DNA of 63,618 nucleotides, filler included, from Octopus bimaculoides (taxonomy: Eukaryota), in the NCBI RefSeq assembly GCF_001194135.2. It is 8 parts of 8 records of this genome, joined end to end, with 100 filler letters (N's around TTAATTAATTAA, not from the genome) between each part and the next. Parts side by side here need not be neighbours in the genome. Positions count along the whole stretch, not along the records: positions 37,617 to 52,413 come from NC_069004.1; 7 more parts are not named here. One strand, 5' to 3'. How positions within the stretch are numbered: position 1 is the first letter of the stretch; the number at the start of each line of letters is the position of its first letter. A model generated the notes under the pieces. That model was not told the origin of the DNA. It worked only from the letters and a program-made list of their open reading frames with translations, and ran no database searches. A program made the position numbers and the translations under genes. Shown here piece after piece: positions 1 to 63,618 of the stretch.

Positions 1-601
1 CATGCCAAAATAGATGACCTGAACCTAGTACAGCTCTCTGGTCTGCAAGCTTTGGTCAAACCATCCAACCCATGGCAGCATGGACAACAGACATTAAATG
101 TTGATAATGATAATGATGATGTGTGACTCCCCAACCCATTTAAGAGGACTCTGACTCAAAAGAACTGACTCAGATGATGATGATCAATCTAGACTATGAC
201 AGCATGGGTGGGACGGTTCCACAGAAGCCTGATGCAGGCTTCTGTGACTGTTTTGGCAGGATTTTTACAGCTGGATGCTCTTCCTAACACCAACCACTCA
301 GCAGAGTGGACTCAGTGCTTTTAACATGGCATTGGTATAGGTAAGGTCAGTTTTGGCAAGGTTTTTACAGGCGGATGCCCTTCCAAACACCAACCACTTC
401 ACAGTGTGGACTGGGTGCTTTTTCTAAGTGGCACCTGCACTGACAGGGTCACCAAATACATTGCAAGACAAAAAAAATCTTTTGAGAGGGGAAGGGGCAT
501 TGGAGGAGGTGATCTTGTGTCAGATGATGAAAGGTTATAGTGAGACAAAGAGACAGAAACAGGTGTTTTGCTGTAGAGGAGGTACAAAGTTACCTGGCCA
601 G

Positions 602-642
<41 letters not shown>

Positions 643-1818
643 AGGGATGAAGACAGAAACAGGTGACCAATTCAGAGATATTCTGTGACTCATGAAAGGA
701 TTAACACTTTCTTTAAGAACCATAACAACTTCCCTAGATTTATTAATAGTTTACTCTCACAGAGGTTCTGGTAACAATTCCTCAAAGCTGAGTGGAATAA
801 AACATTTTGGAATGAAGTGTCTTGCTCTGAGACTTGGTAGTCTTGGATTCCTAAGATATGATGTCACAATTTAATTTTTGGCAAGTAGGCAAGTAGGTTT
901 AATGTCATCACTTGGTCCTTGAGAGCTTTCAGTAAAGTTCATTTTGTTGTAAGGATTCAAGCTGTAATGATTTCCTCAGATCGTTAATTAACATAAATTA
1001 AACAATTCTGAATTAATTTGTAACAAGGCAGAGAACCTGGATTTTTATGAACCCTGCATCTGTCATCTGTTGAATGTCATGAAATCAGAGCTGAGCCCTT
1101 CAGACTTGGACTTTGGTTGGTGACGAGCCTTATGAGCAGGGCAGACCTAGTTTGTATGGCGTCGAAGTGACTGAGGTTATTGGAGAGAAATACAAGAAGC
1201 AAAGGGAGGTAAGCCTGCGTGTGTAAGCCAGCGTTTACATGTTGGTGAGGAAAGCATTACCAAGAAGATTACATTTATTGTAATCTGGAGCAAACCAGCT
1301 TATCAAAACATCTCTCTCTCTCTCTCTTTATTTCTGCCTGTGTCCCTCCCTCTCTCACTCCCTTCCTCTCGCCCTCTCTCTCTCTTTTTATTTCTGTCTG
1401 TGTCCCTCCCTCTCTAACCCCCCCTTCCTCTCGCCCTCTCTCTCTATCTTTGTGTCTGCCGTCTCTCTCTCTTTTTCTTTCCATCACCCTCTCTCTGTGT
1501 CTTTGTGTCTCCGTCTGTCTCTCTCTCCCTTTCTCTTTCCCTCTATCTTTGTGTGTCTGTCTTTGTGTGTGTGTGTCTCTCTCTTTTTCTCTCCTACTCT
1601 TTCTCCCCCTTTCCCTCTCTTTCCCCCGCCTTCTCACTCAGATATCTTCTTCTCAGGATCAACTGAAGTTAAACTACAAGTTAACTGAATTATCGTCAGA
1701 TTTGGCACAGCCACAAGTGACTGACTGACCAAGTTATTTCAGAATATGGCATAATGCTAAATCTATTTATTTACTACAGTATAGACCAGTGGTTCCCAAC
1801 TTCACAGTGGTTCTCAAC

Positions 1819-1972
1819 CACTAGCATAGCCGGCGGTGGGGGGTGCCTAGGAGCAGTGTGCACCCTGGTGGCACTTTTGAGTCTGCTGTAGGCAATATGT
1901 GTTTTTTGTGGGGTCTGGAGGCAGCAAACAGAAGGGCTGCCCCAGGCAGCACACACTCTAGCTACGCTAGTG
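1819..1972. mobile_element. Small MITE nested in the hAT element
   Basis: Terminal inverted repeats CACTAGCATAGC and GCTACGCTAGTG (one mismatch). Confidence 0.55.
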
Positions 1973-2049
1973 TTCCCAAACTTTTTATCTAAATGAGTTT
2001 CTCACGGGCCCCCTCTTTTTATTTTCTCTCTCTGCTTATTTCTGTGTTC

Positions 2050-2085
2050 CTTTCTGTCGAAGAGCATAGACTCGAAACGTAAAAG
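2050..2085 (+). ncRNA. Minimal type I hammerhead-ribozyme-like motif with a variant core, in a Penelope-type repeat (about 2010-2170)
   Basis: CTTT-CTGTCGA-A-GAG catagA CTC-GAAAC-GTA-AAAG. Stem I is CTTT/AAAG, stem II is GAG/CTC, and stem III is the palindrome ACGT. The core differs from CUGANGA at position 6. Confidence 0.45.
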
Positions 2086-2221
2086 ACTTTCTCACTTCCC
2101 AAGCATTAAACTAATACATCTGTTTGCTGTTTACACACCTGTCTTCATCTCTTGTTTTGATTTTTTTTTAAATTCCAGCTATATATATATATACATATAT
2201 ATATACATATATATATATATA

Positions 2222-2368
2222 TGGTTGGCATTAGGAAAGGCATCCAGCTGTAGAAACTCTGCCAGATCAGATCGGAACCTGGTGCAGCCATCTCGTTTGC
2301 CAGTCCTCAGTCAAATCGTCCAACCCATGCTAGCATGGAAAGCGGACATTAAACAATGATGACGATGA
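2222..2368 (+). mobile_element. 3' end of the abundant RTE-type retroelement family (tail ...CATGCTAGCATGGAAAGCGGACGTTAAACGATGATG)
   Basis: Near-identical copies recur at about 8760-8893(+), 10186-10385(+), 13624-13840(-), 15355-15618(+), 31025-31333(-) and 37205-37320(+), each ending in (GAT)n. The RTE assignment is inferred from the tail type. Confidence 0.7.
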
Positions 2369-2372
2369 TATA

Positions 2373-2409
<37 letters not shown>

Positions 2410-3009
2410 TAAAAGGATGTGTTATAATACTATTCCACATATACAAAAACAGCCATACCAACAATCCAACATGCCCCCATCATCAGCTGCCCAACAGATA
2501 TCATTATGATTTCGACACCTGAGCAGTACCATTCAATCCGGCGGTGTCAACAGCACTAAAATAAGTGTTGTTTGGGAACAAACATACCAATACATATATA
2601 TGTATATACGGAATTTTGAATTTAGTTCACAGACCCTCAGTACCACCACTGTGGACCACCAGGATCAGCAGACCCCAGGCTGGGAACCACTAGTATAGAC
2701 CAAGAGTCAGCAAACTTCTTACATTATTCGCCTCTTCATGGAATCATGGATGTCTTATTGATCTTCCTCATGCAAATTTCTGAAGTATAATTGATATAAA
2801 CTCTTTCATTTAAAACCACTAATTCCTTTGTTCTTTTGTATCTCTATCATTTTTTAATAAGAAATATTCGAAGAATATGGGTGCAGGCATGGCTTGCTTC
2901 CCAACCACATGGTTTCAGGTTCAGTCCCTATAGTAGAAGACACATGCCCAAGGTGCCTACGCACAATGTGGTTGGGAAGCAAGCTACTTACCACACAGCC
3001 ACTCCTGTG

Positions 3010-3051
<42 letters not shown>

Positions 3052-3487
3052 GCTTCTATCATTTTCCATCTATCATATCCACTCTCAAGCCTGGAACTAT
3101 AACAGAAGACACTTTCCCAAGGTGTCACACAATGGGACTGAATCTACACCCATGTGATTGGGAAGTAAGCTTCTTACCACACAGTTTTACCCATATCTTA
3201 TTAAATATTTAAGATGTTTAACAATGATACAGAATTCCATTAAGAATCAGTGATTAACCAAAGACAAAACAAATTCAAATACTATTTCATGAAGAATTAC
3301 TGGTGCCAATAATGGTTGCTGAAGGCTGTATTTCAAGCCTGAAATTCTAACCATTTTGGTGTTTGAAGTTTTCGTAAAGAAATGGACGACCAGATTGCTT
3401 CAGGACATTTTGTACAAAGATAATCAAGTTTATTGGTTTATTAGAGCAGAATCAATGAGAAAACTAATTAACAACCTCAAAATGGAA

Positions 3488-3550
<63 letters not shown>

Positions 3551-5015
3551 TGTCTGTCTGTGTGTGTGTGTTTTTATGTTTTGTGTGAGTATGAATGTGT
3601 GTTGTGTGAATGTGTGCGTATTGTATAAGTGTGTATAAGTGTGTGTATGTATTGCATGTTTGTGTGTATGTGTGTGTGTGCATTGCATGTGTCTCTGTGC
3701 ATATGTGTGTGTGTTGTATATGTGTACATGCATGTGTTTGTGTGAGTTATATGTGTTGTGTATTATGTGTGTGCATGTATGTGTATGTGTGTGTGTGCAT
3801 ATACACGTGTGTGTGCACATACACGTGTGTGTGCATATACACGTGTGTATGTGCACATGTGTGAGTGTGTGTGTTGTGTGTGTGTGGCATACCAGCTTGT
3901 GTTGTTTAATCGTAGGTCAGTCCTGATCAAGTGAATCTATGATCAAAGACATCCCATCCATGGCTTGCCTTTTTTATCATAAGCTATGATTACATTTTCC
4001 AGGGGTCACATTTTGGAGACGGCAGAGTATGATGTGAGGGAGATCTGGGTGCTATTTCTAACAGAGTATAAGCAACTACATGCACAAGTCAATGAAAGAA
4101 GCTCCGTGTATGGGGGAGGGGGAGAGGAGAGNNNNNNNNNNNNNNNNNNNNNNNNNNNNNNNNNNNNNNNNNNNNNNNNNNNNNNNNNNNNNNNNNNGAG
4201 GGGGAGGGAGGGAGGGAGAGGGAGTGGGGAAGAGCAAGAAAGAGAGGATGAGAGAGAGAGAGAGAGAGAGAGAGTGAGAAGGAGAGAGGAGGTGAAAGAG
4301 AGTTAGAGAGAGAACAAAAAAGACAGAGTGAGTGAGAGAGAGGGAGAGATAGGAAGAAAGGGAGATGGAGAGAGATAGCAAGAGAATGAGGGAGCGAGAG
4401 AAAGTGTAGTAGAATATGACAGCAACAGACACATATATGTACATATGTATATTAAGTGTGTTAGTGGTCGTAACCTTCAGAGAAGGCAACAAGGTGGCCT
4501 TGTTTTCTGGAGTAAGAAAGAAGAGAAAGAAGAGGAGCAGGTTAGAATTTAGTTTGCCTGAGAAATAGTCCAATGGGTTTGTGTGTGTGTCTGGAAGTGG
4601 GAATGACATTTCTGGCAATCTGACAGATCTTCACACTTTGTTTGTTGAGAATTACTTTGGAAAAATAAGCAACACTTCCACGCCATCTGCCATGCTCATC
4701 GATTCTCAATCTCTCTTTCCTTCGTTTAAAGAGATTTGACACTCAGAGAGATTTGAGAGATTCAATGCTGGAAATACTAATAAATGACGAATACCAGGAA
4801 ATCTTTAGTCTTTAGTCTTTTGTCTTTCACTTGTTTCAGTCATTGGACTGCGGCCATGCTGGGGCACTGAATTGAACGGATTCGTTGAACAAATCAACTC
4901 CACTACTTTTTTATGTTTATAAGTCTGGTACTTATTTCATTGGTCTCTCTCTTGCTGAACTGTTAAGTCACAGGAACAAACATGCTCTCATGCGTGCACA
5001 CACGCACACACACAT

Positions 5016-5052
<37 letters not shown>

Positions 5053-5077
5053 CACAACAGGCTTTCACCTAGTTTCT

Positions 5078-5307
5078 TATTTCTTTATTGCCCACAAAGG
5101 GCTAAACATAGAGGAGACAAACAAGGACAGACAGAGGGATCAAGTCAATTACATCAACCCAGTATGCAACTGGTACTTAATTTATCGACCCCGAAAGGAT
5201 GAAAGGCAAAGTGGACCTCAGTGGAATTTGAACTCAGAACGTAACAGCAGACAAAATACTGCTAAGCATTTCGCCCGGCGTGCTAACGGTTCTGCCAGCT
5301 CACCGCC
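5078..5307 (-). mobile_element. tRNA-derived SINE, family C (head GGCGGTGAGCTGGCAGAA, core GCCTTTCATCCTTTCGGGGTCGATAAATTAAGTACC)
   Basis: Box B-like GAGTTCAAATTCC. Further copies at about 33263-33550(-), 42405-42665(-), 54495-54610(+) and 60260-60450(-). Confidence 0.75.
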
Positions 5308-5984
5308 TTTCACCTAGTTTCTGTCTACCAAAGTCACTTGCAAGGCATTGGTCAGCCCAAGGCTATAGTAGGAGACACTTGCTCAAGGTGCCACTCTGTG
5401 GAACTGAACCCAAAAGCCTTGGTTGCAAAATCAGCCATTCGAAGCCATTTCTGCACCTTTGACTATTTTAATAAAAGAAAAATTCTATGTGAAACTGCAG
5501 CTCTATCGAAATAATTTGTTGGTCATTTTCTTGTGGATAGAATGAGGAAAATTAATCCAAATGGTTTTGTAGGCATTTTTTTAATGTTTTATTCTTTCAA
5601 TGGTTTCAGTCAAAGGACTGTGGTCATGCTGAGCACCACTTTAATTTATTTCCTATCAGTTTTGTCTGCACTTTATGGCTGGAACAAACACACATACATG
5701 TGCATACGTACACACACACACACACACACACGACAGACTTTCACCTAGTTTCTGTCCACTATAGTCACTCGCAAGGCATTGGTCCTCACTTTATGGCTGG
5801 AAGTTGGACTAAGATTGGGTTTGTAGCAGCTGGTCTTCCATGAATGTATCCTTAAATGGTTGGCTGGTCCGATATCTTCTTTAGGAGTTTTTCTAATGTT
5901 TTTTTATTAATGTTTTAGTAGGACCCCTTGTTTAAGTGCCAATCTAAAGAAATTAGAAATATAAAAGGAACCTCTACTAAAATC

Positions 5985-6076
5985 TGTTGGTCAATCTGTG
6001 CCAAGTGGCTCCACTCTGTGTGCTTTAGCTTTGTTACTATGGCAACAGTCCGGATACTTATTGGTCAGACCACGTA
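5985..6076 (-). mobile_element. Possible mariner-like transposon end
   Basis: Minus strand reads TA-CGTGGTCTGACCAATAAGTATCCGGAC, resembling Tc1/mariner termini. The other end was not found. Confidence 0.3.
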
Positions 6077-6139
6077 ATTTAACTTTCTTGGTGCTTATTA
6101 AAAAATGATGAAATGATACTTTTCAAAAGAAAGATATTT

Positions 6140-6392
6140 ATGTGGCTGTGTGGTAAAAAGCTTGCTTCTGAATCATATGGTCCCAAGTTCAGCCCCACTG
6201 CATGGCACCTTCAGCAAATGTCTTCTACTATAGTTGCAGGAGTGACTGTGTGGTAAGCTTGCTTCCCAACCACATGGTTCCAGGTTCAGTCCCACTGTGT
6301 GGCACCTTGGGTATGTGTTTTCTACTATAGCCTCAGGTCAACCAAAGCCTTGTCAGTGGATTTGGTAGATGGAAATTGAAAGAAACCCATCG

Positions 6393-6433
<41 letters not shown>

Positions 6434-6595
6434 CTGATGTCGGTGTATTTACATCCCCATAACTTAGCAGTTTTGCAAAAGAGACTGATAGAATAAGTAC
6501 TAGGCTTCAAAAGATGTCCTGGGATCAATTTGTTTCACTAAAACTCTTCAAGGCGGTGCTGCAGCATGGCCACAGTCAAATGACTGAAATGAGCA
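6140..6595 (+). mobile_element. tRNA-derived SINE, family B, with a duplicated head
   Basis: Two tandem heads (GGCTGTGTGGTAA...GGTTCAGTCCCACTG...GGCACCTTGGG) followed by the family body and tail ...CAGCATGGCCACAGTCAAATGACTGAAA. Confidence 0.75.
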
Positions 6596-7149
6596 GGTGT
6601 GTGTAATAATATAAGTGGAAAAGCATGCGAGGTAAAGAAAGTTAATTTCGGCCTGTATATGTGTGCGTACATGATCTCATAGTAGTATAGAGAGAGAGAG
6701 ATATGGTAATGTTGCAGAGAAAAGAAATTGAGTTAATGAAAGCGAGAGAGTGTGGGATGAGACAGCTTCTACGTTGGTTAATTCCATAATTGTCACTCTG
6801 TGACATTACTTCAGTCGAGACAGTATTTCACTTGAGCCAGTCAGCCTCCTCTCTGTCAGTTGCTCTCACTAAATAACTTTTCTCTGAAGGCTGCTAGAAT
6901 TTATAAGAATGCAAGAAGCAAGGAAAACAATGGATATTTTGCAGGGGCCATTGTTATTTCGATTCACTTCTCTACCACAGACAAGAAGTTAGAAGGGTCA
7001 AGTGGCAAAGACATAAATCGGCTCAGTGAAACCATGTGGTAAATGTAACTGCAGTCACTATTGTTTTCTCCATGAGAAAAGTGCTGTTAAAATGTTAAAG
7101 GAAATTGGCAGATTCAGGTTCAAAATGAAGTCACTACATACATATATAT

Positions 7150-7568
7150 TGGACACTAAACTCTGCTTGTGAAGACCTGTTGAGGCAAATGAAATCAAAA
7201 TCAAAATCAAATTTGATGATTGGCATCTGTGCCAGTGGAGCGCTAAGAGCACCATCTGAGCATGGTCGTTGCCAGAGTAGCTGACTGGCTTCCATGCCGG
7301 TAGCATGTAAAAAGCACCATTCAAGCGTGATCGTTACCAGCGTTACCTTACTGGCACTTGTGCGGGTGACATGTGAAAAGATATTCAAGCGAGGTCATTG
7401 CCAGTGCTGCTGGACTGGCTCCCGTGCAGGTAGCACGTATAAAACACCATTTGAGCATGGCCGTTGCCAGTACCACCTGACTGGCCCTCGTGCCGGTGGC
7501 ATGTAAAAGCACCCACTACACTCTCGGAGTGGTTGGCATTAGGAAGGGCATCCAGCTGTAGAAACCCT
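7150..7568 (+). mobile_element. RTE-type 3' UTR with a ~65-bp internal tandem array
   Basis: Colinear, unit for unit, with the copy at 15929-16505 on the opposite strand. Confidence 0.7.
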
Positions 7569-7569
7569 G

Positions 7570-7885
7570 GTGGCAGCAGCAGTGGTGATGATGATTAGGA
7601 TGATAATGTTGTTGTTGCTGCTACTGCTGATGACGATGGTGGAGCTGGCGGTGGTGGTGGTGATGGCGGTGGTGGTGGTGATGGCGGTGGTGGTGGTGAT
7701 GGCGGTGGTGGTGGTGATGGCGGTGGTGGTGGTGATGGCGGTGGTTGCAGTGGGGGGCAGCGGCGGTGGAAGTTGTGGTAGCGGTGGTCATGATGTTTAG
7801 GATGACAATGCTTTTGCTGTTGCTGCTGCTGATGATGATGGTGATGATGCTGATGATGATAATGATAATGATGGTGATGATTACC
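7570..7885. repeat. Compound (GGT/GAT/GCT)n microsatellite with an 18-bp unit GCGGTGGTGGTGGTGATG repeated about 5 times
   Basis: Direct inspection. Confidence 0.9.
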
Positions 7886-8407
7886 ATCTAAGTAGATTAA
7901 TAGACTCTAACCTTATATGAAAGCCAAATACTCTTAAATTCATTTGGTTGCCAACTTCATTATGAATGTCAAAGGTCAAATTTATTGATTAAATAATGTT
8001 GAGGATGGTTTTATTTTATTTATTTATATATTCTATATTGTTTCATTTTATCTCATTAATTTACCTCAATAAGAAACAAATCACATTAAAACTTTGGTTG
8101 TATCCCCTCGAACTCCCTCTAACTTAATCATGTTCACATCATTCGAATCCTCACCAGGCAGCATTTTGGGTCACAAGACACACCACACTGTTATTTTACC
8201 CTGGAAGTTTTCGTTGGGTTTATTCTATTTTGGAATGGTTTCTATTGCTATGGAATCAGTCTTTTAGGATGAAGAAGATGACTCATCAACATTGAATGTC
8301 TGTGTTCCAAACTGGCATGAACTGAATGGTCTGACAGGATAAGACGGGGCCAATGTTCTGCTTTGACTTAGTTTCTATGGCTGAATGCCCTTTGTAACAC
8401 CAACCAC

Positions 8408-8541
8408 GATGGATATTTGTCCTCATCTTGTTTGTTGTTAACACAGCGTTTCGGCTGATACACCCTCCAGCCTTCATCAGGTGTCTTGGGGAAATTTCGA
8501 ACCTGGGTTCTCATTCCTAAGGTATTTTTCAATGTTGTTGT
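8408..8541 (-). mobile_element. Non-autonomous Penelope-type repeat (family E) carrying a hammerhead motif at 8440-8485
   Basis: Minus strand reads GACAC-CTGATGA-A-GGCTG gagggtgtat CAGCC-GAAAC-GCT-GTGTT. Same family as 53040-53150 and 62940-63086. Confidence 0.7.
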
Positions 8542-8542
8542 A

Positions 8543-8604
<62 letters not shown>

Positions 8605-9670
8605 GGCCACGGGCATATATTCTCTCCATTATTGGCTTGCATTCGAGTAAGGTAATCCAAGTTAATAATTCTGTATTAAAACATAACACTCCACCTGCTG
8701 TGGAGGCTGGGAATTTGAGCATGAGATCCTACTGGTTTGATGAGCCTTCTCTGCTGCACTGGTTCAACAGTTGTAGAAACACTGCCAGATCAGACTGGAG
8801 CCTGGTGCAGCCTCCTGGCTTCCCAGACCCCAGTTGAACCGTCCAACCCATGCCAGCATGGAAAACGGACGTTAAACAATGATGATGATGATGGTACAAA
8901 TTAGATACATTAATGATGGGCTTCCATACAGTTTCCCTCAACTAAATTCAACCACAAGTCATTGGGAGGCCCAGGGCAGTAGTGGAAGACACTGACTGAA
9001 GGTGCCATGCAGTGGGATTGAACCAAAAAACCATACCGTTGCAAAGAAAGCTTCTTAACTACCCAGCCATGCCTTTGCCAGCAGAGAAAGAAAAAGAAAA
9101 ACTAAACACTTCAGATTTTTTTCCTTTTCCTTTCCTTACAAACATGGCACCTTATGTGTGTCTGAAAGATCAATGTTGTCTTCTGATTTAACTCTGTTTA
9201 GGTTTCAAATAAAAACCAATATTAGTCACATGAATTTTGCACTAACTACTACTTACTAAGACTCATACGACTTAGTCTACTATATTTGGAATATGTCTCA
9301 AAGAGAAATCAATAATTTACCGTTGGCTGGCTGTGGTTCCTGTAACATTTTGTTCACGAATCTAGCTAAAAAGTTTTAATTACTGGCGGCATCAAAAGAA
9401 AGTTTAAAAAGACCACTTAAAGCAGCAGTTCTTTTGGGAGAGTCATTTCTTTAATAACTAAATCAAAAACGAAACCAAAGTTAATGTTTCGGTTATACTA
9501 GGATTTAATTTAATTGTATATGTTTGAAGTGGAGATATTAGAAATATAGAAATAATGAAATCTCGGGGAAAGAAGCAAGAAATGTTGATGATAACATCGC
9601 ACAAAAGAAAACTGTTATTGTGTTGGAATATTTATTATAATCTGATAGATTTCTCTTATTGAATGGCACA

Positions 9671-9712
<42 letters not shown>

Positions 9713-11607
9713 TTAATGTCTGTTTGCTATGCTGGTATGGGTTGGATGGCTTGACAGGAGCTGGCAAACTAAAGAGCTGTACCAGGCTCCAATTGTATGT
9801 TACAGTATGGTCCCTATGGCTTGATGCCTTTCCTAAATCCAGCCACTTTACAGAGGGTCTGCCGGGTGCTTTTTACATGGCACCAACCACAGAACTGTGA
9901 CAGATATTTGTTCTATTCCTCTCACTAGAAATAGTTGAATTATTCTTTTTTTCTTGAGCTCAGTTCTCGGACTGTGACCTTGCTGGAGTACAGTTGGTAT
10001 TTAGTTCTTTTAAGAAGTCTGGTACTTCTATCAGTCTCTTTTACCAAACTGCTAAGTTTAAGGAGATGAAAACAAACCAACACTGGTTCTCATGCAGTGG
10101 GGAAGGAACAGACACACAAATACAAAGGCAAACACCCACACACACACACACATAGATATATACTAGATATATACATATGGCCCTTGTGCCGGTAGCACGT
10201 AAAAACATGCACTACACTCTTGGAGTGGTTGGCGTTAGGAAGGGCATCCAGCTGTAGAAACTCTGCCAGATCAGATTGGAGCCTGGTGCAGCCTGCTGGC
10301 TTGCCAGTCCTCAGTCAAATCATCCAACCCATGCTAGCATGGAAAGCAGACGTTAAACGATGATGATGATGATGATGATGATGATATATATATATACACA
10401 CACACACACTCACACACACATAGATATGTACATACATACATATATACATACATACATATATATATATAATATAATATAGGATAAATTCTTTATAAGAATT
10501 TATCAAGTAGTCAGCGTGAAAAAACCTCATAATGAAAAAATAACGAAAAATTTCGTAATGAAAAGATTCATCGTTTCTCCATAGATATATTTAAATATAT
10601 ATAAAAAAGGGCATTAATTGTGTATCAATACCTCACGCTATCGAGGGACTAAATAAGTAAAAAAACTACCAAAAATAAGTAACATATTTACCGAAAGCGA
10701 GGGAATGCAACTTTTCAAATTTTATCTCTTAAAAACATTTAACTCATACTGATGAACAAAAGAATACAGGTTACTTCACAGTTTTTTCTGTATTTGATTG
10801 AGAAACCAGTGGTCTGCCGTTGAGTTAAATGTTTTTAAGAGATAAAATTTGAAAAGTTGCATTCCCTCGCTTTCGGTAAATATGTTACTTATTTTTGGTA
10901 GTTTTTTTACTTATTTAGTCNNNNNNNNNNNNNNNNNNNNNNNNNNNNNNNNNNNNNNNNNNNNNNNNNNNNNNNNNNNNNNNNNNNNNNNNNNNNNNNN
11001 NNNNNNNNNNNNNNNNNNNNNNNNNNNNNNNNNNNNNNNNNNNNNNNNNNNNNNNNNNNNNNNNNNNNNNNNNNNNNNNNNNNNNNNNNNNNNNNNNNNN
11101 NNNNNNNNNNNNNNNNNNNNNNNNNNNNNNNNNNNNNNNNNNNNNNNNNNNNNNNNNNNNNNNNNNNNNNNNNNNNNNNNNNNNNNNNNNNNNNNNNNNN
11201 NNNNNNNNNNNNNNNNNNNNNNNNNNNNNNNNNNNNNNNNNNNNNNNNNNNNNNNNNNNNNNNNNNNNNNNNNNNNNNNNNNNNNNNNNNNNNNNNNNNN
11301 NNNNNNNNNNNNNNNNNNNNNNNNNNNNNNNNNNNNNNNNNNNNNNNNNNNNNNNNNNNNNNNNNNNNNNNNNNNNNNNNNNNNNNNNNNNNNNNNNNNN
11401 NNNNNNNNNNNNNNNNNNNNNNNNNNNNNNNNNNNNNNNNNNNNNNNNNNNNNNNNNNNNNNNNNNNNNNNNNNNNNNNNNNNNNNNNNNNNNNNNNNNN
11501 NNNNNNNNNNNNNNNNNNNNNNNNNNNNNNNNNNNNNNNNNNNNNNNNNNNNNNNNNNNNNNNNNNNNNNNNNNNNNNNNNNNNNNNNNNNNNNNNNNNN
11601 NNNNNNN

Positions 11608-11658
<51 letters not shown>

Positions 11659-11988
11659 AAGATAGAGTCAGCAAATAAGGCGTTCATCACCACACGTTTC
11701 CATACACCATAGATCTTCATATATTACTGGTATTTGATTATGCAATGGTTTACCTGTATAATGGGATCCTGTTGTATTTCTTCAGGTGATATTCAATTGC
11801 TGCCTCCGTTAATTAAAAAAAACCTTCGACTTCGATGCTAGCACATCCATCTGCCTTGTTCGAATTTAGCAGACACTGGCAGTTTCATTCCGTTTGCTGT
11901 TAACGTACTTCTACTATGAGTGGTATTGGATGTATTGGCTGCTTATTTTGTTCTTGTTAGGCTGCACATGGGAAAGCAGAGGTTAAAC

Positions 11989-12036
<48 letters not shown>

Positions 12037-12329
12037 CTGAATATGTTATTTGCTATTTCCTCCATCAAGTCTTCTATAACAATAATAATAATTTTTTGAA
12101 TTTATTCTTTTTTGCACTGAGGAGAACAGTAATATGTAATTAATTTAATTCAATTAAATTAATTTCTAATTATTCTACCGTGTTATTTACATCTTAATAT
12201 CACTGTTCGAAACGATCATATGCATGTATTAAGATTCTTTTTTTAATTTAAACATCTTCTCTTCTCTATCTCTAACAGTTTATTGAGTTTCTGTGGGATA
12301 TCTTTCCATAAATTCTCATCACATACCAT

Positions 12330-12373
<44 letters not shown>

Positions 12374-12478
12374 ATGGTATGTGATGAGAATTTATGGAAA
12401 GATATCCCACAGAAACTCAATAAACTGTTAGAGATAGAGAAGAGAAGATGTTTAAATTAAAAAAAGAATCTTAATACA

Positions 12479-12514
<36 letters not shown>

Positions 12515-12698
12515 NNNNNNNNNNNNNNNNNNNNNNNNNNNNNNNNNNNNNNNNNNNNNNNNNNNNNNNNNNNNNNNNNNNNNNNCATATGCATGTATTA
12601 AGATTCTTTTTTTAATTTAAACATCTTCTCTTCTCTATCTCTAACAGTTTATTGAGTTTCTGTGGGATATCTTTCCATAAATTCTCATCACATACCAT

Positions 12699-12742
<44 letters not shown>

Positions 12743-12847
12743 ATGGTATGTGATGAGAATTTATGGAAAGATATCCCACAGAAACTCAATAAACTGTTAG
12801 AGATAGAGAAGAGAAGATGTTTAAATTAAAAAAAGAATCTTAATACA

Positions 12848-12885
<38 letters not shown>

Positions 12886-13186
12886 CATATTTACACATAC
12901 ACATACACAAATACAATTTTCTCTTGAGGAAGGAAGCCAGGCTTATAGTAATATCTTTGTGCAACTATTTACTAGTTGCATACTCAGGACTTATTGCCCA
13001 TTTTATTTGCAAATCATGAACTTTATGATTATTACGTAATTCCAAGCTTCCTGAAACAGCTGTCAAGCTAAGAAATCATGTATTAAGTAATCATGCTCTA
13101 TGTAAATATATTTAAGTACATATATATGTGTTTACCTTTATGAATATATGTAGCTATGTATATATCTACATATATATATCTATGTG

Positions 13187-13236
<50 letters not shown>

Positions 13237-13239
13237 CAT

Positions 13240-26821: not shown

Positions 26822-28056
26822 CATACGCACACAAACACGTGTACATACATAAATGTATACATACTTACATACATACACACATATATAAACGCATTCATGT
26901 GTGTGTATGCTTACAAACATATATTTATGCATATATAAATATATCTACCCACACACACGCATATATATATATACATATATATACATACATACATACATGT
27001 ATACATACATACATGTATACATACATACANNNNNNNNNNNNNNNNNNNNNNNNNNNNNNNNNNNNNNNNNNNNNNNNNNNNNNNNNNNNNNNNNNNNNNN
27101 NNNNNNNNNNNNNNNNNNNNNNNNNNNNNNNNNNNNNNNNNNNNNNNNNNNNNNNNNNNNNNNNNNNNNNNNNNNNNNNNNNNNNNNNNNNNNNNNNNNN
27201 NNNNNNNNNNNNNNNNNNNNNNNNNNNNNNNNNNNNNNNNNNNNNNNNNNNNNNNNNNNNNNNNNNNNNNNNNNNNNNNNNNNNNNNNNNNNNNNNNNNN
27301 NNNNNNNNNNNNNNNNNNNNNNNNNNNNNNNNNNNNNNNNNNNNNNNNNNNNNNNNNNNNNNNNNNNNNNNNNNNNNNNNNNNNNNNNNNNNNNNNNNNN
27401 NNNNNNNNNNNNNNNNNNNNNNNNNNNNNNNNNNNNNNNNNNNNNNNNNNNNNNNNNNNNNNNNNNNNCATATATATATATATGCATACATGTAAAAAGG
27501 GCTATATACATTATCTATAGATATGTATATATACTTTTACATATGTATACCTATATATGCATATATACATACACACACACACACACACACTCACACACAC
27601 ACACACACACACGCATACACACACACACATATATATATAGGAATATCTATACACATATACATAGCGTATGTGTGTGTGCATATCTGCGAGTATGCATATG
27701 TGTGTGAGTGTCTGTATGTGTGCGTGCGTGTGTGTATGCGTGTGAATATTTGTGTCTGCGTCATTACGAGTGTATATGTGTGTATATGTCGATGTACAAT
27801 CAACTATTTCTAAAGTCATTAGCGTTAATTGTTATCTCTTCAGTTAAATGTTATCAAGTCAGATTATCAAAGTTATTACTTCCACAAGCATAGGTAGAGC
27901 TTCGCAGAGTCTTTTTTCCTTTTACTGTAGACCATACTTTCACTACAGTGCAGTCTGAGTAGTGGTCACTTAGTGGATGTTTTGGTAATTACCTTAATTT
28001 ACCTGATAGATAAAGTGAACTAATTTCCTCATACGTGCGTGCGTGTGTACATGTGT

Positions 28057-28095
<39 letters not shown>

Positions 28096-28242
28096 TGTGT
28101 GGTATTTGTGTTTGTGTGTATGTAGGTGTGTGTATATATATANNNNNNNNNNNNNNNNNNNNNNNNNNNNNNNNNNNNNNNNNNNNTTAATTAATTAANN
28201 NNNNNNNNNNNNNNNNNNNNNNNNNNNNNNNNNNNNNNNNNN

Positions 28243-28546
28243 CCATCTACCTGAAGGGGTTTGTGTTTTATCTACCTTCCTACTTATTAGGATTTTGGTT
28301 TTAGCTGGGTTGACTCTAAGGCCCTTCAATTCTAGACCTTGCTTCCACACCTGAAACTTCTCCTCTAGTTCTGATAGTGACTCCACAATTAGGGCAAGGT
28401 CATCAGCATAGAGGAGCTCCCAGGGTCAACCTGTCTTGAACTCCTCTGTGATTGCCTGGAGGACTATGATAAATAAGAGGGGGCTGAGGACGGAACCTTG
28501 GTGGACCCCTACCTCTACCCGGAATTCATTGCTGTACTCATTTCCA
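28243..28546 (-). mobile_element. RTE-clade LINE reverse-transcriptase fragment (pseudogenised)
   Basis: GNEYSNEFRVEVGVHQGSVLSPLLFIIVLQAITEEFKTG*PWELLYADDLALIVESLSELEEKFQVWKQGLELKGLRVNPAKTK, with a YADD motif and one premature stop. Confidence 0.85.
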
Positions 28547-28560
28547 ATTTATATAGTTAT

Positions 28561-28593
<33 letters not shown>

Positions 28594-29055
28594 CGAGTCC
28601 CCTACCACCACTTGACAACTGGCATTAGTGTATTTATGTCCCCATGACTTAGTGGTTTGGTAAAAGAGCCGATGGAATAAGAACACAGAAAATTTCCTCA
28701 AGGTGATGTCCCAGCATGACCAAAGTCTAGTGACAGAACCTAGTAAAGTATAAAAGAGATATAGAAGCAATAAAAAGACTGTGTAAATGCTACATGTGGT
28801 CCATCCCCATTGCTATATGTGGCAGACACATGGAGATTAATGAAAATTTTTCAGATGCAGATGGATGGAACTTGCTGAAGCAGATGTTCTACAGTTGGTG
28901 CCCTTCCTGTCACCAACCCTTACCTGTTTCCAAACAAAGGAATATTTTCCAATACTGGACATGCCTTCAACAAATACTGAAAATGAAGGGCATCACTCAC
29001 ATGGCAGTGCTGCATGTTTACAACTATCACATCATATCAAGGCACGCACGCACGC

Positions 29056-29109
<54 letters not shown>

Positions 29110-31750
29110 TGGACTTCTTTTAATTTCTATCAGCCAAATCCACTTACAAGGCTTTGTTCAACCTGGAGCTACAGAAGAATACACTTGTCCAAGGTGTCAT
29201 ACAGCAGGACTGAACCTAGAACCATGTGGTTGGGAAGCAACTTTCTTACCACACAACCATGTTCGCACCTATGTCTGTATATATACACACACGTGTGTGT
29301 GTATGTGTGTATATGTGCATGCATGTGTGTGTGTGTATGTGTGTGCATATGCGTGTGTGTGTGTGTGTGCGTATGTATTCCATTCATTGGAACTGACCCA
29401 TGACAAATAATTGTCTGTGATGATAATAATAAATCACTTCAGATTTTCTGTTGAGGGGAAACTGCAAGATGCCTCAGGATATGCAGCTTCTCAGCTAGTG
29501 GTAGTTATACTAGTATCGACATAATCTACCAGAATATGGAGGGACCCTAACAATAATGTTCTAGGTTAGAGTGGAATTCTTATGTCCTTGGTTCTTAAGC
29601 TTCCAAATATAACAGGAAAAAGAAGTAGAGTTCATTTAGTTTATTCTTGAACCTAAGGGAGTACAGATGTTGGTTATATCAGTCTTTGAAGTCATGAGTG
29701 AGTCTTGTACAGTTCTTCTAGATAGCATCTGGTGGAATGAGGGTGGCTGAGCATCTGTGCTCTTTTTGAACTCAAAATGTGAAAATGCAGGAAAATGAAA
29801 ACACTTTCAAGCATTTAATTTAGTGGTCCACTGTTTTTGACAATTCTACTTCTGTTAATAAGTATATACATACAAAATGATTTAAAATATGTCAGGGAAT
29901 TCATCTCAAAAACTATGTGAGTGTAATAACTAACTGATTACAGATGGGACACCCTAAAATAATGACAGCTCTTCACTCTACTTGAATATCATTCCACTCC
30001 TCTTGCTAATAGGCATAAATCAAAACAGCTTTTAAAGATCAAACAATTTGACAACCTTTAAAACCCAATTTTGATAAACAAATTCATGTACAGATCTATT
30101 GACAATATTTTAAAAGAAAAAAAGTTTGCTTTTTCTCTGAGAATTATTAATTGAATTGTCTGTAACAAATAAAATAAAATAAAATAAAAATAAAGGTGTT
30201 ATTAAAATTTTATATAAAGCAACTTGCCATAAATGAGATGAAGTTTTCATAATGAGTAAATAACAAGAGATATGCTAAAAAACATTTTTTTTTATCTTTT
30301 ATGATTGAATTTATAGCTTTTTAATGCTGTTTATTCTGTAATTTAAAGAGAATTTATCTATATTTATAATAAAAATATCATTCAAGTTATATTATATTTA
30401 TACAAATTATGTTGATTTTAGAGGGAGTTCTTTTGTTGCTGCATATTATTTTTTTTTTGTTACTTTTCTTTTGTTGTTCTTTGATGTGATTATTATCCCA
30501 TCTTTATGTATTTGGGAGTAATAACAGGTAGTTCTGTCTATGCCTTTTGAAGTGGTTATATTTTTGTGTTGTTTAGACAGATTTCAATGTCACATGGATT
30601 CCTGCGACAGCCATTTCTTTTACAATACAATAGTTCTGTTCTCTCTGTCTCTCCCGTACGATTATGATAAATATTATTCATATTATATCTATGCAAATCG
30701 TGTTTGTTTTTCAGGGAGATTTCTCCTTCTATTATTTGATTTGATTATATATCCATAGATTTCGTTCTGAAGGGAACAACGAGTGGTTTCCTATCTTTGT
30801 CTTTTCAAGTAATTATATGCAACGTAGATAAACAGGTTTCAATATCACACAGATGCCTTTTAACAGATTTTAATGGCAGACAATTTTTCTCTTCGTTTTA
30901 TTGGGTTCTGTTATACTGTGAAAATTATGCTTTGTGATGTGTGTGTGCATGCGTGTGCTTGCATGCATGCATGCATGCGCATGTGTATGTGTGCATTTGT
31001 GTATATGTTACATGTATATATGTATCATCATCGTCGTTTAACGTCTGCTTTCCATGCTAGCATGGGTTGGACGATTTGACTGAGGACTGATGAAACCAGA
31101 TGGCTACACCAGGCTCCAATCTGATTTGGCAGAGTTTCTACAGCTGGATGCCCTTCCTAACGCCAACCACTCCGAGAGTCTAGTCGGTGCTTTTAAGTGC
31201 CACCGGCACGAAGGCCAGTCAGGCGGTACTAGCAACGGCCACACTCAAAATGGTGTATTTTACGTGCCACCTGCACAGGAGCCAGTTCGGTGGGATTGGC
31301 AACGATCTCGCTTGAATGTCTTTTCACGTGCCATGTATGTTTATGCAAATGTATGAATGTGTGTGTGCATGCATGTGTATGTTATATGTATGTGTATACA
31401 AATCTATGAATGTGTTTGTGTGTGTGTGTGTGTGTGAGTGTTGTGTACGTATGTGTGTGTATGTGTATATAGATGGGTCAGGGTACCTTGGCCAGAAAAA
31501 GATGGGCAATACCCTTGTCCCTTTTCAGGGCTTCCATATAACTGATACAAAAGTGAGAGAAAGTTATCCTCTAATTAGAAACTCTGACTACTCGCAGCTG
31601 GGTGGACTCTGCTAAAGTCATCAGTGGGACAGATGAGGGTGTTAAATCTGGCAATGGATTAAGTCTATCATCCTCAAAACTTTTGTTTCCTCTGAAGAGC
31701 TTCCTCATAGTTTCCTTCTGTTGATTTTCTCTGATAACGTTTTGGTTGAC

Positions 31751-32151
31751 TTAACCCTTTGGCAATCATGTTACTCTGTCAAACATAATGTTTTTTATCC
31801 ACATTCACTTGAATTCATCATGCATTGTCTACAAAGATGCTAAAGGGTAGGTGTGAGAAGTCAAATCTGGCCTGGTTGAACTTAAAACAAGCAGAATATT
31901 TTGGGATGGATATGGCCAGTTTAACCTTTAGCATTCAGACTACCCTGTCAAAGGTCATGCTTATTTAGTCACATTATTTTGAATTAATTATGCATTATCT
32001 CATAGTTTTGAGGTTTCAATAAAGTGGTTGTTTAATTTTTAGAATAACATTGTAGGGTAGGTGTGAGAGATTGGATCTGGCCAGTTTGAACATAGAGATA
32101 AAACAGAATATCTGGAAAGATATATGGCCAGTTCGAATGCTAAAGGGTTAA
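31751..32151. mobile_element. piggyBac-type MITE: a complete copy at 31921-32151 preceded by a truncated copy
   Basis: TTAA-CCTTTAGCATTC ... GAATGCTAAAGGG-TTAA. Related copies at about 32676-32885 and 54790-54981. Confidence 0.75.
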
Positions 32152-35100
32152 TGGTATACTGTCACAGTGACAATGACTCTGAGACCACATGCCCATGAAG
32201 CAAACTCCTAAACTACACAGTCACGTGTGTGCACGTCATGTGACTGAAAATCAAAAAATATCAAGAGTACAGGAAGCCAAAATTCAAAGTCAGAGGACAA
32301 ACAATGAAAATTACTACTAAAAAAAAGATTAAAACAAATAGAATAATTAGCACCACATAAAGGCCAACAGAATATAAATAAATGTAAAATTTATATCTAA
32401 TAATTCTTTTGACTTTGTACATATAATATTGATAAGCTGCAACAACGGTGAAATGTGTATCTGTCCCTCTTACAGTCACTTTCAAGGTGAAGTATATTGT
32501 GTTTTCTAACACATTACATCTATAAAGGGATTTCACAGATAAACTGTAGCTTCTGGCTTTTCAACAAGACACAAATACATTAAATATGTTATAGTTTTTA
32601 CTTTAGAGATGTTTCTATTGCATAATTTGAATAATGTATATATATTATCATCACCATCATCATCATCATCATCATTTAAACCTCTAGCGTTCAGATTATT
32701 CTGTCAAATGTGATACTTATTTATTCCCATTGTTTTGGATTAATCCTGCATCATCTTGCAGCTTCAAAATTTCAGTGAAGTGATTGTATATATTTTTAGA
32801 ATGACATGTAGGGTAGGTATGAGAGGTGAGAAGTGACTTGTTCAAACATAAAACAAAATATGACTGGTTTAAATATTAAAAGGATTGACGTCCTTTAGTA
32901 CCATGCTGACATTGGTTGAATGGTTTGAAAAGAACAGAGACTAACCAGAAGGCTCTGCCATAAAACATAAATGAAAACTGGCGCTCCCGTTTTAAAATAG
33001 ATCCAGTTGTCGTTCTGTTAGCCACATCACTGCTGTCTCTATTGTCACTACTAATAATTGTGATTTCACACAGAAGCAGTTTTTGTCCAATGTACTAATG
33101 ATTCTACTATCCCACCAGATTTATAGTCATCATCATCCTCATCATCATTTAATGTCTGTTTTCCATGCTGGCATGGATTGGACAGTTTGAGAGGAGATGG
33201 CAATAATACTCCTTTCTACTAGAAGCACAAGGCCTCAAATTTGGGAGAAAGGATTAAGTTGATTACATTAACCCCAGTGTTTCACTGGTACTTATTTAAT
33301 CGGCCCCAAAAGGATGAAAGGCAAAGTCGACCTCAGCAGAATTTGAACTCAGAACATAGCAGTAGACGAAATACCATTATGCATTTCACCTGCCAGNNNN
33401 NNNNNNTAACCCCAGTGTTTCACTGGTACTTATTTAATCGGCCCCAAAAGGATGAAAGGCAAAGTCAACCTCAGTGGAATTTGTAGTCAGAACCTAAAGA
33501 CTTGGAAGAAATGCTACTAAACATTTTGATGTGCTAATGATTCTGCCAGCTTATGCTTTACAATCAATAGAAATAATAAAAATGTTTTAATTATAACGAT
33601 GCATGTTCATGATATAATTGAACGTGTTAATAAAGCCAAGTTAAATCACATTAAATTTGATTGTAACATAAAACTTCAGCTTGTTTTTTCAAAAATCTCT
33701 TTTTACACTTTCAAAACTACTAAATTTTCATAATGCTGACAAAAAATTTTTTTATATTTACATAATTTATCAAAGTTTTAAGGTAATTTATTATGCATTT
33801 TTGACATTGTTTCATTAAACTGAAGCTCTGTTTCTGCATCTAATTAGGCCTAATACAATATGTAAATCTCATACACATATAATATAAAAAGAATGGCTTG
33901 CTTGGCTAAATAAGAACATATCATACATATTTTTTTTTTTTCCAAATATTGAGGAATTTTTTTAAGAGGAACCTTACTTAAAAGTAGGTTTCTTTGCCAT
34001 TAATATCTTTGTTTTTTAAAACAAACTTGAAAAAGCTGTATTTTTTAGAAATCTTGGATGTTCTCTATTTGGAAAAATTACCACCACCACCACCACCACC
34101 ACTACTACTACTACTAAATTTTTATTCACTTCAATTCACCAGTGATGTAATTCTCCAAAGACAAAGCAAAAATGAAGTTATTTTCATGCGTTTGACACAG
34201 ATGCATTCCTGGATCAATCAAAGACCAAATTTGGGTATCAGGCTCTTGGACTATAGTCAGATGCTTGTAGTTCTCTAGCAATCAGACAACATGGCCAGTG
34301 ACATATCAACCCCAGTATTCTATAGAATGGTAGTGTTTGGTGGTATGAATAATAAGATTTTCAAGGAGAATCTGGTGAGCGATGGAAATCAATTGAACAG
34401 CTTTTTTTGAGAGAAGTTTAAAGAAAATCAGTACCAGTGAAGTACCAGGTTTGATGAAATAATTGTCAAGTACCAGGGTTGATAAAAATAAATGGACTAA
34501 TCAAATTTTGGGGTTCACACAATTGATTATCCCTTGCCTTTAAAATTTCTGGTGAATAAAATATAATTAAAACCACATTATCTGTATTAGGGCTTGCAAC
34601 ATTACACACAAGCCACATCTCCCGTGAGGTACTTTCAAATTAAAGGGCACAATTAAAACAGCACCCTGTCATATATTCAGCACAGGAATTCAATAAACTA
34701 ACCCAAGCCACACAACATATATTATACTTGATCACCACTGCTCAGGAGATGTACTCTACACTCATAACATATGCTGATGCTACAACACAAACAAGTCACA
34801 TTCTACACAAACCACATGCATCTAATCAGTACACTTGACTGTAACCCCTGTATTGCTCTGACCCATATATGATGCTATTGTGGTTTGAGTCTATAGACAG
34901 GTGTGTGGCAAACCAACTCAGCTTATACTCTTTTCCGCTTTGAAATCCCAGCAGATACTTCCATATAACCTGGCCTGGTCAATAGAGAGTACATTGTTTT
35001 ACATATTGACCAGGGCTTCCTTTAAGTGCGAGAGCACACAGAACACCCTGTCACTTCTTACTCGATCTTGAGATACACTTTTTTTGTGACAAGGAGATAC

Positions 35101-36187
35101 ACTTTTTTGTGACAGCCTCCTGTCACACTTCCAGTTAAGCCTGCACTTAGTTTACATCCAAAATTTGCCTGATTCCGGCAAATGTCAGTGAAATTGCTTC
35201 CATTACCACTAACATTCTTACTCTGCAAAATGTGTTGGCATATGTGCATTCTTGTTGTTGTTATGACCAAAACGGTTCCAATAAATGTTGTCACTAATAC
35301 TGAGGTCTTTGAAAATGTGCATATTTTGTTGGAAAATATTCTGTTTATTTTTTTCCTTCATTTTTTTTTTTGTTCTGTTTAATGTTTGTAAAAACATTTA
35401 TTCTGGCTAAAAATTTTGGAAACATTCCCAATTAAAGAAGCCATTTTGCTTAATTATGAATGAAGAAGAAAATACTTTCTTCACAAATTAAAAGGTTTTT
35501 TTTTTTCTCTCTCTCTCTTCAAAACGGAAAGAAATCATAGAAACAATTAATAATTACCTTTCTACAGAGAAATTCTGATCTGACTTAATTTCACTAGAAA
35601 AATCCACAAATTTGGAAAGCAAGATGTACCACTTCAGACTGATACAGTCATACTAATAATAATAATGGTAAGAATGATGGTGATGGTGGTGGTGATGGTG
35701 GTGGTGGTGGTGATGATAATGGTAATGATGATGATGGCAGCAAAAGCGCAGACGCTGTTGCATCAAAAACTGCACTTGTCCAAGGTACATGCAGAGCACG
35801 TGAGTCGGTTTCACTGCTCTGCATGTATCTTGGACAAGTTCAGTTGGTGGCATTTCCATACATGCAGAAGGATATACATAGGTGCAAACATGGTTATGTG
35901 GTTAAGAAGCATGGTTTCAAGTTCAATCCCACTACATAGCACCTTGAGCAAGTGGCTTTTACTCTAGCCCCAGGTCAATCAATAACTTGTGAGTGAATTT
36001 GATAGACCAGAACTAGGTGCAAGCCCATCATGCATATGTGTGTGTATGTGTGTGTATGTGTGTGTGTGTGTGTGTGTGTATGTTTGAGTTTGCATTTGTC
36101 ATCCCCCATCACTGCCACCATTTAACAAGTGGTATTGGTTTGTTTATGTCCCTGTAACTCAGTGGTTTTGGCAAAAGAGACCAATGG

Positions 36188-36219
<32 letters not shown>

Positions 36220-36337
36220 AGTACCAAATTTAAAAAGAAAAATAAAAGGTTGATTACGGTTCATTCAACCCTTCCAGGTGGTGCCCCAGCATGGCCACAG
36301 TTCAGTGACCAAAACAAGTAAAAAATAATATATATAT

Positions 36338-36745
36338 AGGAGTGGCTGTGTGGTAAGTAGCTTGCTTACCAACCACATGGTTCCGGGTTCAGTCCCACTG
36401 CGTGGCACCTTGGGCAAGTGTCTTCTACTATAGCCTTGGACTGACCAAAGCCTTGTGAGTGGATTTGGTAAACAGAAACTGAAAGAAGCCCGTCGTATAT
36501 ATGTATATATATGTATATATATGTATGTGTATGTATATGTTTGTGTGTCTGTGTTTGTCCCCCCAACATCGCTTGACAACCGATGCTGGTGTGTTTAGGT
36601 CCCTGTAACTTAGCGGTTCGGCAAAAGAGACCAATAGAATAGGTACTAGGCTTCCAAAGAATAAGTCCTGGGGTCGATTTGCTCGACTAAAGGCGGTGCT
36701 CCAGCATGGCCACAATCAAAAGACTGAAACAAGTAAAAGAGTAAA
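36338..36745 (+). mobile_element. tRNA-derived SINE, family B, near full-length and young
   Basis: Head AGGAGTGGCTGTGTGGTAAG...GGTTCAGTCCCACTG, core GGCACCTTGGGCAAGTGTCTTCTACTATAGCC, an internal (TA/TG)n tract, and tail GGCGGTGCTCCAGCATGGCC...GAAACAAGTAAAAGAG. CpGs are retained. Confidence 0.8.
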
Positions 36746-36754
36746 GAAAGAGTA

Positions 36755-36891
36755 TTAAAATTAATCAAAGGACAGACTAAGTATGTCTATCTGCTGGAAA
36801 TAACAGCCAAAACTCTTGTTTATTAAATAAGAGTTTTGATTGTTATTTCCAGCAGGTAGACATATTTAGTTTGTCCTTTGATTAATTTTAA
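36755..36891. repeat. 137-bp near-perfect palindrome (67-bp arms, 3-nt loop)
   Basis: Base-by-base pairing on the + strand gives 61 Watson-Crick pairs, 5 G-U pairs and 1 C-A mismatch. Confidence 0.9.
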
Positions 36892-37320
36892 CCCATCAGC
36901 TATTCAATGCTTTTTGGGAGGCCTGCAAGTGCCTATATTATTGATTCTATTTTTATCATTTTTTAAATTGTTACACTTGATAATAACAGAGTCGATGGTA
37001 TCTTCACAAATTAATTTTCCCTGAATTATTTGCTCCGTATTGAAATGAGATATTTTTGAAGGCTGTTAGAAATGAATGATGTTCATCAAGACAAGTAGAC
37101 ACATATGTACACACAGTCATGCATGCACACACACGCGTGTGCGTGCACACACACACACAGAGAAGAGTCACCCACACACATAGATAATATAGATAGAAAG
37201 ATATTGTCAAATTAGATTGGAGCCTGGTGTAGCCATCCGGTTGCACCAGTCCTCAGTCAAATTGTCCAACCCATGCTAGCATGGAAAGCGGACGTTAAAC
37301 GATGATGATGATGATGATGA

Positions 37321-37516
37321 TATATATCCACTCCGCCCTTAGCACCTCCATCCACTACAAACACACAGACTCACACTCCTATCTCAACTTCTCCTCCTCC
37401 CACCCTAGACACACAAAACTTTCCATCCCCTATTCCCAATTCCTCCGTCTACGCAGACTTTGTAGCGACAGCCATGACTTTGAGACTCAGTCTCAACTCA
37501 TGGCTCACCACTTTAG
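37321..37516 (+). mobile_element. Penelope-like element, RT thumb fragment
   Basis: HYKHTDSHSYLNFSSSHPRHTKLSIPYSQFLRLRRLCSD matches the PLE motif Y-x-KPTD-x-x-x-YL-x-x-x-S-x-HP-x-x-x-K-x-SIPYSQFLRLRRICS. Confidence 0.85.
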
Positions 37517-38999
37517 NNNNNNNNNNNNNNNNNNNNNNNNNNNNNNNNNNNNNNNNNNNNTTAATTAATTAANNNNNNNNNNNNNNNNNNNNNNNNNNNN
37601 NNNNNNNNNNNNNNNNGGTATTTCTAGCAAGTCGAGTGACTACGTACATGCTACCTGCTTTACGCAACAGTTGTTTTGACGTTCCTTTTGTCGAGTCTCA
37701 ATTCATGTACAATTATTTTATTTAGCGAATTAAGTCTCGTTTTTGGTTGTTTTAATGGTGGTGGTGGTGGTGGTGGTGGTGATGGTGGTGGCGATGGTGG
37801 TGGCGGTGGTGAATAACAAAACAGCAAAGTAGGACGTAATCTTGTGACCTAAAATAGGTGTTTATATCGGTAAAAAATACATGATTACAAACAAAACACG
37901 CATACACACAACTTATATACACAACCTTAAATCGCAAAATATTCCATGCACCCTATCCTGGTCCATAGTAAGCGAGGCTACCCCATACAATGCAAACATT
38001 TGAAAATGTAAGTTATGTCTAAAAGAATCATTAATTATACTTAGCCTTCATAAATTCTCATTATTTAATAGATTCTCTGATGTAATTTATTCTTGTAAAC
38101 ATAGGTACTACTCATCTTTCATGCACCTTGCTAAATCAATGAAATCCCATAACTTCAAGTATCCATACCCAAAATGACCTTAAACAAAGTCAGCCAAGCA
38201 ATCTACTACTTAAAAAAAATACTACACCCCTCTTATTCTTTCCCATACACACATTTCCAAATTCTTCCAAATTCTTCTAATCCACTACTTTCCACTTCCC
38301 TCTTAGCCTCCCCACCCTTCCCACTTTCAAAAAGTACTTAACACTACTCCACTCCTTTGAAAACTACCCCCCACCCTCGTAAACATAAGGACACAGGAAA
38401 TGTGTCAAGGCCGACAGGAAGCGGTGCAGCTTCCTAATGCTAAATAGCAGTAGTATGATTCCCTTATTGGGACTGTCACGTTAAGTTGACAGTATACAAC
38501 TACTTTATCGTATCACTACTGCTTAAGTCTCTCTGAGAGATTTAGAAATGTATCATTTCTAATTTATATATATATACTTAATCGATTCNNNNNNNNNNNN
38601 NNNNNNNNNNNNNNNNNNNNNNNNNNNNNNNNNNNNNNNNNNNNNNNNNNNNNNNNNNNNNNNNNNNNNNNNNNNNNNNNNNNNNNNNNNNNNNNNNNNN
38701 NNNNNNNNNNNNNNNNNNNNNNNNNNNNNNNNNNNNNNNNNNNNNNNNNNNNNNNNNNNNNNNNNNNNNNNNNNNNNNNNNNNNNNNNNNNNNNNNNNNN
38801 NNNNNNNNNNNNNNNNNNNNNNNNNNNNNNNNNNNNNNNAAATTCCCTAATACAGGAAGTACAATTTTCTACTGCATTTTGGATTATCACACACACTTTA
38901 TTACAGATTAAAATTCCATCCATTTTTAACGATTTTTCTTTTACTTTTTGCTATGTTTGAAAGAATCGCTGAACTGATACTATAAACCACAAAAAAATA

Positions 39000-39256
39000 A
39001 AATAAATGCGCCCTTTTAAAGCCTAGCCAAGCTCATGGGCCCGGTTTCCCGGTTTCAATGGCGTATGTGTTCCCCAGCTGGACGGGATGCCAGTCCATCG
39101 CAGCGTTAATCATTTTTTGCCAGCTGAGTGGACTGGAGCAACGTGAAATGAAGTGTTTTGCTCAAGAACACAACGCGTCTCCCGGTCCAGGAATTGAAAC
39201 CACACTCTTACGATCATGGTGCTGACACCCTACCCACTAGGCCACGCGCCTCCACT
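39000..39256 (-). mobile_element. tRNA-derived SINE with the family D core but a different 3' tail
   Basis: Minus strand reads GGAGGCGCGTGGCCTAGTGG...TCTTGAGCAAAACACTTCATTTCACGTTGCTCCAGTCCACTCAGCTGGC, then GCGATGGACTGGCATCCCGTCCAGC...TTTAAAAGGGCGCATTTATT. Confidence 0.7.
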
Positions 39257-39470
39257 CTATAAATCACAAAACCATATCTACTTTAATTCTTTTACGTTCG
39301 TAGTTCGAATGTAGTCGAGGGCGACTTTCTGTTTCATTTCTCTGGAGTTGTTATAAGTACCAGTCATGTACTGGTATTCACTTACTCAATTAATATTCTC
39401 CCCTACAGGAAGAAATTGCTTAATTTCTTACATGCGAATTAATAATTCTTATAACAATTTTGTTTTTCAG

Positions 39471-39557
39471 GTTTGATGGTCACGTTTTCAATTCTTGGCA
39501 ATGGGTTAATATTCGTTTTGGGAGGCTTTATTAGCCAAATTCCTGTGGATCTTGAAG
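39471..39557 (+). CDS. SLCO: Internal exon of an SLCO/OATP organic anion transporter (87 nt, phase 1-1)
   Basis: Acceptor tgtttttcag and donor G|gtaaga. Translation (G)LMVTFSILGNGLIFVLGGFISQIPVDLE resembles the OATP segment G-x-x-x-x-x-x-x-x-G-P-x-x-G-x-x-L-G-G-x-x-x-x-x-Y-V-D. Confidence 0.75.
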
Positions 39558-39774
39558 GTAAGAACTATTCACTTCCACAAGGTTCTGACTTTTAGACTGT
39601 TTCTTTATTCTTTCTTTCTGATATATAACATCTTTTCTCATTCTACATTCCTCTTCGTCTACCTCCGTCTATCCAGCTTATCTAATTATCATACATACTT
39701 TGTCTATCTGTTGTCTACCGTCCTATATATTTATCTACCTACATATCAATCAATCAATCAATCAATCAATTATT

Positions 39775-39832
<58 letters not shown>

Positions 39833-39848
39833 TATGTATGTATGTATG

Positions 39849-40567
39849 TAGGGTGTTCGGACATGGTTTGACAATTTTTATGTCCACCTTATTTTTCAGA
39901 AACAGCTTGATGTATAGTTAGCGGCGTTGGAGAGCATAACGATTAAAGTTGTTGAGACAATTTAGCAGACATGGAGAACCGGCGACCATCTGAATATTGG
40001 CAAAGAGTTGTCTATATCACGATGAATCGCGCCGAGTATCATAGCGCTGACATCATGATTTCTGCTCAATGCTCTGCGAACACTACAAAGGCTGTAAGAC
40101 GTGACGTGGACCGTTGCAACGGAGATTACGAAGTCCTGACCAACAGGAAGAGACACAGCCTTCTGACTGCGTCCACACGCAGGAACTCATCCCCTCATCC
40201 TAGAATGGGGCCTCGGGCTCAATTCAAGCCGCTGTGTGAAGCTGTTGGAGACAGTGTTCAAACCCTGTCTGGAGAGGGTTATTGCTGGAAGGTCCTATGT
40301 GTGGCAGCAGGATCCGGATCCCTGCCATACCTGGTTGGCGGAGAATTCCTACGTCTTTACCAGCCCCAGGTTCTGTCTTCCTAATTTCTCCGATTGTAAT
40401 CCCATGAGTTAATACGTGCGAGGTGCAGTTGAGAAAGACACCAACCACTTTGCCAGTAACACCAAGTCCGAGCTGATGGTCAAGATCAAGGAGGTGTTCG
40501 AAGATCTTCCCAGAGACGCAATTGTTTCGGCACATCTAGCATCGATTCCTCTTGGGGGGACACTCAA
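39849..40567 (+). mobile_element. Internally deleted Tc1/mariner-superfamily (DD37D/maT-like) transposase relic
   Basis: Begins TA-GGGTGTTCGG. An N-terminal piece (MENRRPSEY...RKRHS) is joined directly to the C-terminal KLLETVFKPCLERVIAGRSYVWQQD...WLAEN...PNFSDCNPM...GAVEK (~GRPYVFQQD...WPPNSPDLNPLD). Stops and frameshifts are present. Confidence 0.7.
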
Positions 40568-41391
40568 NNNNNNNNNNNNNNNNNNNNNNNNNNNNNNNNN
40601 NNNNNNNNNNNNNNNNNNNNNNNNNNNNNNNNNNNNNNNNNNNNNNNNNNNNNNNNNNNNNNNNNNNNNNNNNNNNNNNNNNNNNNNNNNNNNNNNNNNN
40701 NNNNNNNNNNNNNNNNNNNNNNNNNNNNNNNNNNNNNNNNNNNNNNNNNNNNNNNNNNNNNNNNNNNNNNNNNNNNNNNNNNNNNNNNNNNNNNNNNNNN
40801 NNNNNNNNNNNNNNNNNNNNNNNNNNNNNNNNNNNNNNNNNNNNNNNNNNNNNNNNNNNNNNNNNNNNNNNNNNNNNNNNNNNNNNNNNNNNNNNNNNNN
40901 NNNNNNNNNNNNNNNNNNNNNNNNNNNNNNNNNNNNNNNNNNNNNNNNNNNNNNNNNNNNNNNNNNNNNNNNNNNNNNNNNNNNNNNNNNNNNNNNNNNN
41001 NNNNNNNNNNNNNNNNNNNNNNNNNNNNNNNNNNNNNNNNNNNNNNNNNNNNNNNNNNNNNNNNNNNNNNNNNNNNNNNNNNNNNNNNNNNNNNNNNNNN
41101 NNNNNNNNNNNNNNNNNNNNNNNNNNNNNNNNNNNNNNNNNNNNNNNNNNNNNNNNNNNNNNNNNNNNNNNNNNNNNNNNNNNNNNNNNNNNNNNNNNNN
41201 NNNNNNNNNNNNNNNNNNNNNNNNNNNNNNNNNNNNNNNNNNNNNNNNNNNNNNNNNNNNNNNNNNNNNNNNNNNNNNNNNNNNNNNNNNNNNNNNNNNN
41301 NNNNNNNNNNNNNNNNNNNNNNNNNNNNNNNNNNNNNNNNNNNNNNNNNNNNNNNNNNNNNNNNNNNNNNNNNNNNNNNNNNNNNNNNNNN

Positions 41392-41550
41392 CGCTGAAAA
41401 TTTCAGACCTAGAATTTATTAGAGAGTTAGGGATCTCAAATTTGAAGATAATCTGCATTCTTTCAGCTAAACAAGACCTCCAGTTATTCGGTCCATTAAC
41501 ATACGGTATGGATTTCTCAATTATTTTCCACTTAGTCACATTTGCTGCCA
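41392..41550 (-). mobile_element. Penelope-like element, C-terminal (GIY-YIG-associated) fragment
   Basis: TKWKIIEKSIPYVNGPNNWRSCLAERMQII...LINSRSEIFS (~IKWKI...PY-x-NG-x-x-x-C-x-LCL-x-EK...LN-x-RSE). Same family as 57724-57978. Confidence 0.7.
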
Positions 41551-42187
41551 CACCTTAGCCTATATCAGTACACACACACACACACACAGGACGGGCTTCT
41601 TTCAATTTCCGTTTACCAAATCTGCTCACAAGGCTTTGGTCGGTCCAAGGCTATAGAAGACCCTCGCCTAAGGCGCCATGCAGTGTGACTGAACTCGGAG
41701 CCATGTCGTTGGGAAGCAAACTTCTTACCACACTGCCACGCCTGCGCCTATATCAGTACACACACACACAGAGGCACACACACACACACCTGTCTGTTTT
41801 TCTATTATACCATCTATTTTTGTAACTATATATCTATTTGCTTATCTACTACTGCATGTTTTTTTTAATTTTTGTTATTAACCTATTAATCTGTACATCT
41901 GTCTATCTCTATGTCTACACATGTCTACCTGCTTATCTATTTGTCTGTTTATCTCTCTATTGTCTTTGTTTCTGAACCAGTTTGTATTTTCCTCGACTGT
42001 ACACAACGACATGCAGCATATTCATAAAATACGCTCCGTCACGTAACTGTTTTGTGTTTCGTATGGAATAATCTCTAAAGCTCTGAAATCCCTTTGGTTG
42101 ATATTAAATATTATTGTTGAGCACTTTGCATAGTTTTATCTCATTTTCGGTAAATTAACATATGTTCTGTGGAATAAGTGTGTGAGT

Positions 42188-42219
<32 letters not shown>

Positions 42220-43330
42220 AGAAGAGAGAGAGAGTGAACATGTGTGTGACTGAATATGTGTGTGTACTTGTGTGAGTGATTGAAAGAGTGTATATATGTG
42301 CGTGTGTACGTGTGTATGTATGTGTATGAGTATATGTATACGTGTATGTATGTGTGTATGTGTTTATGTGTGCGTATGTGTACATATGTGTATGTATGTG
42401 TGTTATTTCTTTACTACCTACAAGGGGCTACACACAGAGGGGACAAACAAGGACAGACAAACGGATTAAGTCGATTGTATCAACCACCAGTGCGTAACTG
42501 GTACTTATTTAATCGACCCCGAAAGGATGAAAGGCGAAGTCGACCTCGGCGGAATTTGAACTCAGAACGTAACGGCAGACGAAATACCGCTAAGCATTTC
42601 GCTCGGCGTGCTAACGTTTCATATTTCTTCATTGCCCACAAGGGGCTAAACATAGAGGGGACAATNNNNNNNNNNNNNNNNNNNNNNNNNNNNNNNNNNN
42701 NNNNNNNNNNNNNNNNNNNNNNNNNNNNNNNNNNNNNNNNNNNNNNNNNNNNNNNNNNNNNNNNNNNNNNNNNNNNNNNNNNNNNNNNNNNNNNNNNNNN
42801 NNNNNNNNNNNNNNNNNNNNNNNNNNNNNNNNNNNNNNNNNNNNNNNNNNNNNNNNNNNNNNNNNNNNNNNNNNNNNNNNNNNNNNNNNNNNNNNNNNNN
42901 NNNNNNNNNNNNNNNNNNNNNNNNNNNNNNNNNNNNNNNNNNNNNNNNNNNNNNNNNNNNNNNNNNNNNNNNNNNNNNNNNNNNNNNNNNNNNNNNNNNN
43001 NNNNNNNNNNNNNNNNNNNNNNNNNNNNNNNNNNNNNNNNNNNNNNNNNNNNNNNNNNNNNNNNNNNNNNNNNNNNNNNNNNNNNNNNNNNNNNNNNNNN
43101 NNNNNNNNNNNNNNNNNNNNNNNNNNNNNNNNNNNNNNNNNNNNNNNNNNNNNNNNNNNNNNNNNNNNNNNNNNNNNNNNNNNNNNNNNNNNNNNNNNNN
43201 NNNNNNNNNNNNNNNNNNNNNNNNNNNNNNNNNNNNNNNNNNNNNNNNNNNNNNNNNNNNNNNNNNNNNNNNNNNNNNNNNNNNNNNNNNNNNNNNNNAA
43301 TAATATATTTATATTTTTAATTAAACACGC

Positions 43331-43361
<31 letters not shown>

Positions 43362-43474
43362 TGTATGTATGTATGTATGTGTACATGTATGTATGCATTT
43401 ATGTATGTATGTATGTATGTATGTATGTATGTATGTATGTGTACATGTATATATGCATTTATGTATGTATGTAT

Positions 43475-43772
43475 GTATCCTTAAATCGCAGCCTTGGTTT
43501 CTGCCGGAGTCTCCTTCTATGCACAAGTTCTCCATATAGTATCTGCTTAGGAATCCTGCTATCCTTCATTCTAATAAGGCCTGTGATATGCAGGACACTG
43601 ACTGGGAGAACAATCCCTATCATCGCCACGGATGGAGGAAGCAGGTTAAAGAGGGGATCGACACTTTCGAGAGAGCACGTATCCAGCATGAAGAACTTAA
43701 GCGAGCTGCGCGAAAGCGCACGGCTCGTATAGTGAATGGGGAACGTTTGGTCTGCCATGTTAGAGGTCGTGT
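43475..43772 (+). mobile_element. RTE/BovB-like LINE 3' fragment with a 5' inversion
   Basis: 43475-43581 encodes GLIRMKDSRIPKQILYGEL...KPRLRFKDT on the minus strand. 43582-43772 encodes the next RTE segment, CDMQDTDWEN...WRKQVKEGIDTFE...KRAARK...VC, on the plus strand. Confidence 0.8.
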
Positions 43773-43773
43773 A

Positions 43774-44370
43774 TATCACCCATATCATAAGCAGTTGTCC
43801 AAAGTAATTATCGCAGTATTATCTACCGATGAGACATGATGTTGTAACTAGGACACTGTATAATGAGATCTGTTAGGTGGATAACCTTGAAGTCCAAGAA
43901 ACAGCCTACATATGGCAGAAAGAGTACCGGTGGAATGTCCCAGCGAAAACCTCAATAAAATGGAAATATAATAGGCCAGACATAGCGATTTGGGACAGGG
44001 ATGAGAAATTGTGTACAATAGTGGAAATTAGCTGCCCAGCTAATTTAACATAAAACTTAAAGATAGCGAAAAAGAAAAAACCTATGCCAAACTATTGAGA
44101 AATTTACAGTTACTCTACGCGGATTCAGGTTTATACCTGTAATTATTGGGGCACTGACATATTTAGCAAACTGTTTAAGCACCAGTCTTGAGAAATTAGG
44201 CTTCTCAAAACCAGAAAGAGAAGATTGATTTGAAGACTACAGATCCAAGCCATCACTGGAAGTGTAAAAATTTGTAAAACTTTCCGGAAACCTACCATTT
44301 AAGAATATATGTGCATGTCTAGACATGTAATTATATGCATGAGAATACATACATAAAACAAAACATACAA
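43774..44370 (+). mobile_element. 3' end of a restriction-like-endonuclease LINE (R4/Dong/NeSL type), degenerate
   Basis: ITHIISSCPK...YYLPMRHDVV...NRPDIAIWDRDEKLCTIVEISCP...KEKTYAKL...FIPVIIGALT...LEKLG: the end of a CCHC knuckle plus the RHD, PD and D/E-x-K RLE motifs. Confidence 0.8.
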
Positions 44371-44435
44371 ATCTCCACGTGCACTAGCTCGAACTACAGC
44401 ATGCGCGCGCTCGCAAAACTACACTGTGAATGTTA
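44370..44435 (+). promoter_or_regulatory. Candidate promoter elements upstream of the PDE ORF
   Basis: CpG-rich patch with CACGTG (E-box), GCATGCGCGCGC (NRF1-like) and two AACTACA motifs, about 0.6 kb upstream of the ATG. Motif match only. Confidence 0.25.
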
Positions 44436-45044
44436 GTGAAATTTCAATAAAAGAGCGTTGGATTTGGTAATTGTTTTACATTTAAATAAATATTTGGTGA
44501 TATGTTGAACTGGTTGAAGCGATATAGCACCAAACTAGATTCATTAAACATGGGTTTTAAACTTAAGGAAAGGAAAATACATCAAGATACCGGCGGTGAA
44601 GTTCCAGAAACTGTTGAGAATTGAATCAAATCCCAGCAATAATGTAGTGACGTTTTTCGTAGAGTTCGATTCGAGTCAGCATCAACTGTATCTTCGATCT
44701 GGTCATTATCAACAACACAGAACAGAATATGATTCAGTGTGAGGAACGTTTTGCCTTAGACCAATAAAACTAAAGGCAAAATATGCAGGTGTGTCATGCG
44801 CAACTCGATCGTTTGACGATTTTGAATATTTTGTCATAATTTTACTTACGTCACAACAGATTATACAGCGTGATTTCGAAGAGAAGCCACGAAAGCATGT
44901 CTGCCGACTGCTTCTAATTTCAAGTAGCGAAGACTGCTGGATTAAGAAAGAAAAAGAAAAAGAAATACGAAATTTTCATGAAACGTTTCCTAGAATACAG
45001 TAGGCTTCACTGAACATTGTTTGAAAATTAAACTTTAAAGAAAC

Positions 45045-47966
45045 ATGGGAACAGAACTTACTGAGGAAGAAGTGGATGGGTTCTTGATGGAGAATCCAAG
45101 ATTCGTTAGATCATGGCTCGCTGAACATGATCTAGGTAAATTGGGTGAACATTTATTCTTTAAACATGAGATACGAGAAGAAAAAGCACATGCTTTCATA
45201 GATTTCATAGGAAACGCCTTGTCTCGAAGGAAACCGACTCAAAAAGAGGAGAACGAAACTCTTACGGAAAATGAATTGTATAAAGAAGTTGGGAAAATTC
45301 TTAACAGCGAGCTTCATACAGATTCTCTATGCCATAGAGTTCTTCAGAAATTATGTACCTTACTTCGATGTGAAAAAGCAAGTCTTTTTTTGGCTCGAGG
45401 AGCGGGAAAAACTCAATATCTAATCTCGACCCTGTTTGATGTTACATCTGAATCTACTCTTGAAGAATCACTTCATACTGAAGAAAACGCCATACGCGTT
45501 CCCTTCGGAAAAGGTATTTCAGGATATGTAGCTCAGAGTAAGTGTTTACTAAATATTAAGGATGCATATCAGGATCCTCGTTTCTTATCTGATGTCGACG
45601 AAAAAACTGGATTTCGCACCAAAAGCATTCTATGTATGCCAATTCTAGACAGTGGTGATAATTTGTTAGCTGTCGCTCAAGTAATGAACAAAATAAATGA
45701 GGAATATTTTAATTCAGAAGACGAAAATATCTTCGAGAGGTTTTTGTCATTTTGTTCCATCAGTATGAACAACAGTGCTTTCTTTGAAAATTCTCTTGAA
45801 GAGCATGAGCGTCACAAGTTATTACTAAAACTAAATCGATGTATACTAAAATATCAAAATTCTCTAAAGAAACTAATGTCCGAAATTACCAAACTTGCCA
45901 TGGAAATGTTACAGTGTGAGAGTATCAGCATTTATTTGAGTGATCCGAAAAAGGATAACCTTTGCCCAACTGAATCTTCGAAAGTCTTTCAATTATTGAA
46001 AAGCGCTTCAGATATCTCAGAAGAAATTATAACACCGAACGTAAGAAAAGCAATTGAACGAAATATGAATAGTCAAAATATTTTAGATGTGTTTAATTCG
46101 GAGGAATTTACAGAGCATGATAGCATACATCTCGAAAGTAAGGTTGCAAGTTGGTTGCTTTGTTTAGCAATTAAAGATGCGAGCAATAATTTTGTCGGTT
46201 GGATCGTGTACATCAGAGATTCCAGAGATATTTTTAGTCGAAATGATATCAACATGATGGAAATATTTGCAATGTTCTGCGGTTTAGCTATCTATAATTG
46301 CCGTCTTTATGAAACTGCGGCAAAAACGCTAAGTCAGTTAGAATTTACAAACAGTGTGCTTAGCTATCATGCTACTTGTTATCCAGAAATTGTAGATCGT
46401 TTTTTAAATATGGAAATAGAATCTGTAAATAATTCTCAAATTTATCGATTCGACTTCAATGACTTCTTATATTCAGAGGATGACACTGTTTTGGTGGCTG
46501 TTAGCATATTTTTAGAGGCCAAAACATTATCCGTTCTCAACATATCTAAAGAATTATTATATAAGTGGATACTAACTGTTAAAAAGAACTATCGACCTGT
46601 CATCTATCATAATTGGCGTCATGCTATCAATGTCACTCAAATGATGTTTTGTATGTTGACTACTGGCAAATTGCAAATATATTTCACAGAATTTGATCGG
46701 ATTTGCCTATTGGTAGCTTCTTTGTGTCATGATCTTGATCATAGAGGATATAATAATTCATTTCAAGTGAAGACGAGATCTCCTCTTGCTCTTCTTTACA
46801 GTACGTCTGTGATGGAATACCATCATATAAGTCGATGCCTCATGATCTTAAAATATGAAGGCACAAATATTTTTCGAAACATCTCAGTTGAAAAATATCA
46901 GCAGGGGCTTATGTTTATAGAGAAAGCAATCCTTGCTACGGACCTCCTAATGTATTTTGAGAAAAGATACCTTTTCAAACAGAAAATAGAAATCGACGAC
47001 CAAACGTTGTCATCTCAAGAAAGTATTGATTTACTAATGTGCATGATGATGACTGCAGCTGATCTTTCAGCTATTACTAAGCCATGGGATATTCAAAGAA
47101 AGACTGCTATTATACTTGCAGCTGAATTCTTCGAACAAGGCGATCTGGAGAGCCATTTTACATATAATGTCATGCCTATGATGGATCGCAAAAAAAGACA
47201 CCAATTACCTAAAACGCAAGTTGGTTTTATTGATTTCGTGTGTTCAATGGTTTATAGACTTCTTTCTCAAGTGAGTAAGGAATTGCAACCTCTTTACGAT
47301 GGGATGCTCGGAAACAGAACTCATTGGTCTGATATTGTAGAAGGCAAAGAAGAATTTGATATTGATAGAGAGATCGAATTAGTTATAAATAACATTTCGC
47401 TGGAAAGTGCTATAGCAATCGCAAACAAACAATCACAACAAACGCTACGGTCACTTGACGTCGTGGAAGAAGGAGGAGAAGAGGAACAAAAACAAGAGGA
47501 AGAGGAAGAAGAACGAAAGCAAGAAGAAGAACAACAACAACAGCAAGGAGAAGAAGAAACGACTATTTTAACTGAAAAACGTGCCACATTTGGTCAAAAG
47601 GATATTCAGACTGATATTACAATTCCAACGTATATTGATCAACAGCACATTCTCTCGTCTTTTACGACAAAAACCGTTGAAACAAAAACCACAGCGAGTC
47701 AAACGGAAAATCTACTTCAAGACGTGTGTTCGGCGATGGTACAGACAGACGATTCATCTTTGAAGGAAGCAAAACATGTCACAGTTTTATTGCCTCACGA
47801 AAATCTGGTGCTTACATTGGGAGCATCCGGTAGCAAATTCATTACACTGCAAAAAGGAACTTTACCGCGAATATCCCATTGTGGTTATCATTATCATCAT
47901 TATTCAGAAAGAGGTTTACCAACAACACCCACCTCCGGTGGAAATGACCAAAATAGACAGTACTAG
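45045..47966 (+). CDS. PDE5A-like: Single-exon dual-GAF cyclic nucleotide phosphodiesterase (PDE5/PDE6/PDE11 group, closest to PDE5), 973 aa
   Basis: Uninterrupted ORF with Kozak context AAACATGG and an in-frame TAA at 45036-45038. GAF-A (about aa 91-243) has VPFGKGISGYVA, DPRF, TKSILCMPI and NKINEEYFNSEDE. The catalytic domain has YHNWRHA (46605), HDLDHRG, EYHH, AILATDL, DLSAITKPW, EFFEQGD and QVGFID. DLSAITKPW-x-IQ and QVGFID are PDE5-like. Confidence 0.95.
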   Translation: MGTELTEEEVDGFLMENPRFVRSWLAEHDLGKLGEHLFFKHEIREEKAHAFIDFIGNALSRRKPTQKEENETLTENELYKEVGKILNSELHTDSLCHRVLQKLCTLLRCEKASLFLARGAGKTQYLISTLFDVTSESTLEESLHTEENAIRVPFGKGISGYVAQSKCLLNIKDAYQDPRFLSDVDEKTGFRTKSILCMPILDSGDNLLAVAQVMNKINEEYFNSEDENIFERFLSFCSISMNNSAFFENSLEEHERHKLLLKLNRCILKYQNSLKKLMSEITKLAMEMLQCESISIYLSDPKKDNLCPTESSKVFQLLKSASDISEEIITPNVRKAIERNMNSQNILDVFNSEEFTEHDSIHLESKVASWLLCLAIKDASNNFVGWIVYIRDSRDIFSRNDINMMEIFAMFCGLAIYNCRLYETAAKTLSQLEFTNSVLSYHATCYPEIVDRFLNMEIESVNNSQIYRFDFNDFLYSEDDTVLVAVSIFLEAKTLSVLNISKELLYKWILTVKKNYRPVIYHNWRHAINVTQMMFCMLTTGKLQIYFTEFDRICLLVASLCHDLDHRGYNNSFQVKTRSPLALLYSTSVMEYHHISRCLMILKYEGTNIFRNISVEKYQQGLMFIEKAILATDLLMYFEKRYLFKQKIEIDDQTLSSQESIDLLMCMMMTAADLSAITKPWDIQRKTAIILAAEFFEQGDLESHFTYNVMPMMDRKKRHQLPKTQVGFIDFVCSMVYRLLSQVSKELQPLYDGMLGNRTHWSDIVEGKEEFDIDREIELVINNISLESAIAIANKQSQQTLRSLDVVEEGGEEEQKQEEEEEERKQEEEQQQQQGEEETTILTEKRATFGQKDIQTDITIPTYIDQQHILSSFTTKTVETKTTASQTENLLQDVCSAMVQTDDSSLKEAKHVTVLLPHENLVLTLGASGSKFITLQKGTLPRISHCGYHYHHYSERGLPTTPTSGGNDQNRQY

Positions 47967-47972
47967 AAAGAT

Positions 47973-47978
47973 AATAAA
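47973..47978 (+). terminator. Candidate polyadenylation signal of the PDE gene
   Basis: AATAAA begins 7 nt after the TAG stop, followed by T/GT-rich sequence. Confidence 0.5.
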
Positions 47979-48003
47979 GTATATATAAACGTTTATTGGT
48001 CCA

Positions 48004-48080
<77 letters not shown>

Positions 48081-48899
48081 NNNNNNNNNNNNNNNNNNNN
48101 NNNNNNNNNNNNNNNNNNNNNNNNNNNNNNNNNNNNNNNNNNNNNNNNNNNNNNNNNNNNNNNNNNNNNNNNNNNNNNNNNNNNNNNNNNNNNNNNNNNN
48201 NNNNNNNNNNNNNNNNNNNNNNNNNNNNNNNNNNNNNNNNNNNNNNNNNNNNNNNNNNNNNNNNNNNNNNNNNNNNNNNNNNNNNNNNNNNNNNNNNNNN
48301 NNNNNNNNNNNNNNNNNNNNNNNNNNNNNNNNNNNNNNNNNNNNNNNNNNNNNNNNNNNNNNNNNNNNNNNNNNNNNNNNNNNNNNNNNNNNNNNNNNNN
48401 NNNNNNNNNNNNNNNNNNNNNNNNNNNNNNNNNNNNNNNNNNNNNNNNNNNNNNNNNNNNNNNNNNNNNNNNNNNNNNNNNNNNNNNNNNNNNNNNNNNN
48501 NNNNNNATATATATATATATATATATATATATAAACATATACATGATGTTAAAATTTACAGTGAACATGGGTATACATATACATACATTAATTACGATGT
48601 GATATAATGTATATTCGCGCGCGCGCGCATACAGATATATGAAAGGTATAACACAAAAGAGAAATAACAAAACTAAATAGATGACGTAGTCCACTTGCCT
48701 TACACGCATTATTCATACTGATACACATACATATACACACACACATTAACACGCTGAATTGTTATGTAATGATCGTGTGGGGTGCATCCATTGATAAAGC
48801 CCGTGAATTTCCATCCTTAAGTTATAATTATTATATAAATGTAAATGTAAATGTATATATATATTTCATTCTTTTATTATCTTTGTTTTCTTCCTGCAG

Positions 48900-49064
48900 A
48901 ATTACCTTCGTCACTGAAAGGCCTTGTGACCAATCCAATCTTCGTTCTCATAGTAATCGGAGATTGTATTCTAGTGTTTTGTTTCAATGGCTTGTGGTCG
49001 TTCTCGGCAAAATATTTCGAGCACCAATTCTTCCTTCCTGTCTGGAAAACCAACTATATTTTAG
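48900..49064 (+). CDS. SLCO: Internal exon of an SLCO/OATP organic anion transporter (165 nt, phase 1-1)
   Basis: Acceptor ttttcttcctgcag and donor G|gtaaat. Translation (E)LPSSLKGLVTNPIFVLIVIGDCILVFCFNGLWSFSAKYFEHQFFLPVWKTNYILG matches the OATP pattern LP-x-x-LK-x-L-x-x-NP...F-x-x-KY-x-E-x-QF...N-x-x-x-G. Confidence 0.85.
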
Positions 49065-49132
49065 GTAAATATTGCGACTTTATTCATCGATATTGGAATA
49101 CTCTTAACGCGTGTGTGTGTTTGCGTTGTATG

Positions 49133-49177
<45 letters not shown>

Positions 49178-49180
49178 CCG

Positions 49181-49239
<59 letters not shown>

Positions 49240-49499
49240 GTGTGTGTGAACCAAGTATTACTAATTAAAATGAAATTCACAGCCTTTCACAAAAACTACG
49301 AAGTGCTAATAAATGACTTATAAAAAATGCACATGGAATATCCAAACAAAGGATCGATAAAAAATGGGATCATATTTTAAATAGGGCCAATCCAAAAGAA
49401 CAAGATTTCAAATACCAGAAAAACTTGATAAAGTATAATATTACAACGATCTAGATCCAGTGATGTTACTGCATCCTCGTTACCTGTTGTTTGTAATGT

Positions 49500-50735
49500 T
49501 GATGCTGCTGGTGTACCCAGCCAGCTCCTTGTCACCCCCATCTCTGTCTCCTTCATCTTTTTGACTCTCCGGTGGAGAGCTTACACGCTCCTTCCTCTTC
49601 CTCCTATTTACGACGGTGAATGTTTCTTATTCTCTCTCCACCACTTCTACATTCTGTCTTTGTTCTTCACACTACTGCCTCTGCTCCTCTCTGTCCTCCT
49701 TCTGGGGGCACCTTGCTTTCATGTACCCTTTTTGGCCGCATAGGAAACAGGTTGGAGGTCTGCCTTCCACCACAACTCTTAGTCTCACATCTTCCGGTAA
49801 AATAATCTCCTCTGTGATCTAATGCTAGCCTCTAAGGCTCACTTGTATGGCCACCTCAAGGCCATAACTCCACCAGTTAACTTTTTTGGTTCTTTTGATC
49901 TTCAATATTTTGGTTTCGTCTTCTATTCTGTGCATAACTGCTGTTACCAGCCATACTTCCTTAATTTCGAGGGGTATTCTGCCAATTCTTACTCTAGCCA
50001 CACGTTTGCCACAGTAAGTCGGCAGGAGTACGCAATCCTGTGTCTTTATCGCCACAATGGAGTGGTTTATGGTGTCCTCTCCGTTCCCGAACCTAATCTC
50101 CACTGTTCCATACTTCCTTCCTCGCGTGTAGAAGGTGGTCAGCTTCTTTATATCTTCGAGGCATTCCTCTGTTGCCTCTATTGAGGCAATCTCTATCTTT
50201 TTATAAGACGTGGATAGCGTTCTGTGTACCACTGTCCTCTTTGCTACATAGTTGATTAGTTCCTCTGGTGGGGTTAGCTTCAAACTGGCTCCTTCACTTT
50301 CTATCACTTTACTGCATTCTTTACATTTTCTGGGCTCTGTCTTGACCTCTCGCACTCCCAGGGTGTTGGTATTCAAACCTTTTGTTAGTTGTAGCTGATG
50401 CAAAAACTGGCAGCTGGTTCCTGTTTCATCTCGCCTCTCTTCTGTACTTCACCCATAAATGGGGAAGAAAACAATTACAAAAACAGGCGAAAACAGCGGC
50501 AATAATTTTAAAAAATTCAACAAATTCAACAAATCCAGGTTCACCCACACGGGCAGACCTTCCACAATACACTATAACACCAACTACTTCCATGGAATCA
50601 CAAGGACTTCAACCAGAAAAAAACACCACACTGTGCACCAAAAGTGAATGAAAACGCAACTCTGAAGAACACCATGACGAAATTCACTACAAGAACTGTC
50701 AAAGAAGTGGAGCTTCTTCGATTACACAAACGTAG
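49500..50735 (-). mobile_element. LINE ORF1 (RRM-like region plus gag-type zinc knuckle), degenerate
   Basis: Minus-strand ORF 49825-50403 (...RVARVRIGRIPLEIKEVWL...) is followed after a frameshift by LRVVVEGRPPTCFLCGQKGYMKARCP (C-x2-C-x4-[H>Y]-x4-C) at about 49709-49750. Confidence 0.7.
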
Positions 50736-63086: not shown

Positions 63087-63618
63087 AACGAGGAGGGTAT
63101 GAAATGGTCGTGGGATGTGCTAAAAATAACAGCTATATATCCCTTAAATCACGTACCAAAATAATTTTTTTCCTGTATAATCGTATTAATTCTCGTGTGT
63201 AGCACACAAATTTGTAAGAATTTTCTGAAAATTGCAAAGGGTAAAATTGTCATGAAGGATTATATGGCGTACTTAAAGCAAAATGCCGCTGAAGTTTATA
63301 TATCGGTTGCATTGGCTCTGACATCCGCGGCAGGTGAAAGAACGGAAATGTGAAACTCAGATGAAAGGGGATTAATGTTTAGGGGATTAGATGAGATATG
63401 ATAAAACTTTAAAATATGCATTGAGTATTATTTTTTACCCCTTTTTCGCATCAGCTTTCATTTAATAAACATATATGTACACACGCACACACACACGCAC
63501 ATACAAACATACACAAGCACAAAGTACATATACGCACATATTATATTCTTTTAGTCTTTTACTTGTTTCAGTCATTTTCACAGCGGCCATGCTGGATCAA
63601 TATATATATATATATATA

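What the first reader, a model, noticed from the sequence alone, without database searches (positions are those of the whole stretch)
39471..49064. Intact intronless PDE5-like gene nested, same-strand, in an intron of an SLCO/OATP transporter gene
Seen: a complete 973-aa ORF with Kozak ATG and a proximal AATAAA lies between two splice-bounded OATP exons on the same strand, and all three are in one segment with no TTAATTAATTAA join between them. Known: animal PDE5/6/11 genes are normally multi-exon, and nested genes more often lie antisense to the host. Inference: a lineage-specific retrogene that has stayed intact under selection while neighbouring TE ORFs decayed. Its poly(A) site could also terminate host transcripts when it is active, which would favour mutually exclusive expression. 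Cephalopod photoreception uses Gq/PLC rather than PDE6, so a non-visual role such as testis/sperm is plausible.
Basis: partly seen in the sequence, partly recalled or inferred. Interest (0 to 1): 0.85.

Follow-up and report, generated by a model that had tools for sequence, protein, structure and literature searches.

The report
Single-exon PDE5-like gene inside SLCO intron
An intact octopus cGMP-phosphodiesterase gene without introns really does sit, on the same strand, inside an intron of an organic-anion-transporter gene, but it is one copy of a large old octopod family of intronless PDE5-like genes rather than a lone new retrogene.

Summary
Window 45045-47966 (+) is an uninterrupted 973-aa GAF-GAF-PDEase ORF. 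It lies wholly in a gap-free block of Octopus bimaculoides chromosome CM046624.1. SLCO/OATP exons flank it on the same strand (39471-39557 and 48900-49064) with compatible splice phases.

A gap-free O. sinensis contig carries the orthologous PDE (84% aa identity, no indels). About 4.4 kb upstream of it, on the same strand, is the transporter's missing TM6 exon (WIGAWWIGF). In O. bimaculoides that exon falls in assembly gap 42666-43298. So the nesting is real and conserved, and the host intron runs from the TM6 exon to the TM7 exon.

The retrogene reading is only partly supported.
- Octopods carry many single-coding-exon PDE5/6-like genes: at least 8 in one O. vulgaris cluster, at least 6 in O. 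bimaculoides, and one checked in Argonauta. A bivalve homologue has about 18 exons.
- This copy is a roughly 3.4-kb duplicate of a cluster gene lying 0.65 Mb away (dS 0.27).
- It keeps about 565 nt of conserved upstream sequence.
- It lacks the last ~170 aa and the CaaX box, with no poly(A) remnant. That pattern looks more like DNA duplication than retroposition.

The ORF is maintained by selection (dN/dS 0.47; stop-free chance 0.0002). Interest is moderate.

The parts
39471..39557 (+). SLCO/OATP exon encoding TM5 (GLMVTFSILGNGLIFVLGGFISQIPVDLE). AG acceptor at 39469-70, GT donor at 39558-59, phase 1 at both ends. It is shared by the annotated N-terminal models P0122 and P0123.
42666..43298 (.). 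Assembly gap predicted to hide the SLCO TM6/loop exon (about 241 nt: DKGMTPSDPNWIGAWWIGFLF...KEKLK, phase 1/1). The exon is seen in O. sinensis at L003:5392-5632. L003:6057-6104 matches window 43303-43350, immediately to the right of the gap.
44476..45044 (+). About 565 nt upstream block shared with the paralogue P0003 locus. Identity is 88-91% across most of the last ~450 nt, higher than across the CDS. Homology stops abruptly at about 44476. Putative own promoter or 5'UTR, with conserved CCAAT (44761) and a CRE-like TTACGTCA (44845).
45045..47966 (+). Single-exon CDS of the 973-aa PDE5/6-type phosphodiesterase (stop TAG at 47964-66).
45321..45764 (+). GAF-A domain (aa 93-240). The N-K...F...D-E cGMP-binding motif is conserved against human PDE5A.
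45861..46292 (+). GAF-B domain (aa 273-416). The Pfam match is weak.
46605..47303 (+). PDEase_I catalytic domain (aa 521-753). The HNWRH, HDLDHRG, EYHH, ATD, DLSAITKPW, EFFEQGD and QVGFID motifs are all present.
47845..47966 (+). Novel C-terminal end. Homology to the paralogue fades at about 47845-47890. The ORF then reads into local sequence up to the stop. The paralogues' last ~170 aa, including the CaaX box, are absent.
47973..47978 (+). AATAAA hexamer 7 nt after the stop, a candidate poly(A) signal. It is followed by (TG)36 and gap 48081-48506.
48900..49064 (+). SLCO/OATP exon encoding TM7 (ELPSSLKGLVTNPIFV...KTNYIL). Phase 1 at both ends. It is not in any annotated model. It splices in frame to the next OATP exon at L001:19710-19901 (window-equivalent 54754-54945, outside the piece).

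Best explanation
What it is:
- The locus is in Octopus bimaculoides, chromosome CM046624.1, at about 11.08 Mb.
- It holds a functional-looking cGMP-type phosphodiesterase gene with one coding exon. The architecture is GAF-A, GAF-B and a class-I PDE catalytic domain, closest to PDE5A.
- The gene lies on the same strand inside the intron between the TM6/loop exon and the TM7 exon of one SLCO/OATP transporter gene.
- The current annotation wrongly splits that transporter into two gene models, because the TM6 exon is lost in an assembly gap.

How it arose:
- The PDE is one member of an old, fast-evolving octopod family of single-exon PDE5/6-type genes, most of them in a tandem cluster.
- The family most likely started with one ancient retroposition from a multi-exon gene of about 18 exons, then grew by DNA duplication.
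- This copy is a dispersed duplicate of about 3.4 kb from the P0003/P0004 lineage, made shortly before the O. bimaculoides / O. vulgaris-sinensis split.
- It brought about 565 nt of conserved upstream sequence, inferred to be its own promoter or 5'UTR.
- It lost the ancestral C-terminal tail with the CaaX prenylation box. It now ends in new sequence with a nearby AATAAA.

How it probably works:
- It would hydrolyse cGMP under allosteric control by GAF-A.
- It would be soluble rather than prenyl-anchored (inferred).

Shown versus inferred:
- Shown here: ORF integrity, domain motifs, nesting in two species, selection on the ORF, the family structure, and the boundaries of the duplicated block.
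- Inferred: promoter function, expression (possibly testis), substrate, and any transcriptional interference with the host gene.
For: ORF and domains:
- The ORF and its domains are established.
- The window matches GCA_001194135.2 exactly, and the PDE gene span equals three times its protein length.

Host gene:
- The N-terminal half P0122 ends at the 39471-39557 exon by reading through the donor to a stop.
- Against human OATP1B1, the first exon ends at about residue 240 and the second begins at about residue 327. About 85 aa carrying the WxGxWW signature are missing.
- That segment is absent from the assembled intron.
- It is found in O. sinensis at L003:5392-5632, in the matching splice phase, on the same strand, 4.4 kb upstream of the PDE orthologue.
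- Collinearity places it in gap 42666-43298.
- The TM7 exon joins in frame to the TM8/9 exon and then to the Kazal-domain exon.

Selection (window copy against O. sinensis, 730 codons):
- dS 0.179, dN 0.084, dN/dS 0.47, Fisher p=2e-6.
- No indels in the CDS, against 13 indel events in 1.27 kb of upstream sequence.
- Random placement of the 210 observed substitutions leaves the ORF stop-free in only 0.02% of trials.

Family:
- Single-exon paralogues are seen.
- Mactra has about 18 exons over 57 kb.
- In the tree, the window copy plus O. sinensis are sister to P0003 plus P0004 (bootstrap 100), all octopod copies form one clade (100), and Argonauta is nested within it.

Duplicate boundaries and dS of 0.27 to P0003 come. 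Loss of the CaaX box is shown.
Against: - No transcript evidence was available for either gene. No spliced SLCO read spanning the PDE was seen, and no PDE mRNA ends were seen.
- The gap between the PDE and the TM7 exon (48081-48506) is not bridged by any other sequence.
- The TM6 exon is inferred for O. bimaculoides from O. sinensis. It was not read.
- The 10 kb upstream of the O. sinensis PDE stops short of the TM5 exon. That contig ends inside the PDE, so the downstream host exon is unseen there.
- Amino-acid constraint is weak. CDS nucleotide identity (90.4%) is no higher than in the upstream flank (91.8%).
- The C-terminal truncation could mark the start of decay.
- An O. vulgaris orthologue was not found among annotated proteins.
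- The trees are neighbour-joining only.
Confidence: 0.72

Rival explanations
1. This copy is itself a recent, lineage-specific retrogene, reverse-transcribed from the spliced mRNA of a multi-exon PDE5/11 parent and inserted into the SLCO intron.
For: - The CDS has no introns.
- A bivalve homologue has about 18 exons.
- Octopus PDE11 has annotated splice isoforms.
Against: - The nearest relative, P0003 (84.7% nt identity, dS 0.27), is itself single-exon and lies on the same chromosome.
- PDE11 is in a different, well-supported clade.
- Homology to P0003 extends about 565 nt upstream of the ATG.
- The copy is 3'-truncated and has no A-tract at the break or after the AATAAA.
- All checked octopod family members are single-exon, including Argonauta, so intron loss predates this copy.
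Confidence: 0.07
2. This copy was made by retroposition, but from the mRNA of the intronless parent P0003-like gene. That mRNA would have had a long 5'UTR and premature internal polyadenylation.
For: - The shared upstream block ends abruptly at about -565, which could be a transcription start.
- The copy landed 0.65 Mb away from its parent rather than in tandem.
Against: - There is no poly(A) remnant at the 3' homology boundary and no recognisable target-site duplication.
- The upstream block is more conserved than the CDS, as expected of promoter sequence copied as DNA.
- 3' truncation is atypical of retrocopies.
Confidence: 0.2
3. The PDE is not nested. As in the current NCBI annotation, the two SLCO halves are separate genes or relics of a transporter broken by the insertion, and the PDE lies between them.
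For: - The annotation gives a 323/324-aa N-terminal model that ends by donor read-through, and a separate 315-aa C-terminal model.
- No annotated protein in any species joins them.
- No transcript data were available.
Against: - The halves are exactly complementary (TM1-5, then TM7-12), collinear and on the same strand.
- The missing TM6 exon exists in O. sinensis in the right place and phase.
- The TM5, TM6, TM7 and TM8/9 exons all join in frame through consensus splice sites.
- The C-terminal model starts with an implausible ATG exon at window 51718 and skips the good TM7 exon.
- All exons seen are open.
Confidence: 0.12
4. Scaffolding artefact. The PDE block and the SLCO exons are misjoined across the N gaps.
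For: Three gaps with microsatellite edges separate the parts. Gap 48081-48506 is not bridged.
Against: - An independent, gap-free O. sinensis contig has an SLCO exon and the PDE on one molecule, and it is collinear with window 41577-47235.
- A chance misjoin would be unlikely to place the next exon of the same gene in the correct order, strand and phase.
Confidence: 0.04
5. The copy is a truncated duplicate drifting towards pseudogene status, not a maintained gene.
For: - The CaaX tail present in all paralogues is lost.
- dN/dS is 0.47, and the CDS is no more conserved than its flank.
- No O. vulgaris orthologue was found among annotated proteins.
Against: - There are no stops and no indels over 730 codons in two species, where about 9 stops are expected by chance (P=0.0002), while the upstream flank has 13 indels.
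- All catalytic and GAF-A motifs are intact.
- dN/dS is lower than for the parental pair P0003/P0004 (0.67-0.76).
Confidence: 0.1

Closest known systems
Human PDE5A (PDB 3bjc, 9lss), cGMP-specific GAF-GAF phosphodiesterase
   Same: The architecture is the same: GAF-A, GAF-B and a class-I catalytic domain, aligned over residues 81-774 at E=4e-142. The metal-binding and substrate motifs and the GAF-A NKFDE-type motif are conserved.
   Different: About 40% identity only. The human gene has about 21 exons (from my own knowledge), whereas this one has a single coding exon. This protein has a long, low-complexity, fast-evolving C-terminal tail. Substrate specificity was not tested.
Invertebrate PDE5/6-type genes ('cGMP-specific PDE-like'; Drosophila Pde6 type) ending in a CaaX box
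   Same: It falls in the same clade as the 'cGMP-specific PDE-like' proteins of molluscs, echinoderms and arthropods. Most of these, and all octopod paralogues that reach their C-terminus, end in CxxX.
   Different: This copy lacks the last ~170 aa and the CaaX box, so prenylation is not expected. Bivalve (Mactra, about 18 exons) and echinoderm genes are multi-exon.
Octopus bimaculoides paralogue P0003 (1091 aa) and O. vulgaris P0004, in the tandem cluster of single-exon PDE5-like genes
   Same: Both have a single coding exon. They show 67% aa and 84.7% nt identity to the window copy, share about 565 nt of upstream block, lie on the same chromosome, and form the sister lineage with bootstrap 100.
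   Different: P0003 sits in a tandem array at 10.43 Mb with no SLCO exons nearby. It retains the full tail and its CMIS box.
Same-strand intronic nested genes, such as F8B or F8A in intron 22 of human F8, and retrogene-derived testis genes such as PGK2 (from my own knowledge, not tested here)
   Same: An intronless gene with its own regulatory sequence sits inside an intron of an unrelated host gene. The family probably derives from a retrocopy and may be male-biased (lead: PMC11202624).
   Different: No expression data exist for this locus. This copy looks DNA-duplicated rather than freshly retroposed.
SLCO/OATP transporters (human OATP1B1, 8hnd; SLCO2A1) as the host gene
   Same: There are Pfam OATP hits on both halves. 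Alignment to OATP1B1 gives E=1e-27, with the Kazal-like loop and the WxGxWWxG signature present in the O. sinensis exon.
   Different: A large 283-aa first coding exon is present in two tandem alternative copies. No orthologue was identified in other species.

Membership tests
Class-I cyclic-nucleotide phosphodiesterase, GAF-containing PDE5/6/11 group | PDEase_I catalytic domain with the HD-type metal-binding motifs and the invariant glutamine | tested here: met
   PF00233 matches at E=9e-79 over the full model. HNWRH, HDLDHRG, EYHH, ATD, DLSAITKPW, EFFEQGD and QVGFID all align to PDE5A.
Class-I cyclic-nucleotide phosphodiesterase, GAF-containing PDE5/6/11 group | Tandem N-terminal GAF domains, with an NKFDE-type cGMP-binding motif in GAF-A | tested here: met
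   PF01590 gives two stretches, and GAF-B is weak. 'vmNKi..neeyFnsEDE' aligns to PDE5A 'aiNKk...gtFtekDE'.
Class-I cyclic-nucleotide phosphodiesterase, GAF-containing PDE5/6/11 group | cGMP-selective hydrolysis | not testable with these tools
   This needs an enzyme assay. The sequence is closest to PDE5A, then PDE6, then PDE2 and PDE10.
Invertebrate PDE5/6-type (prenylated) subfamily | C-terminal CaaX prenylation box | tested here: not met
   The protein ends ...GGNDQNRQY. The paralogues end CMIS, CVIS, CKIS, CTIS, CVIC or CMIF. No trace of the tail lies downstream.
Retrogene (processed retrocopy) | Loss of all parental introns relative to a multi-exon parent | tested here: inconclusive
   The copy has a single coding exon, but so does its nearest relative. 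At family level the contrast with the ~18-exon Mactra gene holds.
Retrogene (processed retrocopy) | 3' poly(A) tract remnant and flanking target-site duplications | tested here: not met
   There is no A-run at the 3' homology boundary or after the AATAAA. The flank runs into (TG)36 and a gap. Target-site duplications were not identifiable.
Retrogene (processed retrocopy) | Homology to the parent confined to the mature mRNA | tested here: inconclusive
   Homology starts about 565 nt upstream of the ATG and ends inside the parent's CDS. The parent's transcription start is unknown.
Nested (intronic) gene, same strand as its host | Exons of one host gene on both sides, collinear, on the same strand and splice-compatible | tested here: met
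   The TM5 exon (39471-39557), the TM6 exon (O. sinensis L003:5392-5632) and the TM7 exon (48900-49064) are all phase 1, followed by the TM8/9 and Kazal exons.
Nested (intronic) gene, same strand as its host | Host transcripts spliced across the nested gene | not testable with these tools
   No RNA data were accessible. No annotated or Logan-derived protein joins the two halves.
Nested (intronic) gene, same strand as its host | Arrangement conserved in a second species | tested here: met
   O. sinensis contig VCDQ01010451.1 has an SLCO TM6 exon 4.4 kb upstream of the PDE orthologue on the same strand. The downstream side is unseen because the contig ends.
SLCO/OATP transporter (host gene) | OATP domain, WxGxWWxG signature and Kazal-like extracellular loop | tested here: met
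   PF03137 and PF07648 hit the flanking models. OATP1B1 aligns. WIGAWWIGF is present in L003. CNCDVRQYFPICGSDQQNYFSPCHAGC is present. The signature exon is not readable in O. bimaculoides because it falls in a gap.

The most novel reading that the evidence does not exclude
Octopods may have replaced the ancestral multi-exon PDE5/6-type gene with a retrogene. That retrogene then expanded into a fast-evolving family of 8 to 10 or more single-exon paralogues, possibly male-germline genes.

One paralogue lost its prenylation tail and became soluble. It was captured in an SLCO intron on the same strand, where its own promoter and poly(A) site make PDE and transporter expression mutually exclusive.

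I found no report of this expansion in the literature available to me.
Probability: 0.25. Interest if true: 0.55.

Novelty: new member of a known kind. Interest (0 to 1): 0.4.

Why it matters
- It corrects the annotation of this locus. One SLCO gene is split into two models because an exon sits in an assembly gap and an unrelated gene sits in the intron.
- It documents a conserved same-strand nested gene pair in Octopus.
- It exposes a sizeable octopod expansion of intronless, rapidly evolving PDE5/6-type genes that the searched cephalopod genome papers do not mention.
- cGMP signalling is implicated in octopus synaptic plasticity (the NO/LTP preprints surfaced) and possibly in male reproduction, so a diversified set of cGMP phosphodiesterases is a reasonable target for expression and functional work.
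- As a single locus, however, it is an ordinary product of gene duplication.

Tried and rejected
- A homologue search with only the two flanking exon peptides (85 aa) found nothing. A longer 194-aa exon concatenate found only O. bimaculoides' own partial models and no orthologue in other species.
- A regex scan for the OATP WW signature in the assembled intron 39558-48900 found none. This led to the O. sinensis contig, where the exon was found.
- tblastn of the paralogues' C-terminal tails against the locus found nothing.
- tblastn for OATP exons near the other PDE copies (O. bimaculoides and O. vulgaris clusters, Argonauta, Haliotis) found none. Nesting is therefore specific to this copy.
- Pfam on small ORFs in the intron gave nothing significant.
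- tRNA and Rfam scans found nothing.
- The look-up of the Saccostrea isoform gene failed because only the longest product is on record.
- Literature searches for octopus or cephalopod PDE expansions, retrogenes, or the SRA run behind P0007 returned nothing relevant except PMC11202624.
- A LINE 3'-transduction origin was considered and dropped, because homology with the parent locus stops cleanly at about -565 with no shared element upstream.
Full report
**Origin and gap test**

The piece (window 37617-52413) matches Octopus bimaculoides assembly GCA_001194135.2, chromosome CM046624.1, at about 11.08 Mb, with zero mismatches. It contains N gaps at 38589-38839, 40568-41391, 42666-43298 and 48081-48506.

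The 973-aa ORF at 45045-47966 (+) lies wholly inside gap-free block 43299-48080, so its continuity does not depend on any gap.

**The PDE ORF**

- Pfam finds GAF (aa 93-240), a second weak GAF (aa 273-416) and PDEase_I (aa 521-753, E=9e-79).
- The best solved structure is full-length human PDE5A (3bjc, E=4e-142, aligned over aa 81-774), followed by PDE6, PDE2 and PDE10.
- In that alignment the catalytic motifs HNWRH, HDLDHRG, EYHH, ATD, DLSAITKPW, EFFEQGD and QVGFID are all present, as is the GAF-A N-K...F...D-E motif.
- The start context is aaacATGg, with an in-frame TAA two codons upstream.
- The stop is followed after 7 nt by AATAAA, then (TG)36, then a gap.
- AATAAA occurs about once per 0.9 kb on this strand, so it is only suggestive.

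**The host transporter**

Two OATP-like exons flank the ORF on the + strand, both in phase 1:
- cag|39471-39557|gtaaga, encoding GLMVTFSILGNGLIFVLGGFISQIPVDLE.
- cag|48900-49064|gtaaat, encoding ELPSSLKGLVTNPIFV...KTNYIL.

The annotation on this assembly has two separate OATP models.
- A 323/324-aa N-terminal model (P0122) ends by reading through the 39557 donor to a stop.
- A 315-aa C-terminal model starts at an unconvincing ATG at window 51718 and skips the 48900-49064 exon.

The 48900-49064 exon joins in frame to the next OATP exon (L001:19710-19901), and that exon joins in frame to the Kazal-loop exon.

Aligned to human OATP1B1, the upstream exon ends at about residue 240 and the downstream exon begins at about residue 327. 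About 85 residues are therefore missing, including TM6 with the family signature WxGxWWxG. No such exon exists in the assembled sequence between the two exons.

**The hidden exon and conservation of the nest**

The O. sinensis orthologue of the PDE (P0002, 84% identity) lies on a gap-free 16-kb contig (L003). There it is again a single uninterrupted reading frame, cut off by the contig end.

L003 is collinear with window 41577-47235. At L003:5392-5632 it has a perfect OATP TM6/loop exon: ccag|DKGMTPSDPNWIGAWWIGFLF...KEKLK|gtgaaa. This exon is on the PDE strand, 4.4 kb upstream of the PDE. It is phase 1 at both ends, which is exactly what is needed to join 39557 to 48900.

L003:6057-6104 matches window 43303-43350, the first bases after gap 42666-43298. 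The exon therefore falls in that gap in O. bimaculoides. Three conclusions follow:
- The host is one SLCO gene, split by the annotation because an exon is unassembled.
- The arrangement predates the split between the two species.

Gap 48081-48506 remains unbridged. The downstream link rests on the scaffold and on exon order, strand and phase.

**Selection**

Over 730 aligned codons between O. bimaculoides and O. sinensis:
- dS=0.179, dN=0.084, dN/dS=0.47, Fisher p=2e-6.
- The CDS has no indels, while the 1.27 kb upstream has 13 indel events.
- Placing the 210 observed substitutions at random gives a mean of 8.8 stop codons. The ORF stays stop-free in only 0.02% of trials.

Constraint on amino acids is weak. 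CDS identity is 90.4% against 91.8% in the flank, and differences by codon position are 71, 52 and 87. The parental pair P0003/P0004 shows even weaker constraint, with dN/dS of 0.67-0.76. The whole family evolves fast, but this ORF is clearly being kept open.

**Not a lone retrogene: an octopod family of single-exon PDE5/6-type genes**

*O. bimaculoides*
- It has at least three such genes in tandem at 10.43 Mb on the same chromosome, including P0003 (1091 aa, gene span 3276 bp).
- Further copies, P0140 and P0284, lie on that chromosome.

*O. vulgaris*
- It has at least eight within 28.737-28.846 Mb of OX597837.1.
- Each fully contained gene has a span equal to three times its protein length.

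*Other species and controls*
- An Argonauta hians member is also single-exon.
- The method does detect introns: the SLCO model spans 14 kb for 323 aa, and the Mactra antiquata homologue spans 57 kb with about 18 coding exons.
- Octopus has a separate PDE11 with annotated isoforms on another chromosome.

*Neighbour-joining tree (708 columns, 200 bootstraps)*
- The window copy groups with the O. sinensis copy (100).
- That pair is sister to P0003 plus P0004 (100).
- All octopod copies form one clade (100), with Argonauta nested inside it. The family therefore predates the Octopus/Argonauta split.
- Three unnamed sequences (P0007, P0127, P0135) join the clade (100).
- A single-exon Haliotis gene groups with multi-exon bivalve genes (100), which suggests an independent event.

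The simplest history is one old retroposition followed by DNA duplications.

**How this copy arose**

- dS to P0003 is only 0.27, against 0.12-0.18 between orthologues. The duplication is therefore only a little older than the species split.
- Nucleotide homology to the P0003 locus starts abruptly about 565 nt upstream of the ATG (window ~44476).
- Identity is 88-91% across most of the last ~450 nt of upstream sequence, which is higher than the 84.7% of the CDS.
- Homology fades out at window ~47845-47890, inside the tail-coding region.
- The parent's last ~170 codons, including the CaaX box carried by all paralogues and by most invertebrate PDE5/6-type proteins, have no counterpart.
- There is no A-tract at the break.

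A copy that keeps a conserved 5' flank, is truncated at the 3' end and lacks a poly(A) tail fits a DNA-level partial duplication better than a processed retrocopy. A retrocopy of an intronless parent mRNA with a long 5'UTR cannot be excluded.

The protein's new C-terminus and the nearby AATAAA come from local sequence.

**Function (inferred)**

The product should be a GAF-regulated cGMP phosphodiesterase that, unlike its paralogues, is not prenylated. The conserved upstream block is the likely promoter or 5'UTR, so the gene probably drives its own expression from inside the host intron.

One paper reports an O. sinensis 'cGMP-specific PDE-like' gene expressed in testis but not in ovary (FPKM 13.9 against 0; PMC11202624). 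Which paralogue that is remains unknown.

Interference between the PDE poly(A) site and host transcription is plausible but untested.

**Novelty**

I found no report of this family or this locus. Nested genes and retro-derived gene families are well-known phenomena. This is a new, well-documented instance plus an annotation correction, and the family expansion is the more interesting by-product.

Noticed in passing
window 47845-47966; comparison with L002:12760-13276: The window PDE lacks the C-terminal ~170 aa and the CaaX box (CMIS, CVIS, CKIS and so on) found in every octopod paralogue that reaches its end and in most invertebrate PDE5/6-type proteins. It should not be prenylated.
   Followed up: yes
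L005:10001-10849 and L005:13596-14402 (upstream of the piece, same chromosome): The SLCO gene's large first coding exon (283 aa, TM1-4) is present twice in tandem at 80% aa identity. Models P0122 and P0123 each use one copy and share the 39471-39557 exon. They look like mutually exclusive alternative first exons.
   Followed up: partly
window 39558-39595 and 51718: There are two annotation artefacts. The N-terminal SLCO model reads through the 39557 donor to a stop (GKNYSLPQGSDF*). The C-terminal model begins at an isolated ATG (MKNVFMNLL...) and skips the bona fide exon at 48900-49064.
   Followed up: yes
window 47429-47544: A GA-rich insertion encodes an E/Q-rich low-complexity stretch in the PDE tail. 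It is absent from paralogues P0003 and P0004 (TRF array 47478-47547).
   Followed up: partly
window 44761-44765 and 44845-44852: A CCAAT box and a CRE-like TTACGTCA lie about -284 and -200 from the ATG, inside the upstream block, and both are conserved with the P0003 locus. Possible promoter elements, not tested.
   Followed up: no
window 39971-40567 (+): A decayed ORF with stop codons looks by eye like the C-terminal part of a mariner/Tc1 transposase (...QQDPDPCH...PNFSDCNPM...). It runs into gap 40568. Pfam gave no significant hit on its pieces.
   Followed up: partly
window 41577-41761, 41883-41958, 42404-42620, 52095-52413; L003:1720-4992: Interspersed and tandem repeats of about 76-nt and 180-nt units surround gap 42666-43298. 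They are greatly expanded in the O. sinensis intron, which probably explains why the assembly broke there.
   Followed up: partly
L004, L006, L007 (O. vulgaris OX597837.1, 28.737-28.846 Mb): The cluster holds at least eight single-exon PDE5-like genes on both strands, interspersed with reverse-transcriptase-like ORFs. It includes very recent duplicates (94% aa identity between the 1026-aa and 1033-aa genes) and an 807-aa copy lacking GAF hits.
   Followed up: partly
L011:1001-3655 (Haliotis rufescens JALGQA010000083.1): An abalone PDE5-like gene (884 aa) also has a single coding exon, yet it groups with multi-exon bivalve genes. This suggests independent intron loss or retroposition in gastropods.
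   Followed up: partly
L008-L010 (Logan SRR11869384, SRR11869385, SRR11869391); P0127 and P0135 (ENA): Unnamed 1037-1273-aa relatives join the octopod clade with bootstrap 100, and P0007 ends in CAIA. They are probably other cephalopods. The organism could not be identified.
   Followed up: partly

What the first reader, a model, noticed from the sequence alone, without database searches (positions are those of the whole stretch)
47370..47966. PDE C-terminal tail: acidic E/Q spacer followed by three LC8 (DYNLL)-type QT motifs
Seen: after the catalytic domain comes a ~200-aa low-complexity tail with EEGGEEEQKQEEEEERKQEEEQQQQQGEEE (47466-47559), then GQKDIQTD (47592-47615), KTTASQTE (47685-47708) and SAMVQTD (47730-47750). 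Known: the LC8 hub protein binds short QT-anchored motifs (TQT and variants such as IQT, VQT and SQT followed by D/E), often multivalently in disordered regions. Canonical PDE5 and PDE11 have no such tail. Inference: this PDE may be dimer-clamped or tethered by LC8 to dynein or axonemal structures, giving a localised cGMP sink, for example in sperm flagella. I do not know of this architecture being described.
Basis: partly seen in the sequence, partly recalled or inferred. Interest (0 to 1): 0.72.

Follow-up and report, generated by a model that had tools for sequence, protein, structure and literature searches.

The report
Octopus PDE tail with QT motifs
The flagged stretch is the floppy tail of an octopus-only, intron-free copy of a cGMP-degrading enzyme; its short "QT" motifs recur across the sister copies and resemble docking sites for the dimer-clamping protein LC8, but this copy holds the most eroded set and binding is untested.

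Summary
Window 45045-47966 (+) is one uninterrupted 973-codon ORF encoding a GAF-GAF-PDE of the PDE5/6/11 clade, in Octopus bimaculoides. Residues 775-973 form a tail with no relative among solved structures. AlphaFold2 predicts it as disordered. It holds a (GAA)n-derived E/Q insertion and the motifs GQKDIQTD, KTTASQTE and CSAMVQTD at the stated coordinates.

The tail is not unique to this gene. It is homologous to the proximal half of the tails of a family of single-exon octopus paralogues. Those tails carry 2-5 xQT motifs each, with none in their ~760-aa bodies. The three closest hold four at conserved spacing, mostly canonical TQT. All end in a CAAX prenylation box.

This copy has lost the Q of motif 1. 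Motifs 2 and 4 read I and V where the close paralogues have T. It lacks the distal tail and the CAAX box, and it evolves fast (dN/dS 0.47).

The motifs fit validated LC8 anchors. In my re-implementation of an LC8 matrix, two score in the binder range and one in the non-binder range. So LC8 clamping of the PDE dimer's tails is a reasonable family-level hypothesis (about 0.35-0.4). It is weaker for this copy, and nothing supports dynein or sperm tethering. The orthologous tail could not be retrieved.

The parts
45045..47966 (+). Complete single-exon CDS (973 codons plus stop) of a GAF-GAF-PDE, PDE5/6/11 clade
   Evidence: The ORF is listed. The annotated gene equals the ORF on O. bimaculoides CM046624.1:11,083,999-11,086,920. 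The best solved relative is PDE5A. dN/dS against the O. sinensis orthologue is 0.47, bootstrap CI 0.36-0.64.
45321..45764 (+). GAF-A (residues 93-240), with the NK...F...DE signature residues present
   Evidence: Pfam GAF has E 4.5e-24. N215, F222 and D226 are invariant and K216 is nearly invariant in alignment A2.
45861..46292 (+). GAF-B (residues 273-416)
   Evidence: It is the second GAF stretch, with a weak GAF_3 match. AF2 models a GAF-like alpha/beta fold there at pLDDT 70-88.
46605..47303 (+). PDEase_I catalytic domain (residues 521-753), metal-binding residues intact
   Evidence: Pfam gives E 8.7e-79. H522 N523 W524 H526, H562 D563 D565 H566, D633 and D673 are invariant in A2, and Q725 is nearly invariant.
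47367..47963 (+). C-terminal tail (residues 775-973): short conserved helices 775-805, then a disordered region
   Evidence: No PDB match lies beyond residue 774-775. pLDDT is 24-30 for 828-973. tblastn homology to the P0003/P0004 tails has E 1.6e-23 and 4.3e-18. All indels against the paralogues are multiples of 3. P(no stop) is about 0.005 under neutral drift at 0.2 substitutions per site.
47466..47558 (+). E/Q-rich insertion (residues 808-838), a degenerate (GAA)n/(CAA)n trinucleotide array
   Evidence: TRF reports period 3, 30 copies, 75% matches. It is absent from P0003, P0004, P0005, P0006 and the 1033-aa paralogue and from P0121 and the 1060-aa paralogue.
47556..47573 (+). Remnant of family motif 1 (ETTILT where paralogues have STQTILT); the Q codon is missing
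   Evidence: See the protein and DNA alignments. The window reads ACG ACT ATT TTA where P0003 reads ACC CAA ACT ATT TTA.
47592..47615 (+). QT motif 2, GQKDIQTD (paralogues: KQMDTQTD, EQKVTQTD)
   Evidence: Alignment is. The matrix score is 1.2, in the non-binder range. Q at -4 is unseen in the 79 binders. RSP3's RHIDIQTD and Snph's QERAIQTD are validated IQTD binders.
47685..47708 (+). QT motif 3, KTTASQTE (paralogues: KTVDSQTE, KTADSQTE, TKNCQTDE, KEKSCQTD). A motif at this position is found in five of the seven paralogues
   Evidence: Alignments are. The matrix score is 13.7, within the binder interquartile range.
47727..47750 (+). QT motif 4, CSAMVQTD (paralogues: SSALTQTE, FSAITQTE, SEVSVQTY), always 14 residues after motif 3
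   Evidence: The matrix score is 10.2, at the lower quartile of binders and above the upper quartile of non-binders.
47889..47966 (+). Poorly homologous C-terminal end, including a short ATC/ATT simple repeat (YHYHHY), plus the stop codon. The ORF stops where paralogues continue with RRTSW, about 190 more residues and a polybasic-CAAX end
   Evidence: The tblastn match to P0003 ends at 47888. No blastn homology to paralogue 3' CDS is found here.
48008..48506 (.). (TG)36 microsatellite followed by an assembly gap (N run 48081-48506) directly 3' of the stop. This limits certainty about the true 3' end
   Evidence: No paralogue-like distal tail or CAAX coding sequence is found anywhere in 37617-52413.

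Best explanation
What is shown. The region encodes the translated, intrinsically disordered C-terminal tail of a fast-evolving, single-exon, octopus-lineage paralogue of the invertebrate PDE5/6-type cGMP phosphodiesterase. Its QT motifs are inherited from the ancestor of this gene family. In the three closest paralogues the proximal tail carries an array of four xQT motifs: [SA]TQT, x[TI]QT, [SC]QT[DE] and [TV]QT. Their spacing is conserved at 13-16, 30-35 and 14 residues. A polybasic-CAAX membrane anchor lies at the far end.

What is inferred. The array is a set of short linear motifs, and its most likely reader is the LC8/DYNLL dimer. PDE5/6/11 enzymes are parallel homodimers (family knowledge). 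Each LC8 dimer could therefore bind the same motif on both tails and zip them into a short ladder, as documented for RSP3, Nup159 and ASCIZ. That ladder would stiffen the link between the catalytic domains and the membrane anchor.

This copy is a decayed derivative:
- Motif 1 is destroyed.
- Motifs 2 and 4 weakened from T to I and V.
- A (GAA)n insertion has been acquired.
- The distal tail with the RRTS site and the CAAX box is missing.

The protein is probably soluble. At best it binds LC8 weakly and through avidity, via motifs 3, 4 and perhaps 2.
For: The gene is real and under constraint:
- The domains and catalytic residues are intact.
- dN/dS is 0.47, CI 0.36-0.64, against O. sinensis over 729 codons.

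The tail is translated:
- 199 codons are open and every indel against the paralogues is in frame.
- P(no stop) is about 0.005 under neutral drift at 0.2 substitutions per site.
- Tail dN/dS against P0003 is 0.66, CI 0.46-0.94.

The tail is disordered:
- pLDDT is 24-30 with no secondary structure here.
- The QT region of P0003 behaves the same.

The motif array is a family feature:
- Seven octopus paralogues have no xQT in their ~760-aa bodies and 2-5 in their tails.
- The counts exceed shuffles: P0121 has 5 against 0.53, P0005 has 4 against 0.36, P0003 has 4 against 0.85.
- Spacing is conserved in the window gene, P0003, P0004 and P0121.
- Non-cephalopod homologues have almost none; only two sequences, one xQT each, in the 45 rows printed.
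- The tail profile finds only this family among 1.84 billion representatives.

Fit to LC8:
- The residues seen at -1 (T, S, I, V, C) are those the RSP3 paper lists as tolerated replacements (PMC3392930).
- D or E at +2 is the commonest choice in binders, 37 of 79.
- KTTASQTE scores 13.7 and CSAMVQTD 10.2. Binders have median 12.4 (IQR 9.8-14.6) and non-binders median 6.0 (IQR 3.3-9.1); leave-one-out AUROC is 0.84.
- Q and T are kept while -1 varies, which argues for a QT-anchored motif rather than an [ST]Q site.
Against: - There is no binding data of any kind.
- Many TQT peptides do not bind LC8: 17 of the 32 non-binders are TQT.
- My matrix is a re-implementation, not LC8Pred itself. It has a small training set, and paralogue motifs score only 1.7-13.9.
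- GQKDIQTD scores 1.2.
- Motif 1 in the paralogues is followed by hydrophobic residues (ILTF, LFTF, VLTY). These are disfavoured at +2 for LC8.
- The tail of P0003 against P0004 evolves at dN/dS 0.98, CI 0.67-1.40. Conservation between close species therefore says little.
- The paralogues are not independent samples.
- The orthologue's tail was not obtainable (two searches returned nothing).
- No expression evidence could be examined.
Confidence: 0.4

Rival explanations
1. Inert low-complexity tail. The QT motifs are leftovers of shared ancestry plus Q/T-rich composition, in a tail that drifts almost neutrally. They have no partner, and the tail serves at most as a flexible linker to the CAAX anchor, which this copy has lost.
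For: - The tail dN/dS between P0003 and P0004 is 0.98.
- The window tail is 9.8% Q and 10.7% T, so plain QT dipeptides are not enriched: 4 observed against 2.24 expected.
- The tail contains two simple-repeat insertions.
- This copy has lost motif 1 and the CAAX end without losing its ORF.
- Many TQT peptides do not bind LC8.
Against: - xQT recurs 2-5 times in every paralogue tail, including tails that otherwise cannot be aligned (P0005, P0006, P0121, the 1060-aa copy).
- It never occurs in the bodies.
- Spacing is conserved.
- [TSIVMC]QT[DEP] is about 20-fold over the shuffle expectation.
Confidence: 0.35
2. The motifs are phosphorylation sites rather than docking sites. They would form an SQ/TQ cluster for ATM/ATR/DNA-PK-type kinases, or CK2-type [ST]xx[DE] sites (TQTD, SQTE), that regulate the PDE.
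For: - P0003 and P0004 have four [ST]Q within about 60 residues. From general knowledge, that meets the usual definition of an SQ/TQ cluster.
- T/S-Q-T-D/E also fits the CK2 pattern S/T-x-x-D/E.
- The paralogues also carry an RRTS site further on.
Against: - In the window gene, P0121, P0005 and the 1060-aa copy, the residue before Q is I, V or C. That removes the phospho-acceptor while Q and T are kept.
- The conserved core is therefore QT, not [ST]Q.
- From general knowledge, a cytosolic or membrane-bound PDE is an unlikely substrate of DNA-damage kinases.
Confidence: 0.1
3. The QT segments are beta-strand elements that fold back on the catalytic or GAF domains, or bind another partner such as a PDE6-gamma-like inhibitor or a prenyl-binding chaperone. 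They would act as an autoregulatory tail.
For: - Conservation in motifs 1 and 2 extends C-terminally into alternating hydrophobic residues: TQTILTF, TQTDISIP, IQTILSYP.
- That extends beyond the eight residues (-5 to +2) that define the LC8 motif.
Against: - AF2 predicts no structure or docking for these segments in either the window protein or P0003, with pLDDT 23-34. The alignment over the tail is shallow, so this is weak evidence.
- There is no Pfam or PDB similarity.
Confidence: 0.1

Closest known systems
Vertebrate PDE5A, and PDE6 and PDE11A (GAF-GAF-catalytic cGMP phosphodiesterases)
   Same: It has the same domain order. It aligns to PDE5A over residues 81-774 (E 3.8e-142) and to PDE6 subunits. 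It is 36-37% identical to PDE11A. The metal-binding and glutamine-switch residues are conserved.
   Different: PDE5A ends within about 10 residues of the aligned region, whereas this protein continues for 199 residues. The octopus gene is a single exon. From general knowledge, vertebrate PDE5/6/11 genes are multi-exon; this was not tested here.
Invertebrate PDE5/6-like enzymes with a prenylated C-terminus (Drosophila Pde6/CG8279 type; mollusc, cnidarian and insect 'cGMP-specific PDE-like' proteins)
   Same: They are the best non-octopus hits, at 38-43% identity. They have a tail beyond the catalytic domain. The octopus paralogues P0003-P0006 and P0121 share their CAAX ending.
   Different: The window protein has no CAAX box; it ends NDQNRQY. 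The non-cephalopod tails are shorter, 41-178 aa, and lack xQT arrays. Prenylation of Drosophila Pde6 is recalled from the literature, not tested here.
Multivalent LC8/DYNLL clients: Chlamydomonas RSP3, Nup159, ASCIZ/ATMIN, Chica/FAM83D, Bassoon, GKAP, 53BP1
   Same: Several TQT-like motifs lie in a disordered region of a protein that is itself dimeric. The spacing here, 14-31 residues, compares with 17-31 aa in RSP3. Position -1 is replaceable by S, I, V or C. RSP3's RHIDIQTD resembles GQKDIQTD.
   Different: There is no experimental binding for the octopus proteins. The anchors in this copy are all non-canonical. No cyclic-nucleotide PDE is among the 79 training binders or in the literature searched.
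nNOS-LC8 (PIN) interaction
   Same: It is an enzyme of the NO/cGMP pathway that binds LC8 through a non-TQT anchor, KDTGIQVD. It is a conceptual precedent for LC8 acting on this pathway.
   Different: It is a different enzyme with a single site and an IQV anchor. There is no homology.

Membership tests
Class I cyclic-nucleotide phosphodiesterase, PDE5/6/11 clade | PDEase_I catalytic domain with the HNWRH and HDxDHRG metal-binding motifs and the invariant substrate glutamine | tested here: met
   Pfam PF00233 has E 8.7e-79. H522 N523 W524 H526, H562 D563 D565 H566 R567 G568, D633 and D673 are invariant, and Q725 is nearly invariant, in a 32-sequence alignment.
Class I cyclic-nucleotide phosphodiesterase, PDE5/6/11 clade | Tandem N-terminal GAF-A/GAF-B domains, with GAF-A carrying the NKFDE-type cGMP-binding signature | tested here: met
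   There are two GAF stretches. N215, K216, F222 and D226 are conserved. AF2 models GAF folds. cGMP binding itself was not tested.
Invertebrate prenylated PDE5/6-like subgroup | C-terminal CAAX box, often preceded by basic residues | tested here: not met
   The window protein ends ...GGNDQNRQY*. All six other paralogues examined and most non-cephalopod homologues end in CxxX. No CAAX-coding homology lies downstream in the piece. Caveat: an assembly gap starts 115 bases after the stop.
LC8/DYNLL client | Eight-residue motif (-5 to +2) anchored by TQT or an accepted variant, without the disfavoured features | tested here: inconclusive
   The anchors IQT, SQT and VQT occur in 4, 4 and 3 of 79 validated binders but also in non-binders. 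Scores are 1.2, 13.7 and 10.2 against a binder IQR of 9.8-14.6 and a non-binder IQR of 3.3-9.1.
LC8/DYNLL client | The motif lies in an intrinsically disordered region | tested here: met
   AF2 pLDDT is 24-30 with no secondary structure for residues 828-973. The P0003 QT region behaves the same.
LC8/DYNLL client | Motif conserved in orthologues while the flanks diverge | tested here: inconclusive
   The motifs are conserved across paralogues in three octopus genomes. The true orthologue's tail is unavailable because the contig ends. Tail-only searches returned nothing, not even the protein itself.
LC8/DYNLL client | Direct, QT-dependent binding to LC8 | not testable with these tools
   This needs ITC, pull-down or a multimer prediction, none of which is available here.
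Retrogene (processed copy) | Intronless CDS derived from a multi-exon parent, with a poly(A) remnant and target-site duplications | tested here: inconclusive
   The CDS is intronless, as are all paralogues looked up and a Haliotis homologue. There is no poly(A) tract after the stop. DNA homology to the P0003 locus extends about 580 bp upstream of the ATG, so this copy probably arose by DNA-level duplication of an already intronless gene. No multi-exon parent was identified.

The most novel reading that the evidence does not exclude
An octopus-specific family of intronless, prenylated GAF-PDEs has evolved a conserved array of LC8-binding motifs in its disordered tail. LC8 dimers would zip the two tails of the PDE homodimer into a rigid ladder. 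That ladder would set the enzyme's distance from the membrane or dock it to LC8-rich structures such as axonemes. This would make a cyclic-nucleotide phosphodiesterase an LC8 client for the first time and, with nNOS, a second LC8-regulated node of NO/cGMP signalling. The window gene would be a CAAX-less, partly de-clamped, soluble derivative.
Probability: 0.3. Interest if true: 0.6.

Novelty: new variant of a known kind. Interest (0 to 1): 0.45.

Why it matters
If LC8 really reads these motifs, it would add a cyclic-nucleotide phosphodiesterase to the LC8 interactome. It would also give a concrete mechanism, a tail ladder on an already dimeric enzyme, for placing a cGMP sink in a lineage with an unusual expansion of intronless PDE genes.

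The family offers a natural comparison series. The paralogues have four motifs and a CAAX box. This copy has three weakened motifs and no CAAX box.

If LC8 does not bind, the finding reduces to an ordinary fast-evolving disordered tail on a lineage-specific PDE duplicate. Either way, peptide binding experiments can test the hypothesis cheaply.

Tried and rejected
- Tail-only homologue searches. An alignment query and a single-sequence query both returned nothing, not even the protein itself. The word index evidently does not cover this region, so this is not evidence of absence.
- Exhaustive HMMER search with the tail profile. It found only the window protein and one O. vulgaris paralogue, P0121. 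It found no tails from other taxa and no orthologue, because clustering at 50% identity hides close relatives.
- Search for the missing distal tail or CAAX downstream of the stop, or elsewhere in 37617-52413. None was found.
- Internal duplication as the origin of the motif pairs. There is no significant self-similarity: P = 0.04, 0.30 and 0.76 in three paralogues. Rejected.
- A fold-back structured element. AF2 gives no structure for the QT region in two proteins.
- Literature. No paper combines DYNLL1, phosphodiesterase and TQT, and none combines octopus, phosphodiesterase and intronless. The ten papers holding LC8, cGMP, phosphodiesterase and 'dynein light chain' show no PDE-LC8 link in their titles or abstracts. 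Only the Tetrahymena radial-spoke paper was opened. It lists a PDE among RS3-associated enzymes, and the passages read do not link it to LC8.
- Confirming that relatives are multi-exon. The look-up for oyster P0008 failed, and the Haliotis homologue turned out to be single-exon too. The 'octopus retrogene' idea was therefore left open.
Full report
**What is there**

The piece holds one uninterrupted ORF, 45045-47966 (+), of 973 codons. Pfam finds two GAF stretches and a PDEase_I domain at residues 521-753 (E 8.7e-79).

The identical protein is annotated as a single-exon gene on Octopus bimaculoides chromosome CM046624.1:11,083,999-11,086,920. The best solved relative is human PDE5A, which aligns to query residues 81-774 and to chain residues 157-869 of 878. 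PDE6 subunits follow. Nothing in the PDB matches residues 775-973.

The catalytic metal ligands, the substrate glutamine and the GAF-A signature residues are conserved in a 32-sequence alignment.

Against the O. sinensis orthologue (84% identity, 729 codons, collinear with about 1.3 kb of upstream DNA), dN/dS is 0.47, with a bootstrap interval of 0.36-0.64. The gene is therefore constrained but fast-evolving.

**Check of the observation**

| Feature | Residues | Window coordinates |
|---|---|---|
| E/Q stretch | 808-838 | 47466-47558 |
| GQKDIQTD | 850-857 | 47592-47615 |
| KTTASQTE | 881-888 | 47685-47708 |
| (C)SAMVQTD | 895-902 | 47727-47750 |

- TRF calls it a degenerate (GAA)30 array.
- The pattern [TSIVMC]QT[DEP] occurs three times against 0.14 expected, and none of 4000 shuffles reached three. 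The looser [TSIVMC]QT gives P = 0.024.
- These figures are optimistic, because the pattern was chosen after seeing the data.

**The tail is coding and disordered**

- All indels between this tail and those of the paralogues P0003 and P0004 are multiples of three.
- A neutral simulation gives about 0.005 for keeping 190 codons free of stops at 0.2 substitutions per site.
- Tail dN/dS against P0003 is 0.66, interval 0.46-0.94.
- AlphaFold2 with the family alignment gives pLDDT 24-30 and no secondary structure for residues 828-973. The acidic insertion is a low-confidence helix.

**The decisive context: a gene family**

The protein is one member of an octopus family of single-exon GAF-PDEs.

- P0003 (O. 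bimaculoides, 67% identity) lies 640 kb away, next to another copy of 1060 aa.
- O. vulgaris has at least five copies within 90 kb: P0004, P0005, a 1033-aa copy close to P0006, and two 1135-aa genes, of which P0121 is that type.
- All of these end in a CAAX box: CMIS, CMIF, CTIS, CKIS, CVIS, CVVC. So do most mollusc, cnidarian and insect homologues.
- The window protein does not. It ends NDQNRQY*, at the point where P0003 and P0004 continue with RRTSW, about 190 more residues and a polybasic-CAAX end.
- No homologous continuation exists downstream in the piece.
- A (TG)36 repeat and an assembly gap at 48081-48506 follow the stop.

**The QT motifs are inherited**

In the tail alignment, P0003 and P0004 carry four motifs. 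In P0003 these are KGISTQTI, KQMDTQTD, KTVDSQTE and SSALTQTE.

| Protein | Q positions |
|---|---|
| P0003 | 810, 823, 853, 867 |
| P0004 | 808, 821, 851, 865 |
| P0121 | 810, 826, 861, 875 |
| Window protein | motif 1 absent, 855, 886, 900 |

The window positions match P0003 and P0004 once about 35 inserted residues (chiefly the 31-residue E/Q stretch) are subtracted.

- More distant paralogues, whose tails otherwise cannot be aligned, still keep [SC]TQT, SSQT or TSQT, IQT and CQTD.
- Across seven paralogues there is no xQT in the ~760-residue bodies and 2-5 in each tail. The excess is clearest in P0121 (5 against 0.53 expected), P0005 (4 against 0.36) and P0003 (4 against 0.85).
- Non-cephalopod homologues have practically none.
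- A profile of the tail finds only this family among 1.84 billion representative proteins.

In the window copy:

- Motif 1 has lost its Q codon. The window reads ACG ACT ATT TTA where P0003 reads ACC CAA ACT ATT TTA.
- Motifs 2 and 4 have I and V where the close paralogues have T.

This gene therefore holds the most eroded version of the array.

**Fit to LC8**

I took the 79 binders and 32 non-binders of Jespersen et al. 2019 (PMC6607443, Table S4). From them I rebuilt a two-matrix score following their supplement.

- Leave-one-out AUROC is 0.84.
- Binders have median 12.4 (IQR 9.8-14.6). Non-binders have median 6.0 (IQR 3.3-9.1).

| Motif | Score | Reading |
|---|---|---|
| KTTASQTE | 13.7 | binder range |
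| CSAMVQTD | 10.2 | borderline |
| GQKDIQTD | 1.2 | non-binder range |

- The low score of GQKDIQTD mainly reflects Q at -4, which never occurs in the binders.
- Paralogue motifs score from 1.7 to 13.9.
- The anchors IQT, SQT and VQT occur in 4, 4 and 3 validated binders. IQT and SQT also occur in 3 and 4 non-binders.
- D or E at +2 is the commonest choice in binders, 37 of 79.
[quoted passage not shown] It describes five motifs 17-31 residues apart on a homodimer, bound by a cooperative stack of LC8 dimers (PMC3392930). The same replacements and similar spacing are seen here.
- Many TQT peptides do not bind LC8.
- Motif 1 of the paralogues is followed by hydrophobic residues, which are disfavoured at +2.
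- This is my own re-implementation of the score, not LC8Pred itself.

**Mechanism proposed, and what is inferred**

Shown:
- The tail is translated and predicted to be disordered.
- The xQT array is family-wide, tail-restricted and conserved in spacing.
- This copy lacks motif 1 and the CAAX end.

Inferred:
- The array is a set of short linear motifs whose most likely reader is LC8.
- PDE5/6/11 enzymes are parallel homodimers (family knowledge). LC8 dimers could therefore bind both tails in register and zip them together.
- In the paralogues that ladder would sit between the catalytic domains and the prenylated end.
- The window protein would be a soluble derivative with weakened LC8 binding that depends on avidity.

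I put the LC8 reading at about 0.4 for the family and lower for this copy. Nothing supports tethering to dynein, axonemes or sperm. The only literature link found is a PDE listed among radial-spoke-3-associated enzymes in Tetrahymena, which the passages read do not link to LC8.

**Rivals**

- **Inert, drifting tail.** The tail of P0003 against P0004 has dN/dS 0.98, and simple repeats invade the tail. However, recurrence, restriction to the tail and conserved spacing argue against pure chance.
- **Phosphorylation sites** (SQ/TQ cluster or CK2). The conserved core is QT, while the would-be acceptor at -1 becomes I, V or C in several copies.
- **A fold-back or other-partner element.** AF2 shows no structure in the QT region of either protein, but the alignment there is shallow.
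- **Internal duplication of motif pairs.** Not supported.

**Limits**

- The orthologous tail could not be obtained. The O. sinensis contig ends at residue 729, and the tail-only word-index searches failed even to find the protein itself.
- No expression data could be consulted.
- The paralogues are not independent observations.

**Novelty and score**

The gene is a new member of a known enzyme clade. The tail array is a lineage-specific variant that I could not find described. As a hypothesis it is testable and moderately interesting. As evidence it is still only sequence-level, and this window's copy is the weakest example of it. Interest: 0.45.

Noticed in passing
window 48899-49069 (+); gene models ending about 39595 and starting about 51718: The PDE gene is nested, on the same strand, inside an SLCO/OATP transporter gene. 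An OATP exon (Pfam profile positions 281-337, E 3e-10) lies about 930 bp after the PDE stop. The annotation has an N-terminal-half OATP model upstream and a C-terminal-half model (OATP plus Kazal_2) downstream. This is probably one gene, split in the annotation around the nested PDE.
   Followed up: partly
L002 1-3175 and 10001-13276; L004 3197-6298, 10001-13411 and 22597 onward; L005 499-3906 and 10001-13327: All the octopus GAF-PDE paralogues looked up are single-exon genes arranged in tandem clusters, with at least five copies within 90 kb on O. vulgaris OX597837.1. This is a lineage-specific expansion of intronless PDE5/6-like genes that I could not find described.
   Followed up: partly
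L006 501-3155 (Haliotis rufescens JALGQA010000083.1): The abalone homologue P0019 (884 aa, ending in the CAAX box CVIM) is also encoded by a single exon. Intronless PDE5/6-like genes are therefore not confined to octopus. Whether the origin is shared or independent is unknown.
   Followed up: no
window 44465-47429 compared with 47595-47814: Nucleotide identity to the P0003 locus is about 85% from about 580 bp upstream of the ATG to 47429. It then drops abruptly to 67% in the tail. dS is 0.27 in the body and 0.70 in the tail. This suggests gene conversion of the gene body between paralogues, or a chimeric origin.
   Followed up: partly
P0003 residues about 925-953; P0004 equivalent: The paralogues carry a conserved RRTSW (a PKA/PKG-type site), followed by the only helix AF2 predicts in the tail (933-953, pLDDT 52-62). 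The window ORF stops exactly before this element.
   Followed up: no
window 47883-47905 and 48008-48080: Simple repeats lie in and next to the 3' end of the CDS. An ATC/ATT run encodes YHYHHY, and a perfect (TG)36 lies 42 bases after the stop and abuts the assembly gap at 48081-48506. An AATAAA lies at 47973.
   Followed up: partly
window 41570-42620 and 52092-52413: Dispersed repeats are shared with the O. sinensis and O. vulgaris loci, including tandem units of about 76 and about 185 bp in L001. The segment 52092-52413 is 94-95% identical to two places in L002. These are probably transposable-element or satellite sequences.
   Followed up: no
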